Part shown: piece by piece, positions 1-31,646 of the stretch | How the letters are laid out: each line of letters starts with the position of its first letter | How positions within the stretch are numbered: position 1 is the stretch's first letter | Source of the DNA: a virus | Taxonomy: Duplodnaviria > Heunggongvirae > Uroviricota > Caudoviricetes | IMG/VR virus record: IMGVR_UViG_648276671_000019 | Coordinates: 1 to 31,646 of that record | Length of the DNA stretch: 31,646 nucleotides | Direction: 5' to 3' (one strand) | Program-made: the position numbers and the translations under genes | The notes under the pieces: model-generated | What the model saw: the letters and a program-made list of their open reading frames with translations, nothing else | Database searches by the model: none | What the model was told of the DNA's origin: nothing

Positions 1-699
1 TTACTGCGAAAGTTTGTTAATGGAAAGGAAGCCGCCAAAGTTGCCGACGTTATTGCGGAACTTACAACCGCTCAGGCATTTGCTGCATTTATCCTTCGTG
101 ATATCGGACGTTGGCTGGTCATATTCATCCGCGACAGCCGGACCGCTATAACCGCACTCGTCACCGCGATAGGTCCAGGTGCAGGTGTTGGCCAGCATGA
201 TACGTCCCGGAAAAACAGCGCCATCCGTTTCCGTCGGCGTGGACAGTACAAAGGAGGCACTCACCGCGCTCAGTTCGCTGCACTGCTCGATGCGCCAGCG
301 GCTGATCACCTCCTGCTCCGGATCGGCGTCACTGTTTCCGTTGACGAAGTTCACCGCATCCAGAAAACGGGCGTAAACCTTACGCCTGACCACCGTTCCG
401 CCGACCAGACTCTGCAGGTCTTCCGCCATCCCGGTGACCATGCCGTGCAGGTTAGAAACCGTCAGTGTCGGACGGGCAGCACTGCCCTTGCCGTTCAGTT
501 CAAATCCCGTCCCCTGAATGGGGTAGGCCTGATACTGCCGCCCCTGCCAGGTGACTGGTTCACCTTTTTCGTTCTGCTCATTACAGAAGAAATAACGATC
601 TCCACCGACCTCTGTCAGATCAATTTCCCAGAGCACGACCAGCGCGGATTGCTCCGTTTTAGTGCACTCATTGAGTGTTTCCTGCTGTATATCCTGCAT
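1..699 (-). CDS. L: Minor tail protein L
   Basis: 232-aa translation matches phage lambda gpL along its whole length as I recall it; TAA stop at 1-3; ATG overlaps the stop of the upstream M gene. Confidence 0.9.
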   Translation of the reverse strand: MQDIQQETLNECTKTEQSALVVLWEIDLTEVGGDRYFFCNEQNEKGEPVTWQGRQYQAYPIQGTGFELNGKGSAARPTLTVSNLHGMVTGMAEDLQSLVGGTVVRRKVYARFLDAVNFVNGNSDADPEQEVISRWRIEQCSELSAVSASFVLSTPTETDGAVFPGRIMLANTCTWTYRGDECGYSGPAVADEYDQPTSDITKDKCSKCLSGCKFRNNVGNFGGFLSINKLSQ

Positions 700-1040
700 C
701 AGTGAGTAACCTCTTCAAAGGTACAGTTAAAATCGGTATACATGGCATTATCCGAAATGCTCCACTCCCTGCAGACAACCCGGACAGTCCTGTTGTGTTT
801 TGGCGGACGCCACAAAAAAGCACGAATCCCGGCATGACGGGATAAAAAACTGTCCAGCGCGGCACGGGAATATTCATCTGTGACACGAAATACCGGTTTA
901 AACGTTTTCAGATCCGCATTCAGACCACCAGCCCGTCGCTGTTCATATCCGTCACCAAACTTTACCGTAATAACTGATGGCTTTCGTGGCGTCTCCATCC
1001 CCTCACGGGGGATCCAGTTAAAAACTTCAGGCTCAGGCAC
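699..1040 (-). CDS. M: Minor tail protein M
   Basis: Lambda gpM-like translation (FGDGYEQRRAGGLNADLKT, FLWRPP); ORF-track start at 1085 is TTG; a GTG at 1040 has a GGAGGA Shine-Dalgarno 7 nt upstream and overlaps the H stop by 8 nt as in lambda. Confidence 0.75.
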   Translation of the reverse strand: MPEPEVFNWIPREGMETPRKPSVITVKFGDGYEQRRAGGLNADLKTFKPVFRVTDEYSRAALDSFLSRHAGIRAFLWRPPKHNRTVRVVCREWSISDNAMYTDFNCTFEEVTH

Positions 1041-4000
1041 TGTACAATCCTCCATCCCGACGCGATGACTGCATAATTGACACAACCCTGCTGTCGATCA
1101 GATCCACCAGTCCCCTGGCTGAGCGCGCATCTATCTCGCCATTGCTCCCTTGATTCTGAATGCTGATGTGATACACGGGAGAATAAACAAATCCCCCGCC
1201 ACCACTCACATTACCAATAGCTCTGACTCCAAGAGAGCCATCCGCTGCCCGGGTCAGTGGCATGATAGCTTCAGGCCCGGCCTCGCCCATCAGCCCGGCA
1301 CCTTTCGCAAAAGCAAAATACGTCGGGGTATCCACAATGGTGTTACTGTAAGCACTCAGATTTGCCGATGTGTAAACACCACCTTTTGCGTTTGCCACTG
1401 CACCGGAAAGCCAGTCGCCGACCGTACCAAGCCATCCTCCGGCACCGGACATGCTTTTGGAAAGTGACTTCAGCCCGTTAACGATGGCAGCGTTCATCAG
1501 AATTTTTGAAACTTCCCGGAGAACTGAGCTCCCCCAGTTTCTCCACTCCACAACATTCCCGGCCAGTGCATCGGAAATATTTGATACCAGCCCGTCCATC
1601 GTGGAAACGACAGCATCTGCCGCCTGTGAAGCATAATCGGCAGCACTGTCTGCCCAGTTCGTCAGTCCCTCTCTGAGTCCGGCATTCCAGTTATCACGCA
1701 AAGCATCGGCCTTTGCATAATAATCCTGCTGATCGCTGAGACGCTCTTCCAGATATTTTTCATTCAGCGCTTTTTCCTGTTTCCACAGGGCTTCTTCAAT
1801 TTCTCCGGTCTGATACTGCCTCAGCAGCTCATTATTTTTCTGCTCAAATTCCTGCCGGATACTCCACATTTCCTGGAGTCGTTCACGCATCCGTGAGCCT
1901 TCACCATATCCCAGCAACTGCGCTTCGTCAGATGCCCGGGCACTGGCATTACTGTCCGCCAGACTGCTCTCATACGCAGCAAGCTGCTCACGAATTTTTT
2001 TCTGGTCGATAAGTGCTGCATTCTGCAAAAGCGTTTGTTTCTGCGCTTCTGACAGGGTTGATAATTCGCCCTGACTGACCTGATATTTCATCTTAGCTAG
2101 TTCAGTATTTTGTCCTGCCAGCGCTATTTGTTCTTTTTGCTGCTTAATCAGTCGCTTATAAGCATCTTCCGTTTTTTCTGCTTCTGACTTACCTCTCCTG
2201 GGTTTATTGGCCTGATTATTTCGCCAGGCTTCCAGCCCGATGTTGATATAATCCTGACGAGCAATCTGATATTTATCGCCAATAAAACCAAGATCATCTG
2301 CAGCAAAACCAAGGCGTGCACGCTCTTTTTCCTCACCTTTAAGGCGGGAAAGCTCCAGCGCCTGTTTACTGCGTTTTATGGCATCCTGCTGCTTATCATC
2401 CAGGGTTGCCTGCGGCAGTCGTAACGGGGCATTCACCAGCCCCTGACGCTGCTGAAGTAACTCATTACCAAGCCCGAGAAGGCGATTAAACTCAGTATGC
2501 TGACCGTTCATGATCAACAGGGACTGATACGCTTTGTTTTGTTCCGCTGCCTGTTGACGGATCAACGCCACCCGTCGCTCCTCCAGCCCGGCAAGCACAT
2601 CCTGAATGGATTGCGCCTTGCCCTGCATTTGAGTGAGACGGGACTGTTCAACTGCCAGTTGATTTGTTGCTTCTGCAAGCCCTTTAAGGATGATTTCAGC
2701 ACCCGAACCACTCTGCGAACTTTCATCAAGCCAACGTTGATAGTCAGCAATTTGATTTTTCAGTCCGCGAATTTTTCCTTCCTGTTCGCTAATCAGGCGA
2801 TTTTGTTCCTCCAGTGCCTTCCGCGTCTTTTCTTCATTATCTGACGTTTCAGGAAGCGACATTGCCGACGTTTTCTGGCGAATTTCGTCGATTGTTGCGG
2901 CATACTGGCGTGCAGATTCTCTGGCCTGCTCCTGATTCTGATACATCGTGTACCAGGCCGCGGCCCCCAGCATGACAAGCCCCGGCACACCACCAACCAG
3001 CCCCAGCGCACCACTTAACAGACGGCTCCCCACTGACGTAACATTATTCAGCGTTGTCTGTGCCGCTGTTCTGGCCACAATATTACGGGTAAGTGACGCC
3101 TGAGCAGCTGTCAGCTTCGCTTCTGCTGCGGCCTGCCTTTCGGTACCACGAGCAGCAACAACCGCCTGTTGCGCACGATAAACCGCCGCACGCGCCCTGG
3201 CGGTTGCTATCTGTGTCCCCCGAAGTTGCGCTTCAGCAAGAGACACTTCATTTCTGGCCGCAGTGATTAGCCCGGCAGTTGCAGAGCCAGCAGAAGACGC
3301 CATATTGCCAAAATATCGGGCTACCCCGACGGCAACCAGAGCACCGGCAGCGGTTGCCACAGTGTCAATATTGCCTGCAATACCATTCAGCACACCGGAG
3401 AGCGTCTTCGTCACTCCGCTTGCCTCGTTCGCACCACCAACCCAGGCCATAAAGGCGTTTTCAACTTTGGTTGCAGAGGATGAAACCGTATCAGGCATTG
3501 CCGCATATTCATCACGTAATGCCCCAAGCTGACTAATCAGTGCAGGAACAACCTTATCGGCGGTCAACTTTCCGTTATCCGCCATGGCCTTCAGATCCTT
3601 ACGGGCAACTCCCATTCCCGCAGCCAGCGCACGAATAACACGATCACCGTTCTCATTCACCGAGTTAAACTCTTCACCGCGCAGCACTCCCTGCGCCAGA
3701 GCCTGACTGAACTGCGTGATCACCGAACTGGCTTCTGCTGTACTGGCACCGGATAATTTCAGGCCCGTGGAGATCGCCTCGGTGACTTTCAGTACCTCCT
3801 CAGAACTGTAACCATACTCCCGCATGGAAGCTGCAGAGCGGGCAAAAAGGCTGGCGTTATCAGAAAAAGCCGTCCCCGTTCTCTGGCTGATCGCCATTAA
3901 TTCACGCTGTGATGACTGAAAATCATCACTGGACTGTGAGGCCTGCTTCAGACGGGCATTTACTGAATTCCACTCATCGGCGAGAGAAATAAGATGACCG

Positions 4001-4248
4001 GTAGCAAAAGCCCCGGCAAATGCCCCCGCCATGTTCAGTGCCGAAGATTTAGCTGTATTTATCTGATCCGTCACTTCTGCCAGTGCACGCCGCATTTCAC
4101 GGGATGCAGCAGCGGACTGCCGGCCTCCGTTCTGCATGGTACGGTAGTAATCCTGCCCCATACGCGAAGCCCGGGCGATCTCTGACTGGAATGACCGGGA
4201 ATTTGCCGAGATTTTAATAATCAGTTCACGTAATGTCGCCACACTCAT
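1033..4248 (-). CDS. H: Tail tape measure protein (lambda gpH-like)
   Basis: 1071-aa ORF between the G-T chaperone genes and M; long Ala/Gln-rich coiled-coil middle and a C-terminal region resembling lambda gpH. Confidence 0.9.
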   Translation of the reverse strand: MSVATLRELIIKISANSRSFQSEIARASRMGQDYYRTMQNGGRQSAAASREMRRALAEVTDQINTAKSSALNMAGAFAGAFATGHLISLADEWNSVNARLKQASQSSDDFQSSQRELMAISQRTGTAFSDNASLFARSAASMREYGYSSEEVLKVTEAISTGLKLSGASTAEASSVITQFSQALAQGVLRGEEFNSVNENGDRVIRALAAGMGVARKDLKAMADNGKLTADKVVPALISQLGALRDEYAAMPDTVSSSATKVENAFMAWVGGANEASGVTKTLSGVLNGIAGNIDTVATAAGALVAVGVARYFGNMASSAGSATAGLITAARNEVSLAEAQLRGTQIATARARAAVYRAQQAVVAARGTERQAAAEAKLTAAQASLTRNIVARTAAQTTLNNVTSVGSRLLSGALGLVGGVPGLVMLGAAAWYTMYQNQEQARESARQYAATIDEIRQKTSAMSLPETSDNEEKTRKALEEQNRLISEQEGKIRGLKNQIADYQRWLDESSQSGSGAEIILKGLAEATNQLAVEQSRLTQMQGKAQSIQDVLAGLEERRVALIRQQAAEQNKAYQSLLIMNGQHTEFNRLLGLGNELLQQRQGLVNAPLRLPQATLDDKQQDAIKRSKQALELSRLKGEEKERARLGFAADDLGFIGDKYQIARQDYINIGLEAWRNNQANKPRRGKSEAEKTEDAYKRLIKQQKEQIALAGQNTELAKMKYQVSQGELSTLSEAQKQTLLQNAALIDQKKIREQLAAYESSLADSNASARASDEAQLLGYGEGSRMRERLQEMWSIRQEFEQKNNELLRQYQTGEIEEALWKQEKALNEKYLEERLSDQQDYYAKADALRDNWNAGLREGLTNWADSAADYASQAADAVVSTMDGLVSNISDALAGNVVEWRNWGSSVLREVSKILMNAAIVNGLKSLSKSMSGAGGWLGTVGDWLSGAVANAKGGVYTSANLSAYSNTIVDTPTYFAFAKGAGLMGEAGPEAIMPLTRAADGSLGVRAIGNVSGGGGFVYSPVYHISIQNQGSNGEIDARSARGLVDLIDSRVVSIMQSSRRDGGLYSA

Positions 4249-4287
4249 TCTCCGGACGAAAAAAACCGCCGAAGCGGTTATGTTGAC

Positions 4288-4976
4288 TCACTGAGACACT
4301 ATTAAAAGCGCGTTTTCCAGTCCGGAAAATGGATCTGAGGCGCCTTCTGTCTGCTCTTGTTCCCACTGAAGAAGCGCATCATTCAGCGGAACTTTAACAC
4401 CCTGCGCACCATAAACAGCTGAAACAATCTGGGCAGCCCGGATATCAGCCCGTTCGTCCCCCAGCGGGCTGAACCTGTCAAATTCAGCCCACATCATGAT
4501 TTCTGATGCGGACATTTCCCGGCGTAACTCTGACAATGTGCGCCCCATCCTGAGCGCCAGCATCATCAGAAAACGCATCCCCGGAAGCGCTACTTTTTTT
4601 TAACCTCTCCGGCATCACTGATCAGTTCCAGAGACTGCCGAAGAAGCCGCGCATGCACCGGGCCATACACGGCAATCACCTGTTCACGATCATCCTCTGA
4701 AAATACAGGTTGCAGTCCGGTATCACACAGAACATCAATGAACAGTTCAACGTCTGCCTCCAGATTTCGGCGGGCGCGCTCCGCAACGGATAACGGTGTC
4801 TCATCATCTTTTGCTTTAACGATCTCCTGCCAGCGCAACCAGGCTTCTGCAGAAGGTTCCCGTAATACAGCCGTTGCCCCTTCCCATTCAGGCACATCAA
4901 CAGTTTTATGGCGAAACCCCGACATCGTTGCCAGTGCCAGATTACGGATATTTTTAGTCATCACATCCATCCTCAT
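4288..4976 (-). CDS. Tail assembly chaperone G-T fusion made by programmed -1 ribosomal frameshift
   Basis: mRNA reads GUU AAA AAA AAG UAG; slipping back 1 nt at A_AAA_AAG continues VALPGMRFLMMLALR, which is exactly the 4288..4578 ORF frame; coordinate arithmetic confirms the -1 relation. Confidence 0.7.
4590..4976 (-). CDS. G: Tail assembly chaperone G
   Basis: 128-aa ORF directly upstream of the tape measure gene, ending GEVKKK-stop on an A-run; ATG overlaps the V stop (TAATG). Confidence 0.85.
   Translation of the reverse strand: MRMDVMTKNIRNLALATMSGFRHKTVDVPEWEGATAVLREPSAEAWLRWQEIVKAKDDETPLSVAERARRNLEADVELFIDVLCDTGLQPVFSEDDREQVIAVYGPVHARLLRQSLELISDAGEVKKK
4593..4599 (-). promoter_or_regulatory. 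Slippery heptamer A_AAA_AAG for the G to G-T -1 frameshift
   Basis: X_XXY_YYZ heptamer in the G frame, 3 nt before the G stop codon. Confidence 0.65.
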
Positions 4977-5680
4977 TAACTGACGGTTACAGTGCAGGAA
5001 GTGGAGGTCACTTTGTTAACCGGGCTTGCTGAATCAGAAATCTCGCAGGTATATGCGCCCGCATCACCGGATACTGCCGATGCCTTACTGAACGTTGCCG
5101 CCGTCTGTCCGGAAACAGGAGAACTACCTTTCTTCCAGACATAAGAATAAGGCGGCACACCACCGGCAGCCTCAACCATCATTTCGAGTTTTGCTCCGGC
5201 AGAAACCTGCAGCGTGCTGTTTAAATCGACCTTCACTTTCAGCGGCTCTGTCGTCAGCACAGGTTTACCTTTCAGGCGCAGGGAAAACGTTGCAGCCACA
5301 ACACCATTGGTTCCTGCAGACCAGGTATGCTGACGCACCTCTGCCATAAAGGTAAATCCGTTTCCTGACGGAAAAATAACTTTAAAGCCATACGTGGTGT
5401 CATTGTCATAGGCACTGCGCAACGCGTTCTGGGCAGCATTGAGGTAAAAGTTGCCTGACATGGAAATCTCTGACGCGGCACCAAGACCGTTAATATTTTC
5501 CTGCTCAACAGAACACAGCGTGGTGACATCAATATCCTGCTTTTGTCCTGCGGTAAACTGCACCTCTTTGATTGTACAGCTCAGGCCAAGATAGCTGGCA
5601 GAATCCAGGGTTTCTGCTGTTACCGGTGCAGACGAAATCATAATTTTCGTCAGTTGCGAACGCTCAAAATTAGAGGACAT
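4976..5680 (-). CDS. V: Major tail protein (gpV-like) with C-terminal Ig-like domain
   Basis: Position between tail-completion genes and G; ATG at 5680 preceded by AGGAGA; C-terminal PPYSYVWKKGSSPVSGQTAATFSKASAVSGDAGAYTC segment resembles Ig-like (Big_2) decoration domains. Confidence 0.8.
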   Translation of the reverse strand: MSSNFERSQLTKIMISSAPVTAETLDSASYLGLSCTIKEVQFTAGQKQDIDVTTLCSVEQENINGLGAASEISMSGNFYLNAAQNALRSAYDNDTTYGFKVIFPSGNGFTFMAEVRQHTWSAGTNGVVAATFSLRLKGKPVLTTEPLKVKVDLNSTLQVSAGAKLEMMVEAAGGVPPYSYVWKKGSSPVSGQTAATFSKASAVSGDAGAYTCEISDSASPVNKVTSTSCTVTVS

Positions 5681-5693
5681 ACTCGTCTCCTGA

Positions 5694-5718
5694 AAATAAA
5701 AAACCCGCCAGCGGCGGG
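5694..5718 (-). terminator. Rho-independent terminator-like hairpin upstream of the major tail gene
   Basis: On the minus strand, stem CCCGCC-GCT-GGCGGG followed by TTTTTTATTTT. Confidence 0.5.
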
Positions 5719-5739
5719 TGGGTAAAATCATTAACGGCC

Positions 5740-6084
5740 TCAGGCTATTACCTGAAATTCAAGCGTGGCTCTGCTCAGACGGGAATCAGGATCATAACCC
5801 TGCGTTTTAGAAATAACGGAGGGTGCCAGTTGCCTTACCGCATCAAGCGCCTGCTCACGGATATCATCTGCGTCATCAGGTACTGTTGCCCAGACATCGA
5901 TCTGCACGGTAATTCTGGATTCAGCCTGACCATCAAGCACATCAGACGTAGTGTCAGACACCACAGAAAATACCAGCCATGGCGGAGATACCGCAGGCTT
6001 TCCCTCCGTCAGCGGGACCACATAAGGATAAACCTGTCCTCCGGCCAGTTGAGACAGCAGGGAATACAGTGTGGTCTCTCTCAT
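5740..6084 (-). CDS. Putative tail terminator / tail completion protein
   Basis: 114-aa ORF immediately upstream of the major tail gene, ATGA-coupled to the preceding gene; function assigned by position only. Confidence 0.5.
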   Translation of the reverse strand: MRETTLYSLLSQLAGGQVYPYVVPLTEGKPAVSPPWLVFSVVSDTTSDVLDGQAESRITVQIDVWATVPDDADDIREQALDAVRQLAPSVISKTQGYDPDSRLSRATLEFQVIA

Positions 6085-6527
6085 TTACTTAAGACCTCAT
6101 CAATAGCCTGATTCATTCGCTGTATGGCAATCTGTGCTGCCAGTTCCTCTGTCGTATCGAAAGCCGGGCGAATGAACGGATGCGCGGGCATGTTTATCGT
6201 TCCCAGCTCCACAAAGCGCCAGTAAAACGCATTTCGGGGATCGCTGGCTTTCATGCTGTTATCACTGTTTCCGGTTCGCAGGTTCCGTCCGCGAATGTGG
6301 ACACCCGAGATAATTTCTCCCCGACGCTTTGAACGCTGCGTGAGAACAACCACATTTTTCTTCAGTTTCCCGGTTCGCTCCGGCGCACGCTCAACAACTG
6401 CATCCCGCATAACTTCAGCACCGGCACGGGTGGCATCGCGCAGAACCTTATTGTTTTCTGCCCTGCTGAGCGTCTCCAGATCCCGTGCAATATCCGCCAG
6501 GCCGGAAAAATCAAGACTGAAATCCAT
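6081..6527 (-). CDS. HK97 gp10-family head-tail connector component
   Basis: 148-aa ORF with ATG at 6527 overlapping the upstream stop; sequence (AHPFIRPAFD, basic middle region) recalls the HK97 gp10 family. Confidence 0.55.
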   Translation of the reverse strand: MDFSLDFSGLADIARDLETLSRAENNKVLRDATRAGAEVMRDAVVERAPERTGKLKKNVVVLTQRSKRRGEIISGVHIRGRNLRTGNSDNSMKASDPRNAFYWRFVELGTINMPAHPFIRPAFDTTEELAAQIAIQRMNQAIDEVLSK

Positions 6528-6865
6528 CACACATTCCCCTTCTGAGAACAGAGTATTTCAAGCCGGGTAGCGCGTGCATCCGGTATTGGTGGACCTTCTA
6601 TACCCAGAATGGCCCCTTTAAATGCACCGGTCAGCACTTTCAGACGTGAAGTCGCTGTCACATCGCGCCGGAATCTCATCCAGACTCTGACCGTAGCCTG
6701 AGCGGTTTCTGCTCCGCCTGAGATTATCTCCCTCCCGCTGATACCCTTAACTTCTGCCCATACGGTAGCTCCCTCCGTCACCGTCTCCACCGGATGCCCT
6801 GACGGAGAGCGGGCGGTGGTGACATTCAGAATAATTACGCGATCACGTAATCTGCCCGCCTGCAT
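6527..6865 (-). CDS. Head closure / head-tail joining protein
   Basis: 112-aa ORF with GGAGGAAGC Shine-Dalgarno; position and size typical of head-closure proteins after the gp6-like adaptor. Confidence 0.6.
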   Translation of the reverse strand: MQAGRLRDRVIILNVTTARSPSGHPVETVTEGATVWAEVKGISGREIISGGAETAQATVRVWMRFRRDVTATSRLKVLTGAFKGAILGIEGPPIPDARATRLEILCSQKGNV

Positions 6866-6873
6866 GCTTCCTC

Positions 6874-7191
6874 CTACAAAGGAATAAAACGATAAGGCTC
6901 CAGCAGAGAAGAAAAACCAAACGGGATTGGTGCCTTGCTGACATCTGAGGAATTTTCCCGGTTTTCGTACCAGTGCCCGACCAGCAACATGAGCGCCAGC
7001 AAAACATCATCAGCTATAAGCACCCCGTCAGGATCACCTTCCGGCACCGTCTCCTCATAAAGCTTACGGTTGATAAAATTTTCTGCCTTGCGGCAGGCCG
7101 CCCGGAAATACAGCATCAGTAACTCATCATCAGTTGCATCATCTGTATCAATACGGCACTGCGCCCTGAGTTTTTCCACTATTGCTGCCAT
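6874..7191 (-). CDS. Head-tail adaptor (gp6-like DNA-packaging/connector protein)
   Basis: ORF track gives 6874..7371, but the first ATG with an AGGAG Shine-Dalgarno is at 7191; upstream of it lies a terminator hairpin; the acidic N-terminus is typical of the family. Confidence 0.55.
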   Translation of the reverse strand: MAAIVEKLRAQCRIDTDDATDDELLMLYFRAACRKAENFINRKLYEETVPEGDPDGVLIADDVLLALMLLVGHWYENRENSSDVSKAPIPFGFSSLLEPYRFIPL

Positions 7192-7223
7192 CAGAAACTC
7201 CTGCCCGCAACACTGTGCGGGCA

Positions 7224-7246
7224 TAAAAAAACCGCGTCGGCGCGGT
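7224..7246 (-). terminator. Rho-independent terminator just downstream of the major capsid gene
   Basis: Minus strand stem ACCGCG-CCGA-CGCGGT followed by TTTTTTTAT; a second hairpin GCCCGCA-N6-TGCGGGC lies at 7203-7222. Confidence 0.6.
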
Positions 7247-7267
7247 CTGTAACTGAACAACGAGTGG

Positions 7268-8485
7268 TTATTTGCCAGTGAGCGCCTTGATGGCTGCCAC
7301 ATCTTCCAGCACACAGTCAAAACGATGGAAAGCCAGAAATGCCACCTGATCAAACTCAGCATAACGCTCAACCAGACGTTTCAGTTCCATATAAGTAACG
7401 CGGCGAATGATAAAGCGGTTGAAATCCCCCAGGAAAATGAATTTTTTTCCGGTACCAATCCCGTCAATAGCCTGATCAATAACATAAGGGATCCCCAGCA
7501 CAGTAGCCGGCGTACCGCCTGCAATATCCGGCAGCCATAACGGGCGTTTCTGTCCATCCTCCATCTCTTCAATAGTCTGCAATGTGGCATCATTGAATGC
7601 CCAGCGGTATTTCGGCCCACCACGATATGCCGGATCAATGGCATGTTTCAGGGCATTCATTTCTTTCCAGGTGAAAGCGGCAGAGGCTGCAGTCTGGATG
7701 GTTCCCGTCACCGACGCTGCCAGCCCTTTTGGCTGTAACGGTGATCCCGTTCCGGTCCCCTGAACCAGATATTTTGCCTCTCCACGACCAATACGCTGGG
7801 CAATACGGTTTGCCAGATAAGATTCAATATCCACCCCACTGTCCTGGAGCAGCTCATTGGACACACGAATTATTTTTGATGACAGCTTTTTAGCCCCCAG
7901 AATAGCGGTCCCGAACGTCACATCCTGTTCCGTTGCGGCTGTATTTTCCGCCAGCAGTTCGCCCTCTTCAGTCGTGCCATCAGACGTTGACCAGGTGATA
8001 TCCTGCCCGGTTGATGTGGTCAGAAGTTGCGCCACACTGGCAATCCCGCCATAAGCCTTCATGGTGTCAATGATTTTGTTACGCATCTGCGTGGGCACCG
8101 TATATCCGCCCTGAGAATCCGTTGTTACACTCTGAGCCCGCAGTTCACGCATCAGATTACGCTCTTCAGCATTCAGTTCTGCAAATCCGGCACGCAGAAA
8201 ACGGTTAAATGCCGCAGCGCGCTTCTCTTCCACCACCTTTTTCCCGTTCTCCGCCTCATTATTCTGGCGCTCTTCCGGCCCGGACTCATCCACATATGCC
8301 TGATCCTGACGGCGCAACTCTTCTTCACGGGCGATTTGCTCATCCAGCGCATCCAGCTCAGCTTTCGCCCTGTTCCACTCTGCCCGTTGCTCATCAGTCC
8401 ATGCGTTATCACCAATTTTTTCATGCAGTGCACGCATATCCTTTGCAATGGTGTTTCGTTTTTGCTTCATCTCATGAAGTTTCAT
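7268..8485 (-). CDS. Major capsid protein, HK97 family, with N-terminal delta (scaffolding) domain
   Basis: 405 aa; coiled-coil, charged N-terminal ~100 aa followed by a capsid-fold region; located after the prohead protease as in HK97. Confidence 0.85.
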   Translation of the reverse strand: MKLHEMKQKRNTIAKDMRALHEKIGDNAWTDEQRAEWNRAKAELDALDEQIAREEELRRQDQAYVDESGPEERQNNEAENGKKVVEEKRAAAFNRFLRAGFAELNAEERNLMRELRAQSVTTDSQGGYTVPTQMRNKIIDTMKAYGGIASVAQLLTTSTGQDITWSTSDGTTEEGELLAENTAATEQDVTFGTAILGAKKLSSKIIRVSNELLQDSGVDIESYLANRIAQRIGRGEAKYLVQGTGTGSPLQPKGLAASVTGTIQTAASAAFTWKEMNALKHAIDPAYRGGPKYRWAFNDATLQTIEEMEDGQKRPLWLPDIAGGTPATVLGIPYVIDQAIDGIGTGKKFIFLGDFNRFIIRRVTYMELKRLVERYAEFDQVAFLAFHRFDCVLEDVAAIKALTGK

Positions 8486-8499
8486 CGTCAGTAGTATCC

Positions 8500-9099
8500 T
8501 TATGCATTAAGAAGGGTCAAAAGACGCTCACGCGCCATTCGTTCGTTAACAGCTTTCTTCAGCGCACCACTCGCCCGCGCTTCCTGCCAGGCTTTCATTG
8601 AGCGGACACCAGAGTCTGCGTCCTGATAGGCCGGATATGTCACCGGGCTGACATCATACAGACGGGAAATGCGCGTGATTTCCCGGATAACAATCCCCTC
8701 GTCGTCTTCATACCAGCTCTCTCCATCACGGGCGACGCGAAACGCGAACGAGGACTGATTAATGTCACCACGCAACATTGGTGACAGCACCAGGTCACAA
8801 ATCGTCGGCGTATCCGGTGCAACAATGTCATAACGCAAACCACGTTCATCCACCGACAATGACAACGTGCCGGCAGAACTTCGTCCGAGAATGAAATTAG
8901 GATCATGATTAAACAAGCCACGTACATCATCATTCAGTACATCATCAAAAGCCCCCGGCTTGATGATTTCACGAAATCCCCACAGAGGTTCTGAACGACT
9001 GTTAAATACCGAGCCATACCCCAGAATGTGGGTCGGAGCATTATCATATTGTTCCGCCCGCACCTCCCCGCTGTAACAGCGCGTTTCACGGTCATTCAT
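8500..9099 (-). CDS. Prohead maturation protease, HK97 family
   Basis: 199 aa between portal and capsid genes; ATG overlaps the portal stop; resembles HK97-type prohead proteases. Confidence 0.85.
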   Translation of the reverse strand: MNDRETRCYSGEVRAEQYDNAPTHILGYGSVFNSRSEPLWGFREIIKPGAFDDVLNDDVRGLFNHDPNFILGRSSAGTLSLSVDERGLRYDIVAPDTPTICDLVLSPMLRGDINQSSFAFRVARDGESWYEDDEGIVIREITRISRLYDVSPVTYPAYQDADSGVRSMKAWQEARASGALKKAVNERMARERLLTLLNA

Positions 9100-10318
9100 C
9101 GTTCTTTTCCTCTTTGCCTTTCGTATCTTTAAAGTTATTCAACGGATTTGCTGCATTTACGCTGACCAGCATTTCATCCAGACCGTCAACCGGGTTCATA
9201 TCCTCAAATGCCCTGGCTTCATTCCGGCTCATCCAGCCATCTGTAATGGCAAAGTGATAGAACTGCGCACGCTCCTGTGGGGTCCCACGGAGCAACCCCG
9301 TGAGGTTGAAACGAACGTAATACCCGGCAGCCCGTTCTGTACGGGTAAACAGGCGACGGTTAAGCTCCTGCTCCCAGTTCGCAACCCAGGGCATCATCGT
9401 GTAGCGAACAAACTGAATCGCCTGCTGCGTAATATTCGAAAATGTGGCTTTTTCCAGGTCATTAATCATGTGCGCCGGGACATTAAAAATCCCGGCAATC
9501 ATCGACCTGTTCAGCTTGGTCATATCAATGATCTGAGCATCCACCGGAGAAACTGTCAGAGCGCGGTAATCCAGTTGCGCAGGCAGCAGCATGGTTTTAT
9601 TTTCCTGGCTGCGAAGCGCTGTCACCGCCCGCTGCCACATATTTTTAAGCCTGCCCCAGCTCTGTTCGTTCAGTTCATTTTTCACAGAAATAATACCGGC
9701 AGGACGGGCATTACCGTTAAAAAAGGCGCTGGTATACTGCTGGCCACTCATTCCCATACCAATGGTTTCAGCATGCTGCATGATCGGGCTCAGTCCCATT
9801 TTCTGATTGTTTCCCAGCGCCCTGATATGGATCATGTCGTCCGGACTTACCGCAAATGCACCCTCTTCGTTATACACCCCGTAAGTATGACGCCCACCGG
9901 TGTTAAGTAACGTGGTTTCCCATGGCATACAGCATTCAAGGCTGGTAACCTCGCCACGACGATTACGTTTTACCCACGTATAACCGTTGCCCCACCCCAG
10001 CACATGACGCTGCTTCAGTTCCCGCCACTTATAGCTGGTCTGCCAGGCATTAGGTTCATCATGAACGAGCCAGAACAACGGATGATCGCGTGCCGGCTGA
10101 ACATGCTCATTCGTTTTTCGCATCACATGCAGGGGCATCTGAGCCACACTGGATGAAATAACATAAATACAGGCATAGACAGCAGCCAGCTTCATGGATG
10201 TTTCCGGACTGACATACACATCCCGGGCAAAAATATTATCCGTCTCAGCGGCCTCTCCGGTTACCGGAACCGAGGGATTTTCCAGAGGCTCACTGCGAAA
10301 CAGAGCATCAAGAAGCAT
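9092..10318 (-). CDS. Portal protein, HK97 family
   Basis: 408 aa immediately downstream of the large terminase; AGGAGAA Shine-Dalgarno; acidic C-terminus. Confidence 0.85.
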   Translation of the reverse strand: MLLDALFRSEPLENPSVPVTGEAAETDNIFARDVYVSPETSMKLAAVYACIYVISSSVAQMPLHVMRKTNEHVQPARDHPLFWLVHDEPNAWQTSYKWRELKQRHVLGWGNGYTWVKRNRRGEVTSLECCMPWETTLLNTGGRHTYGVYNEEGAFAVSPDDMIHIRALGNNQKMGLSPIMQHAETIGMGMSGQQYTSAFFNGNARPAGIISVKNELNEQSWGRLKNMWQRAVTALRSQENKTMLLPAQLDYRALTVSPVDAQIIDMTKLNRSMIAGIFNVPAHMINDLEKATFSNITQQAIQFVRYTMMPWVANWEQELNRRLFTRTERAAGYYVRFNLTGLLRGTPQERAQFYHFAITDGWMSRNEARAFEDMNPVDGLDEMLVSVNAANPLNNFKDTKGKEEKNDE

Positions 10319-10448
10319 GTTTTCTCCTCATGGACACCACCAGTGCATAAAGCAGCAACAAACAGCCAGACAGCATCAGAGACGCTGGCAGACCTGCATA
10401 CAGATAAACGCCAGCAGTGAGCAGACCGAAACCGATCAGCCCGGTCAT
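10308..10448 (-). CDS. Small hydrophobic ORF (46 aa) between terminase and portal
   Basis: ATG at 10448, translation MTGLIGFGLLTAGVYLYAGLPASLMLSGCLLLLYALVVSMRRKHAS, stop overlapping the portal start; below the ORF-track size cutoff; no strong Shine-Dalgarno. Confidence 0.3.
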   Translation of the reverse strand: MTGLIGFGLLTAGVYLYAGLPASLMLSGCLLLLYALVVSMRRKHAS

Positions 10449-10465
10449 ATCAGTAATAAGCTGTT

Positions 10466-12223
10466 TCACAGAATTAACAGGTCCTCATCAGGATCAAGCG
10501 TGGACAGAAAGTCATTCACGTCCCCGCCATTTACCAGAAAGCGGCTCATGGCCGTAAAAAGCGCAACAGGGCCGTCGATTTTGGCTTCCAGCGTGGATTT
10601 ATTCGGGAAGATATTGTCGTTTTTGTCCGGTTTTACCGTAACGTTAGACATCATCCAGTTCATGACCGGATGATTGCTGTGATGGAAACGCCCGGCATAG
10701 ACCAGTGATTCCGTTTCCTTCATGGCCTCTGACAGATTGCGAACCGTCTGCGGAACCTCCACCAGCGGTATCCCTTCTTCAGCCAGTGCCAGGCTGAACT
10801 GCATCGCGCTCCACGGGTCAAATCCCAGTTCCCTGAGGTTTTCACCACCAATCCATTCCAGTAAGTCACTTTTTATCTGAGCATGATCGATAACATCACC
10901 ATCCGTCAGAATCAGCTTATCCATCTCCGCCCACTTCCGGTAAAGTTCTGCCTGCTGCCGCGAGCATCGTTCCAGCCGTCCTTCCGGAAGCCAGAATTTA
11001 AAATCGGCATGAACATGCCCGTTATCCGTTCGCCAGAGTTTTGCCGCCGCACAGATATCAATCTTATGAGCAAGGTCAACGCCGACCCACATGGGATACG
11101 TTTTCAGCTCATGTCGTGGGGCAATGTATTCGCACTTCTCCCACTTAATCATGTCCATCCAGGCAGACTCTGCTGTTACCCACACATTCATGTGTTTGGT
11201 AAAAAAATTCACCCGCGCAGAGACCTGTTCTTTCGCTTTTTTCGCCAGGCGACGCAGATCATCCCAGCGTTTACAGATGCCCAGGCCGGGATTCGCTTTC
11301 TGCCAGACCGTTTCATCAAACGGATCATCTCCCTCATCGAGGGTGTAAATAATCGCAAAGTAGGAGTCGTCTTTTACCGCGCCCTCCACGTCGCTGTTAT
11401 AGCCACGCAATACCTTGATGGCGTAATCACGCTGCTCGTAACAAATCCCTTCCTTGTTAAACCCTGCCGTGGTGATACCAAATAAAAGGGACTGCAGACG
11501 GGCACCGGTTGCCGTTTCCAGAACGTCCCACACGTCACGGGTTTTATGTGCATGCAGCTCATCAATAATGGCGCAGTGGATGTTCAGACCATCCAGGTTG
11601 TTTGCATCCGAAGAAAGCGGTTCAAATTTTGATGCGCTCTGCTCCTGGTAAATCGCCAGCTTGTTGAAATCAAACAACCGCCCGAGTGTCGACCGGGCTT
11701 TTCTGACCATATTTTTGGCGTCTTCAAACACGATTCTGGCCTGGTCACGCGTGGTTGCGGCTGAATACACCTCAGCTCCGCCTTCACCATCTGCCCCCGT
11801 CATATACAGGCCGATACCCGATGACAGGGTTGATTTTGCGTTTTTACGGGCGACTTCGTTGTACGCCGTCCGGAACCGGCGCACCATCACCGGGCGTCCG
11901 CTGCCATCGCTGCGCATGACAACTTCCCCGGTCTCTTCATTGACCAGCGGAATGACAAAACCAAAAATATTAATCAGGATAAATACATGCCAGTCCATCA
12001 ACTCAATGGGCTGGCCTGCCAGCGCCCCTTTCACATGGGGCACAAATTTGTAGAAATTCAGGATGTGCTGCGCACGGGGTTCACTGAAATAAATCCCCCG
12101 CTCTTCGCCGTACTTCAGATCATCAAGAAAACGCTGGCAGGCCAGACGGACAAATTCGCCAGCAACAATTTCTCCTGCAACAACACGTTCGGCGTAGCGG
12201 ATCCCGTCAGCCACTTTTGCCAT
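10466..12223 (-). CDS. Terminase large subunit
   Basis: 585 aa; N-terminal ATPase and C-terminal nuclease layout; ATGA-coupled to the small subunit. Confidence 0.9.
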   Translation of the reverse strand: MAKVADGIRYAERVVAGEIVAGEFVRLACQRFLDDLKYGEERGIYFSEPRAQHILNFYKFVPHVKGALAGQPIELMDWHVFILINIFGFVIPLVNEETGEVVMRSDGSGRPVMVRRFRTAYNEVARKNAKSTLSSGIGLYMTGADGEGGAEVYSAATTRDQARIVFEDAKNMVRKARSTLGRLFDFNKLAIYQEQSASKFEPLSSDANNLDGLNIHCAIIDELHAHKTRDVWDVLETATGARLQSLLFGITTAGFNKEGICYEQRDYAIKVLRGYNSDVEGAVKDDSYFAIIYTLDEGDDPFDETVWQKANPGLGICKRWDDLRRLAKKAKEQVSARVNFFTKHMNVWVTAESAWMDMIKWEKCEYIAPRHELKTYPMWVGVDLAHKIDICAAAKLWRTDNGHVHADFKFWLPEGRLERCSRQQAELYRKWAEMDKLILTDGDVIDHAQIKSDLLEWIGGENLRELGFDPWSAMQFSLALAEEGIPLVEVPQTVRNLSEAMKETESLVYAGRFHHSNHPVMNWMMSNVTVKPDKNDNIFPNKSTLEAKIDGPVALFTAMSRFLVNGGDVNDFLSTLDPDEDLLIL

Positions 12224-12705
12224 CAGTCTCTCGCTTTTAAAAGCTCTGCCAGCGGATCAACATCATCCGGTCTGGCGATATTTACTTTCGCCCGGCTTGC
12301 CGGTGACATACCAAACTCTGCAAGCATTGCCCGGATCCGCTTCCAGGCATCCGCTTTCATTGCCGCCGCGGGGTGCGCCTTAATCAGTACATCACCGCTC
12401 TGCGTTTCCGTGCGGTAGGTATACCCCTCAACATCGAGTGTTTCGCAGTGATGCCGATATTCGGTGTAGGCTTCCACCAGCAACTCGAGCGCACGCGCAT
12501 CAAGCTGAGAAATGATCCCTTCCGCATTCAGCTCTTCCGCCATTCGCCTGAACCAGTACTTCCCCTGTGCCCCTAAATGCTGCGGAATTTTAGGAAGACC
12601 TTTTTCATCCTTTTTAGCGGTTTTTTTGGGGTCTTTAACGGGGCGCTTTGAGGGGTTGCCTCGTATCAAATGCAGGCGTGGCGGGGTTTTCGGAGGTCCT
12701 GACAT
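12223..12705 (-). CDS. Terminase small subunit (P27-like)
   Basis: 160 aa, basic N-terminus, directly upstream of and coupled to the large subunit. Confidence 0.8.
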   Translation of the reverse strand: MSGPPKTPPRLHLIRGNPSKRPVKDPKKTAKKDEKGLPKIPQHLGAQGKYWFRRMAEELNAEGIISQLDARALELLVEAYTEYRHHCETLDVEGYTYRTETQSGDVLIKAHPAAAMKADAWKRIRAMLAEFGMSPASRAKVNIARPDDVDPLAELLKARD

Positions 12706-12852
12706 AATCGGTCTTACCTATCAATCGTTTGTTCACATTTCCAAAAAAAGTTTTCGAACCTGCGGCGATGTGAGGAAGGGTCAGGCGGCGGTACTGAGCA
12801 GCCAGGGCTGCAGAGATTTGACCCGCCCCTCCCCTACAGATGGGAACTGTTA

Positions 12853-13203
12853 TCAATTGATGCGTTCGCGCGCTGTTTTTGCTTTATGACAGGGCCAGCA
12901 CAGACTCTGCAGGTTACTGTCTGCATCCGTGCCACCATGAGCTTTCGGAATGATGTGGTCCACAGTTCTGGCTTCAACGGCTCTCCCATTGCGCAGGCAG
13001 TTCTGACACAGATGATTATCACGCTTCAGTATGCGCGCACGTATGGCATCCCATTTCGAGCCATAGCCACGCTGGTGGCGGCTCAGTCCGCGTTGATGCT
13101 GTACCCATCCTTCGCCACGATGTTTATCGCAGTAACCAGAACTGTCTGTGGTTGTACCTGCACATCCACGCTTACGGCAGGCGCGTGGGATTCGTGATGG
13201 CAT
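12853..13203 (-). CDS. HNH endonuclease associated with terminase
   Basis: 116 aa with Cys-rich zinc motif and HNH signature (VDHIIPKAHGGTDADSNLQSLCWPCH); the usual position next to the small terminase in HK97-like cos phages. Confidence 0.85.
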   Translation of the reverse strand: MPSRIPRACRKRGCAGTTTDSSGYCDKHRGEGWVQHQRGLSRHQRGYGSKWDAIRARILKRDNHLCQNCLRNGRAVEARTVDHIIPKAHGGTDADSNLQSLCWPCHKAKTARERIN

Positions 13204-13245
13204 AAATACCTCATACCCTGCGAAATGTTTACCACGATAAAAAGG

Positions 13246-13710
13246 CTACTTAATGCACTGAGTGCGGATATACTCCTGTGCCCCTTCCAGTTGCATCTGC
13301 ATCGTCATCAGCCGCTCTCTGAGGGTGAAATAATCCCGTTCAGCGGTGTCTTCCAGTCGGGGGCTGGTTGCATTATCCACGCCGGAGGCGGTGGTGGCTT
13401 CACGCACTGACTGACAGACTGCTTTGATGTGCAACCGACGACGACCAGCGGCAACATCAGCGCGCAGAGTTTCATTTTCAGCTTTCGCATTGGCTAATTC
13501 TCTCGAGTACTTTGCATCGAGAGCAGCAACATCACGCTGACGCTGCTGCATGTCAGCGATGGTGGCGATCGCCTGCTTCAGCTCACTGACTTTTTTATCA
13601 CGCTGTTCTTTGTAGGCGATGGCGTTATCACGGTAATGATTGACCGCCCACGACAGGCAGACGATGATGCAGATAACCAGAGCATAAATAATCGCGGCGA
13701 CTCTGCTCAC
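13246..13710 (-). CDS. Rz: Spanin, inner-membrane subunit (Rz)
   Basis: Translation closely resembles lambda Rz; probable GTG start at 13710 overlapping the endolysin stop (GTGA), the ORF-track start at 13725 being TTG. Confidence 0.85.
13308..13490 (-). CDS. Rz1: Spanin, outer-membrane lipoprotein subunit (Rz1), nested in Rz
   Basis: 60-aa ORF in the +1 frame inside Rz with lipobox LVVVGC and a PPPPP stretch; near-identical to lambda Rz1 as I recall it. Confidence 0.85.
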
Positions 13711-14240
13711 TGATCTATCCCCCAACAGGCTAATGCGCTTTCCTGGTCACGACGAATAACCTGTCCATAGCAGTTATTTGAACGTATGCGGCAATCGCGC
13801 CCACCATCTTTTATCCACCAGCGAATCGCCTCGCATGCACCTTTACGATCACCAGCATTCAGCCGCTTATAAAACGTCGACGGAAAACACTTACCGGGGC
13901 CAATGTTATAGGGACAAAATGACGCGATACCCGCTTTTTGTGGTTCGGTCAGTGGTACTTTAAGATTGCGCTCCACCCATGCCAGCGCCTTATCACGCTC
14001 AATGGCGTTGACCTGGTCGCATTTTTCCTTCGACAGTTTCATACCGGGAAAAACGGGTTTTCCATCCACCATCGTGGCACCCCGACAGATGGTCCAGATG
14101 CCGGACCCATCGCGGTATGCCGTTGTGTGGTTACCTTCTTTTTCATCCAGAAACTGGTCGAGAATATCAGGCGCGGGCGCACCGACGGCAATCAGTGCCA
14201 GAACGGCAGCCGACAGGCCGTATCTGATTTTTGCGTTCAT
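13707..14240 (-). CDS. Endolysin (T4-lysozyme-like), probably SAR type
   Basis: E-x8-D-x5-T catalytic triad ([20 protein letters not shown]); N-terminal weakly hydrophobic Gly/Ala-rich segment [17 protein letters not shown] consistent with a signal-anchor-release domain. Confidence 0.8.
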
Positions 14241-14303
14241 GGATATTTATCAGGATTTATCGGTTTCTGCCCACGGACAGGTTTATCTGTTCCGGTCAGT
14301 GAC

Positions 14304-14654
14304 TTAAGGTTGTGATTCCGGAGGAGTCTTCAGAGAACCAGTAATTCTTCCTGGTAGCTTTCCTTTGTAGGTTATCCACACATTCTGCGCATCTAAAATT
14401 ACGGGGTGCTTTTCCGGCGACTGCTCATCCCCTTCACATAACCCGGCAGCAACATCCAGGAAGACCTGTCTGATGCTCCTTCTGGCTGCTGCCTCATAAA
14501 ACTCCAGCGCGGCACCTTCAACACGGTCCAGCGAGATGTCCAGGTCAAAAATTTCACCGTCAAAGCGTTTTTTGTCCCGTAACGCTAAAGTTACCGTAAC
14601 TTTATTCTCAAAATTGCGGATCCCTTTCACAATCAGTTCATAGTTTTGAGTCAT
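14304..14654 (-). CDS. Hypothetical soluble protein inside the lysis cassette
   Basis: 116-aa ORF translationally coupled 4 nt after the holin stop, Shine-Dalgarno GGGGAGAG; no transmembrane segment or signal peptide. Confidence 0.55.
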   Translation of the reverse strand: MTQNYELIVKGIRNFENKVTVTLALRDKKRFDGEIFDLDISLDRVEGAALEFYEAAARRSIRQVFLDVAAGLCEGDEQSPEKHPVILDAQNVWITYKGKLPGRITGSLKTPPESQP

Positions 14655-14658
14655 TGAA

Positions 14659-14874
14659 TTACTCTCCCCGTGCAGCCTTACGCTTGTCTTCTCTGATTTT
14701 GAAGTACAGATTTGTCAGATAAGTCAGGAAGCCCAGAACCAGACTCCCCAGTACACCAATCGCAGCCCACTGTGACGGACTGACCTGATCAAGCCACTGT
14801 AAAAACCAGTAGCCAGCACTGCCTGCGGAGGTGCCGTAGGCAATGCCCGTTGAAATTTTATCCATGGATTTCAT
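14659..14874 (-). CDS. Holin, phage 21 S-like (pinholin) with dual-start motif
   Basis: 71 aa, [26 protein letters not shown] matches the S21 holin family; Met1-Lys-Ser-Met4 gives antiholin and holin starts; GGAGGTGAGG Shine-Dalgarno. Confidence 0.85.
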
Positions 14875-15157
14875 AGCCTCACCTCCGCACGGAACGGATG
14901 GCGTAATTCTTATATCGGGAAGGGAAAAAAGAAGGCCGCAGCATAACTGTCACTGATTAATTCATGACAGCCAGTGGCTACGGCTCTGTCAGGGTTGTGC
15001 TGTTGCTGGGCGGCGATGACGCCCGTGCGCATTTGGTAATCCGGTTCTGCTTCCGGCATTCGCTTAATTCAGCACAACGGAAAGAGCACTCAATGCATTT
15101 AAGCCAAGCCCCATAAGGGAGAATGCTCTTACCTGTTGTGCAGACAAAAAAAACACA

Positions 15158-15232
<75 letters not shown>

Positions 15233-15233
15233 A

Positions 15234-15310
15234 TGGTCCGTCACCGAGGACTCGAACCCCGCACCATCAACTTAGAAGGTTGATGCTCTATCCCGATGAG
15301 CTAGTGACGG
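15234..15310 (-). tRNA. tRNA-Arg (anticodon UCU)
   Basis: Acceptor CCGTCAC/GTGACGG, anticodon stem TCAAC/GTTGA with loop CTTCTAA, T-loop TTCGAGT, 3' ACCA; 1 nt from the neighbouring tRNAs. Confidence 0.8.
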
Positions 15311-15311
15311 T

Positions 15312-15387
15312 TGGTGGCCCTTGCTGGACTTGAACCAGCGACCTGGCGATTATAACTCGCTCTCATCATTTAGCTAAAATGGCAGGG
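15312..15387 (-). pseudogene. Degenerate tRNA-Ile-like gene (ileX-like 3' half, anticodon loop GTTATAA)
   Basis: 3' half (TCGCC AGGTC GCTGG TTCAAGT CCAGC AAGGGCC A CCA) is nearly identical to E. coli ileX as I recall it; the 5' acceptor strand and D-arm do not pair properly. Confidence 0.35.
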
Positions 15388-15509
15388 GGAGTGATGATAC
15401 ATCAGTCACATTAAACATGAAAACAAAATGGTTTTAGGTGAAATACAAAAAGAATAGTGATTAAATATCAAATGGATATGCTTTAAATCTAACCACAGTA
15501 AGGACGAGT

Positions 15510-16454
15510 ATGATTTTTCTCAAGAATGGCGAAAGTTTTATTCGCGTGAATGACTGGGCAGAAATTCAGGCGAGAGAGTCTTACTATCCCAAATTAGAGT
15601 TAAATGATCAGCAACTCTCTGACGTTTTTGGTTACTACGATGACCTACCAGAGGAAATTCCATGTGGGAAATCAAATTGCCGCAAAGGGCATAAAAAGGG
15701 ATTTCTGGTAGTTACGAAAGAAGGATTTGAAACGAATATCGGCCATGTATGTGGAACTAATGTTTTTGGTATAGCCTTTGATAATTTAGCAATAGAACTT
15801 TGCCGAAAAGCAGATTTCCATCGCTTACTTACCGCACTTAAAGAGGCAAAAGATGATATTTTTAGCTATTACAAACTCAAAGCCAAAATCGAATCTGGGC
15901 GTCCATCACTAACTGAGGTTGCTCATAGAATACTTGACATGAAAGACCCTAAAATCATCGGGCGTGCAGCTTATCAAACATTGAAAAAGATGGCTGCTTC
16001 TGGTGATGGGCGTGTTTTCCGCTCAAGATTAAAAAATACAGAAGAGCTAGAACTGGACGAAATTATGTCCCAAAAGCAAACAAGCGACTTAGCTCCGAAA
16101 GTTAACAATAAGAACAAAACCGTAAACGAACTTATTGGGGTAATACAATACCCTGAATGCTTGCTGAATGATTATGACATTGCTCTTCTTTATGAAAGAG
16201 ATATAAAAATGGTTCTGGAAAAATTAAACAAATGCAACCCAGATGAATTAACTGAAAGAGAGGTGTTGTCATTTGGAATAAAGGTTTCAAGATTAAGAGA
16301 GCGCTTTAGTTTTGTTCAGGAACGCTTAGAAAAATCGAGGTTTTTTGCAACAAGAGAAAATCTTAAACCTTTACGCGCATTACTTAACATCCAGAAATCT
16401 GTAAGCAACAAAGACAAATTACTATTTAAGAAATTTATGGAAAATTTACCATAA
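15510..16454 (+). CDS. Hypothetical protein (314 aa), opposite-strand insertion between Q and the lysis genes
   Basis: Long ORF in visibly AT-rich DNA, TAAGGA Shine-Dalgarno 8 nt before the ATG, terminator hairpin directly after the stop; Cys/His cluster CGKSNCRKGH...HVCG; no family recognised. Confidence 0.7.
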   Translation: MIFLKNGESFIRVNDWAEIQARESYYPKLELNDQQLSDVFGYYDDLPEEIPCGKSNCRKGHKKGFLVVTKEGFETNIGHVCGTNVFGIAFDNLAIELCRKADFHRLLTALKEAKDDIFSYYKLKAKIESGRPSLTEVAHRILDMKDPKIIGRAAYQTLKKMAASGDGRVFRSRLKNTEELELDEIMSQKQTSDLAPKVNNKNKTVNELIGVIQYPECLLNDYDIALLYERDIKMVLEKLNKCNPDELTEREVLSFGIKVSRLRERFSFVQERLEKSRFFATRENLKPLRALLNIQKSVSNKDKLLFKKFMENLP

Positions 16455-16480
16455 TTAAAAACCCGCTGTAAGGCGGGTTC
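16451..16480. terminator. Bidirectional terminator hairpin (candidate tR' on the minus strand; terminator of the 314-aa gene on the plus strand)
   Basis: Stem AACCCGC-TGTAAG-GCGGGTT; on the minus strand it is followed at once by TTTAATTAT, on the plus strand by a T-run 9 nt away. Confidence 0.55.
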
Positions 16481-16520
16481 TGTGGTAATTTTTATTTTGG
16501 CGCTAAAACCCATGCTCAAA

Positions 16521-16550
16521 ATGGTACAAGACAATTTTATGCAAAGTCAA
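16521..16550 (-). promoter_or_regulatory. Candidate late promoter PR' (-35 TTGACT, 18-nt spacer, -10 TACCAT) with presumed Q-utilisation region
   Basis: Located between the Q stop (16590) and the terminator hairpin; spacer contains ATAAAATTG as in lambda PR'; would give a short transcript of about 60 nt. Confidence 0.35.
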
Positions 16551-16589
16551 GTCAGTTGCTCAAAAATCTCTCCCCCAGATCTATTCAGA

Positions 16590-17405
16590 TCAGTAACTCG
16601 TTGCCTTCTCAAATGCTCTAGCCGCATGCCGCTCACCTTGATGCAGGATATCAACCAATTTTTCATAGAATGGTTTCCAATTGCGCGACCATGAAGACTG
16701 GTGCAGATCGGGAATGTATATTTGAATAGCTCGATGAACATTAGCTGATTTGATAGATACGAATCCCTTTCCACTACAACGCTCGCAGGTTTTAAATACT
16801 GGCATGCCTTGCTCTTTTGTCGCAATACGATCTAGAATTTTCCCTTTTCCACCACAACGGCAACGTGCGCTTATTGCTCCCCTGCCTTCGCAGACATCAC
16901 AGACTGCAGGCACACTCTCCATTATCTCCGTCCAATGCTCCCAATCTGATGGCCGAACAGCGCGAGAACGGCTGGCCCAGTACGGAGGCGGTCCCCACGG
17001 GAAAGAAACCTTTCGTGTAATTTGAGTCCGTGTGGTTCTACCGGTTCCTTTGCATATAGTGCAGACGCTGCTGGTAGCAGCTGAGCGAGAGTACTCAGCA
17101 AAGGCAAACTGCGCCAGTACCAGCATACACCACCCAAATTCACCACCAGCTGCTTTACGCACATTCTTCGGTGCAATTTCCATCGCGTGACGCGCAAGCG
17201 CCTGGACTGCCATCTGCTCATCAGTCTTGCTGATACCGGCCTTCCCAAAGAAAGCCGCCAGGCCAAACCGCTCACGATTGCTGGTGGTACCAATAGCCGC
17301 CATAACATCGGTGCCTGTAAGACGTTCCGGAGAGGTTCCTTTCACATCGTCGCCGATATACATTCCCTGAGGACTGAAGTATTTTAGCGATGCCTCAAGC
17401 TTCAT
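16590..17405 (-). CDS. Putative late antiterminator Q-like protein
   Basis: 271 aa from the ATG at 17405 (GGGGAG Shine-Dalgarno; overlaps the upstream stop); Cys-rich zinc-finger-like motifs CDVCEGRG...CRCGGKGK and CERCSGKG; last gene before the late promoter region. Confidence 0.5.
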   Translation of the reverse strand: MKLEASLKYFSPQGMYIGDDVKGTSPERLTGTDVMAAIGTTSNRERFGLAAFFGKAGISKTDEQMAVQALARHAMEIAPKNVRKAAGGEFGWCMLVLAQFAFAEYSRSAATSSVCTICKGTGRTTRTQITRKVSFPWGPPPYWASRSRAVRPSDWEHWTEIMESVPAVCDVCEGRGAISARCRCGGKGKILDRIATKEQGMPVFKTCERCSGKGFVSIKSANVHRAIQIYIPDLHQSSWSRNWKPFYEKLVDILHQGERHAARAFEKATSY

Positions 17406-18265
17406 TATTCGCACTCCCCAACCAGATTGAGGATGACCGCCGCACCGTCGTCTTCCATGTACTCCCCCTTACCACTTGCCAGAAACCAGCGGCACACCTC
17501 CACAGCTTCGGTGCGTGTTACCGGTTTGATGGTTACCAACAATTTTTCCAGGTAGCGCTCGCGGTCATATACCGATTCGTGATGCTCAGAGTAACCAAAC
17601 TCATCGCCCTGTTCTTTGGTTGCAGTGTGGCGAACACTGTAGAGCCAGTCCCAGTAAACAAACTCACGAACTACGTCTGACAATGTATGAGGCTCTGGCA
17701 GTACATCACGATAGCCATCAACATATGCACGACGCTGATCATCAATTTCATTCATACGGATGCCGTCAATGCTGCCCGCTTTCTTCTCTGCCGCAGTCCA
17801 GCCCCAGAGATGATCGTCGATAAATTTCCGGGAAGACTTGATCACTCGCTCGGCTTCCACATCTTCGAGTGCTGCTTCATAGCTACCAAACGTAGCCCTG
17901 ACTGATGCTGCTTTTTTGATATTCTCCCGGGCGTTCCTGATTGCCTGTGCCGGGTTATCCATGCCGATGGTACCGAAAGCAATCTGGAAAGGATCACAAC
18001 CATTCGCCAGCAGATAACGCGAGTAGCGTTCCCGGGCCTCTTCTGACGATATTTTAATTTTCTCCAGTGCAGCTTCGGCAGCGTCCAGATGCGCGGGTTC
18101 ATTCAGGCGGATTACCTCCAGTACCCAAAGATAAGCATCCGTCTGTTTATGCCCGGTAATTTTTCGTTGCTCCGGCAACGGCTTGATATTTGCAGGAACA
18201 AAGCTATGCGCAGCCGTCGGGATGGTGAACAGTGTTTTGTGTACCTGATTGTCTGTGCGCATCAT
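17405..18265 (-). CDS. Hypothetical protein (286 aa)
   Basis: ORF coupled to the primase upstream and Q downstream; no family recognised. Confidence 0.6.
   Translation of the reverse strand: MMRTDNQVHKTLFTIPTAAHSFVPANIKPLPEQRKITGHKQTDAYLWVLEVIRLNEPAHLDAAEAALEKIKISSEEARERYSRYLLANGCDPFQIAFGTIGMDNPAQAIRNARENIKKAASVRATFGSYEAALEDVEAERVIKSSRKFIDDHLWGWTAAEKKAGSIDGIRMNEIDDQRRAYVDGYRDVLPEPHTLSDVVREFVYWDWLYSVRHTATKEQGDEFGYSEHHESVYDRERYLEKLLVTIKPVTRTEAVEVCRWFLASGKGEYMEDDGAAVILNLVGECE

Positions 18266-31646: not shown

What the first reader, a model, noticed from the sequence alone, without database searches (positions are those of the whole stretch)
10308..10448. Small hydrophobic ORFs below the ORF-track size cutoff at 10308-10448, 24973-25071 and 29821-29904
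All three have in-frame ATG starts and hydrophobic translations, and two are translationally coupled to neighbours; the 27-aa one at 29821 has a strong AGGAGGTGA ribosome-binding site. Short membrane peptides in prophages can be toxins or Kil-like factors and are usually missed by annotation.
Basis: seen in the sequence. Interest (0 to 1): 0.35.

Follow-up and report, generated by a model that had tools for sequence, protein, structure and literature searches.

The report
Three real small prophage genes
The three tiny reading frames are genuine, conserved small genes of an E. coli-type lambdoid prophage: a 53-residue two-helix membrane protein tied to the portal gene, a 32-residue basic peptide, and a 27-residue single-helix membrane peptide that annotation nearly always misses. 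Nothing shows that any of them is a toxin.

Summary
All three ORFs exist at the stated coordinates and are conserved beyond chance.

- **ORF1** lies on the minus strand. It most likely starts at GTG 10469 (53 aa), not ATG 10448. It matches phrog_7105 over its full length and RefSeq routinely annotates it. It is predicted to be a two-helix membrane hairpin, overlaps the TerL stop and the portal start, and is inherited with the portal type rather than with TerL. It is absent from many related modules, so it is accessory.
- **ORF2** (32 aa) kept its frame in 51 of 52 relatives, in two divergent allelic types separated by many synonymous codon switches. It always sits 3 nt before the same 119-aa gene. 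It is not reliably hydrophobic.
- **ORF3** (27 aa) is essentially one transmembrane helix, with invariant W3, G11xxxA15 and W26. It moves as a ~100-bp cassette together with its Shine-Dalgarno site. It occurs in about 20% of complete E. coli genomes, including the VT2-Sakai Stx2 phage directly upstream of hokW/sokW, and is almost never annotated.

None of the three matches a Kil, Hok-type, holin or defence family, and none has its own promoter, terminator or antisense RNA. The toxin/Kil reading is untested. All three functions remain inferred.

The parts
10308..10469 (-). ORF1, 53 aa from GTG 10469 (MKQLITDMTGLIGFGLLTAGVYLYAGLPASLMLSGCLLLLYALVVSMRRKHAS). Predicted two-helix membrane hairpin.
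   Evidence: Searches give the frame. phrog_7105 matches residues 1-52 of 52 at E=9e-20. RefSeq annotates the 53-aa product WP_000811487.1. Relatives at 43-62% identity align from residue 1, with G13, G20, Y22, L23, G26, L31 and G35 invariant. They start with ATGA or GTGA at the TerL stop. AlphaFold2 gives helices 2-25 and 27-52 at pLDDT 87.
10466..12223 (-). Terminase large subunit (TerL). Its stop codon overlaps the ORF1 GTG start (GTGA).
   Evidence: Homologues carry the TerL_ATPase and TerL_nuclease Pfam domains.
9092..10318 (-). Portal protein. Its ATG and Shine-Dalgarno (GAGGAG) lie inside the 3' end of ORF1, with an 11-nt overlap.
   Evidence: The same 11-nt overlap is found in L144, L145, L149, L150 and L271.
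24973..25071 (+). ORF2, 32 aa (MKNKSAYKTALLMASAGYWSIAILYLRKAYGK): a small basic protein with a moderately hydrophobic centre.
   Evidence: One search gives the frame. It is intact in 51 of 52 IMG/VR loci, in two allelic types. Type A and type B share 19 of 32 residues but only 9 identical codons, with 11 synonymous codon switches. Variants are deposited as hypothetical proteins (OSK45455.1, A0A377HDU0).
24962..24969 (+). Shine-Dalgarno-like GGTGGTGA upstream of ORF2.
   Evidence: Read. It is kept in most type-A relatives. Type-B relatives mostly have AGGAGG 7 nt before their ATG.
25075..25434 (+). 119-aa gene of unknown function (phrog_1737), always preceded by ORF2 with a 3-nt spacer.
29821..29904 (+). 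ORF3, 27 aa (MNWSDVIVTLGMVFAVAFVVYSICRWG): a single transmembrane helix with Trp at both ends and a G11xxxA15 motif.
   Evidence: One search gives the frame. It is always 27 codons, with no indels, in 12 of 13 distinct DNA variants. There are 119 or more IMG/VR loci with 30 peptide variants. It is present in 1062 of 5426 complete E. coli genomes and in VT2-Sakai.
29808..29816 (+). Strong Shine-Dalgarno AGGAGGTGA for ORF3. It is part of the conserved cassette.
   Evidence: Homology with relatives that have a different upstream gene begins at this site.
29249..29824 (+). DUF551 gene. Its stop overlaps the ORF3 ATG (ATGA).
29909..30151 (+). DUF4222 gene, starting 4 nt after the ORF3 stop.

Best explanation
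The three frames are genuine small protein-coding genes. Each is translated as an internal cistron of a prophage operon, not as a stand-alone toxin cassette.

**ORF1.** The true model is 53 aa from GTG 10469 on the minus strand.
- Shown: it sits in the late head-gene block and overlaps the TerL stop (GTGA) and the portal start (11 nt). It is predicted to be a two-helix hairpin. It is co-inherited with the portal type rather than with TerL. It is absent from many related modules.
- Inferred: it is made by termination-reinitiation at the TerL stop. It inserts into the inner membrane with both ends in the cytoplasm (K2 at the N-terminus, RRKH at the C-terminus). It most likely acts at the membrane in a portal- or prohead-linked late step, roughly as T4 gp40 does for the gp20 portal (that comparison is from my own knowledge).

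**ORF3.** 27 aa, in the early-left operon that reads from the repressor side towards xis/int.
- Shown: it has a strong Shine-Dalgarno site and is almost entirely one transmembrane helix, with W3 and W26 at the two ends and an invariant G11xxxA15 small-xxx-small face.
- Inferred: it is produced on induction or infection and lies N-out, C-in. It works by helix-helix packing inside the membrane, either with itself or with a host or phage membrane protein, as a host-takeover modulator.

**ORF2.** 32 aa.
- Shown: it is a conserved basic small protein always placed 3 nt upstream of the same 119-aa gene (phrog_1737).
- Inferred: it works together with that protein. It is not a dedicated membrane peptide.
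For: **Context.** The window is a lambdoid prophage with an HK97/P27-type head module.

**ORF1**
- phrog_7105 matches over its full length at E=9e-20, and RefSeq annotates the gene.
- An exhaustive HMMER search found about 53-aa relatives at 43-62% identity that align from residue 1.
- Five of six distant relatives lie between TerL and a Phage_portal gene, four of them with the same 4-nt and 11-nt overlaps. The sixth sits after TerL and before a cut gene that was not scored. The cultured Edwardsiella phage EPP-1 has the same arrangement.
- Relatives use ATGA or GTGA starts at the TerL stop.
- AlphaFold2 predicts two helices at pLDDT 87.
- Linkage to the portal: L149, L150 and L271 have TerL 36-38% identical but portal 70-81% identical, and carry the same small-protein type. 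L270 has TerL 97% identical but portal 30% identical, and carries a different 60-aa two-helix protein (phrog_502).

**ORF2**
- The frame is intact in 51 of 52 loci.
- Type A against type B shows 11 synonymous codon switches, including AGA/CGT for Arg and CTG/TTA for Leu.
- Nearly all type-B copies carry an AGGAGG Shine-Dalgarno site.

**ORF3**
- It is always 27 codons across 21-28 substitutions in 78 nt, with no indels.
- For each divergent lineage, the chance of keeping an open frame and an apolar core under random substitution is 0.006-0.08.
- Homology blocks start at the Shine-Dalgarno site and end at the stop codon, while both flanking genes vary: DUF4222, mokW/hokW or other genes downstream.
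- It is present in 1062 of 5426 complete E. coli genomes.

**All three**
- No promoter-like or terminator-like sites on the coding strand.
- No Rfam RNA apart from tRNAs.
Against: - There is no expression, localisation or phenotype data for any of the three. Every function is inferred.
- ORF3's pN/pS is only 0.68, against 0.85-0.87 in the two other frames. That is weak, as expected for a permissive hydrophobic helix.
- One frameshifted copy each was seen for ORF2 (L011) and ORF3 (L110), both in G runs.
- ORF1 is absent from 34-36 of about 60 TerL-related modules, where TerL abuts the portal directly. It cannot be essential for head assembly.
- Adjacency alone would produce some linkage between ORF1 and the portal.
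- L147 pairs the ORF1 type with an unrelated portal.
- ORF2 type B is not hydrophobic (best 17-residue window 0.85).
Confidence: 0.75

Rival explanations
1. One reading: ORF3, and perhaps ORF2, are Kil-like or toxin-like peptides that damage the membrane or block division when expressed from the induced prophage.
For: ORF3 is a 27-aa, almost purely hydrophobic peptide, similar in size to known small membrane toxins (my own knowledge). It and ORF2 lie in the early-left operon, the region where lambda kil lies (my own knowledge). In VT2-Sakai and many other loci the ORF3 homologue sits directly upstream of hokW/sokW, and HokW is made on mitomycin C induction (PMC8621323).
Against: No Pfam, NCBIfam, PHROG or PADLOC family matches either peptide. 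There is no antisense RNA or promoter of their own. ORF3 has a strong Shine-Dalgarno site and ATGA coupling, the opposite of the occluded translation start of type I toxins. ORF2 type B is not hydrophobic. Its conserved end motifs and the GxxxA face suggest specific helix packing rather than generic membrane damage, though this is an inference.
Confidence: 0.2
2. ORF1 is a moron-like accessory membrane protein unrelated to the portal. It would be, for example, a late-expressed modulator of lysis timing or a superinfection-exclusion factor that merely occupies a permissive slot at a module junction.
For: ORF1 shows presence/absence polymorphism among closely related TerL modules. PHROG files the related phrog_502 under 'moron, auxiliary metabolic gene and host takeover'. 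Its two transmembrane segments and basic C-terminal tail resemble a miniature class II holin.
Against: It has no promoter or terminator of its own. It overlaps both neighbouring genes. It is inherited with the portal type across TerL swaps. The phage already has an S21-type holin, an Rz and an Rz1 in its lysis cassette. ORF1 matches no holin family.
Confidence: 0.35
3. The frames are chance ORFs, or are conserved only because of overlapping nucleic-acid signals such as ribosome-binding sites of the downstream genes or RNA structure.
For: The window holds 145 ATG-initiated ORFs of 25-60 aa. The last codons of ORF1, ORF2 and ORF3 overlap the Shine-Dalgarno regions of the next genes. ORF3's pN/pS is not low.
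Against: ORF3 is conserved with its C-terminus intact where the downstream gene is different (VT2-Sakai). ORF2 alleles differ by many synonymous codon switches. ORF1 relatives at 43-62% identity keep their length, their glycine pattern and their position. There is no Rfam hit, and the RNA upstream of ORF2 folds no better than shuffled sequence (z = -1.1).
Confidence: 0.04

Closest known systems
PHROG families phrog_7105 and phrog_502 (small phage 'membrane proteins' of unknown function)
   Same: ORF1 matches phrog_7105 end to end (E=9e-20) and phrog_502 more weakly (E=1e-6). Members are 50-61 aa, have two hydrophobic segments, and lie between TerL and the portal.
   Different: The families have no described function. 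This work adds the corrected GTG start, the linkage to portal type and the accessory (present/absent) distribution.
T4 gp40, the membrane-bound factor for gp20 portal/prohead initiation (my own knowledge)
   Same: It is a precedent for a phage membrane protein acting with the portal at the inner membrane. ORF1 is translationally coupled to the portal gene and co-inherited with it.
   Different: There is no sequence relationship. No T4 gp40 family appeared in the Pfam or PHROG scans. ORF1 is far smaller and dispensable in many related modules. The analogy is functional only and untested.
Lambda Kil, Rac KilR and Qin DicB (prophage 'kil' factors)
   Same: They are small proteins encoded in early operons of lambdoid prophages. 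ORF2 and ORF3 lie in the corresponding early-left operon.
   Different: No family match was found. To my knowledge the known Kil factors are soluble division inhibitors, not bare transmembrane helices. ORF1 is in the late operon.
Hok/Gef-type and other type I membrane toxins
   Same: ORF3 is a very short hydrophobic peptide. Its homologue lies about 150 nt upstream of mokW/hokW in VT2-Sakai.
   Different: There is no Hok or other toxin family hit, no antisense RNA and no promoter of its own. ORF3 has a strong exposed Shine-Dalgarno site with ATGA coupling. It is a separate cistron from hokW.
Class II holins and pinholins (S21 type)
   Same: ORF1 has two transmembrane segments, a predicted N-in/C-in topology and a basic C-terminal tail.
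   Different: There is no holin family match. It is not next to the endolysin. The prophage has its own S21-type holin at 14659-14874.
Small bacterial inner-membrane regulators such as AcrZ, MgrB and MgtS (my own knowledge)
   Same: Like ORF3, these are single-helix proteins of roughly 30-50 aa that act by binding a larger membrane protein. This is the mode of action I infer from ORF3's invariant GxxxA face.
   Different: There is no sequence similarity. No partner for ORF3 is known. ORF3 is phage-borne and restricted to Escherichia/Shigella.

Membership tests
phrog_7105 (ORF1) | Full-length profile match | tested here: met
   E=9.4e-20, residues 1-52 on profile positions 1-52 of 52. Edwardsiella phage EPP-1's homologue scores E=1.2e-22.
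phrog_7105 (ORF1) | About 50-55 aa with two hydrophobic helices and a conserved glycine pattern | tested here: met
   Alignment A3 has G13, G20, Y22, L23, G26, L31 and G35 invariant. AlphaFold2 gives helices 2-25 and 27-52.
phrog_7105 (ORF1) | Position between TerL and the portal, overlapping the TerL stop | tested here: met
   All six distant relatives sit at or overlapping the TerL stop. Five of them are followed by a Phage_portal gene; in the sixth (L148) the next gene is cut and was not scored. EPP-1 has the same arrangement.
phrog_502 'membrane protein' (ORF1) | Profile match | tested here: inconclusive
   ORF1 scores E=1.3e-6, much weaker than its phrog_7105 match. The true phrog_502 member in L270 scores E=1.6e-27 and only 0.015 against phrog_7105. 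The two look like related sister families.
Kil-like prophage factors (lambda Kil, KilR, DicB) | Sequence membership in a known Kil family | tested here: not met
   Pfam-A at E<=1 returned no family for any of the three peptides. NCBIfam gave only sub-threshold noise.
Kil-like prophage factors (lambda Kil, KilR, DicB) | Growth or division arrest on expression | not testable with these tools
   This needs induced expression in E. coli.
Type I toxin-antitoxin (Hok/Gef-like) | Own promoter plus an overlapping antisense RNA | tested here: not met
   No promoter-like sites were found in 29400-30600 or on the ORF2 strand upstream of ORF2. Rfam found no sok-like or other RNA.
Type I toxin-antitoxin (Hok/Gef-like) | Toxin family match | tested here: not met
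   No Pfam hit.
Type I toxin-antitoxin (Hok/Gef-like) | Short hydrophobic peptide | tested here: met
   ORF3's best 17-residue Kyte-Doolittle window is 2.45. This is resemblance only.
Class II holin (ORF1) | Holin family match and a position in the lysis cassette | tested here: not met
   ORF1 has no Pfam hit. The S21-type holin is at 14659-14874, with Rz and Rz1 at 13246-13725.
Moron | Own promoter and terminator flanking the gene | tested here: not met
   No terminator-like sites and no coding-strand promoter-like sites were found around any of the three ORFs. ORF1 and ORF3 overlap neighbouring genes.
Moron | Presence/absence polymorphism among otherwise related phages | tested here: met
   For ORF1, about 24 loci have a small two-segment ORF and 34-36 have TerL abutting the portal. 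For ORF3, DUF551 genes are often followed directly by other genes.
Known anti-phage defence proteins (PADLOC) | Profile match | tested here: not met
   No hits at E<=1 for five peptides.

The most novel reading that the evidence does not exclude
ORF3 defines an unrecognised family of 27-residue single-helix membrane peptides: M-x-W-P-[DE]...G-x-x-x-A...Y-S-I-C-R-W-G. It is carried as a self-contained ~100-bp cassette by about one in five complete E. coli genomes, including Stx2-converting phages of the VT2-Sakai (Sp5) type and ~100-kb plasmids. On this reading it is made on prophage induction and acts inside the membrane on a specific host or phage membrane protein, changing the outcome of induction (killing, lysis timing or phage release). 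A second possibility is that the ORF1-type hairpins are membrane partners of particular portal lineages. That would imply membrane-associated prohead initiation in HK97/P27-like siphophages.
Probability: 0.2. Interest if true: 0.6.

Novelty: new member of a known kind. Interest (0 to 1): 0.35.

Why it matters
Small phage proteins are systematically under-annotated. Here, two of three candidates are conserved genes that standard pipelines skip.

ORF3 is at 84 nt below common length cut-offs. The shortest entries I saw in the Sakai Ribo-seq catalogue were 93 bp (PMC5597208, S2 Table). It is nevertheless widespread in pathogenic E. coli prophages and sits next to the hokW/sokW locus, which affects Sp5 phage release (PMC8621323). 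It is a cheap, well-defined target for functional tests.

ORF1's linkage to portal type gives a concrete, testable hypothesis for a recurrent but unexplained small membrane gene in head-gene blocks.

None of this changes current understanding unless a function is demonstrated.

Tried and rejected
- The search for homologous proteins rejected the 32-aa and 27-aa peptides because its minimum is 40 aa. I replaced it with an exact-sequence look-up and DNA-based comparisons.
- **Literature.** Full-text searches for the peptide strings found nothing. The supplements of Huecker 2017 and of 'The Cryptic Bacterial Microproteome' do not contain the peptides either. Searches for a described small membrane protein between terminase and portal, and for DUF4222, gave nothing relevant.
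- **Family libraries.** Pfam, NCBIfam and PADLOC gave no meaningful hits for any peptide. ORF2's only PHROG hit (phrog_2180, E=0.033) was discarded as noise.
- **dN/dS for ORF3.** This was not decisive: 0.68 against 0.85-0.87 in the off-frames. I relied instead on indel-free length conservation, an apolar-core simulation and the cassette boundaries.
- **RNA rivals.** Rfam found only tRNAs. The hairpin-like ACGGCCTCTGGCCGT upstream of ORF2 is not significantly structured (z = -1.1) and was not called a terminator.
- **ORF1 as an essential head gene.** Rejected because many related modules lack it.
- **ORF1 fused into the portal N-terminus in modules that lack it.** Rejected because those N-termini are polar.
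- **Four 'hydrophobic ORF' hits in the TerL survey.** L312, L324, L333 and L336 were discounted because they start 75-346 nt past the TerL stop. Three of them overlap the portal ORF, and L324 is a 31-aa ORF in an intergenic gap.
- **Taxonomic range of ORF3.** The genome contigs pattern scan found it only in Escherichia and Shigella, plus two contigs under 450 bp in unrelated genera that look like contamination. The pattern itself forces the conserved residues, so more distant relatives would be missed.
Full report
**Observation**

- ORF1 is on the minus strand. That GTG overlaps the TerL stop as GTGA, and the ORF1 stop lies 11 nt inside the portal gene (ATG 10318).
- ORF2 (24973-25071, 32 aa) ends 3 nt before the next gene's ATG.
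- ORF3 (29821-29904, 27 aa) has AGGAGGTGA at 29808-29816. It overlaps the DUF551 stop as ATGA and ends 4 nt before the DUF4222 ATG.

The window contains 145 ATG-initiated ORFs of 25-60 aa, so existence alone proves nothing. By the best 17-residue Kyte-Doolittle window, ORF3 ranks first (2.45) and ORF1 is in the top three (2.34). ORF2 is unremarkable (1.64; 16 of 145 score as high or higher).

**Context**

The window is a lambdoid prophage.

- The minus strand carries an HK97/P27-type late block: tape measure, major capsid protein, S78 protease, portal, TerL, TerS and HNH. It also carries an S21-type holin, a lysozyme, and Rz with Rz1 embedded.
- The plus strand carries a LexA-like repressor followed by an early-left operon. 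That operon runs through HTH, SPFH, ORF6N, Ea22 and DUF551 genes, then DUF4222, and on to the integrase.

**ORF1**

It is a known, annotated family.

- RefSeq annotates the 53-aa product (WP_000811487.1) in E. coli prophages that are 98-99% identical here.
- The exact sequence occurs on at least 1000 contigs as a 'MULTISPECIES hypothetical protein'. A 46-aa version is labelled 'putative membrane protein'.
- It matches phrog_7105 end to end (E=9e-20), and phrog_502 ('membrane protein') and phrog_4810 more weakly.

Distant relatives keep the start, the length and the position.

- An exhaustive HMMER search found about 53-aa relatives at 43-62% identity. They align from residue 1, with G13, G20, Y22, L23, G26, L31 and G35 invariant.
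- All six relatives I looked up sit at or overlapping the TerL stop. Five are followed by a Phage_portal gene, four of them with the same 4-nt and 11-nt overlaps. In the sixth the downstream gene is cut and was not scored.
- The cultured Edwardsiella phage EPP-1 has the same arrangement.
- Five relatives start with ATGA and one with GTGA at the position of the window's GTG. This supports the 53-aa gene model.
- AlphaFold2 predicts helices 2-25 and 27-52, broken at G26, with mean pLDDT 87.

Two results bear on its role.

- *It is accessory.* I surveyed 80 IMG/VR loci with TerL relatives. About 24 have a 50-67-aa ORF with two hydrophobic segments between TerL and the portal, in several sequence types. 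Another 34-36 have TerL abutting the portal with no such gene. That group includes TerL proteins 74-87% identical to this one, and their portal N-termini are polar.
- *It travels with the portal, not with TerL*.

| Locus | TerL identity | Portal identity | Small gene |
|---|---|---|---|
| L149, L150, L271 | 36-38% | 70-81% | phrog_7105 type |
| L270 | 97% | 30% | different 60-aa two-helix protein (phrog_502, E=1.6e-27) |
| L291, L294, L303 | 74-87% | 25-27% | none |
| L147 (exception) | 36% | 27% | phrog_7105 type |

The last ~18 residues of TerL switch together with the portal type. The small gene therefore lies inside a co-inherited block: TerL tail, small membrane protein, portal.

**ORF2**

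- In 52 IMG/VR loci found through the downstream 119-aa gene (phrog_1737), a small ORF always precedes that gene with the same 3-nt spacer. It is intact in 51. L011 has one extra G in a G run.
- Two allelic types exist. Type A is 32 aa: MKN[KR][SN]AYKTALLMA..GYWS[VI]A[IV]L[FY]L[RK]KAYGK. Type B is 37 aa: MTFIKNMASHKTACLIAQYGENYMHIACLFLRKAYGK. Nearly all type-B copies have an AGGAGG Shine-Dalgarno site.
- When aligned, the two types share 19 of 32 residues but only 9 identical codons. There are 11 synonymous codon switches, including AGA/CGT for Arg and CTG/TTA for Leu. That is a coding signature.
- Type B has Q, E, N and H in its middle segment (best 17-residue window 0.85). The family is therefore not a dependable transmembrane peptide.
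- It is unannotated in the RefSeq relative I opened. Variants are deposited as hypothetical proteins (OSK45455.1; A0A377HDU0, seen on 1000 or more contigs).

**ORF3**

- In 80 loci found through DUF4222, plus E. coli and phage hits, there were 13 distinct DNA variants. Twelve are intact and all of those are exactly 27 codons. L110 has one extra G in a G run.
- Divergent lineages differ at 21-28 of 78 positions with no indels. They keep M1, W3, [DE]5, G11, A15, S22 and W26, and a fully apolar core.
- Under random substitution with the same numbers of transitions and transversions, keeping an open frame and an equally apolar core has probability 0.006-0.08 per lineage.
- pN/pS is only 0.68, against 0.85-0.87 in the other frames. 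That is weak support on its own.
- Homology with relatives that have a different upstream gene begins at the Shine-Dalgarno site.
- In VT2-Sakai the cassette (MTWPEAFANVGTVMAVVLVVYSICRWR) again overlaps the upstream stop as ATGA. There it is followed by sokW/mokW/hokW instead of DUF4222.
- A pattern scan found 119 or more IMG/VR loci with 30 peptide variants. The upstream gene is mostly DUF551. The downstream gene is DUF4222 (40 loci), mokW (43) or another gene.
- blastn finds the cassette in 1062 of 5426 complete E. coli genomes, at 1265 places, of which 113 are on plasmids.
- In a one-genome-per-species collection the pattern hits only Escherichia and Shigella.
- It is unannotated in all but one of the records I opened. 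The exception is a 40-aa N-extended RefSeq call (WP_255625547.1), and there are a few submitter calls.

**Mechanism: what is shown and what is inferred**

Shown:
- All three are internal cistrons. They have no promoter-like or terminator-like sites on their strand and no Rfam RNA.
- They have overlap or near-overlap geometry typical of translational coupling.

Inferred:
- ORF1 is made late, by reinitiation at the TerL stop. It inserts as an N-in/C-in hairpin and acts in a portal- or prohead-linked step at the membrane. I give this about 40%, against about 35% for an unrelated late membrane accessory.
- ORF3 is made on induction from the early-left operon. It spans the bilayer with Trp at both interfaces and uses its invariant GxxxA face for helix packing with itself or with a partner.
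- ORF2 works with the 119-aa protein it always precedes.

**Comparison with known systems**

- ORF1 is a member of phrog_7105, whose function is unknown.
- None of the three belongs to a Kil, Hok-type, holin or defence family.
- The type I toxin hallmarks are absent.
- The moron definition (own promoter and terminator) is not met, although ORF1 and ORF3 show moron-like presence/absence polymorphism.

**Verdict**

The toxin/Kil interpretation is unsupported but not excluded for ORF3. Overall this is ordinary small-gene content of a prophage, with one moderately interesting item: the ORF3 cassette is widespread, almost unannotated, and adjacent to hokW in Stx2 phages.

Noticed in passing
window 10466-10525 (TerL 3' end); L270, L291: The last ~18 residues of TerL change together with the portal type, while the rest of TerL stays 87-97% identical. 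A mosaic junction therefore lies just inside the TerL 3' end, upstream of the small gene.
   Followed up: partly
L138 2516-2599 (VT2-Sakai NC_000902.1 57867-57950, minus strand): An unannotated 27-aa ORF3 homologue lies directly upstream of the sokW/mokW/hokW type I toxin-antitoxin locus of the VT2-Sakai Stx2 phage (Sp5). The same arrangement occurs in 43 of 119 IMG/VR loci.
   Followed up: partly
window 13308-13490 (-) inside 13246-13725 (-): An Rz1 lipoprotein gene (Pfam Rz1, E=2e-19) is embedded out of frame in the Rz gene.
   Followed up: yes
window 30155-30301 (+): A 48-aa non-hydrophobic ORF lies between DUF4222 and the excisionase-like gene. Relatives annotate it as a hypothetical protein (147 nt). 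It has no Pfam match.
   Followed up: partly
window 26294-27306 (+): A 62-aa 'membrane protein' (phrog_1130) overlaps by 4 nt the start of an SPFH/Band 7 domain gene in the early-left operon. This looks like a small membrane protein plus SPFH pair carried by the phage.
   Followed up: no
window 15158-15383 (-): A tRNA cluster lies upstream of the lysis genes: tRNA-Gly(tcc) and tRNA-Arg(tct). A third, weak tRNA-like hit (Rfam 31 bits at 15315-15383) is not called by ARAGORN and may be degenerate.
   Followed up: no
L360 1516-1599 (plasmid NZ_CP142951.1) and 112 other plasmid places: ORF3-family cassettes also occur on ~87-100-kb E. coli plasmids. There the peptide ends in RWW and again follows a DUF551 gene. 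These may be phage-plasmids.
   Followed up: no
L011 (ORF2) and L110 (ORF3): The only disrupted copies seen each carry a single extra G in a G run. Sequencing error and a real frameshift cannot be told apart.
   Followed up: no
window 24925-24939 (+): The inverted repeat ACGGCC-TCT-GGCCGT lies between the 63-aa gene and ORF2 and is partly conserved in type-A relatives. It is not called a terminator, and the region folds no better than shuffled sequence.
   Followed up: partly

What the first reader, a model, noticed from the sequence alone, without database searches (positions are those of the whole stretch)
14304..14654. Extra soluble 116-aa gene between the pinholin and the SAR-type endolysin
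Phage 21-type lysis cassettes normally run holin, endolysin, Rz/Rz1. Here an additional gene is coupled 4 nt after the holin stop, with its ribosome-binding site inside the holin 3' end, and it has no membrane or signal features. It could be a lysis regulator or an unrelated insertion.
Basis: partly seen in the sequence, partly recalled or inferred. Interest (0 to 1): 0.5.

Follow-up and report, generated by a model that had tools for sequence, protein, structure and literature searches.

The report
YdfR-family gene inside prophage lysis cassette
The extra gene between the holin and the endolysin is real, but it is the well-known, very common YdfR (DUF1327) accessory gene of E. coli lambdoid prophages, whose function is still unproven and whose only experimental lead points to RNase E and RNA binding, not to lysis.

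Summary
A 116-aa ORF lies on the minus strand at 14304-14654. It starts 4 nt after the stop of a phage-21-type pinholin, and its Shine-Dalgarno sequence GGGGAGAG sits in the last holin codons. The product is soluble and acidic.

It is not a new gene. It matches Pfam DUF1327 (E 4e-42) and is annotated in RefSeq as "YdfR family protein". E. coli K-12 prophage Qin has the same order, essQ-ydfR-rrrQ-rzpQ, with the same 4-nt spacing. Its DNA occurs in about 78% of 5,426 complete E. coli genomes and in 101 of 438 phage records that carry this holin type. Phage 21 and VT2-Sakai lack it, so it is an optional insert.

Distant relatives in Yersinia, Pantoea and Salmonella prophages sit between tail genes, between Q and the holin, or after an unrelated holin. 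The family is therefore a mobile accessory gene, not a fixed lysis component.

The conserved core is a roughly 75-aa domain of three strands and a helix (pLDDT 87). It has no informative structural relative.

The only functional data are for K-12 YdfR, which is 81% identical over the mapped region. It binds the N-terminal half of RNase E and co-purifies RNA. My best guess, at moderate confidence, is a late-expressed modulator of RNA decay. Interest is low to moderate.

The parts
14304..14654 (-). YdfR-family (DUF1327) gene, 116 aa plus stop codon
   Evidence: ORF listed. Pfam PF07041 E 4e-42. PHROGs 2091/406, function unknown. RefSeq annotation 'YdfR family protein' at 99.7% DNA identity. dN/dS 0.23-0.42.
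14427..14654 (-). Conserved N-terminal domain, aa 1-76: three strands (5-14, 18-27, 34-43) and a helix (50-73). Y5, Y53 and E54 are conserved across the whole family.
   Evidence: AlphaFold model of aa 1-78, mean pLDDT 87.2. Family alignments. 81% identical to aa 1-74 of K-12 YdfR, the part that sufficed for RNase E and RNase G interaction in PMC13232886.
14307..14426 (-). Variable C-terminal module, aa 77-116 (GLCEGD linker, then PEKxPxILxAQxVWITYKGKLPGRITGSLKTPP). Other family members carry different tails here.
   Evidence: Alignments A1 and A2. Low model confidence, pLDDT about 45. Against YYZ-2008 this part is 85% identical in DNA, like the endolysin (83%), while the N-domain is 61%, which shows the gene is mosaic.
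14662..14669 (-). Shine-Dalgarno sequence GGGGAGAG inside the last codons of the holin. It serves ydfR here and serves the endolysin R in cassettes that lack ydfR.
   Evidence: Sequence read directly. Junction comparison with K-12 Qin, YYZ-2008, VT2-Sakai and phage 21.
14659..14874 (-). Phage-21-type class II holin (pinholin), 71 aa, with the dual-start motif MKSM
   Evidence: PF04971 E 1.4e-35. 98.6% identical to S21 of phage 21. Dual start annotated in phage 21.
14241..14303 (-). 63-nt spacer between ydfR and the endolysin. Its last ~20 nt (ATAAATCCTGATAAATATCC) are conserved in YdfR-bearing cassettes and hold no clear Shine-Dalgarno sequence.
   Evidence: No significant RNA structure, z 0.66. 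No promoter- or terminator-like site.
13707..14240 (-). Endolysin, 177 aa: T4-lysozyme family with a weakly hydrophobic N-terminal SAR-like segment
   Evidence: PF00959 E 2.2e-24. Maximum hydropathy 1.87 at residue 9. E-X8-D-X5-T motif read in the translation.
13246..13725 (-). Rz i-spanin ORF (true start may lie slightly downstream), with the Rz1 o-spanin embedded at 13308-13490
   Evidence: PF03245 E 4.4e-49 and PF06085 E 2.2e-19.
15158..15383 (-). tRNA cluster (Gly-TCC, Arg-TCT and a weaker third tRNA) in the late-operon leader upstream of the holin
   Evidence: ARAGORN. Rfam.
16590..17414 (-). Antiterminator Q gene. A promoter-like site just downstream (16563-16534) is the likely late promoter that drives the tRNAs, holin, ydfR, endolysin and Rz.
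   Evidence: PF03589 E 2.4e-51. Promoter-like consensus match only.

Best explanation
The gene is a member of the YdfR (DUF1327) family. This is an optional, mosaic accessory gene that E. coli lambdoid prophages carry at the holin/endolysin junction of the late operon.

Shown:
- It has no promoter or terminator of its own.
- It starts 4 nt after the pinholin stop.
- It uses the Shine-Dalgarno sequence embedded in the last holin codons. In cassettes without it, that same site serves the endolysin.
- Its product is a soluble, acidic protein with a conserved ~75-aa N-terminal domain of three strands and a helix, and an exchangeable C-terminal tail.

Inferred:
- It is made late in infection, together with the lysis proteins.
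- By homology to K-12 YdfR, the N-domain binds the catalytic N-terminal half of RNase E (more weakly RNase G) and/or RNA.
- It therefore acts on RNA decay or processing in the cytoplasm during late development, for example on the stability of the long late transcript, and not on the membrane steps of lysis.

Family membership is near certain (about 0.98). The RNase E/RNA mechanism is a moderate-confidence inference, and the stated confidence refers to it.
For: Family identity:
- Pfam DUF1327 E 4e-42.
- RefSeq name 'YdfR family protein' at 99.7% DNA identity.
- K-12 Qin has the identical gene order and the same 4-nt spacing.

Optional insert: absent from phage 21 and VT2-Sakai; present in YYZ-2008, mEp460, PhiR12_2_star and Stx1_699.

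The Shine-Dalgarno sequence is shared with R of VT2-Sakai.

No promoter- or terminator-like site lies within the cassette.

The protein is soluble.

The N-domain model has pLDDT 87.

Function lead, from PMC13232886:
- Residues 1-72 of K-12 YdfR were recovered three times in a two-hybrid screen with RNase G as bait, and gave stronger signals with RNase E constructs.
- Full-length YdfR interacted with Rne 1-597.
- Rne 1-598 co-eluted with Strep-YdfR.
- DNase-resistant nucleic acid co-purified with it.

The window protein is 81% identical (96% similar) to K-12 YdfR over aa 1-74.

Distant homologues lie outside lysis cassettes, which argues for a function independent of lysis.
Against: - The RNase E data rest on one paper and on overproduced or fused proteins.
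- The co-purification was not nuclease-treated, so the contact could be bridged by RNA.
- YdfR overproduction changed only a few transcripts and did not affect growth.
- The interaction was never tested for this allele or during phage development.
- The consistent placement after a holin in E. coli and Salmonella could still reflect a lysis-related role.
Confidence: 0.4

Rival explanations
1. A permissive-site accessory gene with some other function unrelated to both lysis and RNase E, for example anti-defence, superinfection exclusion or host manipulation. On this reading the holin/endolysin junction is only a tolerated insertion point in the late operon, and the RNase E signal is an overexpression artefact.
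For: - Presence/absence polymorphism among close relatives.
- Distant homologues occupy at least four different prophage positions: between tail genes M and L, between tail genes I and J, between Q and the holin, and between holin and lysozyme.
- Outside E. coli the gene is often paired with a small convergent ORF, which suggests a self-contained module.
- C-terminal tails are exchangeable, giving proteins of 72 to 287 aa.
- The taxonomic range is narrow: 90 clusters among 1.84 billion representatives.
Against: - No match to any PADLOC defence model.
- No promoter of its own, so it is not expressed like a classical lysogen-benefit moron.
- Almost no ydfR reads in K-12 under standard growth conditions.
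- No positive evidence for any specific alternative function.
Confidence: 0.3
2. A cytoplasmic lysis-timing modulator. It would act either directly, by binding the cytoplasmic face of the pinholin or the SAR endolysin before release, or in cis, because the insertion takes over the strong ribosome-binding site in the holin 3' end and leaves the endolysin with a start region that lacks a Shine-Dalgarno sequence, lowering endolysin synthesis.
For: - Fixed position 3-4 nt after the holin in all E. coli phages examined.
- Position after an unrelated holin family (PF16080), though about 120 nt downstream, in Salmonella.
- Shine-Dalgarno takeover and a conserved Shine-Dalgarno-less region upstream of R.
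- ydfR is listed among envelope-leakiness (CPRG) hits of the Keio collection in the supplement of PMC3879167.
- A soluble lysis-inhibition cofactor has a precedent in T4 RIII (from my own knowledge, not tested here).
Against: - No membrane or signal segment.
- S21 already encodes its own antiholin through a dual start.
- Phage 21 and VT2-Sakai lyse without it.
- Distant homologues lie in tail-gene clusters.
- PHROGs matches are only to families of unknown function, none to annotated lysis regulators.
- The Keio hit may be a polar effect of the kanamycin cassette on the downstream lysozyme rrrQ (my inference).
Confidence: 0.2
3. A decaying or non-functional ORF that hitch-hikes in prophages.
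For: - Many truncated, fused or frameshifted variants in the databases.
- K-12 Qin is a cryptic prophage.
Against: - dN/dS 0.23-0.42.
- Invariant residues across homologues of 25-30% identity.
- Confident fold prediction.
- Present in inducible, plaque-forming phages.
Confidence: 0.03

Closest known systems
E. coli K-12 YdfR (b1555, P76160) of cryptic prophage Qin; Pfam DUF1327 / RefSeq 'YdfR family protein'
   Same: - Same Pfam family.
- Same position, essQ-ydfR-rrrQ-rzpQ, with the same 4-nt gap after the holin.
- 81% identity over aa 1-74.
- Holin 82% identical.
   Different: - The C-terminal part after residue ~74 is unrelated: K-12 is 103 aa with a different tail, the window protein is 116 aa with the PEK...KTPP module.
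- In K-12 the ydfR stop overlaps the rrrQ start; here a 63-nt spacer follows.
YdfR-family genes of functional phages (vB_EcoM-606R7, mEp460, YYZ-2008, Stx1/Stx2c-converting phages)
   Same: - Holin, then YdfR 3-4 nt later, then lysozyme.
- 606R7 is 98.4% identical in DNA over the whole cassette.
   Different: Tail lengths vary (104, 114, 116, 169 and 263 aa). Some carry a coiled-coil extension and a convergent small ORF.
Phage proteins that target RNase E: phiKZ Dip (gp37), T4 Srd, T7 gp0.7
   Same: By inference only: a small phage-encoded protein that contacts the host's main endoribonuclease (PMC13232886 for YdfR; PMC4980113 for Dip).
   Different: - No sequence relationship.
- Dip binds RNA-binding segments of the RNase E C-terminal scaffold, whereas YdfR was mapped to the N-terminal half.
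- No effect of YdfR on RNase E activity has been shown.
- Details for Srd and gp0.7 are from my own knowledge, not tested here.
Accessory lysis regulators inside lysis cassettes (S21-71 antiholin, P1 LydB, Mu releasin, T4 RI/RIII)
   Same: Encoded within or beside the holin-endolysin cassette and co-expressed late.
   Different: - Most are membrane or periplasmic proteins; this one has no hydrophobic segment.
- No similarity to any annotated lysis PHROG.
- No lysis phenotype is known.
dsRBD and RNase H-like beta-beta-beta-alpha units
   Same: Three antiparallel strands packed by a helix. Co-purification of RNA with K-12 YdfR would fit an RNA-binding unit.
   Different: - It lacks the first helix of a dsRBD.

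Membership tests
YdfR / DUF1327 (PF07041) | Match to the Pfam model above the gathering score | tested here: met
   142.8 bits against a cut-off of 25, E 4e-42, profile positions 1-92 of 93.
YdfR / DUF1327 (PF07041) | Conserved N-terminal core with the family-wide residues Y5 and Y53-E54 (the EFYE motif) | tested here: met
   Alignments A3 and A5, which include 25-30%-identical homologues from Yersinia and Pantoea.
YdfR / DUF1327 (PF07041) | Prophage-borne; in Escherichia directly downstream of a class II holin and upstream of a lysozyme | tested here: met
   Window, K-12 Qin, YYZ-2008, mEp460, PhiR12_2_star and Stx1_699.
YdfR / DUF1327 (PF07041) | Binding to the RNase E N-terminal half and to RNA (reported for K-12 YdfR only) | not testable with these tools
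   Only homology is available: 81% identity over the mapped residues 1-72.
Antiholins / membrane-bound lysis regulators | Transmembrane, SAR or signal segment that places the protein at or across the inner membrane | tested here: not met
   Maximum 19-residue hydropathy 0.69, GRAVY -0.39.
Antiholins / membrane-bound lysis regulators | Sequence similarity to a known lysis regulator family | tested here: not met
   Only PHROGs of unknown function were matched; the lysis-category PHROGs were hit by the holin and the endolysin, not by this protein.
Antiholins / membrane-bound lysis regulators | Changes lysis timing when deleted or overexpressed | not testable with these tools
   Indirect data only: no growth defect on overexpression of K-12 ydfR, and a listing among CPRG envelope hits.
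Moron (autonomously expressed lysogenic-conversion gene) | Present or absent among otherwise similar phages | tested here: met
   Absent from phage 21 and VT2-Sakai, present in YYZ-2008 and others. 101 of 438 phage records with this holin type carry it.
Moron (autonomously expressed lysogenic-conversion gene) | Own promoter and terminator; deviating base composition | tested here: not met
   No promoter- or terminator-like site in the cassette. 4-nt spacing from the holin. GC 46.7% against 50-53% in the neighbours, not a clear outlier.
Phage RNase E inhibitors of the Dip type | Sequence or fold similarity to phiKZ gp37 | tested here: not met
dsRBD | Alpha-beta-beta-beta-alpha topology with significant structural similarity | tested here: inconclusive

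The most novel reading that the evidence does not exclude
YdfR-family proteins, carried by most E. coli genomes in their lambdoid prophages and co-translated with the holin, may be a widespread temperate-phage device. Their beta3-alpha N-domain would dock onto the catalytic half of RNase E/G, or onto RNA, to reprogramme RNA decay in the last minutes of infection. Their exchangeable C-terminal tails, and in other genera a convergent partner gene, would tune target or specificity. That would make YdfR a new class of phage-encoded RNase E effector acting on the N-terminal domain.
Probability: 0.25. Interest if true: 0.55.

Novelty: already known. Interest (0 to 1): 0.25.

Why it matters
The gene and its position have been known since the E. 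coli K-12 genome (ydfR in prophage Qin), and NCBI names it routinely, so the finding adds no new element.

It still marks a real gap. A protein present in about four of five E. coli genomes, and in many Shiga-toxin phages, sits inside the lysis cassette with no established function.

If the RNase E/RNA-binding lead holds, it would be a common temperate-phage effector of host RNA decay. If the gene instead shifts lysis timing or endolysin dosage, it would bear on Stx release from STEC prophages.

Both ideas can be tested with a single in-frame deletion in an inducible prophage.

Tried and rejected
Structure and function searches that led nowhere:
- Sequence search of PDB chains: nothing.
- PADLOC defence models: nothing.
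- NCBIfam: no model for this protein.
- Foldseek against BFVD: no match at E <= 0.001.
- The afdb50 library was unavailable.

Regulatory elements, none found:
- The 63-nt ydfR-endolysin spacer folds no better than shuffled sequence, z 0.66.
- No promoter- or terminator-like site in the cassette.
- Rfam finds only tRNAs.

Other attempts:
- The search for related loci with the broad family alignment failed because no block was conserved enough. I used the search for homologous proteins plus look-up of encoding contigs instead.
- The 'DUF1823' label on the convergent ORF of PhiR12_2_star is below Pfam's threshold (15.3 bits against 25) and was rejected.
- Literature searches for 'YdfR family protein', and for ydfR together with essQ, gave nothing functional.

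I considered and rejected the idea that the ORF is a chance reading frame (Pfam match, dN/dS) and the idea that it is a classical moron with its own promoter.

Full report
**1. The observation**

The lysis cassette lies on the minus strand.
- The holin ORF occupies 14659-14874 (71 aa, starting MKSMDK...).
- Its TAA stop (14659-14661) is followed by the 4 nt TTCA and then by the ATG (14652-14654) of a 116-aa ORF that ends at 14304.
- The sequence GGGGAGAG at 14662-14669 lies in the last holin codons. Its GGAG core is 9 nt upstream of the ATG, a normal Shine-Dalgarno arrangement.
- After a 63-nt spacer comes a 177-aa lysozyme (13707-14240), then Rz (13246-13725) with Rz1 embedded (13308-13490).

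Pfam confirms the neighbours: phage-21 S holin PF04971, Phage_lysozyme PF00959, Rz PF03245 and Rz1 PF06085. The holin is 98.6% identical to S21 of phage 21.

The 116-aa product has no hydrophobic segment. Its maximum 19-residue hydropathy is 0.69, against 1.7-2.7 in the holin, the endolysin N-terminus and Rz. It has pI 5.4 and GRAVY -0.39.

**2. What it is**

The protein matches Pfam DUF1327 (PF07041) with E 4e-42 and 142.8 bits, against a cut-off of 25. It also matches PHROGs of unknown function. RefSeq annotates sequences that are 99.7% identical in DNA as 'YdfR family protein'.

The name comes from ydfR (b1555) of the cryptic prophage Qin of E. coli K-12. There the order is essQ (holin), ydfR, rrrQ (lysozyme), rzpQ/rzoQ, with the same 4-nt gap after the holin.

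The window protein is 81% identical (96% similar) to K-12 YdfR over residues 1-74, after which the two sequences are unrelated. dN/dS against four homologues is 0.23-0.42, so the frame is under purifying selection.

**3. How common it is**

- DNA of the gene is found in 4,257 of 5,426 complete E. coli genomes, at 8,024 places and with up to 8 copies per genome.
- The N-domain part alone is found at 7,970 places in 4,255 genomes.
- This holin allele is found by the same method at 3,284 places in 2,262 genomes.
- Among phage records, tblastn finds YdfR in 101 and the S21-type holin in 438.
- Phage 21 itself has S21 overlapping R21 with nothing between them.
- VT2-Sakai has S, 4 nt, then R.
- YYZ-2008, mEp460, PhiR12_2_star and Stx1_699 have the holin, 3-4 nt, YdfR, and then the lysozyme.

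The 'extra' gene is therefore a frequent alternative form of the cassette, not an oddity of this window.

**4. Anatomy of the insertion**

I aligned the junctions of the window, K-12 Qin, YYZ-2008, VT2-Sakai and phage 21.
- In VT2-Sakai, the GGGGAGAG in the holin 3' end, followed by TAA and 4 nt, precedes the endolysin ATG.
- Where ydfR is present, the same site precedes the ydfR ATG.
- The endolysin is then preceded by a conserved AT-rich stretch, ATAAATCCTGATAAATATCC, with no obvious Shine-Dalgarno sequence. This stretch is also present in the Salmonella loci.
- The first residues of the endolysin differ with the arrangement: MNAKI with ydfR and MSRKL without it.

So the right-hand recombination joint lies in the first endolysin codons.

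The gene itself is mosaic. Against YYZ-2008, the N-domain is 61% identical in DNA. Codons 77-112 are 85% identical, like the endolysin at 83%.

Within the cassette I found no promoter-like or terminator-like site. The spacer has no RNA structure beyond shuffled controls. No Rfam family other than the upstream tRNAs was detected.

I infer that the gene is transcribed only as part of the late operon. That operon starts downstream of the Q antiterminator gene (16590-17414, PF03589).

**5. The wider family**

A profile search of 1.84 billion representative proteins found only 90 clusters. The family is essentially enterobacterial: Escherichia/Shigella, then Salmonella, Yersinia and Pantoea.

The distant members are 72-76-aa proteins that consist of the N-domain only. 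Y5, Y53 and E54 are invariant or nearly so.

E. coli members add exchangeable tails. One is the PEK...KTPP module seen here, another is an alternative CSE(A/E)RYTI module, and some add a coiled-coil extension. Total lengths run from 72 to 287 aa.

The genomic context of the distant members is informative:

| Locus | Organism | Position of the DUF1327 gene |
|---|---|---|
| L006 | Pantoea | between Q and a PF05106 holin |
| L008 | organism not named in the output | between tail genes M and L |
| L009 | Yersinia | between tail genes M and L |
| L013 | organism not named in the output | between tail genes I and J |
| L010-L012 | Salmonella | between a PF16080 holin and the lysozyme |

The family is a mobile accessory gene that lands at several points of the late region. 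It is not tied to the pinholin.

**6. Structure**

- The full-length model was poor: mean pLDDT 60.8, with the C-terminal module at about 45.
- The N-domain modelled with the broad alignment was good: pLDDT 87.2, pTM 0.72. It has strands 5-14, 18-27 and 34-43 and a helix 50-73.
- BFVD gave nothing at E <= 0.001.

I treat these matches as a generic beta3-alpha motif and not as evidence for any homology.

**7. Function**

The only experimental data I found concern K-12 YdfR, in Gopel et al., RNA Biol 2026 (PMC13232886).
- Residues 1-72 were isolated three times in a bacterial two-hybrid screen with RNase G as bait. They gave stronger signals with RNase E constructs.
- Full-length YdfR interacted with Rne 1-597.
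- Rne 1-598 co-eluted with Strep-YdfR.
- DNase-resistant nucleic acid co-purified with it.
- Overproduction changed few transcripts.
- Overproduction did not affect growth.
- ydfR was almost silent under standard growth conditions.
- The co-purification was not nuclease-treated.

A Keio-collection CPRG screen lists ydfR among envelope-leakiness hits in its supplement (PMC3879167). Because the kanamycin cassette would sit directly upstream of the lysozyme gene rrrQ, I consider a polar effect likely. That is my inference.

**8. Verdict on mechanism**

I commit to the following, with decreasing certainty.
- (a) Shown: this is a YdfR/DUF1327 gene placed at the holin/endolysin junction. It has no promoter of its own and starts behind the Shine-Dalgarno sequence embedded in the holin.
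- (b) Inferred, confidence about 0.4: it is expressed late from the late operon. Its product is a cytoplasmic protein whose N-domain contacts the N-terminal half of RNase E and/or RNA, and it influences RNA decay late in infection.
- (c) Rivals:
  - an accessory gene with another function, unrelated to both lysis and RNase E (0.3);
  - a lysis-timing modulator, including a purely cis effect on endolysin translation (0.2);
  - a non-functional ORF (0.03).

**9. Novelty and score**

The gene, its family name and its position are already in the databases and in K-12. I rate the finding as already known. It carries an unresolved function and a recent, testable lead. Interest is 0.25.

Noticed in passing
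L006:3740-4045(-), L008:3745-4026(-), L009:3778-4029(-), L011/L012:3809-4048(-), L013:3782-4006(-), L015:1958-2218(-): In Pantoea, Yersinia and Salmonella prophages, and in one E. coli phage, the DUF1327 gene is followed directly by a small convergent ORF on the opposite strand (74-101 aa, no Pfam family). The 3' ends often overlap by 4-50 nt. These ORFs share a loose motif, a hydrophobic helix followed by LD(E/Q)(Q/D/E), and give weak pairwise BLAST matches. This may be a two-gene module. The window has no such partner.
   Followed up: partly
window 15510-16454 (+): A 314-aa ORF lies on the strand opposite to the late operon, between the Q/late-promoter region and the tRNAs. Its GC is markedly low (32-40% against about 50-55% around it). 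It matches PHROG 7003 (function unknown) and has no Pfam or PADLOC match. This looks like a classical moron or cargo position.
   Followed up: partly
window 14241-14260 (-) and the same position in L005, L010, L011: The endolysin start in YdfR-bearing cassettes is preceded by a conserved AT-rich stretch (ATAAATCCTGATAAATATCC) with no recognisable Shine-Dalgarno sequence. In cassettes without ydfR the endolysin uses the strong GGGGAGAG in the holin 3' end. The effect on endolysin dosage is unknown.
   Followed up: partly
window 15158-15383 (-): Two clear tRNA genes (Gly-TCC and Arg-TCT) and a third weak tRNA-like match (31 bits) lie in the late-operon leader, just upstream of the holin. Phage 21 has tRNAs in the same place.
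   Followed up: no
window 12853-13203 (-): An HNH endonuclease gene lies between Rz and the small terminase subunit gene, as in HK97-like cos phages where HNH assists the terminase.
   Followed up: no
window 17405-21817 (-): The replication region encodes a large SNF2/DEAD-type helicase (861 aa), a primase with Zn-ribbon/Toprim/DUF7146 domains (322 aa) and a 286-aa protein of unknown function (PHROG 6204). It does not encode lambda O/P-type proteins.
   Followed up: no
P0072, P0095, P0189, P0192 (database homologues): Some family members contain two tandem N-domains: 170-196-aa proteins with two matched stretches. The most divergent are P0189 and P0192, whose organisms are not known. This suggests the domain may work as a dimer.
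   Followed up: no

What the first reader, a model, noticed from the sequence alone, without database searches (positions are those of the whole stretch)
15388..16500. AT-rich 314-aa gene inserted on the opposite strand between Q/PR' and the tRNA-lysis genes
The Q-to-lysis interval is a known hotspot for cargo genes in lambdoid phages. Here a single long ORF in visibly AT-rich DNA lies antisense to the late transcript, with its own ribosome-binding site and a terminator hairpin after its stop, right next to the tRNA cluster. It has a Cys/His cluster (CGKSNCRKGH...HVCG) but matches no family I recognise, making it a candidate anti-phage defense or host-interaction gene.
Basis: partly seen in the sequence, partly recalled or inferred. 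Interest (0 to 1): 0.75.

Follow-up and report, generated by a model that had tools for sequence, protein, structure and literature searches.

The report
Prophage cargo gene, likely anti-phage defence
A real, intact 314-codon gene sits backwards inside the late-gene leader of a lambda-like prophage; it belongs to a large, never-studied family of zinc-binding proteins carried by phages, plasmids and bacterial defence islands, which makes it a good but unproven candidate for a new anti-virus immunity gene.

Summary
Window 15510-16454 (+) is an intact 314-aa gene at 36.6% GC (window 49.5%), antisense to the late operon, between Q and the tRNAs and lysis genes. It is under strong purifying selection (dN/dS 0.04-0.06).

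The hairpin after its stop is the phage's late terminator tR', conserved in relatives that lack the gene. It terminates in both directions. The gene is therefore cargo placed just after PR'-tR', and Q-modified polymerase must read through it antisense.

The protein is soluble and has two domains: an N-terminal CCHC zinc domain (C52, C57, H61 and C81 invariant) and a basic helical C-domain. It matches only phrog_7003 (unknown function). Pfam, NCBIfam, PADLOC, PDB sequences and Foldseek gave nothing. The family is large (1120 clusters at 50% identity).

Members occur singly:
- in two prophage cargo hotspots (Q-lysis and cI-adjacent);
- in a satellite, an ICE and plasmids;
- next to Gabija (twice) and SIR2;
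- inside a Type I R-M operon.

It is more AT-rich than its flanks in 50 of 50 viral-contig loci. It is absent from about half of the phages with the closest Q genes.

Best reading (about 0.55): a lysogen-expressed, single-protein anti-phage defence of a new family. The mechanism is unknown.

The parts
15510..16454 (+). 314-aa gene for a soluble two-domain protein. N-terminal CCHC zinc domain about residues 1-87; basic helical C-domain residues 88-314. Family phrog_7003.
   Evidence: ORF; phrog_7003 E 1e-117; dN/dS 0.04-0.06, no TM, pI 5.0 (N-domain) and 9.4 (C-domain); AF2 pLDDT 89.9; invariant C52/C57/H61/C81
15500..15504 (+). Shine-Dalgarno AAGGA, 5 nt upstream of the ATG
   Evidence: Sequence; AAGG conserved in all six aligned upstream regions
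15458..15466 (+). Conserved TGaTTAAAT motif resembling an extended -10 element, about 45 nt upstream of the ATG. Putative own promoter; predicted only.
   Evidence: Invariant T74 G75 T78 A80-T84 columns in alignment A6 of upstream regions from homologues down to about 60% protein identity. The simple consensus scan did not call it.
16446..16498 (.). Bidirectional intrinsic terminator. On the - strand the inner hairpin (16460-16479) plus TTTTTAATT is the late terminator tR'. On the + strand an outer stem built from the last ORF codons (16446-16453 pairing with 16481-16488) puts the U-run 16489-16498 right after the stem.
   Evidence: Folding; sequences; positional homology to the terminator of ORF-less phages Fraca and Klebsiella ST340-VIM1phi10.1
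16521..16550 (-). Late promoter PR'-like site, TTGACT-18 nt-TACCAT, immediately downstream of Q
   Evidence: Scan; the TTGACTTTGCATAAAA..TGTC..GTA block is conserved in six phages with or without the ORF
16590..17414 (-). Late antiterminator Q (context). Convergent with the ORF, 135 bp between the two stop codons.
   Evidence: PF03589 E 2.4e-51; phrog_127
15315..15383 (-). Degenerate tRNA-like sequence (anticodon TAT, mismatched acceptor and anticodon stems) that marks the left edge of the AT-rich segment
   Evidence: Rfam tRNA 31.3 bits against a gathering score of 29; ARAGORN did not call it; annotated tRNA-Pseudo-TAT in phage vB_EcoS-611R1
15158..15310 (-). tRNA-Gly(tcc) and tRNA-Arg(tct) of the late operon (context)

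Best explanation
The gene is an autonomous cargo ('moron') gene placed in the leader of the late operon of a lambdoid prophage, directly after the Q-controlled terminator tR' and on the opposite strand.

It encodes a cytoplasmic 36-kDa protein. The N-terminal domain is conserved and binds zinc through a structural Cys3-His site (C52, C57, H61, C81). The C-terminal domain is poorly conserved, basic and helical.

Most likely it is made in the lysogen from its own promoter and protects the lysogen, and so the prophage, against other phages as a single-protein defence. No catalytic motif is conserved. I therefore infer that it acts by binding a nucleic acid or protein component of the invader, which would block its development or trigger abortive infection. 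In this model the variable C-domain sets specificity, much as in BstA.

When the prophage itself is induced, Q-modified RNA polymerase reads through tR' and across the gene in antisense. That should shut the gene off and spare the phage's own late development.

Shown:
- gene integrity and purifying selection;
- the cargo status of the gene;
- the PR'/tR' geometry;
- the pattern of family contexts.

Inferred:
- expression in the lysogen;
- defence activity;
- action by binding;
- silencing by antisense transcription.
For: Real gene:
- dN/dS 0.04-0.06.
- 1120 homologous 50%-identity clusters.
- Confident models, pLDDT 89.9 for the whole protein and 91.7 for the N-domain.

Cargo:
- Present in 22 of 5426 E. 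coli complete genomes.
- Only 5 phage records carry a family member, against 249 with a Q homologue.
- Present in 17 of 35 loci whose Q is 72-85% identical and in 0 of 30 at 60-72%.
- Truncated copies exist.
- Homology to ORF-less relatives ends in the PR' leader, and the same slot holds other cargo.
- Q is 72-77% identical between prophages whose family proteins are only about 25% identical, which points to cassette replacement at a fixed site.
- GC is lower than the flanks in 50 of 50 viral-contig loci, mean -10.8 points.

Own expression signals: conserved RBS and -10-like motif and a bidirectional terminator.

Defence context, found as a single gene with no recurrent partner:
- Between Q and holin in 21 of 50 loci, with two unrelated Q families.
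- Next to S24 repressors in the immunity region, in roughly 15 loci.
- In a capsid-forming satellite-like element.
- Directly after GajA/GajB-like genes in two unrelated islands.
- Between hsdS and hsdR of a Type I R-M operon.
- Beside a SIR2_2 gene.
- In an ICE and on plasmids.

Non-enzymatic character: outside the zinc ligands, the only conserved polar residues are Y43, T75, N76, E179 and N284.
Against: - No homology to any known defence protein. PADLOC gave no meaningful hit for the window protein or for 20 diverse members.
- The genes next to it in phage loci are core phage genes, not defence genes.
- Several members sit alone between housekeeping genes.
- One plasmid copy lies in a region with anti-restriction, ArdC-like and Hok genes. 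That fits an establishment or counter-defence role equally well.
- The promoter is only a conserved motif. The consensus scan did not find a canonical sigma-70 site.
- No expression or phenotype data exist.
- In the cI-adjacent loci the antisense-silencing logic does not apply.
- The context sample is small (9 non-phage contexts) and was not compared with a formal background.
Confidence: 0.55

Rival explanations
1. Counter-defence or establishment factor of mobile elements. The protein would neutralise a host immune system or a stress response when the element enters a new cell, as Ard-type anti-restriction proteins of plasmid leading regions do.
For: - The family occurs on prophages, a satellite, an ICE and conjugative or mobilizable plasmids.
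- In a Vibrio plasmid it lies within a few kb of an annotated antirestriction protein, a zincin-like (ArdC-type) protein and Hok/Gef.
- The make-up of a small binding protein with no catalytic motif fits an inhibitor.
Against: - Copies inside chromosomal defence islands, and between hsdS and hsdR on the same strand, are not where inhibitors of defence are expected.
- Solitary chromosomal copies exist.
- In this prophage the gene is outside the early operons and antisense to the late one.
Confidence: 0.15
2. Phage-intrinsic regulator of the lysis-lysogeny or late switch. Either the protein, or simply its convergent transcription, would damp Q and late-operon expression. In Stx2e/k and Stx2f phages it would damp toxin expression.
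For: - It is always convergent with Q, 77-162 bp away, in 21 of 50 loci with two unrelated Q families. In about 15 loci it is convergent with the repressor operon.
- It shares the tR' hairpin.
- It lies between PR' and stx2 in STEC308 and in an Stx2f prophage.
- The geometry guarantees head-on transcription during induction.
Against: - It is absent from half of the closest Q relatives and from 244 of 249 phage records with this Q family.
- It is present in non-phage contexts.
- Deep divergence at a fixed site (25% identity against 72-77% for Q) is not expected of a co-adapted regulator.
Confidence: 0.1
3. Addictive or selfish toxin-like gene, or a lysogenic-conversion factor acting on the host cell or on an animal host.
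For: - Patchy, horizontally mobile and AT-rich.
- Found in STEC prophages next to stx.
Against: - No conserved partner that could serve as an antitoxin.
- No signal peptide or TM segment; the highest 19-residue hydropathy is 1.25.
- Widespread in environmental Betaproteobacteria and in a planctomycete MAG.
Confidence: 0.07

Closest known systems
BstA (single-protein abortive-infection defence of prophage BTP1; Owen et al. 2021, PMC8585504)
   Same: - About 300 aa (BstA is 307 aa).
- Two domains, with the N-terminal one conserved.
- A single gene with its own Rho-independent terminator.
- Carried mainly by prophages of Gram-negative bacteria, with a minority of prophage-independent and plasmid copies.
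- Often found in the immunity region beside the repressor, as are about 15 of 50 loci of this family.
   Different: - No sequence relationship. There is no KilA-N match and no PADLOC hit.
- The N-domain here is a CCHC zinc domain.
- In this window the gene is at the Q-lysis site, antisense to the late operon, not downstream of cI.
- No aba-like self-immunity element was looked for.
Lambdoid 'morons' and cargo of the Q-to-lysis interval (stx genes, tRNA genes; lambda bor, which is antisense to late genes)
   Same: - A discrete insert between conserved phage modules.
- Deviant GC.
- Own expression signals.
- Presence or absence varies among otherwise similar phages.
- It occupies the same interval that carries stx2 in STEC308 and stx2f in 2015C-4136CT1.
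   Different: - stx and the tRNAs are on the late strand and depend on Q. This gene is antisense and would be opposed by Q-dependent transcription.
- Its product is unrelated to any known moron product.
PrrC-type genes embedded in Type I R-M operons (own knowledge: prrC lies between hsdS and hsdR of EcoprrI)
   Same: One family member (L230) lies between hsdS and hsdR on the same strand, with gaps of 95 and 18 nt. This placement is typical of accessory defence genes.
   Different: - No anticodon-nuclease or ATPase motifs and no homology.
- Only one such case was seen, and the window copy is not near any R-M system.
phrog_7003 (PHROGs family, unknown function)
   Same: Full-length profile match, residues 1-313 against positions 1-308 of 309, E 1e-117.
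   Different: The family has no annotation, so membership says nothing about function.

Membership tests
phrog_7003 | Significant full-length match to the family profile | tested here: met
   E 1e-117, 394 bits, residues 1-313 against profile positions 1-308 of 309
Lambdoid moron / cargo gene | Present or absent among phages that share the flanking modules | tested here: met
   Q at 72-85% identity: 17 of 35 loci carry it. Q at 60-72%: 0 of 30. Phages Fraca and ST340-VIM1phi10.1 lack it.
Lambdoid moron / cargo gene | Base composition different from the surrounding phage | tested here: met
   GC 0.366 against 0.514 for the flanks. Lower than the flanks in 50 of 50 loci.
Lambdoid moron / cargo gene | Own promoter and terminator, expressed from the repressed prophage | tested here: inconclusive
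   The terminator is shown. The promoter is only a conserved TGnTTAAAT motif, and the consensus scan found none. Expression cannot be tested here.
BstA | KilA-N-like N-terminal domain or match to a BstA profile | tested here: not met
   No Pfam KilA-N match for the window protein or for 20 diverse members. No PADLOC family matched.
BstA | Location downstream of the prophage repressor | tested here: not met
   The window copy is next to Q. Other family members are repressor-adjacent but usually convergent with the repressor operon.
BstA | Abortive-infection phenotype and an aba self-immunity DNA element | not testable with these tools
   Needs phage challenge experiments
Known defence systems (PADLOC-DB v2.0.0) | Profile match to any component | tested here: not met
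   No families at E up to 1 for the window protein. Among 20 members only isolated weak hits appeared, best E 0.0024.
HNH / His-Me finger nucleases (considered because of the H61...N76...H/N79 pattern and the Cys ligands) | Profile or fold match to the beta-beta-alpha-metal finger | tested here: not met
   No Pfam hit. No PDB sequence hit in the N-domain. Foldseek with the N-domain model gave a best E of 0.9 and TM no higher than 0.44. Position 79 is not conserved.
ClyA/NheA-type alpha-pore-forming toxins (weak Foldseek hits) | Significant fold match and a hydrophobic beta-tongue or TM segment | tested here: not met
   Foldseek E 1.5-4 and TM no higher than 0.13. No hydrophobic segment; highest 19-residue hydropathy 1.25.
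Q-controlled late terminator tR' (for the hairpin) | Hairpin plus T-run on the late strand, a short distance downstream of a conserved promoter that follows Q, and conserved in relatives | tested here: met
   Alignment A5 of six phages; sequence. Antitermination by Q itself was not tested.

The most novel reading that the evidence does not exclude
The gene founds a new, widespread family of single-protein anti-phage defences. It is built on a zinc-binding fold with no detectable relative among solved structures.

In lambdoid prophages it has a built-in self-immunity switch. Because it is parked antisense just behind tR', the phage's own Q-dependent late transcription would silence it at induction.

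In Stx2e/k- and Stx2f-converting phages the same head-on arrangement between PR' and stx would also lower toxin output.
Probability: 0.35. Interest if true: 0.75.

Novelty: new variant of a known kind. Interest (0 to 1): 0.55.

Why it matters
If the family is a defence system, it adds a common single-gene immunity protein (more than 1000 sequence clusters across Gamma- and Betaproteobacteria) with an unrecognised fold and, probably, a non-enzymatic mode of action. It would also give a simple example of how a prophage can switch off its own defence gene, by transcribing it backwards.

The gene lies between the late promoter and stx2 in some Shiga-toxin phages. There it could also influence how much toxin and phage those strains release.

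Even if it turns out to be a counter-defence factor, it is an abundant family with no annotation in any library searched here, and cloning it and challenging it with phage is a simple test.

Tried and rejected
Library and structure searches that gave nothing:
- Pfam, NCBIfam and PADLOC scans of the protein and of 20 diverse relatives.
- A profile search of all PDB sequences. The best E was 0.17, in low-complexity helices.
- Foldseek of the full model against PDB and BFVD, and of the N-domain model against PDB. There were no matches with E at or below 0.001.

Ideas rejected:
- HNH-like nuclease: no profile or fold match, and position 79 is variable.
- ClyA-like pore former: no hydrophobic segment.
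- BstA homologue: no KilA-N domain.

Context searches:
- A conserved partner gene. The downstream same-strand genes in ten loci are unrelated to each other. A small conserved protein is convergent with the gene in 15 loci of the cI type, but it is absent from the window and from all Q-type loci except L074, where it lies between Q and the family gene.
- Enrichment of PADLOC hits among the three genes on each side in phage loci. Only generic helicase, HNH and methylase matches appeared.
- The genome-contig scan returned a single locus. An alignment that was too diverse gave no search pattern.

Literature and RNA:
- Searches by accession, PHROG id, hotspot terms and Stx2f phage terms found no description of this gene.
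- The weak Rfam OrzO-P and Trp-leader hits over the PR' leader are far below threshold, and I treat them as chance.

Full report
**Observation.** The window is a lambdoid prophage whose early-right, late-regulatory, lysis and morphogenesis genes all lie on the - strand. The relevant order is:
- helicase 19232-21817;
- Toprim primase 18262-19230;
- a 286-aa protein 17405-18265;
- antiterminator Q 16590-17414 (PF03589);
- tRNA-Arg and tRNA-Gly 15158-15310;
- holin, DUF1327, lysozyme and Rz 13246-14874;
- HNH and terminase further on.

The only long + strand ORF in this stretch is 15510-16454, 314 aa, with an ATG start. Its GC is 0.366 against 0.495 for the window, the lowest 945-bp stretch in the 31.6 kb. 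An AAGGA lies 5 nt before the ATG. Against three close homologues the gene shows 20-40 nucleotide changes but only 4-6 amino-acid changes, giving dN/dS 0.04-0.06. It is a functional protein-coding gene, not a chance ORF.

**The hairpin is the late terminator, shared in both directions.** Downstream of Q on the late strand there is a promoter-like site, TTGACT-18-TACCAT, at 16550-16521. About 40 nt further on lies a GC-rich hairpin followed by TTTTTAATT. This promoter-leader-hairpin block aligns column by column in six phages:
- Three have the gene: the window, E. coli 10671 and STEC308.
- One is an Stx2f prophage that carries a 25%-identical version.
- Two have no such gene: phage Fraca and Klebsiella phage ST340-VIM1phi10.1, whose Q proteins are 68% and 64% identical.

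The hairpin is therefore the phage's tR' (inferred from position and conservation; antitermination was not tested). The ORF's TAA lies inside the T-run. On the + strand the last ORF codons form an outer stem that brings a U-run directly behind the structure (dG -18.9, z -3.4), so the element terminates in both directions. In ORF-less relatives, similarity to the window ends at about 16525-16499. The gene thus sits in the leader of the late operon, and Q-modified polymerase has to cross it antisense to reach the tRNAs and lysis genes. At the other edge lies a degenerate tRNA (15315-15383, 31.3 bits). A TGaTTAAAT motif (15458-15466) and the RBS are conserved in upstream regions of homologues down to about 60% identity. 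This motif is the best candidate for the gene's own promoter, but it is only predicted.

**Cargo status.**
- Close copies occur in 22 of 5426 complete E. coli genomes, the same 22 that carry this Q allele.
- Among viral contigs ranked by Q identity, 9 of 9 at 85% or more carry the gene, 17 of 35 at 72-85% and 0 of 30 at 60-72%. Several copies are truncated.
- In the phage collection, 249 records have a Q homologue and 5 have a family member.
- In L174 the same slot holds an unrelated antisense 270-aa gene. In L149 it holds small late-strand genes.
- In STEC308 the gene lies between Q and tRNA-stx2. In an Stx2f prophage a 25%-identical homologue lies between Q and stx2f.
- Q is 72-77% identical among the window, the Stx2f prophage and a Salmonella prophage, whereas their family proteins are about 25% identical. 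Close alleles are under purifying selection. This looks like replacement of cassettes at a fixed site rather than co-divergence.

**The protein.**
- No Pfam, NCBIfam or PADLOC family matches. phrog_7003 (unknown function) matches end to end.
- An exhaustive profile search finds 1120 clusters at 50% identity with E at or below 1e-3, and 218 at or below 1e-30. Nearly all of the best 150 are 270-335 aa; a handful are shorter fragments. Every member that carries a source name is called hypothetical.
- In 151 members below 60% mutual identity, Y43, C52, C57, H61, G64, G78, C81 and G82 are invariant. N76, T75, F86, F90, E179 and N284 are nearly so. The rest of the C-terminal two thirds is poorly conserved.
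- AlphaFold gives confident models: 89.9 for the whole protein and 91.7 for residues 1-98. They show a small beta-rich domain holding the four ligands, then a helical domain with one beta-hairpin insertion and a disordered loop at 190-201.
- Foldseek finds nothing significant in PDB or BFVD for either model, and the PDB sequence profile search finds nothing.
- The protein has no hydrophobic segment. The N-domain is acidic (pI 5.0) and the C-domain basic (pI 9.4).
- Four ligands on one zinc indicate a structural site. With no other conserved catalytic-looking constellation, a binding role is more likely than an enzymatic one (inference).

**Family context in phages.** There are 50 non-redundant viral-contig loci, clustered at 90% identity.
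- In 42 of 49 the next gene downstream is on the opposite strand.
- In 21 it is a Q gene 77-162 bp away: 13 of the PF03589 type and 8 of the DUF1133/lambda-Q type, with a holin and endolysin on the other side.
- In 15 it is a small conserved protein of 75-117 aa whose 3' end in most cases (11 of 15) overlaps the family gene. In every locus inspected (L030, L035, L093) this lies beside the S24-type repressor in the immunity region.
- The immunity-region placement also holds in Klebsiella phage ST13-OXA48phi12.2 and in F116-like Pseudomonas phages.
- One copy is in the accessory end of a small element with integrase, primase, small terminase and capsid genes, which looks like a satellite.
- The gene is more AT-rich than its flanks in all 50 loci, mean -10.8 points, over host GC from 34% to 68%.
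- Genes next to it in phage loci are core phage genes and show no enrichment of PADLOC hits.

**Family context outside phages.** This is the strongest functional clue. I could inspect nine contexts of distant betaproteobacterial or planctomycete members.
- One lies after Type I hsdM-hsdS, a HATPase_c_3 gene and a GajA/GajB-like pair, and before a DUF2726 gene.
- One lies after a DEAD helicase, a T5orf172 gene and a different GajA/GajB-like pair. The GajA-like proteins are 24% identical, so the two islands are independent.
- One is inserted between hsdS and hsdR on the same strand, with an RVT-trypsin gene nearby.
- One is divergent from a SIR2_2 gene next to a resolvase.
- One is in an ICE between a ThiF-type gene and traG.
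- One is next to a resolvase.
- Three are solitary between housekeeping genes.
- The family is also on 20-25 plasmids of Burkholderia, Vibrio and Pseudomonas.
- The downstream same-strand genes are unrelated to each other, so the gene works alone.

A single mobile gene found in prophage hotspots, satellites, ICEs, plasmids and defence islands shows the distribution expected of a defence gene. One plasmid copy, however, lies among anti-restriction, ArdC-like and Hok genes. That keeps a counter-defence or establishment role alive.

**Mechanism.** My best account is a lysogen-expressed, single-protein defence. In it, the conserved zinc domain is the common working part and the variable basic helical domain recognises the invader. 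It would act by binding rather than catalysis, and be functionally comparable to BstA (PMC8585504) without being related to it. The position of this copy adds a testable corollary: at induction, Q-dependent antisense transcription from PR' should collide with and silence the gene, which would give the prophage self-immunity. Conversely, its transcription could slightly damp late or stx expression. Only the geometry is shown. Expression, phenotype and target are inferred. I put defence at about 0.55, counter-defence at 0.15, an intrinsic regulatory role at 0.10, a toxin or conversion role at 0.07, and the rest unknown.

**Novelty and verdict.** A cargo gene in the Q-lysis interval is a known kind of thing, and the family is already catalogued, without function, in PHROGs. 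What is new is the family-level picture:
- a large, unannotated CCHC-zinc family with no recognisable fold;
- a defence-like distribution;
- here, an antisense position directly behind tR'.

This is a solid experimental candidate rather than a demonstrated system. Interest 0.55.

Noticed in passing
window 15315-15383 (-): Degenerate tRNA-like sequence (anticodon TAT) with mismatched acceptor and anticodon stems. It scores just above the Rfam gathering score and ARAGORN does not call it. Its 3' half resembles phage tRNA-Met genes. It may be a tRNA damaged when the cassette was acquired.
   Followed up: partly
L030, L032, L035, L040, L044, L046-L048, L050-L052, L074, L089, L093, L129 (for example L093 8911-9171 -): A small conserved protein of 75-117 aa with a C[ED]G[FY] motif and no Pfam match. 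It is convergent with the family gene in 15 of 50 loci, and its 3' end overlaps the family gene in 11 of them. The loci inspected lie beside the repressor in the immunity region. It could be a partner or antidote in that context. It is absent from the window.
   Followed up: partly
L174 5110-5922 (-): In a prophage with a 75%-identical Q and no family gene, the same Q-to-tRNA slot holds an unrelated antisense 270-aa gene with an N-terminal CDESG motif. From memory this resembles DUF3800; I did not test it. This is alternative cargo at the same site.
   Followed up: no
L230 4857-12061: A family member is inserted between hsdS and hsdR of a Type I R-M operon in a planctomycete MAG contig, with an RVT_1 plus Trypsin_2 gene upstream.
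   Followed up: partly
window 19232-21817 (-): The replicative DEAD/ResIII helicase ORF is 861 aa, against about 540-550 aa in related prophages (L001, L136). Pfam domains cover only the first 330 residues or so, so the C-terminal 500 or so residues are unexplained.
   Followed up: no
window about 23175-24517 (+): A second AT-rich patch (GC about 0.37) holds the S24/HTH repressor (255 aa) and a 142-aa HTH protein. A YdaS/Cro-like gene lies opposite at 22846-23118.
   Followed up: partly
L140, L170, L179, L171-L173, L180; phage phi467 (LN997803): Truncated, split or remnant copies of the family gene occur at the same site in some prophages, including the Stx2f phage phi467. This fits a dispensable accessory gene.
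   Followed up: partly
window 16457-16526 (-): A weak Rfam match of the PR' leader and terminator to the OrzO-P antitoxin RNA (24.7 bits against a gathering score of 60, E 0.34). I treat it as chance.
   Followed up: no
window 12853-13203 (-): An HNH endonuclease gene lies next to the terminase genes, the usual HNH-terminase arrangement of cos phages.
   Followed up: no

What the first reader, a model, noticed from the sequence alone, without database searches (positions are those of the whole stretch)
16451..16589. Candidate PR'-tR' unit producing a short late leader RNA downstream of Q
A -35 TTGACT and -10 TACCAT pair with lambda-PR'-like spacer sequence sits about 40 nt before a strong hairpin and U-run on the minus strand. 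This is the expected layout for Q-dependent antitermination; the late transcript would then have to read antisense through the 314-aa gene and the tRNAs to reach the lysis genes.
Basis: partly seen in the sequence, partly recalled or inferred. Interest (0 to 1): 0.35.

Follow-up and report, generated by a model that had tools for sequence, protein, structure and literature searches.

The report
Phage late promoter and terminator cassette
The 135-base gap after the prophage's Q gene holds an ordinary lambda-type late-gene switch (promoter, Q-binding site, pause signal and terminator), and its one unusual feature is that the late transcript must then cross a conserved gene lying on the opposite strand before it reaches the lysis genes.

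Summary
All elements are on the minus strand, directly after a Q-lambda-family antiterminator gene (16590-17405):
- -35 TTGACT
- a 13-bp match to the lambda spacer (TTGCATAAAATTG; lambda has TTGAATAAAATTG)
- -10 TACCAT
- a second -10-like hexamer plus GGG (GAGCAT-GGG; lambda pause element AACGAT-GGG)
- a 9-bp hairpin with a U5 run

The predicted leader is about 57 nt.

The hexamers alone are no better than chance. The module as a whole is found after the Q gene in 28 of 34 genome loci and in all 80 viral loci examined. The distance from the Q-binding site to the pause element is the same 14 bp as in lambda, and the terminator stems show compensatory changes.

In this clade the pause hexamer straddles the predicted start site, which remains unexplained.

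The 314-aa gene is a recurrent convergent partner of tR'. It lies on the opposite strand in 32 of 32 loci, down to 25% identity, and also sits beside a Q82-type Q. It has a confident predicted fold with no known relative.

In E. coli STEC276 the same cassette sits upstream of stx2e.

This is a new member of a known kind, of low to moderate interest.

The parts
16590..17405 (-). Q antiterminator gene (271 aa, ATG at 17405). It belongs to the Q-lambda family and carries a roughly 55-aa insertion that gives four CxxCxGxG motifs.
   Evidence: Pfam PF03589, 2.4e-51. phrog_127. PDB 7UBM_Q, 1.1e-34, aligned from residue 4 of the 274-aa ORF. Translation. Start codon checked.
16562..16567 (-). A/T tract (ATTTTT) about 12 nt upstream of the -35. 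It may be an UP-element-like stretch, but this is weak.
   Evidence: Seen in the sequence and conserved in close relatives. The function is inferred only.
16545..16550 (-). -35 hexamer TTGACT of the predicted late promoter PR'.
   Evidence: Invariant in close relatives. It is TTGACT or TTGATT in all but one of the viral-locus module types (TTGCTT once) and TTGnnT in the 28 genome loci that carry the module.
16532..16544 (-). Predicted Q-binding element TTGCATAAAATTG, matching lambda TTGAATAAAATTG at 11 of 13 positions. It abuts the -35.
   Evidence: The first TTG is invariant, the last TG is nearly invariant, and the middle six bases vary. This fits the Q-lambda contacts at pairs 1-4 and 11-13 of a 13-bp site (PMC9388147). 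The register of the lambda site is my inference.
16521..16526 (-). -10 hexamer TACCAT, 18 bp after the -35.
   Evidence: Relatives have TATCAT, TACTAT, TATGCT or TATGAT at the same place, with T1, A2 and T6 kept.
16509..16517 (-). Second -10-like hexamer GAGCAT followed by GGG. This is the predicted sigma-dependent pause element (lambda AACGAT-GGG). It starts 14 nt after the Q-binding element, as in lambda.
   Evidence: A2 and T6 are kept throughout. The 14-nt distance holds in lambda, the window and 26 genome loci, and is 15 nt in two Erwiniaceae loci.
16513..16514 (-). Predicted transcription start (A16513, or C16514), at the 8th or 7th nt after the -10.
   Evidence: Inferred from standard sigma-70 spacing. 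The two bases here are pyrimidine-purine in 74 of 75 viral loci. Not mapped.
16501..16502 (-). Predicted pause position (C then G), 10-11 nt after the pause hexamer. It aligns with the lambda +16/+17 C-G.
   Evidence: Alignment of GGGTTTTAGC-G with lambda GGGTTAATTC-G. Inferred only.
16457..16481 (-). tR' intrinsic terminator: stem AGAACCCGC / GCGGGTTTT, loop CTTACA, and a U5 run at 16461-16457.
   Evidence: All 20 distinct homologous sequences fold into a 7-12-bp stem (-11.7 to -20.6 kcal/mol) with two-sided changes. A hairpin plus T-run follows 66 of 75 viral modules by a crude search.
15510..16454 (+). Convergent 314-aa gene. Its stop codon (16452-16454) lies 2 nt beyond the tR' U-run, and the late transcript must cross it antisense.
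15158..15383 (-). tRNA cluster read in sense by the late transcript: a weak or pseudo tRNA (15315-15383), tRNA-Arg(TCT) and tRNA-Gly(TCC).
   Evidence: The equivalent of the weak one is annotated tRNA-Pseudo-TAT in ON470586.
14875..15145 (-). Lambda-like late leader between the tRNAs and the holin gene. Its upstream part (to about 14925) is roughly 90% identical to lambda, and the homology starts exactly at the lambda tR' T-tract.
13246..14874 (-). First late genes: P21-type holin (14659-14874), DUF1327 (14304-14654), lysozyme (13707-14240) and Rz (13246-13725).

Best explanation
The Q-to-314 intergenic region is the late-gene control cassette of a lambdoid prophage, and it works like lambda PR'-qut-tR'.

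Proposed steps:
1. A sigma-70 promoter (TTGACT, 18 bp, TACCAT) fires constitutively.
2. Without Q, RNA polymerase stops at the hairpin and U5 about 57 nt downstream and releases a short leader RNA.
3. After induction, the 271-aa Q-lambda-type protein binds TTGCATAAAATTG between the -35 and the -10.
4. Q loads onto polymerase held by sigma region 2 at the second -10-like hexamer (GAGCAT-GGG).
5. Q then travels with the polymerase, so it reads through tR', through about 0.95 kb antisense to the 314-aa gene, through the tRNA cluster and a lambda-like leader, and into holin, endolysin, Rz and the structural genes.

What is shown: the sequence elements, their conserved order and spacing, the linkage to Q, the terminator covariation, and the gene order.

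What is inferred: promoter activity, the start site, the pause, Q binding, and read-through.
For: - Q belongs to the Q-lambda family. That family is defined as PF03589 in PMC9388147.
- The module sits 39 nt after the Q stop codon, on the same strand.
- The Q-binding-like 13-mer matches lambda at 11 of 13 positions, and the hexamer plus GGG starts 14 nt after it, exactly as in lambda.
- The same layout is present in 28 of 34 genome loci carrying Q homologues of 38-62% identity, from Citrobacter, Enterobacter, Photorhabdus, Xenorhabdus, Providencia, Proteus and Erwinia. It is present in all 80 viral loci.
- The lambda-derived pattern hits the window only at this site, against 0.74 expected.
- Close relatives at 90-92% identity keep every element, while the substitutions fall at the unconstrained positions within the hexamers, in the flanks and in the hairpin loop.
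- All 20 distinct terminator sequences form a stem plus T-run, with A-T to G-C and G-C to A-T exchanges on both sides.
- Late genes follow on the same strand.
- The DNA after the tRNAs is about 90% identical to lambda DNA that begins at the lambda tR' T-tract.
- In E. coli STEC276 the same cassette precedes stx2e and the holin genes. This is the position where Stx phages place toxin genes under PR' control (PMC7547250).
- Q-lambda is described as a proven polarity suppressor (PMC12360218). A long untranslated antisense stretch is therefore passable.
Against: - There are no transcript data.
- The hexamer pair alone is at chance level.
- The -10 lies only 3 nt before the pause hexamer (6 nt in lambda, 5 nt in the Photorhabdus/Proteus clade). 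With normal spacing the start falls inside that hexamer. The pause would then occur at an RNA of only about 12-14 nt, and it is not established that Q-lambda-type loading works there.
- The U-run is short (U5, then AAUUAU).
- The lambda -35-like TTGACT element between the -10 and the pause hexamer is absent.
- The exact register of the lambda Q-binding element was only available as a figure, so the 13-mer assignment is inferred from the text and from the conservation pattern.
Confidence: 0.87

Rival explanations
1. The promoter is one helical turn upstream (TTGAGC at 16563-16558, 18 bp, TAAAAT at 16539-16534). The reader's TACCAT would then be the sigma-dependent pause element at about +2 to +7, giving a lambda-like pause near +16/+17. 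The unit is still PR'-tR', but with different element assignments.
For: The scan lists this pair with the same 9-of-12 score. It would remove the oddity of a pause hexamer overlapping the start site. The TTGAGC region is conserved in the closest relatives.
Against: TAAAAT is the variable core of the Q-binding element. Loci with the other core (TTGTCCGAA...) have no such -10 yet keep the same geometry. The -35 and -10 as assigned are conserved in every clade. The hexamer plus GGG keeps the lambda distance from the Q-binding site, whereas TACCAT does not.
Confidence: 0.06
2. The hairpin is simply the terminator of the convergent 314-aa gene, and the hexamers are chance matches, so there is no late promoter here.
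For: The stop codon of the 314-aa gene lies 2 nt from the hairpin's T-run. Promoter-like pairs are at chance frequency. In some relatives the hairpin has A- and T-tracts on both sides, which looks bidirectional.
Against: The same promoter, Q-binding site, pause hexamer and hairpin module follows Q in loci that have no convergent gene, including L002-L005, L013, L017 and L021. On the plus strand the window's hairpin is followed by TTCTGTGG, which is a poor U-tract. The module matches lambda element by element.
Confidence: 0.03
3. The unit is active, but the lysis and structural genes are transcribed mainly from another promoter downstream of the 314-aa gene (for example the promoter-like site at 15423-15394 ahead of the tRNAs). 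PR'-tR' would then serve mostly to make a small RNA.
For: A minus-strand promoter-like pair (TTTTCA, 18 bp, TATCAT) lies just upstream of the tRNA cluster. Head-on transcription through a 945-nt gene looks costly.
Against: There is no second Q-binding/pause module anywhere in the window. An unregulated promoter ahead of the holin would be lethal in a lysogen, and no intrinsic terminator was found between the tRNAs and the holin. The convergent layout is conserved in 32 of 32 loci with lysis genes beyond it. That pattern is not expected if the layout blocked late expression.
Confidence: 0.04

Closest known systems
Bacteriophage lambda PR' / qut (Q-binding element plus sigma-dependent pause element) / tR' and its 6S leader RNA
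   Same: The Q protein family is the same. The order of -35, Q-binding site, -10, -10-like hexamer plus GGG and intrinsic terminator is the same. The -35 (TTGACT) is identical. The 13-mer matches at 11 of 13 positions. The distance from binding site to pause hexamer is the same 14 nt. The early transcribed sequence is similar (GGGTTTTAGCG against GGGTTAATTCG)..
   Different: The leader is about 57 nt rather than 194 nt. The promoter spacer is 18 bp, not 17 bp, and the -35 abuts the binding site. The -10 lies 3 nt before the pause hexamer rather than 6 nt, so the predicted start falls inside the hexamer. There is no -35-like element between the -10 and the pause hexamer. Q is 271 aa with two extra CxxCxGxG motifs. 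Between tR' and the lysis genes lie a convergent gene and tRNAs.
StxS, the Hfq-binding small RNA made by termination of PR' transcripts at tR' in Stx1/Stx2a phages (PMC7547250)
   Same: A short RNA released from a late promoter (predicted constitutive for the Stx phages in PMC7547250, on the lambda model) at tR' in lysogens. The predicted leader here has an A/U-rich single-stranded stretch followed by a terminator hairpin and U-tail.
   Different: StxS comes from phages with a 144-aa Q, a 258-nt PR'-tR' interval and RNase E processing to 74 nt. There is no sequence relationship, and no Rfam family matches the leader here. Hfq binding and any target are untested.
Lambda bor, a lysogeny-expressed accessory gene (moron) lying antisense inside the late operon (from my own knowledge)
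   Same: A gene on the opposite strand that Q-modified polymerase has to cross.
   Different: bor lies after the lysis genes. Here the gene sits at the very start of the operon with its 3' end against tR', and this position is conserved across a family that has diverged to 25% identity.
Stx-phage layout Q - PR' - tR' - tRNA genes - stx - lysis genes
   Same: tRNA genes lie between tR' and the lysis cassette. In E. coli STEC276 the same Q, PR' region, convergent gene and a tRNA-Arg gene precede stx2e and the holin genes.
   Different: This window has no toxin genes. The convergent gene is not part of the classical 933W/Sakai layout.

Membership tests
Q-lambda-type late control cassette (PR'-qut-tR') | Lies immediately downstream of, and on the same strand as, a Q gene of the Q-lambda family (PF03589) | tested here: met
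   PF03589, 2.4e-51. 7UBM_Q, 1.1e-34. The module starts 39 nt after the Q stop.
Q-lambda-type late control cassette (PR'-qut-tR') | Sigma-70 promoter with -35 and -10 hexamers | tested here: met
   TTGACT, 18 bp, TACCAT. Conserved at this position in more than 100 loci. This is a sequence match only; activity was not tested.
Q-lambda-type late control cassette (PR'-qut-tR') | Q-binding element between -35 and -10 | tested here: met
   TTGCATAAAATTG against lambda TTGAATAAAATTG. The conserved ends and variable middle fit the contacts at pairs 1-4 and 11-13. Binding itself cannot be tested here.
Q-lambda-type late control cassette (PR'-qut-tR') | -10-like sigma-dependent pause element in the initially transcribed region, at a fixed distance from the Q-binding element | tested here: inconclusive
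   The hexamer plus GGG is present and lies 14 nt from the binding site, as in lambda. However, it starts 3 nt after the -10, so the predicted start (pyrimidine-purine in 74 of 75 loci) lies inside it rather than before it.
Q-lambda-type late control cassette (PR'-qut-tR') | Intrinsic terminator downstream of the pause site and upstream of the late genes | tested here: met
   9-bp stem plus U5, -13.1 kcal/mol. Conserved, with two-sided changes, in 20 distinct sequences.
Q-lambda-type late control cassette (PR'-qut-tR') | Lysis and structural genes downstream on the same strand | tested here: met
   Holin, lysozyme, Rz and HNH on the minus strand, and further long minus-strand ORFs beyond them that I did not annotate. 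They are separated from tR' by a convergent gene and tRNAs.
Q-lambda-type late control cassette (PR'-qut-tR') | Q-dependent read-through of the terminator | not testable with these tools
   Needs in vitro transcription or reporter assays.
PR'-derived regulatory small RNA (StxS-like) | Stable terminated transcript that binds Hfq and base-pairs with targets | not testable with these tools
   Only the shape (A/U-rich stretch plus terminator) is seen. There is no Rfam hit and no sequence relationship to the StxS context.

The most novel reading that the evidence does not exclude
The gene family represented by the 314-aa ORF is a dedicated partner of the late-operon entry point, not a casual insertion. 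Its features:
- about 300 aa
- invariant C52, C57 and C81, and H61 in at least 90% of members
- a confident predicted fold with no PDB or BFVD relative

On this reading it is expressed in the lysogen, tail-to-tail with PR' and sharing tR'. It is shut off by head-on, Q-antiterminated transcription at induction. Read-through from it might also damp leaky PR'/Q expression, as lambda PaQ does.

A second novel point is that in this Q clade the pause hexamer straddles the start site. Q would therefore load on a polymerase carrying only about 12-14 nt of RNA, earlier than at lambda PR'.
Probability: 0.2. Interest if true: 0.5.

Novelty: new member of a known kind. Interest (0 to 1): 0.3.

Why it matters
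- It fixes the regulatory map of this prophage: where late transcription starts, where it stops in the lysogen, and which DNA Q should recognise.
- It gives a sequence rule for finding late promoters of the large 271-aa Q-lambda subfamily in unannotated prophages: TTGAYT, TTGN-N6-NTG, 5 nt, TAnnnT, 3 nt, nAnnnT-G.
- It shows that the distance from the Q-binding site to the pause element is held constant while the promoter hexamers slide. This is a testable constraint on Q loading.
- The same cassette, with its convergent gene, sits upstream of stx2e in at least one E. coli strain. Toxin output there should depend on this promoter and on transcription through the opposing gene.

Tried and rejected
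- RNAalifold on a MAFFT alignment of the 20 hairpins gave no structure, because stems of unequal length were misaligned. I replaced it with per-sequence folding and pair tables.
- My first alignment windows cut off the -35 in many loci. I redid the analysis with anchored patterns.
- Rfam found only the tRNAs at gathering thresholds. In E-value mode the leader gave only sub-threshold hits (OrzO-P at 24.7 bits against a cutoff of 60; Trp leader at 19.7 against 41), which I treat as chance.
- The lambda Q scan of viral contigs returned only identical copies and added nothing.
- Guo & Roberts 2004 (PMC415771), on the lambda and phi80 Q-binding sites, is not held. The lambda Q-binding sequence appears only in figures.
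- The 314-aa protein has no hit in Pfam, NCBIfam, PADLOC or PDB sequences, either alone or as a 67-member family.
- AlphaFold2 with 14 close homologues failed (pLDDT 57). With 67 diverse homologues it succeeded (pLDDT 95.8).
- I considered a leaderless ORF starting at the AUG formed by the pause hexamer plus G, and dismissed it. In the 93%-identical phage it stops after 15 codons, inside the hairpin loop, and many relatives have GT in place of AT.
- Literature on Stx pR' regions and on Stx2e contexts does not describe this cassette.
Full report
**1. What is in the sequence**

Read on the minus strand, the 135-nt gap between the Q-like gene and the 314-aa ORF runs as follows.
- ...ATTTTTGAGCAACTGAC
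- TTGACT, the -35 (16550-16545)
- TTGCATAAAATTG (16544-16532)
- TCTTG
- TACCAT, the -10 (16526-16521)
- TTT
- GAGCAT (16517-16512), then GGG
- TTTTAGCGCCAAAATAAAAATTACCAC
- AGAACCCGC CTTACA GCGGGTTTT, the hairpin (16481-16458), whose last Ts belong to a T5 run (16461-16457)
- AATTATGG

The stop codon of the 314-aa ORF (plus strand, 16452-16454) lies 2 nt beyond the T-run.

**2. Is it more than chance?**

Not on the hexamers alone. The promoter scan finds 7 sites in 6 kb against 7.2 expected. A loose composite pattern finds 3 against 4.4 expected.

The terminator scan did not list the hairpin. I attribute this to its greedy stem extension consuming the first Ts of the U-run.

The comparison with lambda and with homologous loci is what carries the case (sections 3 and 4).

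**3. The upstream gene**

ORF 16590-17405 (271 aa from the ATG) matches Pfam PF03589 at 2.4e-51 and the lambda Q chain of PDB 7UBM at 1.1e-34. PF03589 is the Q-lambda family as defined by Yin et al. 2022 (PMC9388147).

Relative to lambda Q it has a roughly 55-aa insertion. The insertion adds two more CxxCxGxG motifs, making four in all.

**4. Comparative anatomy**

I extracted 260 nt after the Q stop codon from three sets of loci.
- 34 genome loci with Q homologues of 38-62% identity, from Citrobacter, Enterobacter, Pseudocitrobacter, Trabulsiella, Providencia, Proteus, Photorhabdus, Xenorhabdus and Erwinia.
- Phage vB_EcoS-611R1, which is 93% identical.
- Lambda itself.

Twenty-eight of the 34 genome loci, the window, the phage and lambda share one layout:
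- TTGnnT
- a 16-19-nt spacer containing TTGN-N6-NTG
- TAnnnT
- 3-6 nt
- nAnnnT followed by G-rich bases
- about 40 nt
- a GC-rich hairpin and a T-run

The 13-mer reads TTGAATAAAATTG in lambda and TTGCATAAAATTG here. Across loci the first TTG is invariant and the last TG nearly so. The middle comes in two flavours, GCATAAAA and GTCCGnAn. That fits the published description of Q-lambda contacting base pairs 1-4 and 11-13 of a 13-bp non-repeat site. The exact register in lambda is my inference, because the sequence is only in the paper's figures.

The distance from the end of this 13-mer to the start of the second hexamer is 14 nt in lambda, in the window and in 26 genome loci. It is 15 nt in two Erwiniaceae loci. 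The -10 hexamer, by contrast, slides:

| Clade | Gap between the -10 and the second hexamer |
|---|---|
| Lambda | 6 nt |
| Photorhabdus / Xenorhabdus / Proteus / Providencia | 5 nt |
| The window's clade | 3 nt |

In lambda the second hexamer (AACGAT-GGG) is the sigma-dependent pause element. By position and sequence, GAGCAT-GGG is its counterpart here.

A pattern built on this lambda geometry hits the window once, at this site, against 0.74 expected per shuffled window.

Eighty IMG/VR loci with Q of 72-99% identity all carry the module (75 by the regular expression, 5 more with GTG after the hexamer). Nearly all have the 18-bp spacer and the 3-nt gap.

Among relatives 90-92% identical in this region, every element is kept. 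T1, A2 and T6 of the -10 and A2, A5 and T6 of the second hexamer are invariant.

**5. The terminator**

Each of 20 distinct homologous sequences folds into a 7-12-bp stem (-11.7 to -20.6 kcal/mol) followed by a T-run. Pairs are kept through changes on both sides: G-C to A-T in a Xenorhabdus locus, and A-T, C-G and G-C alternatives at the outer positions.

The T-run starts 49-70 nt after the second hexamer in the genome loci. In the viral loci the range is 49-64 nt with a median of 56.

In the window, the 65-nt stretch 16514-16450 (the leader plus a few flanking bases) folds at -15.4 kcal/mol, z = -2.3. With a start at A16513 the terminated RNA would be about 57 nt, against 194 nt in lambda.

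**6. The path to the late genes**

Downstream on the minus strand the order is as follows.
- The antisense of the 314-aa gene.
- A weak or pseudo tRNA (15315-15383), tRNA-Arg and tRNA-Gly.
- About 220 nt that is roughly 90% identical to lambda DNA beginning exactly at the T-tract of lambda tR'.
- Then a P21-type holin, DUF1327, lysozyme, Rz and HNH, with further long minus-strand ORFs beyond them that I did not annotate.

No second Q-binding/pause module exists in the window. The tRNAs are read in sense.

Q-lambda is described as a proven polarity suppressor (PMC12360218). About 1.3 kb of untranslated RNA is therefore not an obstacle in principle.

**7. The convergent gene**

It has no Pfam, NCBIfam, PADLOC or PDB sequence match. 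It does belong to a family with 550 representatives at 50% clustering.

Relatives lie in the same place and orientation in several contexts.
- E. coli phage vB_EcoS-611R1 and 22 complete E. coli genomes.
- Metagenomic prophages with the same Q type and no tRNAs.
- An Ewingella prophage whose Q belongs to the unrelated Q82 family, PF06323.

Among the 119 Q loci searched, 32 encode a family member after Q. All 32 are on the strand opposite to Q, with the 3' end against the tR' hairpin, at identities down to 25%.

A more distant member in another kind of prophage also points against its neighbours, near the CI-like repressor.

Its function is unknown. The orientation and position suggest a lysogen-expressed accessory gene that late transcription would silence. 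That is inference.

**8. The open point**

With the -10 at 16526-16521, the usual start (7th or 8th nt) is C16514 or A16513. That falls on positions 4 and 5 of the second hexamer. These two bases are pyrimidine-purine in 74 of 75 viral loci, the preferred start-site context (from my own knowledge).

The pause hexamer would then span about -4 to +2. The pause, 10-11 nt beyond it at C16502/G16501, would occur on an RNA of about 12-14 nt rather than 16-17 nt.

The alternative promoter TTGAGC, 18 bp, TAAAAT would restore lambda-like numbers. But it uses the variable core of the Q-binding element and is absent from loci with the other core. I rate it unlikely. Only start-site and pause mapping can settle this.

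**9. Comparison with what is known**

This is the lambda PR'-qut-tR' design in a different, very common Q-lambda subfamily. The short leader parallels lambda 6S RNA and StxS, the Hfq-binding sRNA made at tR' of Stx phages (PMC7547250). There is no sequence relationship to StxS and no evidence here for sRNA function.

An antisense accessory gene inside a late operon has a precedent in lambda bor (my own knowledge).

In E. coli STEC276 the same Q, PR' region, convergent gene and a tRNA-Arg gene lie directly upstream of stx2e and the holin genes.

**10. Verdict**

- It is a new member of a known kind.
- Interest is low to moderate. It rests on the compact geometry, with the pause element at the start site, and on the conserved convergent gene.

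Noticed in passing
window 15510-16454 (+); loci L001, L039-L042, L048-L056, L071, L097-L119: The 314-aa ORF belongs to an unannotated family of about 300-aa proteins (550 representatives). C52, C57 and C81 are invariant, and H61 is kept in at least 90% of members. It has a confident AlphaFold model (pLDDT 95.8) and no PDB or BFVD structural relative. In 32 of 32 Q loci that have it, it lies tail-to-tail with PR'-tR', even at 25% identity and even beside a Q82-family Q.
   Followed up: partly
L042 (E. coli STEC276, NZ_CP091022.1) 2696-7161: The same Q, PR'/tR' region, convergent 314-aa gene and a tRNA-Arg gene sit directly upstream of stxA2/stxB2e and the holin genes. Stx2e in such strains should therefore lie on the late transcript that has to cross the opposing gene. 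Only 22 of 5426 complete E. coli genomes carry this PR' region.
   Followed up: partly
window 14925-15145 (-), compared with lambda 44780-45000: About 220 nt after tRNA-Gly is roughly 90% identical to lambda. The homology begins exactly at the T-tract of lambda tR' (T8 in the window), which marks a mosaic joint.
   Followed up: yes
window 16590-17405 (-): The Q protein has four CxxCxGxG motifs (a DnaJ-like arrangement suggesting two zinc sites) where lambda Q has two, because of a roughly 55-aa insertion in the zinc-ribbon arm.
   Followed up: no
loci L002-L031 and L048-L127, spacer of PR': The middle of the predicted Q-binding element comes in two flavours, GCATAAAA and GTCCGnAn. In the viral loci the flavour goes with the -35 variant (TTGACT with the first, TTGATT with the second) and with the distance from the Q stop codon. 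These may be two Q specificity classes.
   Followed up: no
window 15315-15383 (-): A third, weak tRNA-like sequence (Rfam 31.3 bits; not called by ARAGORN). Its counterpart in ON470586 is annotated tRNA-Pseudo-TAT. The Ile-like/Arg tRNA layout resembles the ileZ-argN-argO cluster of Stx phages (from my own knowledge).
   Followed up: partly
L002, L003, L005, about 3935-4060 (just after tR'): A roughly 110-nt element with long terminal inverted repeats (CCGTAACAGGGAAGAGCA ... TGCTCTCCCCGTTACGG) follows tR' in the Pseudocitrobacter and Enterobacter prophages. It has no Rfam match.
   Followed up: partly
L008, L010-L012, L014 (Photorhabdus), 60-460 nt after tR': A different 119-aa ORF also lies on the opposite strand just beyond tR'. 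Opposing genes at this junction are therefore not limited to the 314-aa family.
   Followed up: no
window 15394-15423 (-): A promoter-like pair (TTTTCA, 18 bp, TATCAT) lies just upstream of the tRNA cluster. It could drive the tRNAs independently in lysogens. No clear intrinsic terminator lies between the tRNAs and the holin gene.
   Followed up: no
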